This document shows positions 1 to 64,000 of a DNA stretch of 64,000 nucleotides, piece after piece. The DNA comes from Mobula hypostoma (Eukaryota). Location of the stretch: the NCBI RefSeq assembly GCF_963921235.1, contig NC_086097.1:3100001-3164000 (forward strand), in the 5' to 3' direction. Below the pieces are notes generated by a model, which made no database searches, was not told the DNA's origin, and worked only from the letters and a program-made list of their open reading frames with translations. The translations under genes were made by a program, and so were the position numbers. Positions within the stretch are counted from its first letter, which is position 1. Each line of letters opens with the position of its first letter.

Positions 1-1505
1 TTTTGCTCGCTCCTCTTTACACCAGCATTGATGGTCTGTCTCCAGCTGCTGCAGTCTGCTGCCACGACTTCCCAGACTTTTTTGGTCAATGTCCCTTGCT
101 TTCATGTTGCGCTTACAGACAGGGCTGGTCTTCCAGTAGGTCTGGTGCCGGTGGCGAGCTCTCTTTGGGGATCTGACCATCTTCCACACCCCTGATGTGA
201 CCAGGCCATCCCAGGTGATGCAGAGTGAGGAGGGTGAACATGGTTGCGATGCCTGCTTGTTCTAAAACATCCTTGTTTGGGACATGATCCTGCCATGCGA
301 TGCCAGGATTGTTCCGTGGAGGTGGAAGGTGTTTAGGCTGTGCTCTTGGTGAAGGTAGATCGTTCATGTTTCACTGCCGTACAGGAGCGTACTGAGCACA
401 CAGGCCTGGTTGACCTTCATCTTGGTGTTCTTGATTAACATGAGTTCACCCAGACTCTTGTTGCCAGCCGAGACATCATTGTTGCTGCTCTGCCGATCCA
501 CTTGTTGAGCTTGACATTGAAGGAAAGGGTGCTTGAGACGAGGGAGCCAAGGTAGGTGAACTTATCCACTATGTTGAGGGTGCAGCCTCCCATGCAGATG
601 TTTGGTTTGTTGTTGACATCTTGGCACATGGTGTTTGTCTTCTTGAAGCTGATAGTCAAACCAAAGTCTGCAAGTGAGTGTGAGGCAGTTGATGAGTCTC
701 AGGAGGGCTTCCTCTGGGTGTGATGTCAGGGCGGCGTTGTCTGCAAACAGCAGCTCCCTTATCAGTACCAGTCACATCTTGGCCTTTGCTCTGAGATGTG
801 CAAGGTTGAACAGCCTGCCATCACTTCTGGTGTGGAGGTGTACGTTGTCTTCTGATGAACTGAAGGCATGGGACAGTAGCAGGGAGAAAAAGCTGCTAAA
901 GAACATAGGAACCAGTATGCAGCCCTGCTTCACACAGCTCTTGATTGGGAAGGGACTACATGTCTTCATGAAAAGATATGATTATCCCGAGGAACCTGTG
1001 AGGACATCCAATCTTTTGAACGGTGTGAAGAAGCCCTTTCTGCTGACCTGGCCTTTGTCAGGTAAATGAAGGTGACGTACAGTGGTTGTCCCTGCTCTCG
1101 GCATTTCTCTTGGAGTTGGTGTAGTGAGAAGATCTTGTCAATTGTTGACCGTCCCACTCGGAACCCACACAGTGATTTTGGGTTATCGAGCAGCCAGTGT
1201 CTGTAGATGGTTGAGTAGCATGTGAGGGAACACCTTGCCAATGATGTTGAGAAGTGAGGTGCCTTGGTATCTTATTGCAGTCATCACGGTCACATTTGTA
1301 CTTGTAGAGGTGGAAGATGTTGGAGTTGTGCATGTCCTGGGGTACTGACCCTTCCTCCCAATATTGGCAGAGAAGTTCATGCAAGTGCTGTAGCAGACCA
1401 TACTTCTTACCAGCCTTTATGACCTCAGGTGTAATGCCGTCTTTTCCAGGAGCCTTACCACTTGCTAGGCAATGGTTTGCTTTACTGAGTTTGTAAATAG
1501 AGGGC
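1..1505 (-). mobile_element. RTE-clade LINE, degenerate RT and 3' region
   Basis: Minus-strand ORF fragments GKAPGKDGITPEV, CGFRVGRSTID, VKQGCILVP, FTYLGS. Many frameshifts. Confidence 0.85.
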
Positions 1506-3520
1506 AGCATGAGAGAGAAGTTGGTTGGAATTGATTGGAAAAGAACACTGGCAGGGATGATGGCAGAGCAGCAATTGCTGGAAGTTCTGAAAGTAATCCA
1601 GAAAGCACAGGATATCTACATCCAAAAGAGGAAGAAGTATTCTAAAGGAAAGATGACACAACCGTGGCTAACAAAAGAAGAGGGCATATAATAGAGCAAG
1701 AATTATTGGGAAGTTAGAGGATTAACAAGCTTTTAAAAGCCAATGGAAGGTAACTAAAGAAGTTATTAAGACGGTAAAGATGGAATGCAAAAGTAAGCTG
1801 GCTAATAATATTAAAGAGGTTACCAAAAGTTTATTCAGATAAATAAAGTGTAAAAGTGAGGTGAGAGTAGATACTGGACTGCTGGAAAATGATGCTGGAG
1901 AGGTAGTAATGGGGGACAACAAAATGATGGATGAATTAATTAAGTATTTTGCATTAGTCTTCACTAGCAGTATGGTGGAAGTTCCAGGTGTCAGAGGGCA
2001 TGAACTGTGTGAAGTTACCATAACTGGAGAGAAGGTTCTTGGGAAACTGGAAGATCTGAAGGTAGATAAATCACCTGGACCAGATAGTATACACACCCCA
2101 GGGTACCGAAAGTGGTGGCTGAAGAGATTGTGGAGGCATTAATACTGGTCTTTCAAGAATCACTAGATCCTGGAATGGTTTCTGAAGACTGGAAAATTGC
2201 AAATGTCACTCCACTCTTCAAAAATGGAGAGAGCCAGAAGAAAGGAAACTATAGGTCGGTTAGTTTGACCTTGGTGGTTGGGAAGATGTCGGAGTTCATT
2301 ATTAAGGATGAGGTGTCAGGGTACTTGGAGGCACATGATACAATAGGCCATAGTCAACATGGTTTCCTCAAGGGAAAATCTTGCCTGACAAATATGTTGG
2401 AATTCTTTGAAGAAGTAACAAGCAAGATAGGCAAAGGAAAATTGGTTGATGTTGGGTACTTGGATTTCCAGAAGGCCTTTGACGAGGTGCTGCACATGAG
2501 GCTGCTTAACAAGCAATGACCCCATGGTATTACAGGAAAGATTCTAGCATGGATGAAGCAGTGGCTGATCGTCAGGAGGCAAAGAATGGGAAAAAAGGGA
2601 ACCTTTTCTGGTTGGGTGCCGGTGACTGTGGCGTTCCACAGGGGTTTATGTTTGGACCAGTTCTCTTCACATGACATGTCATTGATTTGGATGATGGAAT
2701 TGATGGCTTTGTTGCGATAATTGCAGATGATATGAAGTTCGGTGGAAGGACAGGTAGTTTTGAGGAAGTAGAGCCGTTACAACATAGACAGATTAGGAGA
2801 ATGGGCAAAGAAATGACAGGTGAAATACAGGGTCAGGAAGTCTGTAATCATCAGTTTGATAGAAGAAATGAAAGGGTTGACTATTTTCTAAGTGGAGAGA
2901 AAATACAAAAAACTGAGATGCAAAGGGATTTGGGATTCCTTGTGCAGGATTCTGAGTCTGGTGAGGAAGGCAAATGCAATGTTAGCATTCATTTCAAGAG
3001 GACTAGAATATAAAAGTAAGTATGTAATGTTGAGACTTTATAAAACATTGGTGAGGCCTCAGTTGGAGTATTGTGAGCAGTTTTAAGCTCCTTATCTTGA
3101 AAGGATGTGCTGAAACTGAAGAGGGTTTAAAGGTAGCTCATGGAAATGATTCCAGGATACCTTGTCATATGAGGAGTGTTTGATGGCTCTGGGTCTGCAT
3201 TCACTAGAATTCAGAAGAATGAGAGGTGACCTCATTGAAACCTATCGAATGGTGAAAAGCCATGATAGAGTGGATGTGGAGAGGACGTTTTCGTTGGTGG
3301 GAGAGTCTAAGACCAAAGAACACAGCCTCAGAATAGAGGGGTGTCCTTTTAGGACAGATGAGGAGGAATTTCTTTTGCCAGAGATTGGTGAATCTGTAGA
3401 ATTCTTTGCCAGAAGCTGCTGTGGAGACCAAGTCTTTGTGTATATTTAAGGCAGAGGTTGATAGATTCTTGATTGGTCAAGGCATGAAGGGATACAGGGG
3501 AAAGACAGGAGATTGGGGCT
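1506..3520 (+). mobile_element. CR1-clade LINE, 5'-truncated ORF2 remnant
   Basis: Fragments KSPGPD, DWKIANVTPLFK, SQHGFLKGKSCLTN, DFQKAFD, LYKTLVRPQLEYC. Confidence 0.9.
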
Positions 3521-3589
3521 AAGTTCTGGGAAAGTTTCTGTTAAGTTTTCCTTTTTCCTTACTGTGTCAGGAGTACTTAGTGTAGTTTA

Positions 3590-6500
3590 AATGACCATTG
3601 TGTGTTCTTCATGCCGGATGTTGGAGTCCTGCGAGACCCAGGGCTCCCAGGGAACTACATCTGCATGAAGTGCATCGAGTTGCAGCTTGTTAAAGACTGT
3701 GTTATCAATCTGGAGTAGCAGCTGGAAGACCTTTGGCTTGTACGGGAGAATGAGGAGAACGTCGATGGGAGTTATAGGGAAGTGTCACCCCAAAGTTGCA
3801 GGAGGCAGATGGCTGTGTGACTGTCAGGAGAAGGAATGGGAAAGTGAATAGGCAGTTAGTGCAGAGGACCCCTGTGGCCATTCCACTCAATAATAAGTAT
3901 ACAGTTTTGGAAACTGTTGTGGGGGATGACCTCCTCGGGGAATGCCATGACCAGGTTACTGGCACTGAGCATACGTCCAAGGTGCAGATGGGAAAGAGAG
4001 AGAAGATGGGAGTGGTAGGGGACTCAATAGTCCGAGGAACAGACAGGAGGTTCTGTGGATGTGAACAGGACTCCGGGATGGTATGTTGCCTCCATGGTGC
4101 CAGGGTCAGGGATGTCTCGGATTGCACCCTCAGCATTTGGGAGGAGGAAACGATAGGGTCCAGATGTCTTGGTACATATATGTACCAATGACAGGAAGGA
4201 AAAGCAAAGAAATCCTGAAAAGCAGAGAAGCAGGACCTCCAGGGTAGTAATTACTGGTTTGCTACCTGTGCTACATGCTAGTGAGGGTAGAAACAGGATG
4301 ACTTGGCAGATAGATGCGTGGCTAAGAATCTGGTGCAGGGGGCAGGGCTTCAACTTCTTGGATCATTGGGATCTTTTCTGGAGGAACCTGAGGGGGAGCA
4401 ATATTCTCGTGTCTGGTTTGTTAGAAAGGGTTTGTTGGGGAGATTTTAAACTGATTTGGCAGGGGGGTGGGAACCGGAGTGAAGGAACTTCAGGCTAGGA
4501 TGGATTGGAAAAAAGCAAAGGTAGCGGACAGTCAGACTGTTAGGAAGGGCAGCCAGATGAAAGGGCATAATTTCAGCCAGTGGGTGAGTACTAGAGCATT
4601 AGAATCAAAAAGGGTAGCAAATACATTACTCAAAGTGTTATATCTCAATCCATCTTGTTGCACTTTTACAGATGGTTGGCTATGATGTTGTGGCTATCAC
4701 TGAAGGTTACACGTCCTGTTGGAGGGATAGGAAGGTAGGCAGAGGGGGAGGTGTGGCTCTGCTGGTAAAGAATGACATCAAGTCATTAGAAAGATGTGAC
4801 ATAGGATCGGAAGATGTTGAATCCTTGTGGGTTCAGTTAAGAAACTGCAAAGGTAAAAGGACCCTGATGGCAGTTACATACAGGCCTCCCAACAGTAGAT
4901 GGGGTGTGGACTACAGAATACAATGGGAAATAGAAAGGGCATGTCAAAAGGGCAATGTTATAGTAGTTATGGGAGATGTTAATATGCACAGAGATTAGCA
5001 AACTCAGGTTGGTAATGGATCGTAAAAGAATGAATTTGTTGAATGACTATGAGATGGCTTTTTAGAGCAACTTGTTGTTCAGCCTGCTAAGGGTTTAGCT
5101 CTACTGGATTGGGTAGTATACAATGAACCAGAGACATAGAAACATAGAAAACCTACAGCACAATACAGGCCCTTCGGCCCACAAAGCTATGCTGAACATA
5201 TCCCCACCTTAGAACTACCTAGGCTTACCCATAGCCCTCTATTTTTCTAAGCTTCATGTAGCCATCCAAGAGTCTCTTTAAAGACCTATCATTTCCGCCT
5301 CCACCACCACTGCCTGCAACCCATTCCATGCACTCACCACTCTCTGTGTAAAAAAAACTTACCCCTGACATCTCCTCTGTACCTACTTCCAAGCACCTTA
5401 AAACTGTGCCCTCTCGTGTTAGCCATTTCAGCCCTGGGAAAAGCTTCTGACTATCCACACGATCAATGACTCTCATCATCTTATACACCTCTGTCAGGTT
5501 ACCTCTCATCCTCCGTCGCTCCAAGGAGAAAAGGCCGAGTTTACTCAACCTATTCTCATAAGTCATGCTCCCCAATTCAGGCAACGTCCTTGTAAATCTC
5601 CTCTGCACCCTTTCTATGGTTTCCACATCCTTCCTGTAGTGAGGTGACCAGAACTGAGTACAGTACTCCAAGTGGGGTCTGACTAGGGTCCTATGAAGCT
5701 GTAACATTACCTCCCGGCTCTTAAACTCAACCCCAATGAAAGCCAATCCACCATATACCTACTTAACTACAGAGCCAACCTGCGCAGCAGCTTTGAGTAT
5801 CCTATGGACTCAGACCCCAAGATCCCTCTGATCCTCCACACTGCCAATAGTCTTACCATTAATACTATAGTCTGCCATCATATTTGATCTACCAAAATGA
5901 ACTACCTCCCACTTATCTGGATTAAACCATCTTGCACTTCTCAGCCCAGTTTTGCATCCTGTCAATGTCCCGCTGTAACCTCTGACAGCCCTCCACACTA
6001 TCCACAACACCCCCCAACCTTTGTGTCATCAGCAAATTTACTAACCCATCCCTCCACTTCTTCATCCAGGTCACTAATAAAAATCACAAATAGTGGGGGG
6101 TTCCAGAACAGATCTTTGCTGCACACCACTGGTCACCTGCTTCCATGCAGAATAAGACCCATCTACAACCACTCTTTGCCTTCTGTGGGCAAGCCAGTTC
6201 TGGATCCACAAAACAATGTCCCCTTGGATCCCATGCCTCTTTACTTTCTCAGTAAGCCTTGCATGGGGTTCCTTATCAAATGCCTTGCTAAAATCCATAT
6301 ATACTACTCAAATGCCTTGTTAAAGTCCATATACACTACTCAAATGCCTTGCTAAAATCCATATACACTACAATTAGGGAGCTTAAGGTAAAGGAACCCT
6401 TAAGGAGTCAGTGATCACATTATGATTGAGTTCAACTTGAAATGAGATAGGGAGAAAGTAAAGCCTGACAGAGCAGTGTTTCAGTGGAGTAAAGGAAATT

Positions 6501-6957
6501 ACAGTGGTATGAGAGAGGAGCTGGCCAAAGTAAATGGGAAGGAGATGCTGGCAGGGATGACAGCAGAGCAGCAATGGCGTGAGTTTGCGGGAAAAAATGA
6601 GGAAGGTGCAGGATAGATGCATTCCAAAAATGAAGACATACTCAAATGGCAAATTGCTGATGAGACAAGTAAAAGTAAAACAGAGGGTATACAACAAAGC
6701 AAATATTAGAGGGAAGATACAGCATTAGAAAGCTTTTAAAAACCTACAAAAAGCAAGTAAAAGAATCATTAGGAGGGATAAGATGAAATACGAAAGCAAG
6801 CAAGCCAGTTAGTAAACAATATCTATGTGGATAGTGAAAGCTTTTTCAAGTATGTAAAAAATAAAAGAGAGATGAGAGTGGATATAGGACCGCTAAAAAA
6901 TGAGGTGGAGAAATAATAACAGGGGGCAGGGAGATAGCAGATGAACTAAATGAGTTT
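3590..6957 (+). mobile_element. CR1 LINE 5' part (ORF1 zinc finger/esterase-like plus ORF2 endonuclease), interrupted at about 5134-6371
   Basis: Fragments VVGDSIVRGTDRRFCG, VHICTND, RGGGVALLVK, VVMGDVN. Sequence resumes at attagggagcttaagg (about 6373) after the nested insertion. Confidence 0.85.
5134..6371 (-). mobile_element. Nested 5'-truncated CR1 LINE
   Basis: (CATAGAAA)n tail at the left end; minus-strand ORFs DFSKAFDK, LVRPHLEYC. Confidence 0.9.
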
Positions 6958-8054
6958 AATAAACAATGAATAATTACCATTTTTATGGGTTCTTCTTGTT
7001 CACTGGCCGTGGTAAATCTGGCAGCCCTGCACAGGGTTTGTCATCTGCCAGACATGAGCTTGTGTTGGGATGCAGGAATTATGTATGTTGCATTCAGGTT
7101 CAGAAGACAAAACAACTCCTTGTGCACATTTAACTATCCTGCCTTGTAATTAATACATTTCACACATTTTAAGTTGTTGCCTTAGGAGCAGTAGAAATAG
7201 CTTTCACTTGATGGGTATAAATTCAGGAACTACTTTGATCTGAAGTTTTGGAAACATTTTTTGCCACTTTTGGATGTTTACTTTGGCAGACATTTAAGGA
7301 ATTTATAAAATGGGGCTTGAGTACTGTGCTCATAATGTACACACTTCCAATTGTGGTTGCTTCCTCAGGTAAACCCATTCAACTAACCCACAGAGTGGTG
7401 GGCTTCCAATTACATCACTTCTGCTCTTAAAAAAATAATTTTGTATTCAATCCATAAAAGATATCTTATTCATCAGCAATGATTATTCAGAACCAAATGA
7501 AATGTACAGTACATCTCATCATTTGGATCTGACATTAAGTATAGAAAGATTTTGAGCCCCAAAATGAAACTGTGTGCTTTATTTGCAGCGAAATAATTTC
7601 CTTCATGTTCCCTTACTTGTCAGCTTTACAACAGAGCTAAATTATATTTACTCCTTAAATGATAATACTCCTTAAATCCTGTTGTGAAACAAAGTGTTTG
7701 ATTTCTGGTTGGAAATCTACATCCAATCCAAACTTCCATACCTACTCACACCCCTTTCCACCAGCACAGCAATGGTCAAATGTTAGCAGCAGGTATGGAC
7801 ACAAAATCATTTCAATGCTTTTATTCCAGTGTAAGATTGCCCTTAACCTTTAATTATTTAATTTGTTACTGAATATTCCTTGTTGTTGAATAAGACATTT
7901 TTTTATGGATTGAGTAAGTGATTTGTAGAAGTCCACCATTCTCTGGGTTATTTGAATATCTAAGTGCAATAAATATTTTCAAACATTTTTATATATCTCA
8001 CTATTTTTATGTGCAAATTTTCCAATGGTCAATTACAAACATGTATTTTCGTAG

Positions 8055-8157
8055 GTGCTACGAAGTCGAGTTTGCTATCAGCACAGAGCATTGTCAGCAT
8101 GTTTGTTCCTGCACCTGAAGAGTTTACAGATGATCAACCTACCCTAATGTCTGACAG
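8055..8157 (+). CDS. unc79: UNC79 coding exon: (G)ATKSSLLSAQSIVSMFVPAPEEFTDDQPTLMSD(R)
   Basis: ttttcgtAG acceptor at 8053-8054 and GT donor at 8158. The 103-bp translation matches the vertebrate UNC79 segment I recall (ATKSSLLSAPSIVSMFVPAPEEFTDEQPT). Phase joins the next exon. Confidence 0.9.
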
Positions 8158-8437
8158 GTAAATATATTAATATGATAGTCATGTGCATTTCACTCGTTTT
8201 GCCAGCTTTCCCTTGTAATATTTAACACTGATTCAAAAGCAAAAGGGAACAGTTAATATTTTATTCCAAAGTGCATTTAGAACTTCTATTCATAAAAACA
8301 GAGTTATTGAAGACATTTCTTTACCTTGGATGCATTTTTTTACCTTGTATAAATGGTTCTCTAAAGCCATTAAGTTTTATACATTAATGTAAAACTGCAA
8401 TATAGGCTTTTGAGTTAAATAATTTTTCAAAAAAACT

Positions 8438-8556
8438 CAGTGGTGACTTAATTAGGTACACTGTACTCCTCATTATTGCAAATATCCAGTCAGCTAATCA
8501 TGTGGCAGCAACTCAATGCATAAAAGATTGCAGACATGGTCAAGAGGTTTAGTTGC
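8438..8556 (+). mobile_element. Tc1-like transposon left-end fragment
   Basis: cagtggtgacttaattaggtacac...catgtggcagcaactcaatgcataaaa resembles a fish Tc1 terminus (from memory). Confidence 0.5.
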
Positions 8557-8659
8557 AAACACCAAAAAGTGTAGATACTGAAAATCCAAAACACACACAC
8601 AACACTCAGGAAGAACTCAGCAGGTCAGGCAGCATCTATGGAAAAGAGTGAACAGTTAA

Positions 8660-9210
8660 TCACTGGCCTTACGATTGAGTTTGTTGATTCTGTTGGTGTC
8701 TGCTACCCTCAGCCTGCTGCCCCAGCACACAACAGCAAACATGATCGCACTGGCCACCACAGACTCGTAGAACATCCTCAGCATCGTCCAGCAGATGTTA
8801 AAGGACCTCAGTCTCCTCAGGAAATAGAGACGGCTCTGACCCTTCTTGTAGACAGCCTCAGTGTTCTTTGACCAGTCCAGTTTATTGTCAATTCGTATCC
8901 CCAGGTATTTGTAATCCTCCACCATATCCACACTGACCCCCTGGATGGAAACCGGGGTCACCGGTACCTTAGCTCTCCTCAGGTTTACCACCAGCTCCTT
9001 AGTCTTTTTCACATTAAGCTGCAGATAATTCTGTTCACACCATGTAACAAAGTTTCCTACCGTAGCCCTGTACTCAGCCTCATCTCCCTTGCTGATGCAT
9101 CCAACTGTGGCAGAGTCATCCGAAAACTTCTGAAGATGACGACTCTGTGCAGTAGTTGAAGTCCGAGGTGTAAATGGTGAAGAGAAAGGGAGACAAGACA
9201 GTCCCCTGTG
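8660..9210 (-). mobile_element. Rex1/Babar LINE RT fragment
   Basis: LQKFSDDSATVG, LQLNVKKTKELVV, YKYLG, KKGQSRLYFLRRLRSF. Confidence 0.8.
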
Positions 9211-9371
9211 TTGGTAGAAGAAATAAAAAGATAGACTATTTTGTAAATGGAGAAAAAAATTAAAAATCTGAGGTGAAAGGGACTTGGGAGCCTTTGGGCA
9301 GGATTCCCTAAAGGTTAATTTGCATGTTGAGTCTGTAGTGAGGCAGGCAAATGCAATGCACAAGGATATAA

Positions 9372-9595
9372 ACAACAGGAATTCTGCAGATGCTGGAAAT
9401 TCAAGCAACACACATCAAAGTTGCTGGTGAACGCAGCAGGCCAAGCAGCATCTATAGGAAGAGGCGCAGTCGACGTTTCAGGCCGAGACCCTTCGTAGTC
9501 CTGACGAAGGGTCTCGGCCTGAAACGTCGACTGCGCCTCTTCCTATAGATGCTGCTTGGCCTGCTGCGTTCACCAGCAACTTTGATGTGTGTTGC
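9372..9595. mobile_element. Penelope-like terminal-repeat mini-insertion with a perfect 92-bp inverted repeat and about 15-bp TSD
   Basis: Arms 9405-9496 and 9504-9595 are exact reverse complements. tgcacaaggatataa occurs at 9357-9371 and 9593-9607. Same sequence as the 3' end of the GIY-YIG element at about 46505-46645. Confidence 0.85.
9497..9532 (+). ncRNA. Minimal type I hammerhead ribozyme motif (Penelope type)
   Basis: AGTC-CTGACGA-A-GGGT(CTCG)GCCT-GAAAC-GTC^GACT. Stem I is AGTC/GACT, the CUGANGA and GAAA boxes and stem II are present, stem III is the palindrome ACGT, and the cleavage triplet is GUC. Confidence 0.7.
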
Positions 9596-10143
9596 ACAAG
9601 GATATAATGTTGGTGGAGGCGGATATGATAGGGTCTTTTAAGAGACTCCTGGATAGGTACATGGAGCTTAGAAAAATAGAGGGCTATGGGTAACGCTAGG
9701 TTATTTTTCAGGTAAGGACATGTTCAGCACAGCTTTGTAGGCCAAATTGTATTGTGCTGTAGGTTTTCTATGTTTCTATAATGTTGAGGCTTTATAAAGC
9801 ACGGGTGAGGCCTCACTTGGACTTTTGTGAGCAGTTTTGCGCCCCTTATCTAGAAAGGATGTGCTGACACAGGACAGGGTTCAAAGGAGGTTCATGAAAG
9901 TGATTCCAAGATTGAACGGCTTGTCGTATAAAGAGCGTTTGATGGATCTGGGCCTGTATTCACTGGAATCTGGAAGAATGAGATGTGACCTAATTGAAAT
10001 GTATTGAATGGTGAAAGGCCTTGATAGAGTGGATGTGGAGAGGACCCATGTGCTTTTTAGTTGAGACAATAAAGGTTACTGTCAGTAAATACAGATCGTC
10101 TTTGTGCCTCTCTGATCACTATTACTGAGAACACTATCGAATA

Positions 10144-10977
10144 CAGGTACACATTCCTGTATCCGAAATTCTGAAATCCAAAACGCTCCGACAACCGAAG
10201 TTTTTTTCGCCAACAGCTGACGTCACTCAGGTGTGACGTGGCAGCACTAGCAGAGGCTGCCAGACGTCAGTTGTGGCTCAGCGCTCCTACTGGTTACACG
10301 TGTATTTGCTGTTCCCTGATATTTTGTGTTCACTGTTGACTTTGTGTTTAATTTCACTGTGAAAATGTCAAAAAGAGCTGCAGATTCTCCTATGGGTAAC
10401 AATGAGAAAAAGAGAAGGAAACATCTGTCATCAATAACGCAGAAAGTGGAGTTATTGCAGAAGCTTGATTGTGGTGTGTCTGTGCGGTGTCTTACTGAAG
10501 AAAATAGTGTCGGAACTACCACTGTATACGATTTAAATAAACAGACAAGTTACTGAAGTTTTATAGTGACAGTGACGTTCCAGAGTTACTGTATTCCAAT
10601 AAATCATTTACCATGTGTTTGATTCGGTTCGTTTGAAGCTGTATATTTTTATGTTTTATTGAATGTTTTTGTTAGAAATAAAATTTTTTCTTGTCATTAT
10701 TCGTAAGCAATACAGTATAACAACTATTTACATAGCATTTACATTGTATTAGGTATTATAAGTAATCTAGAGGTGATTTGAAGTATACGGGAGGATGTGC
10801 GTAGGTTTGGTGCGCCGCCGGGTCCTAAATTCCACTGCACTGAGACAGGTTAAATAAGGGACTTGAGCATACGTGCTTTTTGGTATCGGGGGGGGGGGGG
10901 GGGTCTGAAATCCGAAAAATTGTGAATTCCGAAATGCAACTGGCCCCAAGGATTTTGGATAAGGGATTGTGGACCTG
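10144..10977 (+). mobile_element. Tigger/pogo-family non-autonomous DNA transposon with truncated CENP-B-type HTH N-terminus
   Basis: TA flanks at 10142-10143 and 10978-10979. Imperfect TIRs caggtacacattcctgtatccgaaat / attttggataagggattgtggacctg. ORF MSKRAADSPMGNNEKKRRKHLSSITQKVELLQKLDCGVSV. Confidence 0.85.
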
Positions 10978-11744
10978 TATTGAAAGATCTAGATAAGGTG
11001 GATGTGGAGAGGTTGTTTCAATTCAATTCAAGTTTAGTTGTCAGTTGACCATACATGAATACTCATGAATACAACCAAATGAGACAGTGTTACTACAGGG
11101 TCAAAGTGTAACACATGACAGCAAGCACAAAAAAATACTATCACAGTCAAGGAATAAGAGAGTCCCGAAAACGCGCTCCATCAATCCTGAGTCGAATACA
11201 ATGGAGCCTGTCTCCTGCCAAGCATACCCTGGGGGGCAGCAGAGCCTCCAGACTGGATGCCTCTCACCATCCCCTGGTGGAACACCGGCTCTGACGACTC
11301 CTTTCCTCCCCACACGACACTGCAACTTGAGGCACATACAAGACAACAAACCAATAGAGGACTTCAGTAAAACACCACGGTGCGAATATTGGACCAGACC
11401 CTCCCCACCCCCCCCCCCCGCCAGTCCACTGAGACTGGCCCCAATGCCCACCAAGTGACTGGAGGCTCAGTCCTCGCATAGACAAACACATATAGAATAT
11501 TAGTGAAAACACAGCCACACAGCTATATATATATGTAGCCCAGACCCTTCAGTAATTTAAAATCGTCTGTCGGTCACATCTGCACCAGGCTCCCCCCAGT
11601 GGAATGCACTGGCTTGAACGCCTCTCCTCCAGCGGTATGAGGTCTTGAGTCCACTGAGTTCAGCAAAAAGAAACCTACAGTTAACAGATGTTGTCTTCCT
11701 CTGAGCAAAACCCTGTGATTGCAGCACCAGCTTCGTTCTGGATG

Positions 11745-12035
11745 CCATAAAAAATAGGAGCAGGAGCAGCAGTAGACCATCTGGCCTATTGAGCCTGCCC
11801 CACCATTCAATAAGATCATGGCTGATCTGACCATGGACTCATCTCCACCTACCTGCCTTTTCCCCATAATCCTTAATTCCCCTACTATGCAAAAATCTAT
11901 CCTACTTTGTCTTAAATATATTTACTGAGGTAGCCTCCACTGCTTCATTGGGCAGAGAATTCCACAGATTCACCACTCGCTGGGAAAAGCAGTTCCTCCT
12001 CATCTCCATCCTAAATCTACTCCCCAAAATCTTGA
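11745..12035 (-). mobile_element. CR1 3' end fragment
   Basis: RRNCFSQRVVNLWNSLP followed by the CR1 3'UTR. Confidence 0.8.
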
Positions 12036-12112
12036 GGCTGTGTACCCCGGCAAAGCGCAATGGCTTCATCCCTTCACTTTGGGCGGCCACGAACAGGTAA
12101 CACCATGGCTTC

Positions 12113-12563
12113 ACACATCAAAGTTGCTGGTGAACGCAGCAGGCCAGGCAGCATCTCTAGGAAGAGGTACAGTTGATGTTTCGGGCTGAGACCCTTCGTC
12201 AGGACTAACTGAGGGAAGAGCTAGTAAGAGATTTGGGAGGGGGAGGGGGAGATCCAAAATGATAGGAGAAGACAGGAGGGGGAGGATATCTGGATAAACC
12301 GAAACTGGAAAAAAATATAATAATAATAAATAAATAACAGATGGGGTATGAAGGGGAGTTGGGGCATTAACATAAGTTAGAGAAGTCAATGTTCATGCCA
12401 TCAGGTTGGAGGCTACCCAGACTGAATATAAGGTGTTGTTCCTCCAACCTGAGTGTGGCTTCATCTTGACAGTAGAGGAGGCCGTGGATAGACATATCAG
12501 AATTGGAATGGGACGTGGAATTAAAATGTGTGGCCAGTGGCATGAACATTGATGGCATGAACA
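12113..12563 (-). mobile_element. Penelope-like element 3' fragment (end of GIY-YIG domain plus terminal repeat with decayed hammerhead)
   Basis: ATHFNSTSHSNSDMSIHGLLYCQDEATLRLEEQHLIFSLGSLQPDGMNIDFSN. Reverse-strand agtcctgacgaagggtctcagcccgaaacatc at about 12175-12206. Confidence 0.85.
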
Positions 12564-12924
12564 AATGTCCCAGTTTTGTGCCAGTGAACACATTTCAAAC
12601 TTGTAGAGTATCTGAACAAGTCCAGGAGCAAAGGAGTAAAATTGCATTGTTCCCCTGGGGAGCCCATTTCTTATTATGGTGCTGGGGATAAAAAAACACG
12701 GAACACAGAGATTTTCCTCGTAATGACAGAATCAAACTATTCCAGTATTTTGAAATAGATATAAATATTTGGCAGTTTTCATAATTACTCACCCCATAAG
12801 ACTGCCAGATCGATGTTGACCACCGGGCATCCATTTACATTCAGATGTAGTAGACCTAAATGGGAATATTTTATTAGTTTATTTAGCAATACAGCATGGA
12901 ATGCTTTATTTGTTTATTTAGTGA

Positions 12925-13165
12925 TACTTCTGGCCCTTCGAACCACACCGCACAACGGCCCACAACAATCCTGATTTAACCCTAACCTAATCACGGGACA
13001 GTTTACAATAACCAGTTAGCTTACCTGATACATTTTCGGACTGTGGGAGGAAACCAGAGGTAGTGGGGAAAAGTGACACTTTCCAGGGGAAGGATGTACA
13101 AACTCCTTACAGAGGACACTAGAACTGAACTCTGAACTCTGGCGCCCCAAGCTGTAAATAGCATC
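12925..13165 (-). mobile_element. V-SINE-like element
   Basis: ggactgtgggaggaaaccagag is the reverse complement of the V-SINE core GGTTTCCTCCCACAGTCC. Confidence 0.55.
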
Positions 13166-13344
13166 CATTTGACGATTCCCATCAGAGCAGCATGCAAAGG
13201 GTTGCCACTGCCTCACTTTTTTTGTTTTCTTTTTGCACTACTTATTTAATATACTTCTTAAATATATATTTGTTATTGTAATTTATTGTTTTTTATAGTG
13301 TATTGCATTGTACTGCTGCTGCAAAACAACAAATTTCATAACAT

Positions 13345-13496
13345 GCGGAAATCTGCAGATGCTGGAATTTGAAGCAACACACATAAAAAATGCTGGTGAA
13401 CGCAGCAGGCCAGGCAGCATCTCTAGGAAGAAGTACAGTTGGTGTTTCGGGCCGAGACCCTTCGTGACGAAGGGTCTCAGCCCGAAACGTCGACAG
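13345..13496. mobile_element. Penelope-like mini-insertion with about 30-bp fold-back and 15-bp TSD, inside a Rex1/Babar 3' tail
   Basis: caaatttcataacat at 13330-13344 and 13497-13511; internal junction ...gagacccttcgt|gacgaagggtctc... Confidence 0.85.
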
Positions 13497-14461
13497 CAAA
13501 TTTCATAACATATGCCAGTGATATTAGACCTGATTCTGATTCCAATTCTGATGTTAACCCCAGTTTATTCTCTCTATGTTCTCTCAACTGCTGCCAGATT
13601 CCAGCACTAATATATATCAGAAGCAATGTATAGTGGCCAATTAATATATCATCCTGCATGTTTTTAGGATGTGAACAGAAATTGGAGTGCCTACAGTTAC
13701 AAGGTGCCTAGCTTTCTGCAAACCCAGCGCGGACAGTATTGGAGGTAGAGTTTGAAACCGGCTGGACTAGAGCTGTGCAGCAGCATCACAACTGTGTTGT
13801 ATGCTGGTAGGGTCTAATCTTGATGTTTGCCATGTGGGGACGGTGAATAAATTCAATCATTTGAATTCCAGCTTTATCAGTTTGATAGACTTTCATTTGA
13901 ATTTACAAGCAATGAGATTGTAAATCCAAAATGCACACTCAACTTTTTAGGAACAGCTTCTCTGCTGCTGCCATCGGATTTCTGAGTGGGCAATAAGACC
14001 ATAAGATATTGGAGAAGAATGAGGCCATTTGGCCCATTGAGTCTGTTCTGCCATTTCATTATGGCTGATACATTTTGTCTCTCAGCTTGAATCTCCTGCC
14101 TTCTCCCCGTATCCCTTCATACCCTGACTAATCAAGAATCTGTCAACCTCTGCCTTAAATATACCCAATGACTTGGCCTCAACAGTCACCTGTGGCAACA
14201 AATTCCACAGATTCACCACCCTCTGGCTAAAGAACCTGAGTACACTACCTCAGTGTTCTACTTGCTCTCTTTTTGCACGACTTACTTCAATTTTTAATAT
14301 ATGTTTCTTATTGTAACCTACAGTTTCTTTTTTTAATTATGTATGGCAGTGTACTGCTACCGCAAAACAAATTTCACAACATATGCTAGTGATATTAAAC
14401 CTGATTCTGATGCCTATGCTTCAGTGCATGAACTATTTTAATACTTCATTCTTTTGCACAG

Positions 14462-14602
14462 ATGCCTTGACTGTGGAGCTATTCTTGAAGAATATGATGA
14501 AGAAACATTGGGACTGGCTATTGTAGTTCTTTCGACGTTCACGCACTTGAGTCCAGACTTAGCAGCCCCTTTACTGCTAGATATACTGCAGTCCGTAGGA
14601 AG
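14462..14602 (+). CDS. unc79: UNC79 coding exon: CLDCGAILEEYDEETLGLAIVVLSTFTHLSPDLAAPLLLDILQSVG(R)
   Basis: cttttgcacAG acceptor and GTaata donor; 141 bp, phase 2-2. Peptide recognised as UNC79. Confidence 0.95.
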
Positions 14603-14614
14603 GTAATAAAAACA

Positions 14615-15325
14615 TACATAGAACATAGGAATCTACAGCACATTACAGGCCCTTTAGCCCACAATGTTGTGCCAACCATGTAACCTACTCTAGAAACTGC
14701 CTAGAATTTCTCTAGCGCATAGCCCTCTATTTTTCTAAAGACCCTATTGTATCCACTTCCACCCCTGCTGCTGGCAGTGCATTCCACGCACCCACCACTA
14801 TCTGTGTGAAAAACTTACCCCTGACATCCCCTCAGTACCTATTTCCAAGCACCTTAAAACCACACCTCCTTGTGTTAGCCATTTCAGCCCAGGGAAAAAG
14901 CCTCTGACTATCCACACAATCAATGCCCCTCATCATCTTATACACCTCTATTAGGTCACCTCTCATCCTCTGTCACTCCAAGGAGAAAAGACCAAGTTCA
15001 CACAACCTATTCTCATAAGGTACGCCCTCCAATCCAGGCAACATCCTTGTAAATCTTCTCTGCATTGTCTCTATAGTATCCCAATCCTTCCTGTACTTCA
15101 AGTGGGGTCTGACCAAGGTCTTATATAGCTGTAACATTACCTCACGTCTCTTGAACTCAATCCCACTGTTGATGAATGCCAACACACCATGTCTTCAAGA
15201 ACACTGTCTATCTGCGCAGCAGCTTTGAGTGCCCTGCATGCACCCCAAGAACTCTCAGATCCTCCACACTGCCAAGAGACTTCCCACTAATATGATATTC
15301 TGTCTTCAAATGTGATCTACTATCA
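14615..15325 (-). mobile_element. CR1 3' fragment
   Basis: LYKTLVRPHLKY, RRFTRMLPGL, and a CATAGAA-type tail. Confidence 0.85.
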
Positions 15326-15519
15326 TTAGGACATCTTCATTACCCATCTCATTTAAAATACATTCAATGTTAGCTGCATTGGTGAAATTTTAGCAAACCA
15401 GCACTGTTGCTCTTCTCCAGCATTTTATCTGAATTCATGTCTTCTAGACAAAAAACATTAATGACTCAGTTAAATTAATAATCAGTTCATTAAGTAACTT
15501 ATCATTTTTTCCATTTCAG

Positions 15520-15558
15520 ACTAGCATCCAGCAGTCTTTTTTCTGGCCAAGCAGAAAG
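15520..15558 (+). CDS. unc79: UNC79 39-bp micro-exon: LASSSLFSGQAE(S)
   Basis: ttttttccatttcAG acceptor and GTattt donor; phase 2-2. Fills the gap between QSVGR and MLIPGN (recalled human LASSTTFSNQAES). Confidence 0.9.
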
Positions 15559-15843
15559 GTATTTACAAGAATTTGCTCTTCATCTCATGTCCTTGATATT
15601 TATTACTTATTTATTTACAGTGTCTATGAAAAGTATTCACCCCACTTGGAAGTTTTCATGTTTAATTTTTTTAAAACATTGAATCACAGTGGATTTCATT
15701 TGACTTTTTTTGACACTGATCAACAGAAAAAGACTCATGTCAAAGTGAAAACAGATCTCTACAAAGTGATCTAAATTAATTACGAATATAAAACACAAAA
15801 TAATTGATTGCATAAGTTTTCATTGCCTTTAACATGACACACA

Positions 15844-18800
15844 ATTCGGAGCAAAAAGGCTGCGAGTGAACGGCTGATTTTTGGAGCCAGGGCAGTTTTT
15901 ACCACTTGGGGTAAAAGAGAGGCAAGACTGCGCAGGCGCCAGTACAGCGCGAAAGGTTTAAAAAGAGGCGCACCATATCCAGCGGGTAGCGTTCGGAGTG
16001 AGCAGCGGAGTGTTTGCTCAACGGGCTTAGGCGGTAACGGGATGAGGCGAGGTAGGTTAACCGGTGTTATTTGCCAAAAGGAGGAAGTATGAGTGTGAGG
16101 CCAATTCTCTGTGCTCGGTGTCAGATGTGGGAGGTCCTGGAGTCTCCCAGCCTCCCGGACGGCCATATTTGCACCAGGTGTGTCGAGCTTCAGCTCCTAA
16201 GAGACCGAGTTAGGGAACTGGAGATGCAGCTCGATGACCTTTGCCTGGTCAGGGAGAGCGAGGAGGTGATAAAAATGAGTTATAGGCAGGTGGTCACACC
16301 GGGGCCACGGGACACAGACAAGTGGGTCAGAGTCAGGAGGGGGGAGGGGAAGAGCCAGGTATTAGAGAGTACCCCTGTGGCTATACCCCTCGACAATAAG
16401 TACTCCTGTTTGAGTACTGTTGCGGGGGGGGGGGGACCTACCTGGGGGAAGCGACAGTAGCCGTGCCTCTGGCACAGAGTCTGGCCCTGTGGCTCAAAGG
16501 GTAGGGAAAGGAAGAGGAAGGCAGTAGTGATAGGGGACTCTCTAGTTAGGGGGGTCAGACAGGCGATTCTGTGGATGCAGGAAAGAAACTCTGAATGTAG
16601 TTTGCCTCCCAGGTGCCAGGGTCTGGGATGTTTCAGATCGTGTCCAAGATATCCTGCAGTGGGAAGGAAAACAGCCAGAGGTCGTGGTACATATTGGTAC
16701 CAATGACATAGGTAGGAAAGGGGAAGAGGTCCTGAAAAAAGGGTACAGGGAGTTAGGAAAGAAGTTGAGAAGCAGGACCACAAAGGTAGTGATCTCAGGA
16801 TTACTGCCTGTGCCACGCGACAGTGAGAATAGGAATAGAATGAGGTGGATTCAGATTTTTGGATCATTGGGACCTCTTTTGGGGCAGGTGTGACCTGTAC
16901 AGAAAGGACGGGTTGCACTTGAATCCCAGGGGGACCAATATCCTGGCGGGGAGGTTTGCTAAGGCTACCGGGGAGAGTTTAAACTAGAATTGTTGGGGGG
17001 TGGGAACTGTACTGAAGAGACTGGGGAAGAGGAGGTTGACTCACAAATAGTAAAAAGCTTGTAGACAGTGCGAGAGGGAAGATAGGCAGGTGATAGAGAA
17101 GGGACGCGGTCAGACCGAAGGTTTGAGATGCGTCTATTTTAACGCAACGAGTGTTGTGAGCAAAGCCGAAGAGCTTAGAGCGTGGATCAGTACTTGGAGA
17201 TATGATGTGGTGGCTATTAGAGAGACTTGGATGGCTCAGGGACAGGAATGGTTACTTCAAGTGCCAGGTTTTAGATGTTTCAGAAAGGACAGGGAGGGAG
17301 GCAAAAGAGGTGGGGGTGTGGCACTGTTGATCAGAGATAGTGTCACAGCTGCAGAAAAGGTGGACGCCATGGAGGGATCGTCTACGGAGTCTCTGTGGGT
17401 GGAGGTTAGGGACTGGAAGGGGTGAATAACTTTACTGGGTGATTTTTATAGGCCTCTCAGTAGTAACAGGGATATCAAGGAGCAGATAGGGAAACAGATC
17501 CTGGAAAGGTGTAATAATCGCAGAGTTGTTGTGATGGGAGATTTTAATTTCCCAAATATCGATTGGCCTCTCCCTAGAGCAAGGGGTTTAGATGGGGTGG
17601 AGTTTGTGTTCAGGAAGGTTTCTTGACACAATATGTAGATAAGCCTACAAGAGGAGAGGCTGTACTTGATTTGGTATTGGGAAATGAACCTTGTCAGGTG
17701 TCAGATCTCTCAGTGGGAGAGCATTTTGGAGATAGTGGTCATAAATCTATCTCCTTTACAATAGCATTGGAGAGAGATAGGAACAGACAAGTTAGAAAAG
17801 TGTTTAATTGGAGTAATGAGAATTATGAGGCTATCAGGCAGGAAATTGGAAGCTTAAATTGGAAACAGATGTTCTCAGGGAAATGAACGGAAGATATATG
17901 GCAAATGTTCAGGGGATATTTGTGTGGAGTTCTGCATAGGTATGTTCCAATGAGACAAGGAAGTTACGGTAGGGTACAGGAACCATGGTATACAAAGGCT
18001 GTAATAAATCTAGTCAAGAAGAAAAGAAAAGGTTCAGAGAGCTAGGTAATGTTAGAGATAGAACATAGAATAGTACAGCATAGTACAGGCCCTTTGGCCC
18101 ACAGTATTGTGCCAACCCTCAAACCCTGCCTCCCATATATCCCCCCCCCCCTTAAGATAATAAGGCTAACAGGAAGGAGCTTAAGAAGGAAATTAGGAGA
18201 GCCAGAAGGGGCCATGAGAAGACCTTGGCGGGCAGGATTAAGGAAAACCCCAAGGCATTCCACAAGTATGTGAAGAGCAAGAGGATAAGACGTGGAAGAA
18301 TAGGACCTATCAAGTGTGACAGTGGGAAAGTGTGTATGGAACCAGAGGAAATAGCAGAGGTACTTAATGAATACTTTACTTCAGTATTCACTATGGAAAA
18401 GGATCTTGGTGATTGTAGTGATGACTTGCAGCAGACTGAAAAGCTTGAGCATGTAGATGTTAAGAAAGAGGATGTGCTGGAGCTTTTGGAAAGCATCAAG
18501 TTGGATAAGTCACTGGGACCGGATGAAATGTACCTCAGGTTACTGTGGGAGGTGAGGGAGGAGATTGCTGAGCCTTTGGCGATGATCTTTGCATCATCAA
18601 TGGGGACGGGAGAGGTTCCAGAGGATTGGAGGGTTGCGGATGTTGTTCCTTTATTCAAGAAAGGGAGTAGAGATAGCTCAGGAAATTAAAGACCAGTGAG
18701 TCTTACCTCAGTGGTTGGTAAGTTGATGGAGAAAATCATGAGAGGCAGGATTTATGAATATTTGGAGAGGTATAATATGATTAGGAATAGTCAGCATGGC

Positions 18801-20062
18801 TTTGTCAAGGGCAGGTCATGCCTTACGAACCTGACTGAATTTTTTGAGGATGTGATGAAACACATTGATGAAGGAAGAGCAGTGGAACTTGTGTATATGG
18901 ATTTCAGCAAGGCATTTGATAAGGTACCCCATGCAAGGCTTATTGAGAAAGTAAGGAGGCATGGGATCCAATGGGACATTGCTTTGTGGATCCAGAACTA
19001 GCTTGCCCACAGAAGGCAAAGAGTGGTTGTAGACAGGACATATTCTGCATGGAGGTCGGTGACCAGTGGTGTGCCTCATGGATCTGTTCTGGGACCCTTA
19101 CTCTTTGTGATTTTTATAAATGACCTGGATGAGGAAGTGGAGGGATGAGTTAGTAAGTTTGCTGATGACACAAAGGTTGGAGGTGTTGTGGATAGTGTGG
19201 AGGGCTGTCAGAGGTTACAGCGGGACGTTGATAGGATGCAAAACTGGGCTGAGAAGTGGCAGATGGAATTCAACCCAGATAAGTGTGAGGTGGTTCATTT
19301 TGGTGGGTCAAATATGATGGCAGAATATAGTATTAATGGTAAGACTCTTGGCAGTGTGGAGGATCAGAGGGATCTTGGGGTCTGAGTCCATAGGACGTTC
19401 AAAGCAACTGCGCAGGTTGACTCTGTGGTTAAGAAGGCGTACGATGTATTGGCCTTCATTAATCGTGGAATTGAATTTAGGAGCCAAGAGGTAATGTTGC
19501 AGCTCTATCAAACCCTAGTCAGACCCTACTTGCAGTACTGTGCTAAGTTCTGGTTGCCTCACTACAGGAAGGATGTGGAAGCTATAGAAAGGGTGCTGAG
19601 GAGATTTACAAGGATGTTGCCTGCATTGGGGAGCATGCCTTATGAGAATAGGTTGAGTGAACTCGGCCTTTTCTCCTTGGAGTGATGGAGGATGAGAGGT
19701 GACCTGTTAGAGGTGTGTAAGATGATGAGAGGCATTAATCGTGTGGATAGTCAGAGGCTTTTTCCGAGGGCTGAAATGGTTGCCACAAGAAGACACAGAT
19801 TTAAGGTGCTTGGGAGTAGGTACAGAGGAGATGTCAGGGGTAAGTTTTTTACTTAGAGAGTGGTGAGTGTGTGGAATGGGCTGCTGGCAATGGTGGTGGA
19901 GGCGGATCCGATAGGGTCTTTTAAGAGACTTTTAGATAGGTACATGGAGCTTAGAAAAATAGAGGGCTATAGGTAAGCCTAGTAATTTCTAAGGTAAGGA
20001 CATGTTCGGCACAACTTTGTGGGCCGAAAGGCCTGTATTGTGCTGTAGGTTTTCTATGTTTT
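15844..20062 (+). mobile_element. Near full-length CR1 LINE (5'UTR, ORF1, ORF2), inactivated
   Basis: ORF1 CARCQMW..HICTRC, VIGDSLVRG, VHIGTND. ORF2 APE and RT motifs (KFADDTK). Ends in ttttctatgttt. Multiple stops and frameshifts. Confidence 0.92.
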
Positions 20063-21326
20063 TACACCAAATCATCACTGGCACAGAAAATTGGTTTTAG
20101 AAGTCACATAATAAGTTAAATAGATATCTGTTTTGGAGAGCTGTGTGCAGTGAAGGTGTTTCAATCGATTGTAATAAAAATACACCTGTATCTGGAAGGT
20201 CCAACTGCTGGTGAGTCAGTATCCTGGCGAAAACTACACCATGAAGACAAAAGAACACTCCAAACAACTCCGTGGAAAGGTTATTGAAAAGCAGAAGTCA
20301 GGAGATTGGTACGAGAAAATTTCCAAAATACTGAATATCCCTTAGAGTACAGTGAAGTCAAGAAATGGAAAGAATGTGACATGGCTGTAAATCTGACTAG
20401 TACAGTCTGTCCTAAAAAAATTAGTGACAGTGGAAGAAGGGGACTAGTGAGGGAGGCCAGGAAGAGGCCTATGACAGCTCTGGAGGAGTTAGAAGTTTCA
20501 GTGGCTGAGGTGGGAGAGATTGTGCATACAACAACTGTTGCCCAGGTGCTTCCCCAGTCACAGCTTTATGGGAGAGTGGAAAAGAGAAAGCCACTGTTGA
20601 AAAAAAACTCACAAGAAATATCAATAGAGTTTGCCAGAAGGCATGTGGGAAACCCTGAAGTTAACTGGAACAGGTTTTATGGTCTGATGAAAGCAAAATT
20701 GAGCTTTTTGGCCATCAGACTAAAGGCTATGTTTGGCATAAGGCAAACACCACACATTATCAAAAACACACCATCGCTACTGTGAAGCATGGTGGTGTCT
20801 ACATCATTCTGTGGGGATGGTTCACTGCAGCAGGCCCTGGAAGGCTTGTGAAGGTAGAGGGTAAAGTGAATGCAGCAAAATGCAGGGAAATCCTGGAGGA
20901 AAACCTGATGCACGCTGCAAAAGAATTATGATGTGGATGAAGATTTGTCTTCCAGTAAGACAATGATCCCAAGCATAAAGCCAAAGCTACACAGGAATGG
21001 CTTAAAAACAACAAAGTTAATTTCCTAGAGTGGCCAAATCAGACTCCAAACCTCAATCCAAATGAGAATTTGTGGCTGGACTTGAAAAGGGCTGTTCCCT
21101 CACGATCCCCATGCAATCTCACAGATCTTGAGCAGTTTTGTAAAGAAGAATGGGGAAAAATTGCAGTGTCCAGATGTACAAAGCTGATAGAGACCTATCC
21201 ACACAGACTCAAGGTTGTAATTGCTGCCAAAGGTACATCTACTAAATACTGACTTAAAGGGGTTAGTAATTATGCAATCAATTATTTTGTGTTTAATAAT
21301 TGCAATAAATTTAGACCAATCTGTAT

Positions 21327-22118
21327 TGTTACGGAATGTAACGTTTTAGAAACAAACCAGCAGCAACAGATTTCACACTGAGTCAGGTTTTAATGTTAAA
21401 ACCACTATCTTTATTAGTATTTACTTATAATATAGTAACTCAACCAAGATAAACAAAAGTTAACAGTGTTATGTGTATGTATGTGTGTAAATATAGCTCC
21501 CAAACTATTGAGCTTGGGGGAACAAGGCTTAGAGTCTTGAGATGGTAGAGTAGGAAAGTTCAGTAATCCACGAAATAAATGATGGGAGAGAGATATTTGT
21601 ATTCCATGTTGTAATGGAGAGGGAAGGTAAGTACGAAGTATTCCACAAGTTCCACATCAGGTAAAATGAGATAACAGTCGCCGTAGATCTTGTCCGTTGT
21701 GACGTTCCATATCCACATACGAATTATCACCGACAGTGACCTGTCACAGGAATATCGTCTTCCAGTGGTTACCACACAACATACCCAGGCAAGGGCTACA
21801 CAAGTGGTCCCACAAGATATCCTCAAAATCCACTCCTATGTATTATACAAATGACAGTCACCATTCGTTGTGCACCATGTGCCAATGTTTAACCCAATCT
21901 TTTGGGCTTAAAAGAGTTCCAAACCATCACAGTGACCAGCCATAATCCCGACAGCTAGTCTCCTTTCTCTCTCTACTACGACTGAAGGTCTCTCTCTCTC
22001 TCTGTCTATGTAAAATTTGAAGCAAATTCCTTCAGACTGTGACTGACGTCATAGTCCCACCTCACTCAGGCACCTCAAGCGACAGTCCACAGCAAACGAA
22101 ATCTATGGGTTCGTAACA
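21327..22118 (-). mobile_element. Solo LTR (probably Gypsy), 792 bp
   Basis: TGTTACG...CGTAACA termini; 4-bp TSD gtat/gtag; splits the Tc1 right IR; AATAAA on the minus strand near 21410. Confidence 0.8.
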
Positions 22119-22548
22119 GTAGAAATTAGCTTTCACTTTGGCACAGAAGAGTCTTTTCTGTTGATCTGTGTCAAAAAAGAACAAATTAAATCACTAATTC
22201 AATATTGACTTTCAATTTCCTCTTCTAATTCAGAATATTTCTGGTGTTTTACTGACTTCTCTGTTTTATGTGTATTTGGAATGGCTGTATCTATTAAGTA
22301 AGTTGTTCTTGCTTGTTTATCCTGTAATATTATAACCAAGTGGTTATTATTATTATTTCTTTTTTTGTTTTTTGTATTTGCTCAGTTTGTTATATTTTGC
22401 AGACTGTTTGTCTATCCTGTTGGGTGCGGTCTTTCATTGACTCTGTTGTGTTTCTTGTATTTATTATGAATGTCCGCAAGAACGTGAACTGTATATAGTG
22501 ACATATGTGTTTTGATAATAGATTTTCTTTGAACTTTGAATTGCTTCT

Positions 22549-25500
22549 TCTTCTTCAATCTTTTTTATTAATTTCAAAATAAAGAAACAAAACATAGCAA
22601 TAATACAAATAGTAGGAGATATATTGTTACACTTAAAAAAAGTAATTGCAAAACCAAATAGTGTAAATTAACAAAACTCCCAATCATGTAGAACTAACAA
22701 TGGATAATACAAAGCAAAAAAAAAACTGGAAAAAAAATCATGAAAAAGAAAAAAACAAAACAAAAAAAAAACAAACCCCATCCCCAAAGAAAAACAAAAT
22801 TAATCAACTAAACTAAAAGACTTGGGCAAAACTAACAACTTAAAAATGGAAAAGAAGAAAACTTTAGTGTTGATGACTCCATTCCCCTCCAACAACAGTG
22901 CAGAGAGATAAAACAAGTTTGGAAATGATCAAATGAAAATGCTGAATGAATGGCCTCCAAGTTTTTTCAAATTTAATGGAAGGGTCATAAACCGCACTTC
23001 TAATTTTCTCCAAATTCAAACACACCATAGTTTGTGAAAACCAATGAAATCCATTAGGAGGGTTAATCTCTTTCCAATTCAACAAAATGGACCTTCTAGC
23101 CATTAAAGTAAGAAATGCAATCATCCTTCGTGATGAAGAGGTTAAATTATTTAAGGCTATCATTGGTAGTCCAAAGATAGCAGTAATTGGATGAGGTTGT
23201 AAGTCTATATTTAGGACCGTTGAAATAATATCAAAAATATCTTTCTAATATTTCTCCAACAAGGGACATGACCAAAACATGTGGGTTAAAGAAGCTATCT
23301 CAGAATGACATCTGTCACATATTGGATTAATATAAGAGTAATAACGAGATTGTTTATCTTTGGACATATGAGTCCTGTGCACTACTTTAAACTGTATCAA
23401 CCTATGCTTAGCACATACAGAGGATGAATTCACCAACTGAAGAATTTTTTCCCATTTTTCAGTCGGTATATTAATCTCAAGTTCTCTTTCCCAGTCAGCT
23501 TTAATTTTATTAGAAGAATCAGGACATAAATTCATAATTATATTACCTATAATTGCTACTACACTTTTCTGAGAGAGATTTAAATCTAAGATTTTTTCCA
23601 AAGTGTCCATTGGATATGGGTGTGGAAAATTAGGGGAGACAGTAATTAAAAAGTTTCTAATCTGTAGATATCTAAAAAAGTGAGATCTGGGTAAGTTATA
23701 TTTATTAGAGAGTTGATCAAAAGACATAAAACAATTATCCAAAATTAAATCGCGAAAAGATATTATACCTTTGGTTTTCCAATCAAAATAAGCTTGATCC
23801 ATCGTGGAAGGTTGAAAAAGAAAATTTGATATAATGGGACTTGCTAGAATAAATTGATTAAACCCAAAAAATCTTCGGAATTGAAACCATATACGTAAAG
23901 TATGCTTAACTATTGGGTTGTTCATTTGTTTATACGATTTAAAAGAAGTAAAAGGAAGTAAAGTTCCTAAAACCGAACCCAAGGAAAACCTTTGTAATGA
24001 ATTGGATTCAAGATTTACCCAATGAGGGTTTAAAGATACGTCCAAATCTCGTAACCAAAATTTTAAATATCGAATATTAATTGCCCAGTAATAGAATCTA
24101 AAATTCGGGAGGGTGAGCCCCCCCTCCTTTTTAGATTTTTGTAAATACCTTTTACGTAACCTAGGATTTTTAATCTGCCAAATATATGAGGAAATTTTTG
24201 AATCTACGTTATCAAAAAAAGATTTTGGGATAAAAATTGGAACCGATTGGAATATATACAAAAATTTGGGCAAAATGATCATCTTAATAGCATTAATCCG
24301 ACCAATCAAAAACAAAGAGATTGGCGACCATTTGGTAAATAAAAGTTTAATCTGATCAATTAAAGGTAAAAAATTAGCTTTAAATAAATCTTTACATTTT
24401 TTCGTAATTGTTATCCCTAAATATATAAATGAATCAGTAACCAATTTAAATGGTAAACGTCCATAAATAGGTACATGCTTATTTAAAGGGAATGATTCAC
24501 TCTTATTAAGATTCAATTTGTAACCAGAGAAGTTACTAAATTGAGCCAACAGACCTAGGATAGCAGGAATTGACTTCTCCGGGTTAGAGATGTATAACAA
24601 CAAATCATCTGCATATAATGATAATTTATGTATTTCGTTTCCACGGGTAATACCAACAATATTTGGCGAGTCACGAATAGCAATTGCTAAAGGTTCAAGA
24701 GCAATATTGAATAGTAAAGGACTAAGAGGGCAACCTTGCCTAGTACCATGAAAAAGACGAAAAAAAGATCTATAATTATTTGTACAAACCGAGGCTACCG
24801 GGGAGTAATATAACAATTTAATCCAAGATATAAATGTCAAATTAAAATTAAATTTCTCAAGAACATTAAATAAATAAGGCCATTCAACTCTGTCAAAGGC
24901 TTTCTCAGCATCTAATGAGATAATACATTTTGGGGTAGTAAGTGAGGGGGTATAAACAATATTCATTAACCTCCCAATATTAAAGGATGAATAGCGATTT
25001 TTAATAAATCCGGTTTGATCCATGGACATAATTTGAGGTAACACCCTCTCCAACCTAGTTGCTAGAATTTTTGAAAAAATTTTAGAGTCTACATTCAGAA
25101 GAGATATCGGTCTGTATGATGCACAATCAGTAGGATCTTTATTCTTTTTAAGAATTAAGGAAATAGAGGCTTCATAAAACGATTGTGGTAATTTACCTAA
25201 ACTGATTGCTTCCTTGAATATTCTAGACAACTTAGACGAAAGAATGGAGGAAAAAAATTTTAAAAATTCCACTGTAAACCCATCCGGACCGGGTGCTTTA
25301 CCGGAATTCAATGATGAGATTGCAGTTCTTATTTCTTCCTCTGAAATGGAAGTTTCTAATGATAAGCAATCTTCGGGTGATAGTTTCGGAAAACTCAATT
25401 TACTTAAAAAATCATGCATGAAATTAGAATCATGAGGAAAATCAGAGTGATATAAAGAGGTATAAAATTCTTGAAAGGTTTGGTTTATCCCAGCATGATC

Positions 25501-26290
25501 AACTGTGAAAGTATCATCCTGTTTGCGAATCTTAGTAATTTGACGTTTAACTGAATCAAATTTCAATTGGTTAGCCAGTAATTTACCTGATTTATCGCTA
25601 TGAATATAAAAATCACTTCTAGTTCTCATTAATTGATTTTCGATCGAGGATGTTAATAATAAGCTATGTTCCAATTGGAGTTCAACTCTGTGTTTGTACA
25701 GCTCCTTACTGGGAGAAATAGCATATTTTTTATCGACTTCTTTAATTTTATCAACCAACAGAAGTATTTCATTGTTAACACATCTTTTCAAACCAGCCGA
25801 ATAGGAAATAATCTGACCATGGATATAAGCTTTAAAGGTGTCCCAAACAGTTCCATTGGAAACTTCTTCTGTAGTATTAGTTGAAAAGAAGAAATCAATC
25901 TGCTCCTTTATAAATTTGACAAAGTCCTGATCGTGAAGCAAAATAGGGTTAAATCGCCATTGTCTACTAGTACAAGAGGTGTCCATTAACTTGATGGAAA
26001 GTTTCATTGGAGCATGATCTGAAATAGCAATAATGTCATAATTACAATCAACTACATATGGAATCAAACGAGAGTCAATCAAGAAATAATCAATTCGGGA
26101 AAAAGAACAATGAACATGTGAAAAAAAGGAGAATTCCTTATCATTTGGATATAGAAATCTCCAAATTTCTGAAATCCCAGAATCCAACATAAAAGAGTTA
26201 ATAATAGTAGCCGATTTATTCGGTAAAGCCGGACTACCTATGGATCTGTCCAACATGGGATTCAAACATAAATTAAAGTCACCGCCCATT
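22549..26290 (-). mobile_element. L1-clade LINE, 5'-truncated within the endonuclease, with a long open ORF2 segment
   Basis: ORF 23245..26349: MGGDFN, SRIDYFL, SDHAP, RQGCPLSPLLF, LYADD, CxxC..H..C knuckle. 17-bp TSD aactttgaattgcttct at 22532-22548 and 26291-26307. AATAAA plus (GAA)n tail. Confidence 0.95.
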
Positions 26291-26534
26291 AACTTTGAAT
26301 TGCTTCTATTGCTTATAAAGTTTTCAATCTTGAAGCTGTAATACTTCATGTAGCTGTTTTAATTTCCTCTATTTATTTTCTATCTTAAGCAACCTCTGTA
26401 TCTCTCTAAGAGCTAGGAGAGCAGTCAGATTGTGATCTTTGGTTTTCAGTTCGTCAGCTATACTGTGCTGCTATATCTAATGTGCTGCTTTCATCAGCTA
26501 CATAACTAGTGTAGGGGCCCAGGATGACTGGGTG

Positions 26535-27215
26535 ACTGATATTTCCATGCTGCTATTACAGCTTGTGGCATGGAGTTCAGAGTTCAATTCCAGTGTCATA
26601 GAAGCATAGAAAATAGATGCAGGAGTAGGCCATTCGGCCCTTCGAGCCTGCACCGCCATTCAGTATGATCATGGCTGATCATCCAACTCAGAACCCTGTA
26701 CCAGCCTTCCCTCCATACCCCCTGATCCCTTTAGCCACAAGGGCCATATCTAACTCCCTCTTAAATATAGCCAATGAACTGGCCTCAACTGTTTCCTGTG
26801 GCAGAGAATTCCACAGATTCACCACTCTTTGTGTGAAGTTTTTCCTAATCTCGGTCCTAAAAGGCTTCCCCTTTATCTGCAAACTGTGACCTCTCGTTCT
26901 GGACTTCCCCAACATCGGGAACAATCTTCCTGCATCTAGCCTGTCCAATCCCTGTAGGATTTTATACATTTCAATAAGATCCCCCCTCAATCTTCTAAAA
27001 TCCAATGAATATAAGCCTAGTTGATCCAGTCTTTCATCATATGAAAGTCCTGCCATCCCAGGAATCAATCTGGTGAACCTTCTTTGTACTCCCTCTATGG
27101 CAAGGATCCTTTGTAATAAAGTTTGTATGTTCTTCATGTATGCATGTTGCTTTCCTCCGGGTGTTCTGGTTTCCTCCCATAGTCCAAAGATGTACTGGTT
27201 AGTAGGTTAATCGGT
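26535..27215 (+). mobile_element. V-SINE (HE1-like) interrupted by a minus-strand CR1 3' fragment (about 26598-27108)
   Basis: B-box-like gagttcaattcc at about 26580. V-domain ttcctccgggtgttctggtttcctcccatagtccaaaga at about 27152-27190. CR1 ORF 26688..27137. Confidence 0.7.
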
Positions 27216-27224
27216 CCATAAGAC

Positions 27225-29591
27225 CGAATCTTCAGAAGAGGCTTCAGTATCCCAGTTTCCCTACAGACTCCTCTCCAGAAGTGCTTTGGGAACACCTAAA
27301 AACCACCATCCTGCAAACCTCTGAAGAAGTCCTAGGGTTTTCCACAAAGAAGAACAAGGAATGGTTTGATGAAAACAACCAGAAGATCCAAGAATTGCTG
27401 TTGAAGAAGAGATCTGCCCACCAGGCGCACCTTGCTCAGCCATCTTGTCCTGGTAAGAAAGCAGCCTTCTGCCTTGTACACAGCAACCTCCAGCACAAAT
27501 TTCAAGAGATTCAGAACGTGTGGTGGACCAATCTCGCAAAGAGAACTCAGCTTTGCGCAGACACCGGTGACTACAGAGGGTTTTATGAAGCCCTGAGAGC
27601 GGTGTACGGCCCTTCGCACCAGGTCCAGAGTCCCTTGCACGGTGCAGACGGTCAGGCGCTCTTCACAGACAATGCGTCCATCCTGAACCGGTGGTCAGAA
27701 CATTTCCAGACTCTCTTCAGCGCCAACCGTATGGTCCAAGACTCAGCAATTCATCGCATCCCACAACAGCCAGAGAATCCAGAAATGGACAAGATTCCAA
27801 TCCTAGAAGAGACAGTCAAGGCCATAGAGCAGCTGAAAAGTGGCAAGGCAGCAGGAGTTGATGGAATCCTACCTGAGATTTGGAAGCATGGGGGCCCAGC
27901 GTTACACACCAAACTCCATGAGTTCTTTGTCTGCTGCTGGGAACAAGGTAAACTACCACAGGACCTCCGAGATGCAGTCATCATCGCCCTGTACAAGAAC
28001 AAGGGGGAAAAGTCCGACTGCTCCAACTACCGGCAGATAACTCTGCTCTCTATGCCAGGAAAAACCCTCACAAGAGTACCCCTGAACAGATTGGTGCCCA
28101 GCATTGCAGAAGAACACCTCCCAGAGAGCCAGTGTGGCTCAGAGCCAACAGGAGCACCACCGACATGGTATCTGTTCTCAGGCAGCTCCAAGAAAAATGT
28201 AGGGAACAGAACAAGGGATTGTACGTGACATTTGTCGACCTTACCAAAGCATTCGACACTGTGAGCAGGGAAGGTCTGTGACAAATCATGGAACGACTGG
28301 GATGCCCCCCAAAGTTCCTCAGCATGGTCATCCAGCTACATGAAGATCAGAGTGGCCAAGTCAGACACAACAGCGACCTCTCAGAACCCTTCCCAATAGG
28401 CAACAGAGTAAAGCAAGGCTGCGTGCTCGTGCCAACTCTCTTCACCATCTTCTTCAGCATGATGCTCGATAGGGCCACAGAAGACCCTGATGACGAGGAC
28501 GGTGTTTACATCCGATAGCGCACCGATGGCAGCCTGTTCAACCTGAGGCGATTACGGTCCCACACCAAGACACTGGAGCAGCTCATCCGAGAGCTACTCT
28601 TCGCCGATGATGCTGTCCTTGTTGCCCACACAGAGACAGCTTTGCAGCGTATAACATCCTGCTTCGCAGAGGCTGCTGATCTCTTCAGACTGGAAGTCAA
28701 CTTGAAGAAGACAGAAGTTCTCTATCAGCCCGCACCTTAGGAAGATTACCACCCTCCCTGCATCACCATCGGTGAGGTAGAGCTGAAGACAGTCCACCAG
28801 TTCAGCTACCTGGGGTGCACCATCTCGTCAAGATCGACAAAGAGATTGACAACAGACTGGCAAAGGCAAACAGCGCGTTCGGCAGGCTGTACGAAAGAGT
28901 CTGGAACAACAAGCATTTGAAGAAAGGCACAAAGATCAGCGTGTACAGAGCCGTTGTACTGACCACCCTCCTGTACGGCTCCGAGTCGCGGGTCACCTAC
29001 CGTCACCACCTACGACTCCTTGAGCGTTTCCACCAGTGCTGCCTCCGCACCATCCTCAACATCCACTGGAGTGACCTCGTCACCAACATCGAAGTCCTCA
29101 AACAGACGGAGGTCACCAGCATCGAGGCCATGCTGTTGAAGATGCAGCTGCGCTGGGCAGGGCACGTCTCCAGGATGGAGGGTCATCGCCTGCCCAAGAT
29201 TGTGCTGTATGGTGAACTCTCCACTGGCCACCGTGACAGAGGGGCACCGAAGAAGAGGTACAAGGACTCTCTGAAGAAATCCCTTGGTGCCTGTCATATT
29301 GACCATCGCCAGTGGTCTAATCTAGCCTCCGATCGCGAGGCCTGGTGACACACTATTCACCAATCTGTCTCCTCCTTCGAGGACGCACGCAGGGCTGGCA
29401 TTGAGGACAAAAGGAGAAGGAGGAAGAACCGTGACACAGCAGCACTAAACCCAGAACAGAATTTCCCTTGTAGCCGCTGTGGCCGGACCTGCCTGTCCCG
29501 TATTGGCCTCGTCAGCCCCCAGCGAGCCTGCAGCAGATGTGGGCAGCCCCCTTCCTAAATCTTCGTTCACAAAGCCAAGCCATGATGAAGA
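27225..29591 (+). mobile_element. RTE-clade LINE, 5'-truncated, relatively young
   Basis: ORFs 27281..28228, 28288..28518 and 28815..29348 (KAAGVDGI, VKQGCVL, LFADD, QLRWAGHV). ccataagac on both sides (27216-27224 and 29592-29600). Confidence 0.9.
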
Positions 29592-29859
29592 CCATAAGAC
29601 AGAGGAGCAGAATTAGGCTATTTAGCCCATCGAGTCTGCTCCGCCATTCCATCATGGCTGATCCCGGATCCCACTCAACCCCATACACCTGCTCTCTCAC
29701 CATATCCTTTGACTTTGATGCCCTGACCGATCAGAAAATTGTTAACTTCTGCCTTAAATATACCCATGGACTTGGCCTGCACCACAGTCCTTGGCAGAGC
29801 ATTCCACTGTTTCACGATTCTCTGGCTAAAAAATTCCTTCTTACCTCTATTCTGAAGCC

Positions 29860-32800
29860 CGTGATCAAACCTTCAAACTACCAGTCCACATCGATCGCCC
29901 TGATCAAACACCCCAGTCCACATCGATCACCCTGATCAAACTGATCAAACACCCCAGTCTGCATCGATCACTCTGATCAAATATCCCAGTCCGTATCGAT
30001 AACCCTGATCAAACCATTTAAACAGTCCAGTCCACATCGATCACCCTGATCAAACTGATCAAATACCCCAGTCCACATCGATCGCCGTGATCAAACTGAT
30101 CAAATATCCCAGTCCGTATCGATAACCCTGATCAAACCATTTAAACAGTCCAGTCCACATCGATCACCCTGATCAACCTGGTCAAACACCCCAGTCCGCA
30201 TCGATCGCCCTGATCAAACTGTTCAAACACCCCAGTCCGCATCGATCGCCCTGATCAAACTGATCAAACACCCCAGTCCACATCGATCGCCCTGATCAAA
30301 CTGATCAAACACCCCAGTCCGCATCGATCGCCCTGATCAAACTGTTCAAACACCCCAGTCGGCATCGATCGCCCTGATCAAACACCCCAGTCTGCATCGA
30401 TCACCCTGATCAAACTGTTCAAACACCCCAGTCCGCATCGATCGCCCTGATCAAACTGTTCAAACACCCCAGTCGGCATCGGTCGCCCTGATCAAACACC
30501 CCAGTCCGCATCGATCGCCCTGATCAAACTGTTCAAACACCCCAGTCCGCATGGATCGCCCTGATCAAACACCCCAGTCTGCATCGATTGCCCTGATCAA
30601 ACACCCCAGTCTGCATCGGTCGCCCTGATCAAACTGTTCAAACACCCCAGTCCGCATCGATCGCCCTGATCAAACACCCCAGTCTGCATCGATCGCCCTG
30701 ATCAAACTGATCAAACACCCCAGTCCACATCGATCGCCCTGATCAAACTGATCAAATACCCCAGTCCGCATCGATCGCCCTGATCAAACTGTTCAAACAC
30801 CCCAGTCCGCATCAATCGCCCTGATCAAACACCCCAGTCTGCATCGATCGCCCTGATCAAACTGTTCAAACACCCCAGTCTGCATCGATCGCCCTGATCA
30901 AACTGTTCAAACACCCCAGTCCACATTGATCGCCCTGATCAAACACCCCAGTCCGCATCGATCGCCCTGATCAAACTGATCAAACACCCCAGTCTGCATC
31001 GATCGCCCTGGTCAAACACCCCAGTCCACATCGATCGCCCTGATCAAACACCCCAGTCTGCATTGATCACCCTGATCAAGCTGTTCAAACACCCCAGTCC
31101 GCATCGATTGCCCTGATCAAACTGTTCAAACACCCCAGTCTGCATCGATCACCCTGATCAAACACCCCAGTCGACATCGATCGCCCCGATCAAACTGTTC
31201 AAACACCCCAGTCCACATCGATCGCCCTGATCAAACTGTTCAAACACCCCAGTCCACATCGATCGCCCCGATCAAACTGTTCAAACACCCCAGTCCGCAT
31301 CGATCGCCCTGATCAAACACCCCAGTCTGTATCGATCACCCTGATCAAACTGTTCATACACCCCAGTCCACATCGATCGCCCTGATCAAACTGATCAAAC
31401 ACCCCAGTCTGCATCGATCACCCTGATCAAATATCCCAGTCCGTATCGATAACCCTGATCAAACCATTTAAACAGTCCAGTCCACATCGATCACCCTGAT
31501 CAAACTGATCAAATACCCCAGTCCACATCGATCGCCGTGATCAAACTGATCAAATATCCCAGTCCGTATCGATAACCCTGATCAAACCATTTAAACAGTC
31601 CAGTCCACATCGATCACCCTGATCAACCTGGTCAAACACCCCAGTCCGCATCGATCGCCCTGATCAAACTGTTCAAACACCCCAGTCCGCATCGATCGCC
31701 CTGATCAAACTGATCAAACACCCCAGTCCACATCGATCGCCCTGATCAAACTGATCAAACACCCCAGTCCGCATCGATCGCCCTGATCAAACTGTTCAAA
31801 CACCCCAGTCGGCATCGATCGCCCTGATCAAACACCCCAGTCTGCATCGATCACCCTGATCAAACTGTTCAAACACCCCAGTCCGCATCGATCGCCCTGA
31901 TCAAACTGTTCAAACACCCCAGTCGGCATCGGTCGCCCTGATCAAACACCCCAGTCCGCATCGATCGCCCTGATCAAACTGTTCAAACACCCCAGTCCGC
32001 ATGGATCGCCCTGATCAAACACCCCAGTCTGCATCGATTGCCCTGATCAAACACCCCAGTCTGCATCGGTCGCCCTGATCAAACTGTTCAAACACCCCAG
32101 TCCGCATCGATCGCCCTGATCAAACACCCCAGTCCGCATGGATCGCCCTGATCAAACACCCCAGTCTGCATCGATCACCCTGATCAAACACCCCAGTCTG
32201 TATCGATCACCCTGATCAAACTGTTCATACACCCCAGTCCACATCGATCGCCCTGATCAAACTGATCAAACACCCCAGTCTGCATCGATCACCCTGATCA
32301 AATATCCCAGTCCGTATCGATAACCCTGATCAAACCATTTAAACAGTCCAGTCCACATCGATCACCCTGATCAAACTGATCAAATACCCCAGTCCACATC
32401 GATCGCCGTGATCAAACTGATCAAATATCCCAGTCCGTATCGATAACCCTGATCAAACCATTTAAACAGTTCAGTCCACATCGATCACCCTGATCAACCT
32501 GGTCAAACACCCCAGTCCGCATCGATCGCCCTGATCAAACTGTTCAAACACCCCAGTCTGCATCGATCGCCCTGATCAAACTGATCAAACACCCCAGTCC
32601 ACATCGATCGCCCTGATCAAACTGATCAAACACCCCAGTCCGCATCGATCGCCCTGATCAAACTGTTCAAACACCCCAGTCTGCATCGATCGCCCTGATC
32701 AAACTGTTCAAACACCCCAGTCCACATTGATCGCCCTGATCAAACACCCCAGTCCGCATCGATCGCCCTGATCAAACTGATCAAACACCCCAGTCTGCAT

Positions 32801-35800
32801 CGATCGCCCTGGTCAAACACCCCAGTCCACATCGATCGCCCTGATCAAACACCCCAGTCTGCATTGATCACCCTGATCAAGCTGTTCAAACACCCCAGTC
32901 CGCATCGATTGCCCTGATCAAACTGTTCAAACACCCCAGTCTGCATCGATCACCCTGATCAAACACCCCAGTCGACATCGATCGCCCCGATCAAACTGTT
33001 GAAACACCCCAGTCCACATCGATCGCCCTGATCAAACTGTTCAAACACCCCAGTCCACATCGATCGCCCCGATCAAACTGTTCAAACACCCCAGTCCGCA
33101 TCGATCGCCCTGATCAAACACCCCAGTCTGTATCGATCACCCTGATCAAACTGTTCATACACCCCAGTCCACATCGATCGCCCTGATCAAACTGATCAAA
33201 CACCCCAGTCTGCATCGATCACCCTGATCAAATATCCCAGTCCGTATCGATAACCCTGATCAAACCATTTAAACAGTCCAGTCCACATCGATCACCCTGA
33301 TCAAACTGATCAAATACCCCAGTCCACATCGATCGCCGTGATCAAACTGATCAAATATCCCAGTCCGTATCGATAACCCTGATCAAACCATTTAAACAGT
33401 CCAGTCCACATCGATCACCCTGATCAACCTGGTCAAACACCCCAGTCCGCATCGATCGCCCTGATCAAACTGTTCAAACACCCCAGTCCGCATCGATCGC
33501 CCTGATCAAACTGATCAAACACCCCAGTCCACATCGATCGCCCTGATCAAACTGATCAAACACCCCAGTCCGCATCGATCGCCCTGATCAAACTGTTCAA
33601 ACACCCCAGTCGGCATCGATCGCCCTGATCAAACACCCCAGTCTGCATCGATCACCCTGATCAAACTGTTCAAACACCCCAGTCCGCATCGATCGCCCTG
33701 ATCAAACTGTTCAAACACCCCAGTCGGCATCGGTCGCCCTGATCAAACACCCCAGTCCGCATCGATCGCCCTGATCAAACTGTTCAAACACCCCAGTCCG
33801 CATGGATCGCCCTGATCAAACACCCCAGTCTGCATCGATTGCCCTGATCAAACACCCCAGTCTGCATCGGTCGCCCTGATCAAACTGTTCAAACACCCCA
33901 GTCCGCATCGATCGCCCTGATCAAACACCCCAGTCCGCATGGATCGCCCTGATCAAACACCCCAGTCTGCATCGATCACCCTGATCAAACACCCCAGTCT
34001 GTATCGATCACCCTGATCAAACTGTTCATACACCCCAGTCCACATCGATCGCCCTGATCAAACTGATCAAACACCCCAGTCTGCATCGATCACCCTGATC
34101 AAATATCCCAGTCCGTATCGATAACCCTGATCAAACCATTTAAACAGTCCAGTCCACATCGATCACCCTGATCAAACTGATCAAATACCCCAGTCCACAT
34201 CGATCGCCGTGATCAAACTGATCAAATATCCCAGTCCGTATCGATAACCCTGATCAAACCATTTAAACAGTTCAGTCCACATCGATCACCCTGATCAACC
34301 TGGTCAAACACCCCAGTCTGCATCGATCGCCCTGATCAAACTGTTCAAACACCCCAGTCCGCATCGATCGCCCTGATCAAACTGATCAAACACCCCAGTC
34401 CACATCGATCGCCCTGATCAAACTGATCAAACACCCCAGTCCGCATCGATCGCCCTGATCAAACTGTTCAAACACCCCAGTCGGCATCGATCGCCCTGAT
34501 CAAACACGCCAGTCTGCATCGATCACCCTGATCAAACTGTTCAAACACCCCAGTCCGCATCGATCGCCCTGATCAAACTGTTCAAACACCCCAGTCGGCA
34601 TCGGTCGCCCTGATCAAACACCCCAGTCCGCATCGATCGCCCTGATCAAACTGTTCAAACACCCCAGTCCGCATGGATCGCCCTGATCAAACACCCCAGT
34701 CTGCATCGATTGCCCTGATCAAACACCCCAGTCTGCATCGGTCGCCCTGATCAAACTGTTCAAACACCCCAGTCCGCATCGATCGCCCTGATCAAACACC
34801 CCAGTCTGCATCGATCGCCCTGATCAAACTGATCAAACACCCCAGTCCACATCGATCGCCCTGATCAAACTGATCAAATACCCCAGTCCGCATCGATCGC
34901 CCTGATCAAACTGTTCAAACACCCCAGTCCGCATCAATCGCCCTGATCAAACACCCCAGTCTGCATCGATCGCCCTGATCAAACTGTTCAAACACCCCAG
35001 TCTGCATCGATCGCCCTGATCAAACTGTTCAAACACCCCAGTCCACATTGATCGCCCTGATCAAACACCCCAGTCCGCATCGATCGCCCTGATCAAACTG
35101 ATCAAACACCCCAGTCTGCATCGATCGCCCTGGTCAAACACCCCAGTCCACATCGATCGCCCTGATCAAACACCCCAGTCTGCATTGATCACCCTGATCA
35201 AGCTGTTCAAACACCCCAGTCCGCATCGATTGCCCTGATCAAACTGTTCAAACACCCCAGTCTGCATCGATCACCCTGATCAAACACCCCAGTCGACATC
35301 GATCGCCCCGATCAAACTGTTCAAACACCCCAGTCCACATCGATCGCCCTGATCAAACTGTTCAAACACCCCAGTCCACATCGATCGCCCCGATCAAACT
35401 GTTCAAACACCCCAGTCCGCATCGATCGCCCTGATCAAACACCCCAGTCTGTATCGATCACCCTGATCAAACTGTTCATACACCCCAGTCCACATCGATC
35501 GCCCTGATCAAACTGATCAAACACCCCAGTCCACATCGATATCACCCTGATTTAACACCCCAGTCCGCATCGATCGCCCTGATCAAACTGTTCAAACACC
35601 CCAGTCCGCATCGATCGCCCTGATCAAACTGTTCAAACACCCCAGTCCGCATCGATCGCCCTGATCAAACACCCCAGTCTGCATCGATCGCCCTGATCAA
35701 ACTGTTCAAACACCCCAGTCTGCATCGATTGCCCTGATCAAACTGTTCAAACACCCCAGTCCACATCGATCGCCCTGATCAAACTGATCAAATACCCCAG

Positions 35801-36288
35801 TCTGCATTGATCGTCCTGGTCAAACACCCCAGTCCACATCGATCGCCCTGATCAAACACCCCAGTCTGCATTGATCACCCTGATCAAACTGTTCCAAACA
35901 CCCCAGTCCGCATCAATCGCCCTGATCAAACTGATCAAACTGATCAAACACCCCAGTCCGCATCGATCGCCCTGATCAAACACCCTAGTCCACATCGATC
36001 GCCCTGATCAAACTGATCAAACATCCCAGTCCGCATCGATCGCCCTGATCAAACACCCCAGTCCGCATCGATCGCCTTGATCAAACTGATCAAACACCCC
36101 AGTCTGCATCGATCGCCCTGGTCAAACACCCCAGTCCACATCGATCGCCCTGATCAAACACCCCAGTCTGCATTGATCACCCTGATCATCAAACTGATCA
36201 AACACCCCAGTCCGCATCGATCACCCTGATCATCAAACTGTTCAAACACCCCAGTCCGCATCGATCGCCCTGGTCAAACTACTCAAAA
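29860..36288. repeat. Tandem minisatellite/satellite of 32-bp and 41-bp units with higher-order repeats
   Basis: Unit caaacaccccagtccgcatcgatcgccctgat, with or without caaactgtt/caaactgat. Marker blocks recur at 29981, 31431, 32302, 33232 and 34103. Confidence 0.97.
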
Positions 36289-36759
36289 CCAGTTTAAAAA
36301 GAGTATCCAGAATTGAGGGACATATTTAACACACACACAAAATGCTGGAGGAACCCAGCAGGCCAGACATCATCTTGGAAAAGAGTACAATTAATGTTTT
36401 TGGCCAACTTTGCATGCAGCTTTCCAGTTCAGATTCTGGTAATTGATGACACAGCTGAGAGTTCACTGAAGTTCCGAGGGACTGTTGTAGTACTGGGAGA
36501 TTGTGTACTACTAAGAACTACTAATGAATCAAGGTCCTGCTCACCTCGATGTTTAGATTATAAAAATCCAGCTCTGGCAATTGAGGTCATAGTTTGGCAT
36601 AAAAAATGGAATTTCATTTGTCATAATTAATCACCACAGGGTGAGGCTCCCTTAGTATCTCCAATCCTCAGAGCTATTTACAAACTTTATCTTCTTCTGT
36701 TGGATGTACTGTCTCAGCGAATGGCTATTCTGAGTTGAAATTGACTTTGAATTAACTGA

Positions 36760-37360
36760 ACAAAGAACGGTACAGCACAGCAAGTGTCCACTCGGTGCAC
36801 AATGTTGTCCCAAACTAATTACATTCGTAATCAAATAGCCGATTAAACTCATCCTTTCTGACTGCACACACAATGTCCATACAGGAGGTACAGAGGAGAT
36901 GTCAGGGATAAGTTTTTTACTCGAGAGTGGTGAGTGCGTGGAATGGGCTGCTGGCAGCGATGGTGGAGGCGGATACGATAGGATCTTTTAAGAGACTTCT
37001 GGATGCCTACATGGAGCTTAGAAAATAGAGGGCTATGGGTAAAGCCTAGGTAGTCCTACAGTAGGGACATGTTTGGCACAGCTTTGTGGGCCGAAGGGCC
37101 TGTATTGTGCTGTAGGTTTTCTATGTTTCTATATCCCTCCATTTTCCTCACAGCCATGTGCCTATCTAAATGCCTCTGAAAAGTCCCTAATGGATCAGCC
37201 TCTACCACCACCAGGCACCCATCACTCTGTGTCAAAATAATTTCAACTTGAGGAAGAGGTACTGTCTGTCTACTCTATCTTTGCCTTTCATAATCTTTCA
37301 GAATTCCCCCTCAGCCTCTGCTGTAGAGAAAACAAGACAAGTTTGTCCAGCCTCTGTTAC
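36760..37360. mobile_element. CR1 3' tail (minus) with a nested plus-strand CR1 tail (about 36882-37132)
   Basis: 36882-37132 closely matches the CR1 3' end at about 19815-20060. Confidence 0.7.
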
Positions 37361-37807
37361 AGTGAAATTGTAGACCTACAGTATGTAACTATATGTCCCT
37401 CACAGTTCACCCCCTATCAGTTTGCAGAGGGAATCATTGATTGCATGAGTAGCAGACCTCCCACCCTGCAAAAACTCATTTCAGGGAGGTAGCACCCCTG
37501 CCCCCCCCCACAACCCCATATCCCCCCCACCCCGGTTGACCTCCAAGGGTGTATGTAATACTTTGTTTAGTGATTTTGTCTAATCTGTGAACCAACTTGG
37601 GTATATGCAGAAAATGTGACATTAAAATGTGTACTTATGTTATGTTATATTATCATGTTTATTCTATTACAACTTTAAGCAAGTCTACAGGGAGTTTGGC
37701 CTCATCACGTAGGATATCAATAGCGTAGCTCCTTGGCAGCCAGCCAGCTAGTTTAGATCAGGGGTCTTCAACCCTTTTTGCACCGCGGACTGGTTTAATA
37801 TTGACCA

Positions 37808-38130
37808 ATTTCACTCTGCCCCCTCCCCCAGCTGCCTGTCATCTCCCTCATGGTTTTGCCTCCTTCTACTACCCATTGTGTTTTCCCCTATTCCTTCTCC
37901 ACCTTTGCTGCCTATCACCTCCCTGCTCCCCTCCCCCACCCCTTTATCTCTCCCCTTACTGGTTTTTCACCTGGAACCTACCAGCCTTCTCCTCCCCCCA
38001 CCTTCTTTATAGGGCCTCTGCCCCTTCCCTCTTCAGTCCTGATGAAGGGTTCCGGCCCAAAACGTTGACTGATCGTTTTCACAGATGCTGCCCGACCTGC
38101 TGAGTTCCTCCAGCGTGTTGTGCGTGTTGG
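37808..38130 (+). mobile_element. Penelope-like terminal repeat with decayed hammerhead
   Basis: Pyrimidine-rich tract, then cagtcctgatgaagggttccggcccaaaacgttgactg at about 38034-38071. Confidence 0.75.
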
Positions 38131-38194
38131 TTAAATAATCTTAATGGTTATTAGGGTTTCTGTTACCTACCCCCTCCCCCAACCAATCCCAATA

Positions 38195-39215
38195 CATAGA
38201 ACATGGAACATAGAATAGTACAGCACAGTACAGGTCCTTCGGCCCACAATGTTGTGCCGACCCTCAAACCCTGCCTCCCATATAAGCCCCCAACTTAAAT
38301 TCCTCCATATACCTGTCCAGTAGTCTCTTAATCTTCACGAGTGTATCTGCCTCCACCACTGACTCAGGCAGTGCATTCCACGTACCAACCACTCTCTGAG
38401 TAATAAAACCTTCCTCTAATATCCCTCTTGAACTTCCCATCCCTTACCTTAAAGCCATGTCCTCTTGTATTGAGCAGTGGTGCCCTGGGGAAGAGGCGCT
38501 GGCTATCCACTCTATCTATTCCTCTTAATATCTTGTACACCTCTATCATGTCTCCTCTCATCCTCCTTCTCTCCAAAGAGTAAAGCCCTAGCTCCCTTAA
38601 CCTCTGATCATAATGCATACTCTCTAAACCAGGCAGCATCCTGGTAAATCTCCTCTGTACCCTTTCCAATGCTTCCACATCCTTCCTATAGTGAGGCGAC
38701 CAGAACTGGACACAATACTCCAAGTGTGGCCTAACCAGAGTTTTATAGAGCTGCATCATTACATCACGACTCTTAAACTCTATCCCTCGACTTATGAAAT
38801 CTAACACCCCATAAGCTTTCTTAACTACCCTATCTACCTGTGAGGCAACTTTCAGGGATCTGTGGACATGTATCCCCGGATATGTATCCCCAGATCCCTC
38901 TGCTCCTCCACACTACCAAGTATCCTGCCATTTACTTTGTACTCTGGCTTGGAGTTTGTCCTTCCAAAGTGTACCACCTCACACTTCTCCAGGTTGAACT
39001 CCATCTGCCACTTCTCAGCCCACTTCTGCATTCTACCAATGTCTCTCTGCAATCTTCAACAATCCTCTACACTATCTACAACACCACCAACCTTTGTGTC
39101 GTCTGCAAACTTGCCAACCCACCCTTCTACCCCCACATCCATGTCATTATTATAAATCACGAAAAGTAGAGGTCCCAGAACAGATCCTTGTGGGACACCA
39201 CTAGTCACAACCCTG
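38195..39215 (-). mobile_element. CR1 LINE, 5'-truncated
   Basis: ORFs 38364..38807 and 38852..39052; (CATAGAA)n tail. Confidence 0.9.
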
Positions 39216-39549
39216 TAGTCACAATACAGATCTTAGATCTTGGAACTCTAGCTTTTGGGATAGTTGAAGACTTGCTGAGCTCCTGATGGCACATCTACTG
39301 CCACTATCCGCTAACTTAGCGTAGATGATTGAACCTAAGACTAATGTATTCTATATGGTTAATGTTCTGTGTGCAGTGTGAGAAGATTTTGCTTTTTCAT
39401 TAACATGCTGTTACTTTTTGGAATTGTAGTCTTGATATTATATTAGCAGCTCAAAAGTTGATAGTTTCCATTACCTATCCTTGTAAATGATGGAATTTCC
39501 TTCCATCTTTTTGAATAAATTTTTAACAATGTTTACATTTTTTTTGAAG

Positions 39550-39662
39550 CATGTTGATTCCTGGGAACACTGCTGGTGTGGCAAAGCAGTTTCTACGTTG
39601 CACCTTCCATCAGCTAGCTCCCAACAGTATTCTTCCACAGCTATTTCAAAGCAACATCAAAG
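39550..39662 (+). CDS. unc79: UNC79 coding exon: MLIPGNTAGVAKQFLRCTFHQLAPNSILPQLFQSNIK(D)
   Basis: T-rich tract then gaAG acceptor, GTattg donor; 113 bp, phase 2-1. Confidence 0.95.
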
Positions 39663-39777
39663 GTATTGTTTTTCCAAATACGAATTGCAAAATGTTAGCA
39701 ATAATATTTTGATAATAGATACTAACATTTACTGTTCCTTAAGCTTAGAAGTAATTGCAGGTTTTACATTTTTATGC

Positions 39778-39967
39778 TTTCTTTTTGCACTACTTATATA
39801 ATTTAATTCATACTTATATACTCATTATTTAAGTATATACTAATATAATTTAATATACTGACTGTAATTTGTTTTTTTTATTATTATGTATTGCAATGTA
39901 CTGATGCTGCAACTAATAAAATTCATGACATATGCCAGTGATATTAAACCTGATTCTGATTTTGATT
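39778..39967 (+). mobile_element. Rex1/Babar LINE 3' tail abutting the unc79 acceptor
   Basis: tgtattgcaatgtactg...catatgccagtgatattaaacctgattctgatt. The same tail is attached to the Rex1/Babar RT body at about 48280-48360 (minus strand). Confidence 0.8.
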
Positions 39968-39970
39968 TAG

Positions 39971-40056
39971 ATGGAAGCTTCCTTCGAACTTTGGCCTCCT
40001 CTTTGATGGACTTCAATGAGTTGAGTTCAGTGGCAGCATTGAATCAGCTCCTGGAG
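39971..40056 (+). CDS. unc79: UNC79 coding exon: (D)GSFLRTLASSLMDFNELSSVAALNQLLE
   Basis: tttgatttAG acceptor and GTaatg donor; 86 bp, phase 1-0. Contained in ORF 39886..40116. Confidence 0.95.
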
Positions 40057-40140
40057 GTAATGCAGAACATGGAAAAAACTTGCTCATTAGCATTTTTAAA
40101 TAATGTTCTGCAATAGAAATCAATGTGATCCATTTATCCA

Positions 40141-40960
40141 GTTATGCTGGAGTTGCATAAAACTCGAGTTCAGCCACATAACACCACATACTATAGGAGC
40201 AGAATTAGGCCATTTGGCCCATTGAGTCTGCTCCACCAGTTCATCATGGCTGATCCAATTTTCTTTTCAGCCCCAGTCTTCTGCTTTCCACCACCAGTTT
40301 CCCTTTATACCCTGACCATCACTCAAAAATCTGTCAACCTCTGCCTTAAATATACATAAAGACTTGGCCTCCACAGCTGCTTGTGGCAACAAGTTCCACA
40401 GATTTACCACTCTGGAGTATTGCATACTGTCTGGTTACCCTGTTATAGGAAGGATGTCGAGGCTTTGGAAAGGCTGCAGAAGAGGTTTACCAGGATGCTG
40501 TCTGGATTAGATAGCATGTGCTATAATGAGACATTAGACAAACTTGGGTTGTGTTCTCTGGGGAAGCAGAGACTGAGGGGAGATCTGATAGAGGTTTATA
40601 AGATTATGAGAGCCACAGGTAGAGTAAGAGACAGCATCTTTTTCCCAGGGTTGAAATGTCTAATACCAGAGGGCACGCATTTAAGGCAAGAAGGGTTAAT
40701 TTCAAACCAGATGTGAAGGACAAGATTTTTTTGACACAGAGAGGGTGGGTGCCTGGATCGCACTGCCTGGCGTGGTGGTAGAGGCAGATACATTTGGGAC
40801 TTGTAAGAGATGGTTAGATAGGCACATCAATATGAGGAAAATGGAAAGGTATGGACATTGTGTAGACAGAAAGGATTAGTTTAGTTGGCCATTTGATTAC
40901 CAATTTAATTGGTTCAGCACAACATTGTGGGCTAAGGGTCCTGTTCCTGTACTGTTCTAT
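40141..40960 (+). mobile_element. CR1 3' fragment with a nested antisense CR1 tail (about 40180-40412)
   Basis: ORF 40381..40716: YRKDVEALERLQKRFTRML. Confidence 0.8.
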
Positions 40961-41055
40961 TTTTTTTAGAATATTATTGTAAGTTAAATGAGAAAAACAT
41001 TAATTAAGCATCTCTTAACTTTGTGTTGTTACTTTGTGATCCAAACACGACACAG

Positions 41056-41229
41056 GGTTTAAACAACAAGAAGAACTTACCAGCAGGGGGAGCCATGCTT
41101 CGCTGTTTGGATAACATCGCGACTTACATGGAAGCTTTGCCGATGGATTTACCAAACAATCTGTGGACTACAATCTGCAATCACTTCCAAACCTTTCTGG
41201 CCAAGCTGCCATGCATATTGCCTCTGAAG
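41056..41229 (+). CDS. unc79: UNC79 coding exon: GLNNKKNLPAGGAMLRCLDNIATYMEALPMDLPNNLWTTICNHFQTFLAKLPCILPLK
   Basis: cacAG acceptor and GTagga donor; 174 bp, phase 0-0. Contained in ORF 41023..41271. Confidence 0.95.
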
Positions 41230-41283
41230 GTAGGAATAATTTCGGGATTGGTTGCCATTCAGGAGAAATAACAATTGTAACTC

Positions 41284-41486
41284 AGAAACGAGAGATTTTG
41301 CAGATGCTGGAAATCCAGAGAAAGCACACAAAATGCTGGAGGAACTTAACGGGTCAGGGCACTATCAGTGGAAGTGAATGAGCAGTTGACATTTCACTCA
41401 ACCCAAAATGTTGACATTTATTCATTTCCATAGATGCTGCCTGACCTGCTGAGTTCCTCCAGCATTTTGAGTGCATTGCTCCAGAT
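41284..41486. mobile_element. Old head-to-head Penelope terminal-repeat fragments
   Basis: aaaatgctggaggaactta... and ...tgagttcctccagcatttt form a degenerate inverted pair. Confidence 0.65.
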
Positions 41487-41689
41487 AAGCACGTTCTTGG
41501 TTGCATATTTTCAGACTTTATATTGGACATCTTGTGCATGTGATGATGCCATCATTGTGTGTGGTGATAGAAATTGAATGTGGAAATTTTGACCCATAAC
41601 TCACTCACGTTCAAACATGGAGCAAACTGTACAAGTTGAGAAACATATGCAGTTCAAGGGTCTCTGTTGGAACAACCATTTTATCATAT

Positions 41690-41950
41690 CTTCTTCTTCT
41701 TCTTTCTGCTTAAGCCCATCACATCCACTGGGGCACAGACTAGTGACAGTAGCTTGCCAGAATCCTCTGTGCTGGGCTCAATCCTCCAAGCTTTCCCATG
41801 TGTAGCCAATCTTCTCGGTGTGCCCTTCCTCTCCCTGGGATGAGGTCTTTGGAGCTTCTGTAGCTCTGGGTTTTTATGAGATGGGGTTGCTAGTCCCATA
41901 CCCAATCTGCTTCCTTTCACAGCGGGGCTTGAGACCATCCGCGGCCAAGT
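41690..41950 (-). mobile_element. Short non-autonomous RTE-derived element
   Basis: (GAA)n tail on the minus strand; RTE-like 3' end and 5'UTR motif gggttgctagtcccatacccaa. Confidence 0.5.
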
Positions 41951-42259
41951 TACGTTATCATCTCTGAGTGCCCTACATTGACTGTGCATCTTATTAAAGT
42001 ACGGAGAGGAGAATGGCCCCAATCACTGTCACTTCTGCTCAGTCACAACATGGTGTTGGCAAATGTGCAGATGGTTGGGGTGGTGATAGTGCTATACAGA
42101 GGAGATCCTGTTAAAGACCAGTAGTCTACCCTTTAGCCCCCAATTTCCTGTTCTCTCTCTCTCCGTTTAAAAATTCTCTATCCAAGGGGGCAGTGGAGAC
42201 TCAAACACTTCATTCCTGACAGAAATCTATCGATTTTTAGTATGTAAAGGAAACTAATA

Positions 42260-43349
42260 TGGCAAGGGGGATTGGAACCAGTATGATAGAGCTGAGGATG
42301 AGCCAGGAGGTTAACAAGTAGATGATGGATGTAACATGAATGTGAGGAAGGACAAGCCAGTGACTGGCTTCATATGCAGACAGAGCAAAGAGTTAAATTG
42401 TACTGCAGAGGCAAAATTCCATAGGGTGAAGAATGCAGGACAGAAGATGGTGTATTTGAATGTGCGTAGCATTCAGAATAAGGTGGTTGAACTCATGGTG
42501 CAATTAGAGATTGGTCGGTATGATGTTGTGGGCTTCACTGAGTTGTGGCTGACAGAAGGCCATAGTTCAGAGCTTAACATCACAGGATAGACTTCGTATC
42601 GAAAGGACAGGCAAGAAAGCATTGGTGATGGTGTGGCTCTGTTGGCAAGAGATGGAATTACATCTTTAGTAAGAGGTGACATAGGATTAGAGAATGTTGA
42701 ATTTTTGTGGGTGGAGTTAAGAAACTGCAACGGTAAAAAAAAATCATGGGAATCATATCTCGGCCTCCAAATACAAACCAAGATGTGGGGTTGAGATGGC
42801 AAAGGGAGCTGGAAAATGCGTGTAATAAGGGTATTGGCAGAATTGTAATGGGGAACTTCAATATGCAAGGGGATTGGGAAAATCAGGTTGGTGTCAGATC
42901 GCAAGAGAGGGAACTTGTTGAATGCCCATGAGATTACCTTTTAGAGCATTTTGTGCTTGAGCCCACCTGGGGAAAGGCTATCTTAGACCGGGTGTGGTGT
43001 AATAACCCAGATCTTAATAGGGAGCTTAATGTAAAGGAACCCTGAGGAGGTGGTGATCAAAATATAATTGAATTCATACTGCAGTTTGAGAGGAAGAAAC
43101 ACGAGTCACATGTATTGCAGTGGAATAAAGGGAATTACAGAGGCAAGAGAGACGAGCTTATCCAGGTGGATTGCAGGAGGATACTGGCGCAGATGACGGC
43201 AGAGCAAAGGTGGCTGAAGTTTCTGGGAATAGTTCACAAGGCACAGGATAGGCATGTCCCACAGTTGAAGGTGTTGTCAAATGGCAGGTGTAGGCAATCG
43301 TGGCTGACAAGGGAAATTAAGGACTGGATAAAAGCCAAGGAAAGGGCAT
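42260..43349 (+). mobile_element. CR1 ORF2 endonuclease fragment
   Basis: VYLNVRSIQNKV, YDVVGFTELWL, IVMGNFN. Confidence 0.85.
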
Positions 43350-45526
43350 ATAGAAACATAGAAAACATACAACACAATACAAGCCCTTTGGCCCACAAAG
43401 CTTTGCCAAACATGTCCTTACCTTAGAAATGACCTGGGGTTAGCCCTCTATTTCTCTGAACTCCATGTACCAGTCCAGGAGTCTCTTAAAAGACTCTATC
43501 GTATCCATCACTGTTGCCGGCAGCCCATTCCATGCACTCACCACTCTCTGCATAAAAAAACTAACCCCTCACATCTCCTCTGTACCTACTTCCAAGCACC
43601 TTAAAACTGTGCCCTCTTGTAAAACTCTAGTTAGTCCACTGTTTTGTATTTCATATTTCGGTGCTATTTGAACAATAGAAACATACAGCACAATACAGGC
43701 CCTTCGACCCACAAAGCTGTGCCGAACATGTGCCTAACTTAGAACTACCTAGGCTTTACCCACAGCCCTCTATTTTTCTGAGCTCCATGTAGGCATCCAG
43801 GAGTCTCTTAAAAGATCCTATCATTTCCGCCTCCACCACTGCTGCCAGCAGCCCACTCCACGCACTCACCACTCTCTGCATAAAAAACTTACCCGACATC
43901 TCCTCTGTACCTACTTCCAAGCACCTTAAAACTGTGCCCTCTTGTGCTAGCCATTGCAGCCCCGGGAAAAAGCCTCTAACTATCCACACGATCAATAGCT
44001 CTCATCATCTTATTCACCTCGATCAGGTCACCTCTCATCCTCCGTCACTCCAAGGAGAAAAGGCTGAGCTCACTCAACCTATTCTTGTAAGACGTGCTCC
44101 CCAATCCAGGTAACATCCTTGAAAATCCCCTCTGCATCCTTTCCATGGTTTCCACATCTTTCCTGTAGTGAGGCGACCAGAATTGAGCACAGTACTCCAA
44201 GTAGGGTCTGACCAGGGTCCTATACAGCTGCAACATTACCTCTCGGCTGTTAAACTCAATCCCACGATTAATGAAGGCCAAAATCCCTCTTTCTTAATCA
44301 CAGAGTCAACCTGTGCAGTAGATTTGAGAGTCCCTATGGACTCAGACCCCAAGATCCCTCTGATCCTCCACACTGCCAAGAGACTTACCATTAATGCTAT
44401 ATTCTGCCATCATATTTGATCTACCAAAATGAACCACCTCACACTTATCTGGGTTGAACACCATCTGCCACTTCTCAGCCCAGTTTTGCATCCTATCAAT
44501 GTCCTGCTGTAACCTTTGACAGCCCTCCGCACTATCCACAACACTTCCAACCTTTGTGTCATCAGCAAATTTACTAACCCAACCCTCCTGTTCTTTATCC
44601 AGGTCATTTATAAAAATCACAAAGGGGAGGGGTCCCAGAACAGATCTCTGAGGCACACCACTGGTCACTGATCTCCATATAGAATATGACCCGTCTACAA
44701 CCACTCTTTGCCTTCTGTGGGCAAGCCAGTTCTGAATCCACAAAGCAAGGTCCCCTTGGATCCCATGCCTCCTTACTTTCTCAATAAGCCTTGCATGAGG
44801 TACCTTGTCAAATGCCTTGCTGAAATCGTTATACACGACATATATGGCTCTACCTTCATCAATGTGTTTAGTCACATCTTCAAAAAATTCAATCAGGCTC
44901 GTAAGGTACGACCTGCCTTTGACAAAACCATGCTGACTATTTCTAATCATATTATGCCTCTCCAAATGTTCATAAATCCTGCCTCTCAGGATCTTCTCCA
45001 CCAACTTACCAACCACTGAAGTAAGACTCACTGGTCTATAATTTCCTGGGCTACCTGTATTCCCTTTCTTGAATAAGGGAACAACATCTGCAACTCTCCA
45101 ATCCTCCGGAACCTCTCCCATCCCCATTGATGATGCAAAGATCATTGCCAGAGGCTCAGCAAACTCCTCCCTCGCCTCCCACGGTAGCCTGGGTTACATC
45201 TCATCTGGTCCTCGTGACTTATCCAACTTGATGCTTTCCAAAAGCTCCAGCATATCCTCTTCCTTAATATCTACAAGCTGAAGCTTTTCAGTCTGCTGCA
45301 AGTCATCCCGACAATCACCAAGATCCTTTTCTGTAGTAAATACTGAAGGAAAGTACTCATTAAGTACCTCTGCTATCTCTTCCGGTTCCATACACACTTT
45401 TCCGCTGTCACACTTGATTGGTCCTATTCTGTTACGTTTTATCCTCTTGCTCTTCACATACTTGTAGAATGCCTTGGGGTTTTCCTGTCTGCCAAGGCCT
45501 TCTCATGGCCCTTCCTGGCTCTTCTA
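43350..45526 (-). mobile_element. Antisense CR1: tail fragment (about 43350-43620) plus 5'-truncated copy (about 43675-45526)
   Basis: ORF 44342..45145 with NYRPVSLTS and KFADDTK. Same subfamily as 15844-20062. Confidence 0.9.
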
Positions 45527-46645
45527 GATGAGTGTGGCTTCATCTTTACAGTAGAGGAAGCCGTGGATAGACATATCAGAATGGGAATGGGATGTGGAAT
45601 TAAAATGTGTGGCCACTGGGAGACCCCATCCTCCCGCCACCCCACTAGGAATAGGGTTCCCCTTGTCCTCACCTACCACCCCACCAGTCTCCGGGTCCAA
45701 CGTATAATTCTCTGTAACTTCTGCCACCTCCAACGGGATCCCACCACTAAGCACATCTTTCCCTGCCCCCCTCTGTCCCCCCCCCCATCCCTTCCCACTG
45801 ATCTCCCTCCCAGCACTTATCCTTGTAAGCGGAACAAGTGCTACACATGCCCTTACATTTTCTCCCTCACCACCATTCAGGGCCCCAGACAGTCCTTCCA
45901 GGTGAGGTGACACTTCACCTGTGAGTCGGCTGGGGTGATATACTGCATCTGGTGCTCCTGATGTGGCCTTCTATATATTGGCGAGACCCGACGCAGGCTG
46001 GGAGACCGTTTCACTGAACACCTACGCTCTGTCCGCCAGAGAAAGCAGGATCTCCCAGTGGCCACACATTTTAATTCCACGTCCCATTCCCATTCTGATA
46101 TGTCTATCCACGGCCTCCTCTACTGTAAAGATGAAGCCACAGTCAGGTTGGAGGAACCACACCTTATATTCTGTCTGGGTAGCCTCCAACCTGATGGCAT
46201 GAACATTGACTTCTCTAATTTCCGTTAATGCCCCACCTCCCCTTCATACCCCATCCGTTACTTATTTATTATTATATTAATTTTTTTCCCTCCCTTTTTC
46301 TTGCTCGCTCCCTCTGACTATACCCCTTGCCCATCCTCTAGGTTTTCCCCCCCTCCCCCTTTTCCTTCTGCCTGGGCCTCCTGTCCCATGATCCTCTCAT
46401 ATCCCTTTTGCCAATCACCTGTCCAGCCCTTGGCTCCATCCCTCCCCCTCCTGTCTTCTCCTATCATCCCCCTCCCACTTTCAAATCTCTTACTAACTCT
46501 TCTTTCAGTTAGTCCTGACAAAGGGTCTTGGCCCGAAACGTCAACTGTACCTCTTCCTATAGATGCCGCCTGGTCTGCTGCGTTCACCAGCAATTTTTAT
46601 GTGTGTTGCTTGAAATTCCAGCATCTGCAGATTTCCTCGTGTTTG
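45527..46645 (+). mobile_element. Penelope-like retroelement 3' part (GIY-YIG endonuclease plus terminal repeat) with a 5' inverted segment
   Basis: CKRNKCYTCPY..GVIYCIWCS*CGLLYIGETRRRLGDRFTEH. 45527-45621 is an inverted copy of about 46050-46142. Decayed hammerhead at 46511-46546. Confidence 0.9.
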
Positions 46646-46753
46646 CCTGTCAAAGTTAGCCATGATCATATTGAATGGTCGGGGGGCAGGATGCTTCCTC
46701 TGGCCCCATTTCTTTCTATTCTGATAGACTTAAACGTGAACAAAAACTTAATA

Positions 46754-47444
46754 CGGTGCATTTCAGTTAATTGGTACTCATCGGTACCAGTACGTTTTGG
46801 CCCAAGTCAACGGCTGCCCCAATGAGCTAAAGTTTCATGGAACTAGTTAAAAAGGTATAAAACAAGACAACTGACAGTTCAATTGAGTAACAAATTATGT
46901 ATTTAAATAAAATACAGAACAAATTAGGAGACTGCAAGAGTACGATAAAACTGTATTAGTTCCTTATAGTTATCGACGGAGGAATTAATCCAATGTATGC
47001 TTCACTGTTCCTAAATGACTGTAAATGAACAAAATCAGCACAGGCACCTAGTACAGATAATGGCAAGTGTCAAACCCCTTTGTGAAATCCTGGCCAGGGT
47101 TAAAAAAATCAAAATAAAAATCAAAAATGATTAAAAATCACTGCCTTTCAAAACAGCATCCTTTGGCCCAAATGGATAACATAACACAAGAACACGCAAC
47201 TGACGCTAGTTAAGAACTGTTAACTTTAAGTACGGTGTAGTGTTAAATGACCACACAAGTACAAGTGACTGGCAGCGATTAGAAACTGTTCGGCAACAGT
47301 CCTTTGCCCTATTTACGTGGCACAGTGTCTCAAATAAACAAAGAGAATCGGGCTATTTCTCAATTAGTTCTTGTTGTTTAAGAGTTGTTCCAAAGTAAGT
47401 GGCTGCCGTAATTAACCGATGGTCCTATTGACTGGAATTCACTG
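46754..47444. mobile_element. TA-flanked MITE (Tigger/mariner type)
   Basis: ta-cggtgcatttcagttaattgg ... cctattgactggaattcactg-ta, degenerate TIRs. Confidence 0.65.
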
Positions 47445-47599
47445 TATTTATAAAATATTAGAAGTAGATTTTATTTGTTATGGCAGGATAAATCATATTT
47501 ATTTGGATGTACTAAAAGTTTCAAAATGTAGCTCTCAGTTACCAACAAAATAAATACCCGAATCCATGACAAGTTGTGATACACTCATTTCATCTTCAG

Positions 47600-47668
47600 T
47601 GCTGCTTGGATTCCGGTTTGGCAATCATGATCTGTCTTCTGAAGATACCTACTTCAAGTGCAACACGG
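47600..47668 (+). CDS. unc79: UNC79 coding exon: CCLDSGLAIMICLLKIPTSSATR
   Basis: tttcatcttcAG acceptor and GTaaga donor; 69 bp, phase 0-0. Recalled human sequence is CSLDSSLRIMICLLKIPSTNATR. Confidence 0.92.
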
Positions 47669-47799
47669 GTAAGACAAAGGGATTTTTATTCCATTATTTG
47701 TTAAGTTATTTTAGTTTTGTCCCTTTGTTACTTAGTTTTTGTCAATCTACAGTAGGACTGACTTTTAGATTGTGGTTAACATAAAACGTCAAAGAGTAC

Positions 47800-48225
47800 A
47801 GGTCAGGAACGGATATTCAGCCACAACTATTGTACTGATCCAATTAAATTAAAAATCAAGTGGGCAGCCTAACTAACCCATTCTGCCTACACAACATCCA
47901 TTTCTTCCATTTTCCTCACATTCATGTGCCTATCTAAATGTCTCTGAAAAGTCCCTAATGTATCTGCCTTTACCACCACCCCAGGCAACACATTCCAGAC
48001 ACCCACCACTTTCTGTGTAAAAAATAAAAAAAACTTGCTCCCAACATCTCCTTTGAAGTTAGCCCCTCTCACTTTAAATGCACACCCCTGATGTTACACA
48101 TTTCAACTCTGGGAAAAATATTCTGTCTACTCTGTCTATGCCTCTCATAATCTTATTACCCTCTATCAGATCTCCCCTCAGCCTCCACCGCCCCAGAGAA
48201 AATAATCCGTTTGTTCAACTTCTAT
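47800..48225 (-). mobile_element. CR1 3' tail fragment
   Basis: ORF 47887..48072 FFTQKVVGVWNVLPG. Confidence 0.7.
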
Positions 48226-48279
48226 TAGATATTTTCCAGTTTTTGCAATATTTACTGTTTGTGTGAATGGCTTTTCTCA

Positions 48280-49312
48280 TCAGAAGCAGAATCAGGTTTA
48301 TTATCACCGGCATGTGACATGAAATTTGTTCACTTAGCAGCAGCAGTTCAATGCAATACATAATCTAGAAGAGAGAGAAAAAAATAAAACAAAATAAATA
48401 AACAAGTAAATCAATTATGTATATTGAATAGATTATTAAAAATGTGCAAAAACAGAAATACTGTATATTAAAAAAGTGAGGTAGTGTCCAAAGCTTCAAA
48501 GTCCATTTAGGAATCGGATGGCAGAGGGGAAGAAGCTGTTCCTGAATCACTGATTGTCTGCCTTCAGGCTTCTGTATCTCCTGCCTGATGGTAACAGTGA
48601 GAAAAGGGCATGCCCTGGGTGCTGGAGGTCTTTACTAATGAACACTGCCTTTCTGAGACACTGCTTCCTAAAGATGTCCTGGGTACTTTGTAGGCTAGTG
48701 CCCAAGATGGAGCTGACTAGATTTACAACCTTCTGCAGCTTCTTTCGGTCCCGTGCAGTAGCCCCTCCATACCAGACAGTGATGCAGCCTGTCAGAATGG
48801 TCTCCATGGTACAGCTATCAAAGTTGTTAGGCGTATTTGTTGACATGCCAAATCGCTTCAAACTCCGAATGAAGTATAGCCGCTGTCTTGCTTTCTTTAT
48901 GACTTCATCAATACTTTGGGACCAGGTTAGATCTTCAGAAATCTTGACACCCAGGAACTTGAAGCTGCTCACTCTCTCCACTTCTGATCCCTCTATGAGG
49001 ATTGGTATTTGTTCCTTCATCTTACCCTTCCTGAAGTCCACAATCAGCTCTTTCATCTTACTGATGTTGAGTGCCAGGTTATTGCTGCAGCACCATTCCA
49101 GTAGTTGGCATATCTCACTCCTGTACGCCCTCTCATCATCGAGTTTCTACCAACAATGGTTGTATCATCCACAAATTTGTAGATGGTGTTTGAGCTATGC
49201 CTAGCTACACAGTCATGTGTAGAGAGAGAGTAGAGCAGTGGGCTAAGCACACACCCCTGAGGTGTGTCAGTGTTGATTGTCAGTGAAGAGGATATGTTAT
49301 CACCAATCCGCA
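48280..49312 (-). mobile_element. Rex1/Babar LINE, 5'-truncated
   Basis: PQGCVLSPLLYSL, KFVDDTTIVG, KELIVDFRK, KKARQRLYFIRSL; tail aataaacctgattctg. Confidence 0.88.
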
Positions 49313-49869
49313 CAATCTATTTTGTTGTCTGTTTATTTATCTATCTCACCATGATTTAATTTATCTATTAGTATGCTGCTTTCGGTTTATCTTGGTTGAG
49401 CTGTTCATCAGAATTGTTTCCACTCTATTGCCAAAACTTTGACAAAACTGGAGGAAAATCTGTTTAATGTTTCCATTAAATCGTCATCATGATCATCCTG
49501 TGCCATGTCGTATGAGATGGACGGTCATGGTCTTGATCCAAGCCATTGACAATACTCTTTACAGATTGCCTGTCTTGCGTCAGTGGTCACATAACCAGGA
49601 CTTGTGATTGCAGTTGCTCATACGACCATCCACCACCTGCTCCCATGACTTCACATGAGCCTGACTGGGGGCTAAGCAGGTGCTACACCTGGCCAAAGGG
49701 TGTCCTGTGGGCTAATGGAGGGAAGGAGTGCCTTACACCTCTTTTGTTAGAGATGTATCTCTACTCCGCCACCCAATGTTTCCATGACACACAGTCAATT
49801 TAGAACATTAAACAAAGAGCAAGTTTGAGGAGATTCTTCCTTTTAACTAACGCTCAACCTTTCTTGTAG

Positions 49870-52800
49870 CAGTATTTCAGTGGAGTAAGGGAAGTTACAG
49901 TAGTATGAGAGAGGAGTTGGCCAAAGTAAATTGGAAGGAGCTGCTGGTAGGAGCTGGATGTCAGCGGAGCAGCAATGGTGTGCATTTCTGGGAAAAATAA
50001 GGAAGGTGCAGGACATGTGTATTCCAAAAATGAAGAAATACTCAAATGGTAAAATAGTACAACCATGGCTGTCAAGGGAAGTCAAAGCTATTGTAAAAGC
50101 AAAAGAAAGGGCATACAACAAAGCAAAAATTAGTGGGAAGATGGAGGATTGGGAAGTTTTTAAAACCTATGGAGAACAACTAAAAAAATCATTAGAAGGG
50201 AAAAGATGAAATATGAAAGCAAGCTAGCAAACAATATCAAAGTGGATAGTAAAAGCTTTTTCAATTATGTTAAAAATAAACGAGAAATGGGAATGGATAT
50301 AGGACCACTAGAAAATGAGACAAGAGAAATAATAACGGGGGACAACGAGATGGCTGCTGAATTAAATGAGTATTTTGCATCAGTCTTCATTGTGGAGGAC
50401 ACTAGCAGTGTGCCTGATGTTGTATTTAGTGAAGGAAGAGAAGTGGGTGCAGTCTCTGTTACAAGAGAGAAGGTGCTCGAAAGGTTGAAAGACCTAAAGG
50501 TACATAAGTCACCTGGACCAGGTGAACTGCACCCTAGGGTTCTGAAAGCGTATGGTTATGCACTTTGACAGAAGAAATAAACGGGCAGACTATTATTTAA
50601 ATGGGGAGAGAATTCAAAGTTCTGAGATGCAACGGGACTTGGGAGTCCTCGTGCAGGATACCCTTAAGGTTAACCTCCAGGTTGAGTCGGTGCTGAAGAA
50701 TTCTAGAGGAATAGAGTATAGGAGCAGGGATGTGATGTTGAGACTCTATAAGGCACTGGTAAGACCTCACTTGGAGTACTGTGAACAGTTTTGGTCTCCT
50801 TATTTAAGAAAGGATGTGCTGACGTTGGAGAGGTTACAGAGAAGATTCACTAGAATGATTCCGTGAATGAGAGGGTTACCATATGAGGAACGTTTGTCTG
50901 CTCTTGGACTGTACTCCTTGGAGTTTAGAAGAATGAGGGGGGACCTCATAGAAACATTTCGAATGTTGAAAGGCATGGACAGAGTGGATGTGGCAAAGTT
51001 GTTTCCCATGATGGGAGAGTCTAGTACGAGAGGGCATGACTTAAGGATTGAAGGGTGCCCATTCAGAACAGAGATGCGAAGAAATTTTTTTAGCCAGAGG
51101 ATGGTGAATCTATGAAATTTGTTGCCACGGGCAGCAGTGGAGGCCAAGTCATTTGGTGTATTTAAGGCAGAGATTGATAGGTATCTGAGTAGCCAGGGCA
51201 TCAAAGGTTATGGTGAGAAGGCGGGGGAGTGGGACTAAATGGGAGAATGGATCAGCTCATGATAAAATGGCGGCGCAGACTCAATGGGCTGAATGGCTTC
51301 TGCTCCTTTGTTTTATGGTCTTATGTTAGAGATTGTGGTGGCTTTAGAAATTATCTTTCAAAAATCATTGGACTCTGGCATGGCGCCAGAGGACTGGAAA
51401 ATTGCAAATATCACTCCAATCTTTAAGAAAGGAAGAAGACATCAGAAAGGAAATTATAGACCATTTAGTCTGGCCTCAGTGGTTGGGAAAATATGAGAGT
51501 CAACTGTTAAGGATGAGGTAATGGAGTACTTGGTGACACAGGACAAGATAGTACAAAGTGCCACCACACATGAGGCTGCTTACCACGTTAAGAGTCCATG
51601 GTATTACAGCAAAGTTACTAACATAGTTAGAGTATTGACCGATTGGTAGGAGGCAGTGAGTGGGAATGAAAAGGATCTTTTTCTTGTTGGCAGCTAGTGA
51701 CTCGTGGTGTTCCACAGGGGATGGTGTTGGGACCACTTCTTTTTATGCTGTATATAAATGATTTAGATAACGAAATAGATGGCTTTGTTGCCAAGTTTGC
51801 AGTTGATATGAAAATTGGTGGAGGGGCAGGTAGTGTTGAGGAAACAGGTAGGATGCAGAAGGACTTGAACAGATTAGGAGAATGGGAAGAAAGTGGCAAA
51901 TAAAACACGATGTTGGAAAATGCATGGTCATACACTTTCGTAGTAGTAATAAATGTGTGGACTATTTTCTAAATGGGGAGAGGATCCAGGAATCTGAGAT
52001 GCAGAGGGACTTGGGAGTCCTTGTGCTGGTTGAGTTGGTGGTGAGGGAGGCAAATGCCACGTTAGCATTCGTTTCAAGAGGTCTAGAATACAAGAGCAGG
52101 GATGTGATGCTGAGGCTTTATAAAGCACTGGTGAGGCCTCACCTTGAGTATTGTGAACAGTTTGGGGCCCCTCATCGTAGTAAAGATTTGCTGGCATTGG
52201 AGAGGGTCCAGAGGAGGTTCACAAGGATGATTCCAGGAATGAAAGTGTTATGTACCCCTAGTGTTCGTATTTTCTGTGGACTATCACTTTAAAACGTCGG
52301 GAGAATGAGACTGACTTTTGGACACTGTTTGAGCTGTTACAGAGAGAGAGGGAGGGACGAAGCCTGCCTTGAGATGGTGTTTATATGAACTCTAAAGCGT
52401 ATTTACACTTATACAAGGACGCTGTCTGCTTGTGAGTTCTTACAGAGAGAGAGCAACGAGCAGCTCGTGAGTCACCATGGTGACCGAGGGCGGTGTTATT
52501 TGATAGACAGCTGGTGTTCAGCATGTTTGGATAAATACAAGGTCAGCTGGTTGTTAGACACACGGATTTGGACACTGGATGAGTTTTGTGTGCCCACAGA
52601 AAGGTGGGTTTTGGAGGATCGAGCGGGAGAATCGATCAGTGGCTCTCGCAGGGTGGAAAAGGTGTGACCGGTGGGAAGTTATCAGTGTTACAGCCTTTGC
52701 CTGGGTTGATAACTTTACCACAGAAGACGGTCTCCTTTTTGTGGTCACATTCGGTGACTTTAAAGGAAGAGAAGAGGGGAGAGGAAGGTTTGAAACAGAA

Positions 52801-53970
52801 GAAACCTAGTGACAAAGCAGTCACTGTTTGTACTCTATCCTCTCGCCCGTAAGGGTGAGTTTGAGTTCCATTTGAATACGAAGATGTGACTGTCATGTAG
52901 TTAATCCACAGGAGGGGTTCTCTGGTGAGGGGAGTACCTTTGTGAATACCACTTGTGTGTTACCCTTTGTCTGGGTGTGGTAGTTCACCGAAGAAAGGCA
53001 CCCCGTGACAAATTTCGTATGTTGTGGAACTGGATAAGTGGCTATCATTTTGTGTGTTTGGGGTAACCTAGTGGAATCTACCGGTATGTCGACCCTTGCC
53101 TGGGTGGTGGTTCCCTTGAAGAGGATCCCCTTTGTGATAGGCTACTGTTGGTGATAATCCATACGTGGATTCTGTTGGAGTATCCTGTGGCCACCACTTT
53201 GAGATGTCCCGTAGCTGAATTCGGGTGTGGTACCACTTGTGTTGAAAGGATATTCCTTGAAGATCACTGTCGGTGATATTTCATGTGTGGAGTGGAACAA
53301 CTTTGAAGATAAAACCTACTACTATTGTTCTTTTGTAATGCTGTCGTGGAATCTGTGGAATATCGACGTTAAATGCCTTCTCACAACATTCGCCTTTGGA
53401 TTACAAACATCTCGCATGAATTAACCTGTGCACCTGAATTGAACTTTTCTTACCTACCATTGTAAGATTGTATCAATTACCACCGGAGCATAGAAAAGCT
53501 TAAGTCCTGTATTTCCACACTTATATATATAATCATTGCTAACCTGTTTGATTTACTTGGTTTTTATTTTACTGTTTTGCGTAGTTGCTAATAAACTAGC
53601 TTTAGTAAATAGCAATACCAGACTCCAGTGTTTTTCCATTTCTGCTGGTTCTTTAACCCTTTACGGGGTACGTAACAAAAGGGTTATCATACGATGAACG
53701 TTTGTGGAGATGCAAAGAAATTTCTTTAACCAAAGTGTGGTGAATTTGTGGAATTTGTTCCCACATGCAGCTGTGGAGGCCAGGTCGTTGGGTGTATTTA
53801 AGGCAGAGATTGATAGGTTCTTTACTGGACATGGCATCAAAGGTTACTGGGAATAGGCCAGGAACTGGGGTTGAGGAGGACATAGAAAAAAGGATCAGCC
53901 ATGATTGAATGGCAGAGCAGACTCGATGGGCCAGATGGCCTAATTCTGCTCCTATATCTTATGGTCTTCG
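49870..53970 (+). mobile_element. CR1 mosaic: outer copy with a nested CR1 3' fragment (about 50548-51324) and a solo LTR
   Basis: Successive CR1 ORF2 fragments. ctagggttctgaaa resumes as gttagagattgtgg after the nested tail, and resumes again after the LTR at 53678. Confidence 0.8.
52246..53677 (+). mobile_element. Solo LTR (probably Gypsy), 1432 bp
   Basis: TGTTATGTACCCC...GGGGTACGTAACA (13-bp inverted ends, 1 mismatch). Perfect 4-bp TSD aaag at 52242-52245 and 53678-53681. AATAAA near 53590. Confidence 0.88.
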
Positions 53971-54139
53971 GTCTTTATCATTCATTTGCTTTACAGCAGA
54001 TTTTCATTTAGATTAATATTGATGTATTTGTTGATAGACTTGATGTTTCAGAAACAGTTTCTTCCTCTCCACCATTAGGTTTCTGAATGGTCCTTGAGCA
54101 GTAACTTCATGTACCTTCATTCTGCAGTGTTTTTTTTAG

Positions 54140-55245
54140 ATCAGAAGCTACGGCAGCTTTTCCCCAGAATCTTGCTTGCTGTTTCTGTCATCACTGTGTT
54201 AAAATCATTTGTGGTGGTCTCCAGGTCTTCAGCAAAGAGGAGTATTGGTGTAAACTTCCCCCCAACTGCTGCCTGAAATTCTTCAGAGATGGCGGTGTCT
54301 TTCAGTTCTTCAAGGTCGAATCTCAGCCGACTGTTTTTTGGCTTGTTGATTCTCCTCAAGCGCACTCTGATGTTCATCATGACAAGGTCATGGTCACTGC
54401 CCACGTCTGCACTTGGGAATGTTCTGGTCTTCGGTCTGTTCACACCAGATTTGTGCCATCTTTGCCCCAGGATGTAGTCGATCTGGTGATGTTGACCATT
54501 GGGACATGCCAGGTCCATCTTCGGGAAGGTTTGTGCTCTCCAAGTGTGTTTGACAGCACCATGTTGTTATAACTGGCAAATTCCAGCAGGCGCAGTGCCC
54601 TCTCATTGGAGGTGTCATTGCATGAGGGGCCGATGAGATCCCCCCCACTCATCTTGTGAGTCTTTGCGCACCTTGGAAACCAGTCACCCTGAAAGATCAA
54701 AATATCTTTTAAGTCCACCTTGTCAATGACATCTTGTAGTTTCTTATAGAATTCTGCAATGTGCTCATTGTCGTAGTCTGTTGTTGGGGTGTAGGCTCGT
54801 GCCACTGTGAGGTTGAATGGCTTCACTCACAGGCGGATGGTCATTAGCCTGCTTGACACTGGTTGGCATCCTAGAACAGTGTTCTTGATGGATTTGTTGA
54901 CTAGGAACCCTACGCCATTTTCATGGCTGTTCTCTTCTCCGCTGTAATGGAGTACATGTCCTTCCTCAGTATGCACTTCTCTAGCGTTCTTCCATTTGGC
55001 TTCACAGAGCCTGAGGAGGTGCCAGTTGTATCTTTCCATCTGATGTGTGAGTTCCTTGAGTTTCCCTGCTTGGTTCAGCATTCTTACATTCCATGTGGCG
55101 ATTGTGATGTTCTCTCTGCCAGGGATCTTCTGTGTCAAATCACCAGTAGCACATTTATTGCGTCCGCCCTGGTGCGAGACGGATAGCGCGGTCATTGGTA
55201 ACCCGGGCTGCGACCAATCCAGTATGAAGTTGCTTTCTACAGATA
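54140..55245 (-). mobile_element. RTE-clade LINE endonuclease region
   Basis: IATWNVR, NGVGFLV, QIDYIL, GSDHDLV. Confidence 0.85.
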
Positions 55246-55374
55246 CTGAACGTCCAGTGCAACCCAGACAAGATGCTGGAGGAACTCAACAGGTCAGATA
55301 GCATCCATAGAAGTGATTAAACAGTCGACAATTCAGGTCAAGAGCCTGCATCAGAGCTGGAAGGGGAGAAGGAT

Positions 55375-56553
55375 GACAGCTCTGCATTCAATACTGTAAT
55401 CCCCTCAAAACTAATCAACAAGCTTCAAGACCTTGGTCTCAATACCTCCTTGTGCAATTGGATTCTCGGTTTTCTCCCCTGCAGTCCCTAGTCAATTTGG
55501 ATTGGCAACAACATCTCCTCCACAATTTCCCTCAGCACAGGTGCAGCACAAGGCTGTGTGCTTAGCCTCCTGCTCTACTCGCTTTACAGTTATCACTGTA
55601 TGGCCAAGCACAGCTCCAATGCCATATTCAAGTTTGCTGATGACTTCACCGTTGTGACAAATCAGCATATAGGAGGGAGATTGAAACAACATCATCTTAC
55701 CCAATGTCAGCAAGACCAAGGAGCTGATTATGGACTTAAGAAGGAGGAAACCGGTCCATGAATCATTCCTCATCGGAGGATCAGAGATGGAGGGGTTCTG
55801 CAACTTTAAATTCCTCGGTGTTGTCATTTCCGAGGACCTGTTCTGGGCCCTGCACGTAAGTGCCATTACAAAGAAAGCACAGCAGTGTCTCTACTTCTTT
55901 AGGAGTTTTCAAAAATTTGGCATGACATTTAAAACTTTGACAAACTTTTATAGATGTGTGGTGGAGAGTATATTGACTGGCTATATCACAGCCTGGTATG
56001 GAAACACCAATGCCTTTGAAAATCCTACAAAAAGTATTGGATATGGCCCAGTCCGTCACGGGTAAAGCCCTCCCTAACACTGAGCACATCTACATGGAGC
56101 GTTGTCACAAAAAAGCAGCATCTGTCTTCAGGGACCCTGACCACCCAGGTCATGCATTCTTCTCGCTGCTGCTATCAGGAAGAAGGTACAGGAGCCTCAG
56201 GACTCAAACCAGCAGGTTCAGGTACAGTTGTTACCCCTCAACCTTCAGGCTCTTGAATCAGAGGGGTTAACTTCACTCACCTCATCACGGAACTGTTCCC
56301 ACAACCTATGAACTCACTTTTAAGTACTCTTCATTGCATACTTATTGTTTGTTTATTTATTTTCTCTTTCTTTTTGTATTTGCACAGTTTGTTTTTTTTT
56401 GCATATTGTCTGTTGCCTGTCCTGTTGGGTGTGATCCTTCTTTGATTCATTGTGTTTCTTGTATCTACTGTGATTGCCTGCAAGAAAATGAATCTGAGGA
56501 TTGTACATGGTGACATGTATGTGCTTTGATAATAAATTTGCTTTGAACTTTGA
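55375..56553 (+). mobile_element. Rex1/Babar LINE, 5'-truncated
   Basis: KFADD, FKFLGVVISEDL, KKAQQCLYF; tail ttgataataaatttgctttgaactttg. Confidence 0.85.
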
Positions 56554-56894
56554 TGTGTGCTCACAACTCCATTCAACACACTCAAAAAACTTTCAAGAAT
56601 GGTATCATGGTGTTAATTTACTGGACTAACAGTTTAAGGTTTGGGCCATTGATCTAGAAATAAAGTTCAAAGTAAATTTATTACCAAACTACATATATCT
56701 CATGGTATACTAGCCTGAGATTCATTTGGTTGTGGGCATTCACAGTAAATACAGAGAAACATAATTGAATCAATGAAAAACTGTGCACAACTAAAAGGAA
56801 CAAACAACCAATGTGCAAAGGACAACAATCTGTACAAATACAAAATAAAACATATATAAATAAGCAATAAATATCCAGAACACTTGAAGCTGTT

Positions 56895-57761
56895 TGGTGA
56901 AGCAATTGCAGCTTTATGGGGAAGTGGCAAAGAGAAAGCCACTATTGAAAAAAGCAAACAGATGAAATCTCGGCTAGAGGTTGCCAGAAGGCACGTGGGA
57001 GACTTTGAAATTGACTGGAAGAGGGTTCTATGGTCTGATGAAAGCAAAATTGTACTTTTTTGGCCATCAGACTAAATGCTCTGTTTGGCATCAGCCAAAC
57101 ACTGCACATCATCAAAAACACAGCATCCCTACCATGAAGCTTGGTGGTGGCTGCTCACGCTGTGGGGATGCTTCACTGCAGCAGGCCCTGGAAGGCTTGT
57201 GACGGTAGAGGGTAAAATGAATGCAGCAAAATTAAGGGAATTCTTGGAGGAAAACCTGATGCAGGCTGCAAAATGACTGCGACTTGGGAGATTTCTTTTC
57301 CAGCATGACAATGACCCAAGCATAAAGCCAAAGCTACGCAGGAATGGCTTAAAAACAACAAAGTTAATGTCCTGGAGTGGCTAAGTCAGAGTCCAGACCT
57401 CAATCCAATTGAGAATTTGTGGCTGGACTTGAAAAGGGATGTTCACTCATGATCCCCATGTAATCTGACAGAGCTTGAGCAGTTTTGTAAAGAAGAATGG
57501 GGAAAATTTCCAGTGTCTAGATGTGCAGAGCTGATTTAGATCTATCCACACAGACTCAGGGCTATCATTGCTGCCAACGGTGCATCTACTATACTGACTT
57601 GAAGGAAGAGAATACTTATGACCCGAAAGAGTTTTTCTGTTGATCAGTGTCATAAAAAGCCGGATTAGATCCATTGTGATGCAATGTTACAGAACTATAA
57701 AACATGAAAACTTCCGGGGGCTGGGGGGCGGGGGGGGGGTGAATACTTTTTATGGGCACTA
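56895..57761 (+). mobile_element. Tc1 transposon 3' half (same family as 15618-22195)
   Basis: VLWSDESK and GPGRLV..EGKMNAAK. Right terminus ggggtgaatactttttatgggcact is complementary to the left end at 15618. Confidence 0.85.
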
Positions 57762-57944
57762 TAAATTAGGGATTTCTAAGAGATATTTAGATAGGCACAT
57801 GAATGTGAGGAAATTGGAAGGATATGGACATTGTGTCGACAGAAGGGATTAGTTCAGTTGGCCATTTGGTTCCTAATGAAACCTGTGGGCTGGAGAGCCT
57901 GCTGCTATGCTGTACCATTCTGTGTTCTCTGATTTGGATGCTCA

Positions 57945-58662
57945 AAGGTCCTGTCCTGGGCCCAGCACGTAAGTGCAATGGTGAAGAAAGCACAGCAGTG
58001 CCCCTATTTCCTCAGGAATTTGTGGAGATTCTGCATGACATCTAACTTTGACAAACCTCTATTGATGTGTAATGGTGAGTATATAATGACTGGCTGCATC
58101 ACAGCCTGGTATGTAAACACCAATGCTCTTGAATCCTACAAACAGTTATGGATATGGCCCAGTTCATCATGGGTACTACCCTCCCTACCACTGAGCACAT
58201 CTACACAGAGTGTTGTTGCAGGAAAGCTGCATCCATCATCAGAGACCCCCACCACCCAGGTCATGCTCTCTTTTCATTGCTGCTAGCAGGAAGGTGATAA
58301 ACGAGCCTCAGGACTCGCACCATCAGGGTCAGGAACTCCTCAACCATCTGGCTCTTTAACCCAAAGGGGTTAACCACTCAGTTTCACTCATCCCATCACC
58401 GGACTGTTCCCACAACTTTCAAGGTCTCCTTATCTCATGTTCTTGATATTTATTGCTTATTTATGATGATGATTATTATTTATTTTTGTATTTGCACAGT
58501 TTGTTGTCATTTGTACACTGGCTGTATGCCCAGTGTATGTGGTCTGTCCTTGATTCTATTACGGTTATTAGATTATTGAGTATGCCCACAAGAAAATGCA
58601 TCTGAGGGTTGTATATGGTGACATTTATGTACTTTGATAATAAATTCACTTTGAACTTTGAA
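57945..58662 (+). mobile_element. Rex1/Babar 3' fragment
   Basis: VKKAQQCPYFLR and TGCITAWY; same tail as at about 56550. Confidence 0.75.
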
Positions 58663-58664
58663 GA

Positions 58665-58965
58665 TGCCAGAATAAAAATATGGGGGAGGGGAAGGAGGAC
58701 AAGATAGAAGGTGATAGGTGAAGCTAGGTGGGTGGGAAAGGTAAAGGGCTGGGCGAGAAAGAATCAGACAGGAGAGGATTGTGGGCCATGTGAGGAAGGG
58801 AAGGGGGATGGGATAGGCAGGTGAGAGGCCAGAGTGGGGAGGGGGAGGGAAGAGTTTTTTTAACTGGAAGGAGAAATTAATATTCATGTTATCAGGTTGA
58901 AGGTTACCCAAATGGAATATAAGGTGTTGCTCCTTCACTTTGAGGGTGTCCTTATTCTGGCACAA
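58665..58965 (-). mobile_element. Penelope-like fragment
   Basis: EQHLIFHLGNLQPDNMNINFS. Confidence 0.7.
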
Positions 58966-59773
58966 GAACCGTCTTAACATTGTGCAAAGAGGTGATCTTC
59001 AATTATGTCAAGCCAGATATGGTTGCAACCAGATATTCAAAAACTCGCTAGTTTGCATCAGTTGCAAGGATCTCACTAAGTATCAGCTTTTTCATTGCTG
59101 GCATTGCTCATTGCTGGCCGGAAAAAAATATATATATATCCTATTCAGGGCCTTGAAATCATTTTATTTTTCACATACAACTGTAACATATTTAATATAA
59201 TGCCTACAACCTGTTAAAATATAAATATTGACTGTATATTAGCATAGTAAGTACAGCTGAACAAACAAAACTTTAGTAACTAACAGAGACTAACGAGGGT
59301 GAGTATCACAGAGGAAAATAAAAGTGACAAGTGGGCCATGAGTAGGAAACAGTTGAGAACCACCAATTAGCTCACAAAACAGACTAGAAATAATCTCTGT
59401 GGTGGGGGAGTCTAGGACAAGAGGGCATAGCCTCAAGATAGAGGGGCATCCATTTAAAACGGAGATGTGGAGACATTTCTTTAACCAGAGGGTGGTGAAT
59501 TTGTGGAATTTATTCCCACAGGCAGGATCACCAGAGGATCGGCCCACAATTTCTGATATTTACCAGGAGCATTGCAGACAGAGGGCCCGAAACATTGTTG
59601 AAGGTCCCTACCATCTCCTTGACCCACTACCATGAGGAAGGGATACAGGAGCTTTAGGACTAAGACTGCCAGACTGGGTAACAGCTTCTCTCCTCAGGCT
59701 GTGAGACTAATGAATACCCTGCCACCACCGAGGTCTTGTTACTAGGACAGTGAGCTGTTTACTTTTACAGTTT

Positions 59774-61531
59774 GATCAGGAACGAAGAGTAGTCGGCACA
59801 ATCGTTGGTGACTGTAGAGGCTAGTTCTGGATCTGCAGCAGGGACATGGGAGCAGCTGGGGTGCGGGCACTTGGGGAGTAGGATCCTTCCTGCGTCTCCT
59901 CTTCAGCAGTCGCTCCTCTGGATTCCTTAGAATTCGTGGCTGCTCCGTGAATCAGTGTTCTCCAGTGGTCTCTGTCACAAGCCTGCTGCTGCCGCTCTTT
60001 AACCTTGCTATTTGCCTGACAGAGCTGCTGCTTCGAACGTTGAAAGGACTAGATAGGGTGGATGTGGCCTATGGTGGGGAGACCAGAACTGGAGGATACA
60101 GCCTCAAAACTGAGGGGTGAGCCTTTAGAACACAGGTAAGGAGGAATTATTTTAGCCAGAGAGTAGTGGGTCTGTGGAATGCTCTGCCACAGACTGCGGT
60201 GGAGCCATGTCCGTGAGAATATTTAAGGCGGAAGTTGATCGTTTCCAGATTGGTTATCAAAGGATATGGCGAGGATGCAGGTGTACGGGGTTGAGTGGGA
60301 TCCAGGATCGGTCATGATGGATTGGCTTGATACTGCTTCTATGTCCTACGGTCTTAAGCTGGTCTTTGTACCTCTTGCACGAGGCACCACAATCTCTCTT
60401 GCCCTGAGAGAGTTTCCCGTAGAGTACTGCTTTTGCAACCTGGATTTGTCCATGCAAGACACGTGGCCTGGCTGGCTGAGCTACCTGAACAGCAAAGTGG
60501 CTTCAGTGTTTGGGGCTTGAGCCTTCTCCAGGACCTCGTTGTTGGAGACACGATCCTGCCAGCTGATGCCCATGATGGAGCGGAGGCTGCACTGATGGAG
60601 TGCATGAGCAACTGGGTTTGCTTGTGGTACGAGACCCAGGCTTCGGAGGCGTATAGCAGTGTTGTGACAACAGCAGCCCTGTACACCTGGATTTTTGTGG
60701 ACTGATGCAACTGATGATTCTTCCACACATGCTTCTGGAGGCTCCTGAAGGCACTGCTGGCTCTGGCAAGTCGATTGTCCATGTCCCTTACTACCGTAGC
60801 ACCGCTGGAGATGATGCTGCCCAGGTAGGCGAACTGCTCAACTGTGGTGAGAGGGTGGCCGTCAGTGGCAATCTGAGGTAGGTTGTAAATGCCACAAAGG
60901 GACTTCTGATAGAGGATCATCGTTTTCTTCAGACTGAGTGTTGACCAAAAGCCCTTGCAGCCCTGGCAAACTGAATAACTGCAGCCTGTAGCACATCCTC
61001 TGTGTGCATGAGAAGAGCACAGTTGTCTGCATATAGTAGCTTGAGAATGGGCTCTTGCATGGTCTTTGCTTGGGCAAGAAGATGGTGGAGCTTGAATATA
61101 TTTCTGTCAGTGTGGAGCTGAATGTAGATGCTCTTTGAGGTGTTTCTTTCGCTTCCTGTAGCATCACGCTGAAAAAAATAGCAAAGAGCGTTGATGTAAA
61201 AACACAGCCTTGTTTCACACCGGTACTGATAGGGAATGGGTCAGACAGGTTGCTATTGTGTTTAACCTGACCATTTTGGCCTTCATGGAGCTGCTGAAGG
61301 ATGGTGGGGAATTTCGGGGGACAGCTGAGCTTTGACAGAATCTTCCAGTGCGGCTGACTGTATCAGAGGCCTTGGTCAGGTTAATGAACAGTACATGCAA
61401 ACCCATGTTCACGACGCTTCTCCTGTATCTGGCACAGGACAGAGATCATGTTTAATGTGCCTTTGTTCTCTTTGAATCTGCACTGACTCTCTGTGAGGTT
61501 ACCTTCAGCAACGGGAGGATTGCCATTGCCG
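59774..61531 (-). mobile_element. RTE-clade LINE with a nested plus-strand CR1 tail (about 60035-60355) and a 10-bp TSD
   Basis: FAYLGSIIS, KIQVYRAAVVTTLLY, KQGCVF. tttacagttt at 59764-59773 and 61532-61541. Confidence 0.85.
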
Positions 61532-61995
61532 TTTACAGTTTACCTGTGCTGTACACTACATGCATTTTGAATTATATATCATTAACCAATTTGCAGTAAT
61601 ATTTTGTTTAATATGTTTTGTGGGTTCACTGTGCTCTGAAGGAACATTGTTTCGTTTGGTTGTATATATGTACCATCAGATGATAATAAACTTGAACTCT
61701 GTGAATAACCATGCATAAAGTATTTGGAGGATTTATTGAAGCTGCACGAGACTGAAGATTAAAAAAGGTACATTTCAATACTGTTTGGACATTCACTTTG
61801 TTAATCTATCACCTTTGAATAAGTGCAATAAAGCTGATCAGGAATTTTGCAGATTTGTATTCTGAACATGTCCCACGTAAATCAAAATTAAACTGAGTGG
61901 TAATTTTGTAGTGTGTTTTTGTTGCTTTATTGTTTGTATTTCCCTTTTAATTAAATGTGCCTTACTCCTTGTTTCTTCTATTATCTTGCTTTTAG

Positions 61996-62106
61996 AGCCT
62001 TTTGGAACCATTTTCTAAATTACTGAGCTTTGTGATTCAGAATGGAGTCTTCACCCTTGCATACCTTGTTGAACTGTGTGGATTGTGTTATCGAGCATTC
62101 AATAAG
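61996..62106 (+). CDS. unc79: UNC79 coding exon: SLLEPFSKLLSFVIQNGVFTLAYLVELCGLCYRAFNK
   Basis: Long pyrimidine tract then tttAG acceptor, GTaaaa donor; 111 bp, phase 0-0. Confidence 0.95.
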
Positions 62107-62229
62107 GTAAAATCTTCACTTCCCTTTAGGATTTTTGTATTGAATAAATCTATATCTTTTTAAGGCCGCCTTATAAATAATGTCACGTCATGGTGAACGC
62201 ATTGACATGGTTCAGATGTATGGCTGTTA

Positions 62230-63690
62230 TAATCAGGATAGGATCACGCTTAATATCATCAGCATATGTCGTGAAATTTGTTAACTTTGCGGCAGCTGTA
62301 CAATGCAATATGTGACAAAATAGAAAAAATGAATTGCAGTAATTCAATATATGTATATTAACTAGCTAAAATAAGTAGTGTAAGAACAGAAATTAAAAAA
62401 AAGTATTGAGGTAGTGTTCATGGATTCAATGCCCATTTAGAAATAAGATGGCAGAGGGGAAGAAGCTGTTCCTGAATCACTGAGTGTGTGCCTTCTGGCT
62501 TCTGTACCTCCTACCTGATGGTAACAGTGAGAAAAGGGCATGCCCTGGGTGTGGAGGTCCTTAATGACGGACACCGCCTTTCTGAGACACCGCTCCTTTA
62601 AGATGTCGTGGATACTATGAAGGCTAGTACCCAAAATGGAGGTGACTAATTTTACAACTTTCTGCAGCTTACTGATCCTGTGCAGTAACGCTCCCCCCAT
62701 ACCAGACAGTGATGCAGCCTTTCAGAATGCCCTCCACAGTACAAACCAAATCTCCTCAAACTCCTAATGAAATATAGCTGCTATCTTGCCTTCTTTATAG
62801 CAGTATCAATATTTTGCAACTAGGTTATATCCTCAGAGACACTGACGCCCAGGAACTTGAAATTGATTGCTCTCTCCATTTCTGATTCCTCTGTGAGGAT
62901 TGGTGTGTGTTCCCTCATCTTACCTTTCTGAAGTCCACAATCAGCTCTTTGACCTTACTGATGTTGAGTGCCAGGTTGTTGCTGCGACACCACTCAGGTT
63001 GTTGGTATATCTCGCTCTCGTACACCCCCTCGTCTCTTTCTGAAATTCTGCCTACAATATTTGTATCATCAGCAGATTTATAGATGGTATTTGAGCTATG
63101 CCTAGCCACACGGCCATGGGTGTAGAGAGAGTCGAGCAGTGGGCTAAGCACACATCCCTGTGCACCAGTGTTGATTGTCAGCGAGATTGAGATGTTATCA
63201 CCAATCTGCTCAGATTGTAGTTTTCTGGTTAGGAAGTCAAAGGTCTAGTTGCAGACAGAGGCATAGAGGCCTAGGTCCTATAGCTTTTCGATCAGACCTG
63301 TAGGGATGATGGTGTTAAATGCCGAGCTACAGTCAATGAACAGAGTCCTGACATAGGTGTTGGTGTTGTCCAGGTGATCCAAGGCTGTATGGAGCCATTG
63401 AGATTGTGTCTGCCATAGACATATTGTGGTGATAGGCAAATTGCAGTAGGTCCAGGTTCTTACTGAAACAGGTGTTGATTCTAGCCATGACCAACCTCTT
63501 GAAGCATTTCATCTCCATAATTGTGATTGCTACTGGATGATAATTGTTGAGGCAGCTGACACTGCTCTTCTTCGACACTGGTATAATTGTTGTCCCTTTG
63601 AAACAGGTGGGAACTTCTGTCTGTAACAATGAGAGATTGTAAATGTCTTTGAATACCCTCGTCAGTTGGTTGGCACAAGTTTTCAGAGCC
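62230..63690 (-). mobile_element. Rex1/Babar LINE fragment
   Basis: VPTCFKGTTIIPV, LQFAY, LSPLL, KSADDT. Confidence 0.85.
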
Positions 63691-63691
63691 T

Positions 63692-64000
63692 AACTGAAGA
63701 ATTTTTTCCCATTTTTCAGTCGGTATATTAATCTCAGGTTCTCTTTCCCAGTCAGCTTTAATTTTATTAGAAGCATCAGGACATAAATTCAAAATTATAT
63801 CATATATGATTGCTACAACACTTTTCTGAGAGAGATTTAAATCTAAAATTTTTTCCAAAATATCCGTTGGATATGGATGTGGGAAATTAGGGGAAACAGT
63901 AATTAAAAAGTTCCTAATCTGTAAATATCTGAAAAAGTGAGATCTGGGTAAGTTATATTTGTTAGAAAGTTGATCAAAAGACATAAAACAATTATCCATA
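63692..64000 (-). mobile_element. L1-clade fragment, same family as 22549-26290
   Basis: DNCFMSFDQLSNKYNLPRSHFFRYLQIRNFL..., nearly identical to about 23434-23742. Confidence 0.92.

What the first reader, a model, noticed from the sequence alone, without database searches (positions are those of the whole stretch)
9357..9607. TSD-flanked perfect 92-bp hairpin whose axis is an intact hammerhead ribozyme, sense to the unc79 pre-mRNA
Seen: arms 9405-9496 and 9504-9595 are exact reverse complements around a 7-nt spacer (agtcctg), and a 15-bp TSD brackets the unit. The spacer plus right arm spell a minimal hammerhead (AGTC CTGACGA A GGGTCTCGGCCT GAAAC GTC^GACT). Known: Penelope-like elements carry minimal hammerheads with a palindromic stem III that act as dimers, and often have inverted terminal repeats. 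Inference: this is a recent insertion. In the unc79 intron RNA the left arm would pair with and mask the ribozyme, forming a long dsRNA that could be an ADAR or Dicer substrate.
Basis: partly seen in the sequence, partly recalled or inferred. Interest (0 to 1): 0.7.

Follow-up and report, generated by a model that had tools for sequence, protein, structure and literature searches.

The report
Penelope-like retroelement fold-back insertion with hammerhead
This perfect hairpin is a young, very short insertion of a Penelope-like jumping gene, made of two head-to-head copies of the element's tail end that each inherit its small hammerhead motif; it is one of thousands of such fold-backs in this ray genome and follows a pattern already described for these elements.

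Summary
Arms 9405-9496 and 9504-9595 are 100% complementary around a 7-nt spacer, and a 15-bp duplication flanks the unit. The + strand at 9497-9532 spells a minimal hammerhead motif.

The arm sequence is the last ~130 nt of the 3' UTR of a very abundant Penelope-like element (PLE). One long copy has a 1018-codon frame with weak RVT_1 and GIY-YIG matches.

The hairpin is a genome-wide class. Exact-anchor patterns find about 9,600 head-to-head fold-backs, with 0 in reversed controls. 152 parsed loci gave 126 junction types.

In 20 of 20 independent loci with flanks, only one arm carries the ~33-nt "tail". 19 of 20 have an 11-15 bp target duplication around the whole fold-back. This is the published PLE insertion architecture: inverted 5'-truncated copy, one-sided 30-40 bp tail, hammerhead.

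The copy is recent (0 arm mismatches). Its ribozyme activity, expression and any dsRNA effect are untested. Rfam finds no hammerhead, and the 10.1-11.1 pair is G·U. This scan reached the same reading earlier for another fold-back in this genome.

Verdict: correct catch, known kind, low to moderate interest.

The parts
9357..9371 (.). Target-site duplication, left copy (TGCACAAGGATATAA)
   Evidence: family D2, 100%. Paralogous host-repeat copies carry the site once (10 of 11).
9372..9404 (-). 33-nt PLE 'tail': the extreme 3' end of the element (sense on the - strand, ...GCAGAATTCCTGTTGT), present on this arm only
   Evidence: Aligns to ref 394-431 of the 3' UTR of PLE copy L038. A one-sided tail was seen in 20 of 20 independent fold-backs. 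The published tail is 30-40 bp (PMC8557442, PMC3846280, PMC11167929).
9405..9496 (-). Left arm: 5'-truncated PLE 3' end, sense on the - strand. It starts inside the CUGA box (ACGAAGGG...), so the - strand hammerhead lacks CUG.
   Evidence: ref ~302-393.
9497..9503 (+). Spacer AGTCCTG. It is not filler but the extra 7 nt by which the + strand copy reaches further 5' (helix I 5' strand plus C3 U4 G5).
   Evidence: Copy L006 carries these bases on both arms.
9504..9595 (+). Right arm: second 5'-truncated PLE 3' end, sense on the + strand. It ends at the tail-less position (...GATGTGTGTTGC). Bases 9593-9595 are shared with the TSD.
   Evidence: ref 294-393.
9497..9532 (+). Minimal (PLE-type, type I) hammerhead motif. 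Helix I is AGUC/GACU. The core is CUGACGA, followed by a bulged A. Helix II is GGGU/GCCU with loop CUCG (the closing pair is G·U). Then GAAA and CG (15.2-16.2). UC17 would be cut after 9528.
   Evidence: with features from PMC4209133. No Rfam hit. Activity untested.
9593..9607 (.). Target-site duplication, right copy

Best explanation
The 221-bp unit 9372-9592 is the product of one retrotransposition event of a Penelope-like element (PLE) that is very abundant in this ray genome. Only the last ~100-130 nt of the element's RNA were copied, and they were copied twice, head to head.

How the two copies sit:
- One copy is sense on the - strand. It starts at the element's extreme 3' end and therefore includes the 33-nt 'tail'.
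- The other is sense on the + strand. It starts about 35 nt further in and has no tail.
- The two meet at their 5' ends, in the 5' part of the hammerhead motif.
- A 15-bp target-site duplication flanks the whole unit.

The perfect hairpin and the hammerhead at its axis are therefore by-products of PLE integration and inherited PLE sequence. They are not a host device.

Most likely sub-mechanism (inferred, about 45%): the dimeric PLE enzyme nicks both target strands 11-15 bp apart and primes reverse transcription on both, at its two alternative internal start sites. The two short cDNAs are then joined by a template jump with 0-4 nt of microhomology. Snap-back self-priming of one cDNA is the alternative (about 35%).

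Shown here: the PLE parentage, the TSD, the one-sided tail, the thousands of independent junctions, and arm-symmetric source variants.

Inferred: the order of priming events. Also inferred: in an intron transcript the 92-bp stem would lock the ribozyme motif in an inactive duplex.
For: Parentage:
- The arm matches the 3' end of a repeat (40 of 40 scored candidates; 2864 first-look candidates).
- In real copies this repeat follows a frame ending ...GLLYIGETRRRLGDRF...LGSLQPDGMNIDFSNF*.
- That 115-aa piece hits 14 longer proteins at E<=1e-5. The best is 89% identical, and its relatives show GIY-YIG at E 4.6e-4.
- Copy L038 has a 1018-codon open frame with RVT_1 (E 2.9e-5) and GIY-YIG (E 3.1e-3), both below Pfam cut-offs.
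- Its nearest Atlas clusters (score 0.96) carry HTH_animal, DUF8422, RVT_1 and GIY-YIG.
- Its 3' UTR ends with the same hammerhead-to-tail sequence as the arms, and it has its own 14-bp TSD.

Family:
- 40 of 40 scored candidates match the whole 221-bp unit at 91-100% identity, out of 759 first-look candidates.
- The copies have different flanks.

Class size (exact-anchor patterns; reversed controls 0 in every call):
- 3419 and 1067 loci with the hammerhead-proximal anchors.
- 151, 788, 2221 and 1969 loci with the downstream anchors.

Architecture:
- 20 of 20 independent loci have one arm reaching ref 421-431 and the other ending at ref 348-400.
- 19 of 20 have a TSD of 11-15 bp.

De novo birth:
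- 152 of 155 sampled loci could be parsed. They gave 126 junction classes, 111 of them singletons, with modal overlap of 0-4 nt.
- 44 differences from the reference are present identically on both arms, against 32 arm-arm mismatches. They fall into at least 8 haplotypes across 20 loci.

Literature:
- Inverted 5'-truncated copy, one-sided 30-40-bp tail, hammerhead in the pLTR (PMC8557442 and PMC3846280; passages read).
- The Anolis PLE protein cleaves and extends both strands, and starts reverse transcription at two sites that delimit the tail (PMC11167929; main text read).
Against: - RVT_1 and GIY-YIG scores are below Pfam gathering thresholds. Three other copies gave no RT hit. No PDB sequence hit was found.
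- No pseudo-LTR or tandem arrangement was seen in the one long copy examined.
- Both-strand priming with two free start sites would predict some tail/tail and no-tail/no-tail fold-backs, yet 20 of 20 are mixed. The asymmetry is therefore deterministic and no model explains it.
- At least 4 loci (L001, L002, L003, L007) share this copy's exact junction. That could mean secondary amplification of a fold-back master.
- The junction sample is the first-listed places on one contig. It is censored: fold-backs with longer arms or mutated anchors are not counted.
Confidence: 0.85

Rival explanations
1. The fold-back is itself a non-autonomous element (SINE-like or retrozyme-like). A master hairpin copy would be transcribed and copied as a whole by the PLE machinery, and this locus would be one of its offspring.
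For: - 40 of 40 scored loci match the entire 221-bp unit with the same outer ends.
- L001, L002, L003 and L007 share the identical 7-nt junction but have different flanks and TSDs.
- Some junction classes recur, up to 5 of 152.
- Non-autonomous PLE derivatives are described (PMC8557442 passage; abstract of bioRxiv 10.64898/2026.07.22.740005).
Against: - There are 126 junction classes in 152 loci.
- Copies that share the junction differ at sites changed identically on both arms, in all combinations. A faithfully copied master would not produce this.
- Recurrent junctions are expected by chance from the preferred arm ends. About 6-7% of ends fall at each of ref 295 and ref 302-305.
- Older fold-backs carry the diagnostic bases of older PLE subfamilies.
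Confidence: 0.15
2. The PLE origin is the same, but the second arm is made by snap-back self-priming. The first-strand cDNA would fold on short inverted repeats around the hammerhead (CCTTC...GAAGG, AGTC...GACT, GTCGAC) and copy itself.
For: - Arkhipova et al. proposed self-priming from the palindromes seen at inverted junctions (PMC3846280 passage).
- Junction overlaps of 0-4 nt are common.
- Junctions using the CCTTC/GAAGG repeat exist (L040, L043).
- Arm-symmetric variants follow automatically.
Against: - A snap-back copy should run back through the tail. Instead the second arm stops at the tail-less position in 19 of 20 loci and earlier in one.
- 42% of weighted arm ends fall in ref 294-305, whatever the partner's end.
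- The Anolis enzyme does extend both strands in vitro.
Confidence: 0.35
3. A miniature inverted-repeat DNA transposon (MITE or fold-back element) that moves by cut and paste.
For: Long perfect inverted repeat with a flanking duplication.
Against: - TSD length varies from 11 to 15 bp between copies.
- The inverted repeat is not terminal on one side (33-nt tail).
- The arms are the 3' end of a reverse-transcriptase element.
Confidence: 0.02
4. The perfect palindrome is an assembly artefact.
For: Published work says that PLE inverted structures trouble assemblies (PMC8557442 passage).
Against: - Thousands of loci on many contigs have the same architecture, with unique flanks and TSDs.
- The flanks continue a host repeat on both sides.
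Confidence: 0.03
5. A host-selected hairpin: a microRNA precursor or a regulatory ribozyme within unc79.
For: - Rfam miRNA models give sub-threshold hairpin hits (51.9 bits against a gathering score of 82).
- The stem is extremely stable.
Against: - All hits are below gathering and occur on both strands, as for any perfect hairpin.
- The copy is young and is one of about 10^4 similar inserts.
- There is no conservation or expression evidence.
Confidence: 0.03

Closest known systems
Canonical EN+ Penelope-like element insertions with an adjoining inverted 5'-truncated copy and a one-sided 30-40-bp tail (Pen2a_Av of Adineta vaga, PMC3846280; the general scheme in Craig et al. 2021, PMC8557442)
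   Same: Head-to-head inverted copies. Variable-length TSD around the whole insert. A tail of about 31-40 bp at one end only (33 bp here). Short palindromes or microhomology at the inverted junction. A hammerhead in the repeated terminal region.
   Different: There is no ORF and no direct pseudo-LTR between the arms: the insert consists only of the two inverted terminal fragments (221 bp). The one long parent copy I examined is a single unit without a pseudo-LTR.
Minimal hammerhead ribozymes (min-HHR) of metazoan PLEs (Cervera and de la Pena 2014, PMC4209133; shown to cleave as dimers by Lunse et al. 2016, known to me only through the passage in PMC6765202)
   Same: Type I topology. CUGANGA, GAAA and UH boxes. 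[quoted passage not shown] No loop III, with palindromic C15.2-G16.2. Helix I of 4 bp. Located near the 3' end of a PLE.
   Different: The closing pair of helix II is G·U in this young subfamily (G-C in the older subfamily). Helix II has only 4 pairs. No activity data exist for any ray copy.
Anolis Poseidon PLE (PAc) in vitro system (Frangieh et al. 2024, PMC11167929)
   Same: The hammerhead lies about 60-100 nt upstream of the reverse-transcription start sites. Two start sites about 30-40 nt apart define the tail. The enzyme cleaves and extends both target strands, which would give exactly the head-to-head product seen here.
   Different: That is an in vitro result in a lizard element whose ORF starts within the hammerhead. 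Here the ORF ends about 270 nt upstream of the hammerhead. No biochemistry exists for the ray element.
LINE-1 5' inversions by twin priming (recalled: Ostertag and Kazazian 2001; not read here)
   Same: Both nicked target strands prime cDNA on one RNA, giving an inverted 5' segment inside one TSD.
   Different: In L1 the inverted part comes from a different, more 5' stretch of the RNA, so no hairpin results. Here both arms copy the same 3'-terminal stretch.
Animal non-LTR retrozymes (PMC7229834 seen in listing only; bioRxiv 10.64898/2026.07.22.740005, abstract read)
   Same: Short non-coding units that bear a type I hammerhead and are related to PLE pLTRs.
   Different: Retrozymes are head-to-tail tandem repeats thought to work through circular RNA. 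This unit is a single inverted pair with no direct repeat other than the TSD.

Membership tests
Penelope-like element (PLE) insertion | Sequence derives from an element encoding a reverse transcriptase plus a C-terminal GIY-YIG endonuclease in one ORF | tested here: met
   Arm equals the 3' UTR end of L038. The L038 frame of 1018 codons has RVT_1 at E 2.9e-5 (24.3 bits, cut-off 29.6) at residues 534-672 and GIY-YIG at E 3.1e-3 (18.2 bits, cut-off 22.6) at residues 921-995. Both are sub-threshold. The domain order is right, and Atlas neighbours carry RVT_1 and GIY-YIG.
Penelope-like element (PLE) insertion | Target-site duplication of variable length (target-primed reverse transcription) | tested here: met
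   15 bp here. 11-15 bp in 19 of 20 independent fold-back loci; none found in L043.
Penelope-like element (PLE) insertion | Inverted 5'-truncated copy adjoining, head to head | tested here: met
   About 9,600 pattern matches genome-wide.
Penelope-like element (PLE) insertion | 30-40-bp 'tail' extension present at one end only | tested here: met
   33 nt at 9372-9404. One-sided in 20 of 20 independent loci.
Penelope-like element (PLE) insertion | Pseudo-LTRs from partial tandem copies | tested here: not met
   Neither this unit nor the single long copy L038 has a direct terminal repeat. Only one long copy was examined, so the family as a whole is untested. The literature calls this feature frequent, not obligatory.
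PLE-type minimal hammerhead (min-HHR, PMC4209133) | Conserved core boxes CUGANGA ... GAAA ... UH in type I order, with helix I closing | tested here: met
   9497-9532. Only hit in the window; 0 in 30 shuffles.
PLE-type minimal hammerhead (min-HHR, PMC4209133) | [quoted passage not shown] | tested here: met
   A9508
PLE-type minimal hammerhead (min-HHR, PMC4209133) | No loop III; positions 15.2-16.2 palindromic (dimer-competent helix III) | tested here: met
   GAAA-CG-UC; ACGU is self-complementary.
PLE-type minimal hammerhead (min-HHR, PMC4209133) | G10.1-C11.1 pair (described as highly conserved; not part of the search descriptor) | tested here: not met
   G9509 pairs with U9520 as a G·U wobble, here and in L038. 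Older subfamily copies have C. I therefore file it as a variant motif by descent, not as a proven ribozyme.
PLE-type minimal hammerhead (min-HHR, PMC4209133) | Self-cleavage (as dimer or protein-assisted) | not testable with these tools
   Nearest-neighbour folding favours non-hammerhead rods for both monomer and dimer. This does not test catalysis.
Rfam hammerhead families | Score at or above the gathering threshold of a curated hammerhead covariance model | tested here: not met
   No hammerhead hit at gathering over the whole window, nor at E<=10 over 9300-9700. From recall, these models require a helix III.
Non-LTR retrozyme | Head-to-tail tandem repeats, each with a hammerhead | tested here: not met
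   No direct repeat other than the TSD in 9000-10000.
MITE / fold-back DNA transposon | Terminal inverted repeats reaching both ends, and a TSD of fixed length | tested here: not met
   33-nt unpaired end. TSDs of 11-15 bp.
microRNA precursor families (mir-3926, MIR814, mir-2131) | Rfam gathering score | tested here: not met
   51.9, 50.2 and 44 bits against thresholds of 82, 90 and 92, with nearly equal scores (51.9/51.8, 44/44) on both strands for two of the three families.

The most novel reading that the evidence does not exclude
The fold-backs are a fossil record of how PLEs integrate. In this genome about 10^4 head-to-head inserts share three traits: one tailed arm, one tail-less arm, and inner ends that pile up on the 5' strand of hammerhead helix I. 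Weighted, 42% of arm ends fall in the 12 nt at ref 294-305, against 12% if spread evenly over the 97 nt sampled.

This would mean two things. First, the in vitro behaviour of the Anolis enzyme (both strands cleaved and extended, two internal start sites) is the normal in vivo route. Second, the hammerhead's 5' edge marks the 5' boundary of the RNA module that the PLE ribonucleoprotein actually copies. That boundary could be a short transcript start, a processed end or a hard stop. The hammerhead would then have a structural or boundary role that does not depend on self-cleavage.
Probability: 0.3. Interest if true: 0.55.

Novelty: new member of a known kind. Interest (0 to 1): 0.27.

Why it matters
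For the locus itself, little. It is a young, neutral-looking transposon insert, probably in an intron, and it belongs to a described class.

It is a useful annotation warning. Perfect 92-bp hairpins in ray and shark genomes are PLE by-products, not microRNA genes or designed ribozyme switches.

The class as a whole is more interesting. Thousands of independent, young junctions in one high-quality assembly could settle two open points of PLE biology:
- how the inverted copy and the one-sided tail arise;
- whether the hammerhead ever defines an RNA end in vivo.

If transcribed within a brain-expressed gene, a perfect 92-bp duplex is a plausible ADAR or Dicer substrate. That remains a proposal.

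Tried and rejected
1. Rfam scans gave no hammerhead, only sub-threshold generic hairpin hits.

2. Sequencing runs. Contigs of four runs laid on 9150-9850 at 88% likeness were swamped by repeat copies (more than 10^5 pieces per DNA run), and no piece spanned the locus. This gave no information on an empty allele, on expression or on editing.

3. Hammerhead cleavage-site footprint.
- Reading the list by eye, I thought about 17 of 50 loci had an arm ending exactly at ...CAGTC|, which would mark cDNA run-off on self-cleaved RNA.
- The scripted mapping gave 7 of 304 arm ends at ref 327, against a mean of about 3.2 per position over ref 305-345.
- Many of the eye-called cases are ambiguous through a GAC(G) microhomology.
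- The excess is not significant after allowing for about 40 positions, so I dropped it.

4. My first junction mapping over-extended arms across the centre, because the sequence upstream of the hammerhead resembles the antisense of the CUGA box. I replaced it.

5. Pfam on three 5'-truncated or decayed PLE copies found no RT: 10 and 31 ORF pieces. Only GIY-YIG at E 0.073 appeared, plus an unrelated RNase H-like hit in a neighbouring element.

6. The PDB sequence search with the long frame gave 0 hits at E<=1.

7. RNAcofold of two motif copies gave an extended duplex, not a dimeric hammerhead. The dimer topology cannot be scored by that tool.

8. I did not confirm unc79 exons inside the window. 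Only upstream UNC-79 domain exons were found, and look-ups in the scan's notes found nothing on unc79.

9. Lunse et al. 2016 is not held.
Full report
**Observation.** The sequence is as described.
- Arms 9405-9496 and 9504-9595 are perfect reverse complements (92 nt) around AGTCCTG.
- TGCACAAGGATATAA occurs at 9357-9371 and 9593-9607.
- As RNA the unit folds at -197.1 kcal/mol (z = -28.9; 0 of 200 shuffles as good).
- The + strand at 9497-9532 reads AGUC-CUGACGA-A-GGGUCUCGGCCU-GAAA-CG-UC^GACU.
- A relaxed min-hammerhead descriptor that I wrote from the features listed by Cervera and de la Pena (PMC4209133; whole text read in parts) finds this one site in the window. It finds none in 30 shuffles.
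- Rfam finds no hammerhead, either at gathering thresholds over the whole window or at E<=10 over 9300-9700. It returns only sub-threshold miRNA-hairpin matches on both strands.

**The unit is a repeat.**
- The whole 221-bp unit (tail plus hairpin) matches 40 of 40 scored candidates in the window's own genome at 91-100% identity. The first look flagged 759 candidates.
- Eight loci were aligned with their flanks. One is this locus, and two are a segmental duplicate pair.
- They share the same outer ends but have unrelated flanks, and target duplications of 12-15 bp (scripted).
- Variable TSD length and a non-terminal inverted repeat exclude a cut-and-paste element.
- The target lies in an older repeat. 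In 10 of 11 paralogous copies read, the duplicated bases occur once and run straight into the right-flank sequence.

**The parent is a Penelope-like element.**
- Older single-arm copies in the window (46380-46646 on +, 12112-12290 on -) continue upstream of the hammerhead.
- A search with 46380-46660 gave 40 of 40 scored matches, from 2864 first-look candidates.
- In individual genomic copies, the homology runs into a frame ending ...CSRCGLLYIGETRRRLGDRFAEHLRSV...LGSLQPDGMNIDFSNF*.
- That 115-aa piece finds 14 longer proteins at E<=1e-5. The best is 89% identical and carries an NCBI Mobula hypostoma label. Others are from Hypanus sabinus.
- Two of those proteins show GIY-YIG at E 4.6e-4 and 8.1e-4.
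- The best protein is 100% identical to a place in this genome, and 99 of 99 scored candidates match at 92-100%.
- One copy (L038) has a 1018-codon stop-free frame with RVT_1 (E 2.9e-5) followed by GIY-YIG (E 3.1e-3), both below Pfam's cut-offs.
- Its nearest named Atlas clusters (score 0.96) are animal proteins with HTH_animal, DUF8422, RVT_1 and GIY-YIG.
- Its 431-nt 3' UTR ends ...CAGTTAGTCCTGACaAAGGGTCTCGGCCTGAAACGTCGACTGCGCC...GCAGAATTCCTGTTGT. This is the arm sequence plus the 33-nt tail.
- It has its own 14-bp TSD and no 5' pseudo-LTR.

So, read on the - strand, the window's unit is an inverted partial copy followed by the last 125 nt of the PLE. Read on the + strand, the right arm plus spacer is a second copy that reaches 7 nt further 5' and stops 33-35 nt short of the 3' end.

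**The fold-back is a genome-wide class, born at insertion.** Exact patterns made of a 12-mer, its reverse complement and a gap count head-to-head junctions. The reversed-pattern control gave 0 in every call.

| Anchors | Gap (nt) | Loci |
|---|---|---|
| Next to the CUGA box | 0-30 | 3419 |
| Next to the CUGA box | 31-60 | 1067 |
| 54 nt further 3' | 0-30 | 151 |
| 54 nt further 3' | 31-60 | 788 |
| 54 nt further 3' | 61-90 | 2221 |
| 54 nt further 3' | 91-107 | 1969 |
| About 70 nt upstream of the hammerhead | 0-30 | 27 |

- The six nested bins sum to 9,615 loci. This is a lower bound, because the anchors must be unmutated.
- The summed arm length peaks where both arms end in the 5' half of the hammerhead.
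- I fetched the first-listed places on contig C1 from five bins: 155 loci, of which 152 could be parsed. I mapped each arm's inner end onto the L038 UTR.
- There were 126 junction classes, 111 of them singletons. The modal overlap was 0-4 nt.
- 80 of 304 arm ends fall in ref 294-299, the 5' strand of helix I. After weighting by bin size, 42% fall in ref 294-305.
- This copy's ends (ref 295 and ref 302) are both common ones.
- In the 20 independent loci for which I had flanks, one arm always reaches ref 421-431 (tail) and the other ends at ref 386-400, with one exception at 348. In 19 of 20, an 11-15 bp TSD flanks the whole pair.
- Across the same 20 loci, 44 differences from the reference are identical on both arms, against 32 arm-arm mismatches. 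They form at least 8 haplotypes that use the diagnostic bases of different PLE subfamilies.
- An older fold-back in the window (13345-13496, TSD caaatttcataacat) carries old-subfamily bases.

Each fold-back therefore copies both arms from one template variant. The class was generated many times from many sources, not amplified from one master.

**Comparison with the literature.**
- Craig et al. 2021 (PMC8557442; passages) and Arkhipova et al. 2013 (PMC3846280; passages) describe the same signature for EN+ PLEs: an inverted 5'-truncated copy adjoining the element, short palindromes at the inverted junction, a 30-40-bp tail often at one end only, variable TSDs, and hammerheads in the terminal repeats.
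- Frangieh et al. 2024 (PMC11167929; main text) showed that the Anolis enzyme cleaves and extends both target strands.
- They also showed that it starts reverse transcription at two internal sites that delimit the tail, and that its hammerhead is protein-assisted and dispensable for insertion in vitro.
- The ray data fit a both-strand priming model. They add that the tail asymmetry is invariant (20 of 20), which no current model explains.
- Snap-back self-priming, proposed in 2013, remains possible but does not by itself explain why the second arm stops at the tail boundary.

**The hammerhead.**
- By motif it matches the published min-HHR features: core boxes, a bulged base after A9, palindromic 15.2-16.2 and a 4-bp helix I.
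- The exception is the closing pair of helix II, which is G·U in this young subfamily and G-C in the older one.
- Folded alone, the motif's MFE pairs G5-G8 with C15.2-C17, and two copies form a duplex. These computations do not test catalysis.
- Published min-HHRs cleave poorly, and only as dimers or with protein (PMC4209133; PMC6765202 passage; PMC11167929).
- Inside this unit the motif is one strand of a perfect 92-bp stem, so activity in a transcript containing both arms is unlikely.
- The - strand copy lacks CUG.

**Gene context.** UNC-79 Pfam-domain exons lie on the + strand at C1:2,908,671-2,984,511. The window starts at 3,100,001. It is likely, but not shown, that the window is intronic to the same gene with the motif in the sense direction.

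**Verdict.**
- The object is an ordinary member of a described class. Earlier reports of this scan reached the same reading for another fold-back in this genome and for shark genomes.
- The functional ideas (active ribozyme, ADAR or Dicer substrate) are untested.
- The genome-wide junction statistics are the only part that goes beyond what I found in print. I searched for PLE inverted or tail structures and hammerhead dimers. I did not find a quantitative census of junction positions relative to the hammerhead, but supplements and papers not held were not seen.

Noticed in passing
window 13345-13496 (TSD 13330-13344 and 13497-13511): An older fold-back of the same PLE (about 85% identical) with a 15-bp TSD. 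Its second arm is only about 29 nt long and its axis lies inside the CUGA box. Its core is mutated, so no hammerhead motif is left.
   Followed up: partly
window 9603-9786: A second nested insertion sits right next to the fold-back. A 164-bp fragment (9613-9776) that looks like a LINE 3' end is flanked by the 10-bp repeat TATAATGTTG (9603-9612 and 9777-9786). Paralogous host-repeat copies are continuous across it. Its TSD overlaps the fold-back's TSD by 5 nt, suggesting an AT-rich target used twice.
   Followed up: partly
L038:4846-4861 (ref 281-296); same bases upstream of the hammerhead in window 46495-46510: Immediately 5' of helix I there is a polypyrimidine run followed by CAG and TAG (CTCTTCCTTCAGTTAG|TCC), which looks like a 3' splice site. 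Cervera and de la Pena note that in Drosophila virilis Penelope the intron ends at the 5' end of helix I. The junction hot region of the fold-backs (ref 294-301) coincides with this spot.
   Followed up: no
L038 ref 286-309 (CCTTCAGTTAGTCCTGAC[G/A]AAGG): A built-in inverted repeat, CCTTC...GAAGG, brackets the 5' half of the hammerhead. In RNA it would compete with the active fold. In cDNA it could seed snap-back. It also made my first gapped mapping over-extend.
   Followed up: partly
L004 and L005 (G000:C91:57,903,754 and 57,883,852): Two fold-back copies with identical flanks and TSD lie about 20 kb apart: a segmental duplication that contains the insert.
   Followed up: no
proteins P0004, P0005, P0014: Public gene models named 'divergent protein kinase domain 1C isoform X2', 'mucin-2 isoform X2' and 'chitinase domain-containing protein 1 isoform X1' match the PLE endonuclease piece at 73-90% identity. 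Transposon sequence was probably absorbed into predicted isoforms.
   Followed up: no
L058 (G000:C64:62,695,329-62,698,437): Another copy of the same host repeat carries a PLE 3' end (tail-less end first) inserted within a few bases of the homologous position. This hints at a preferred AT-rich target in that repeat.
   Followed up: no
junction sample, ref 327: There is a small local excess of arm ends at the first base after the hammerhead cleavage site (7 ends, against 1-2 at flanking positions). It is not significant in this sample but worth re-testing on the whole genome.
   Followed up: partly
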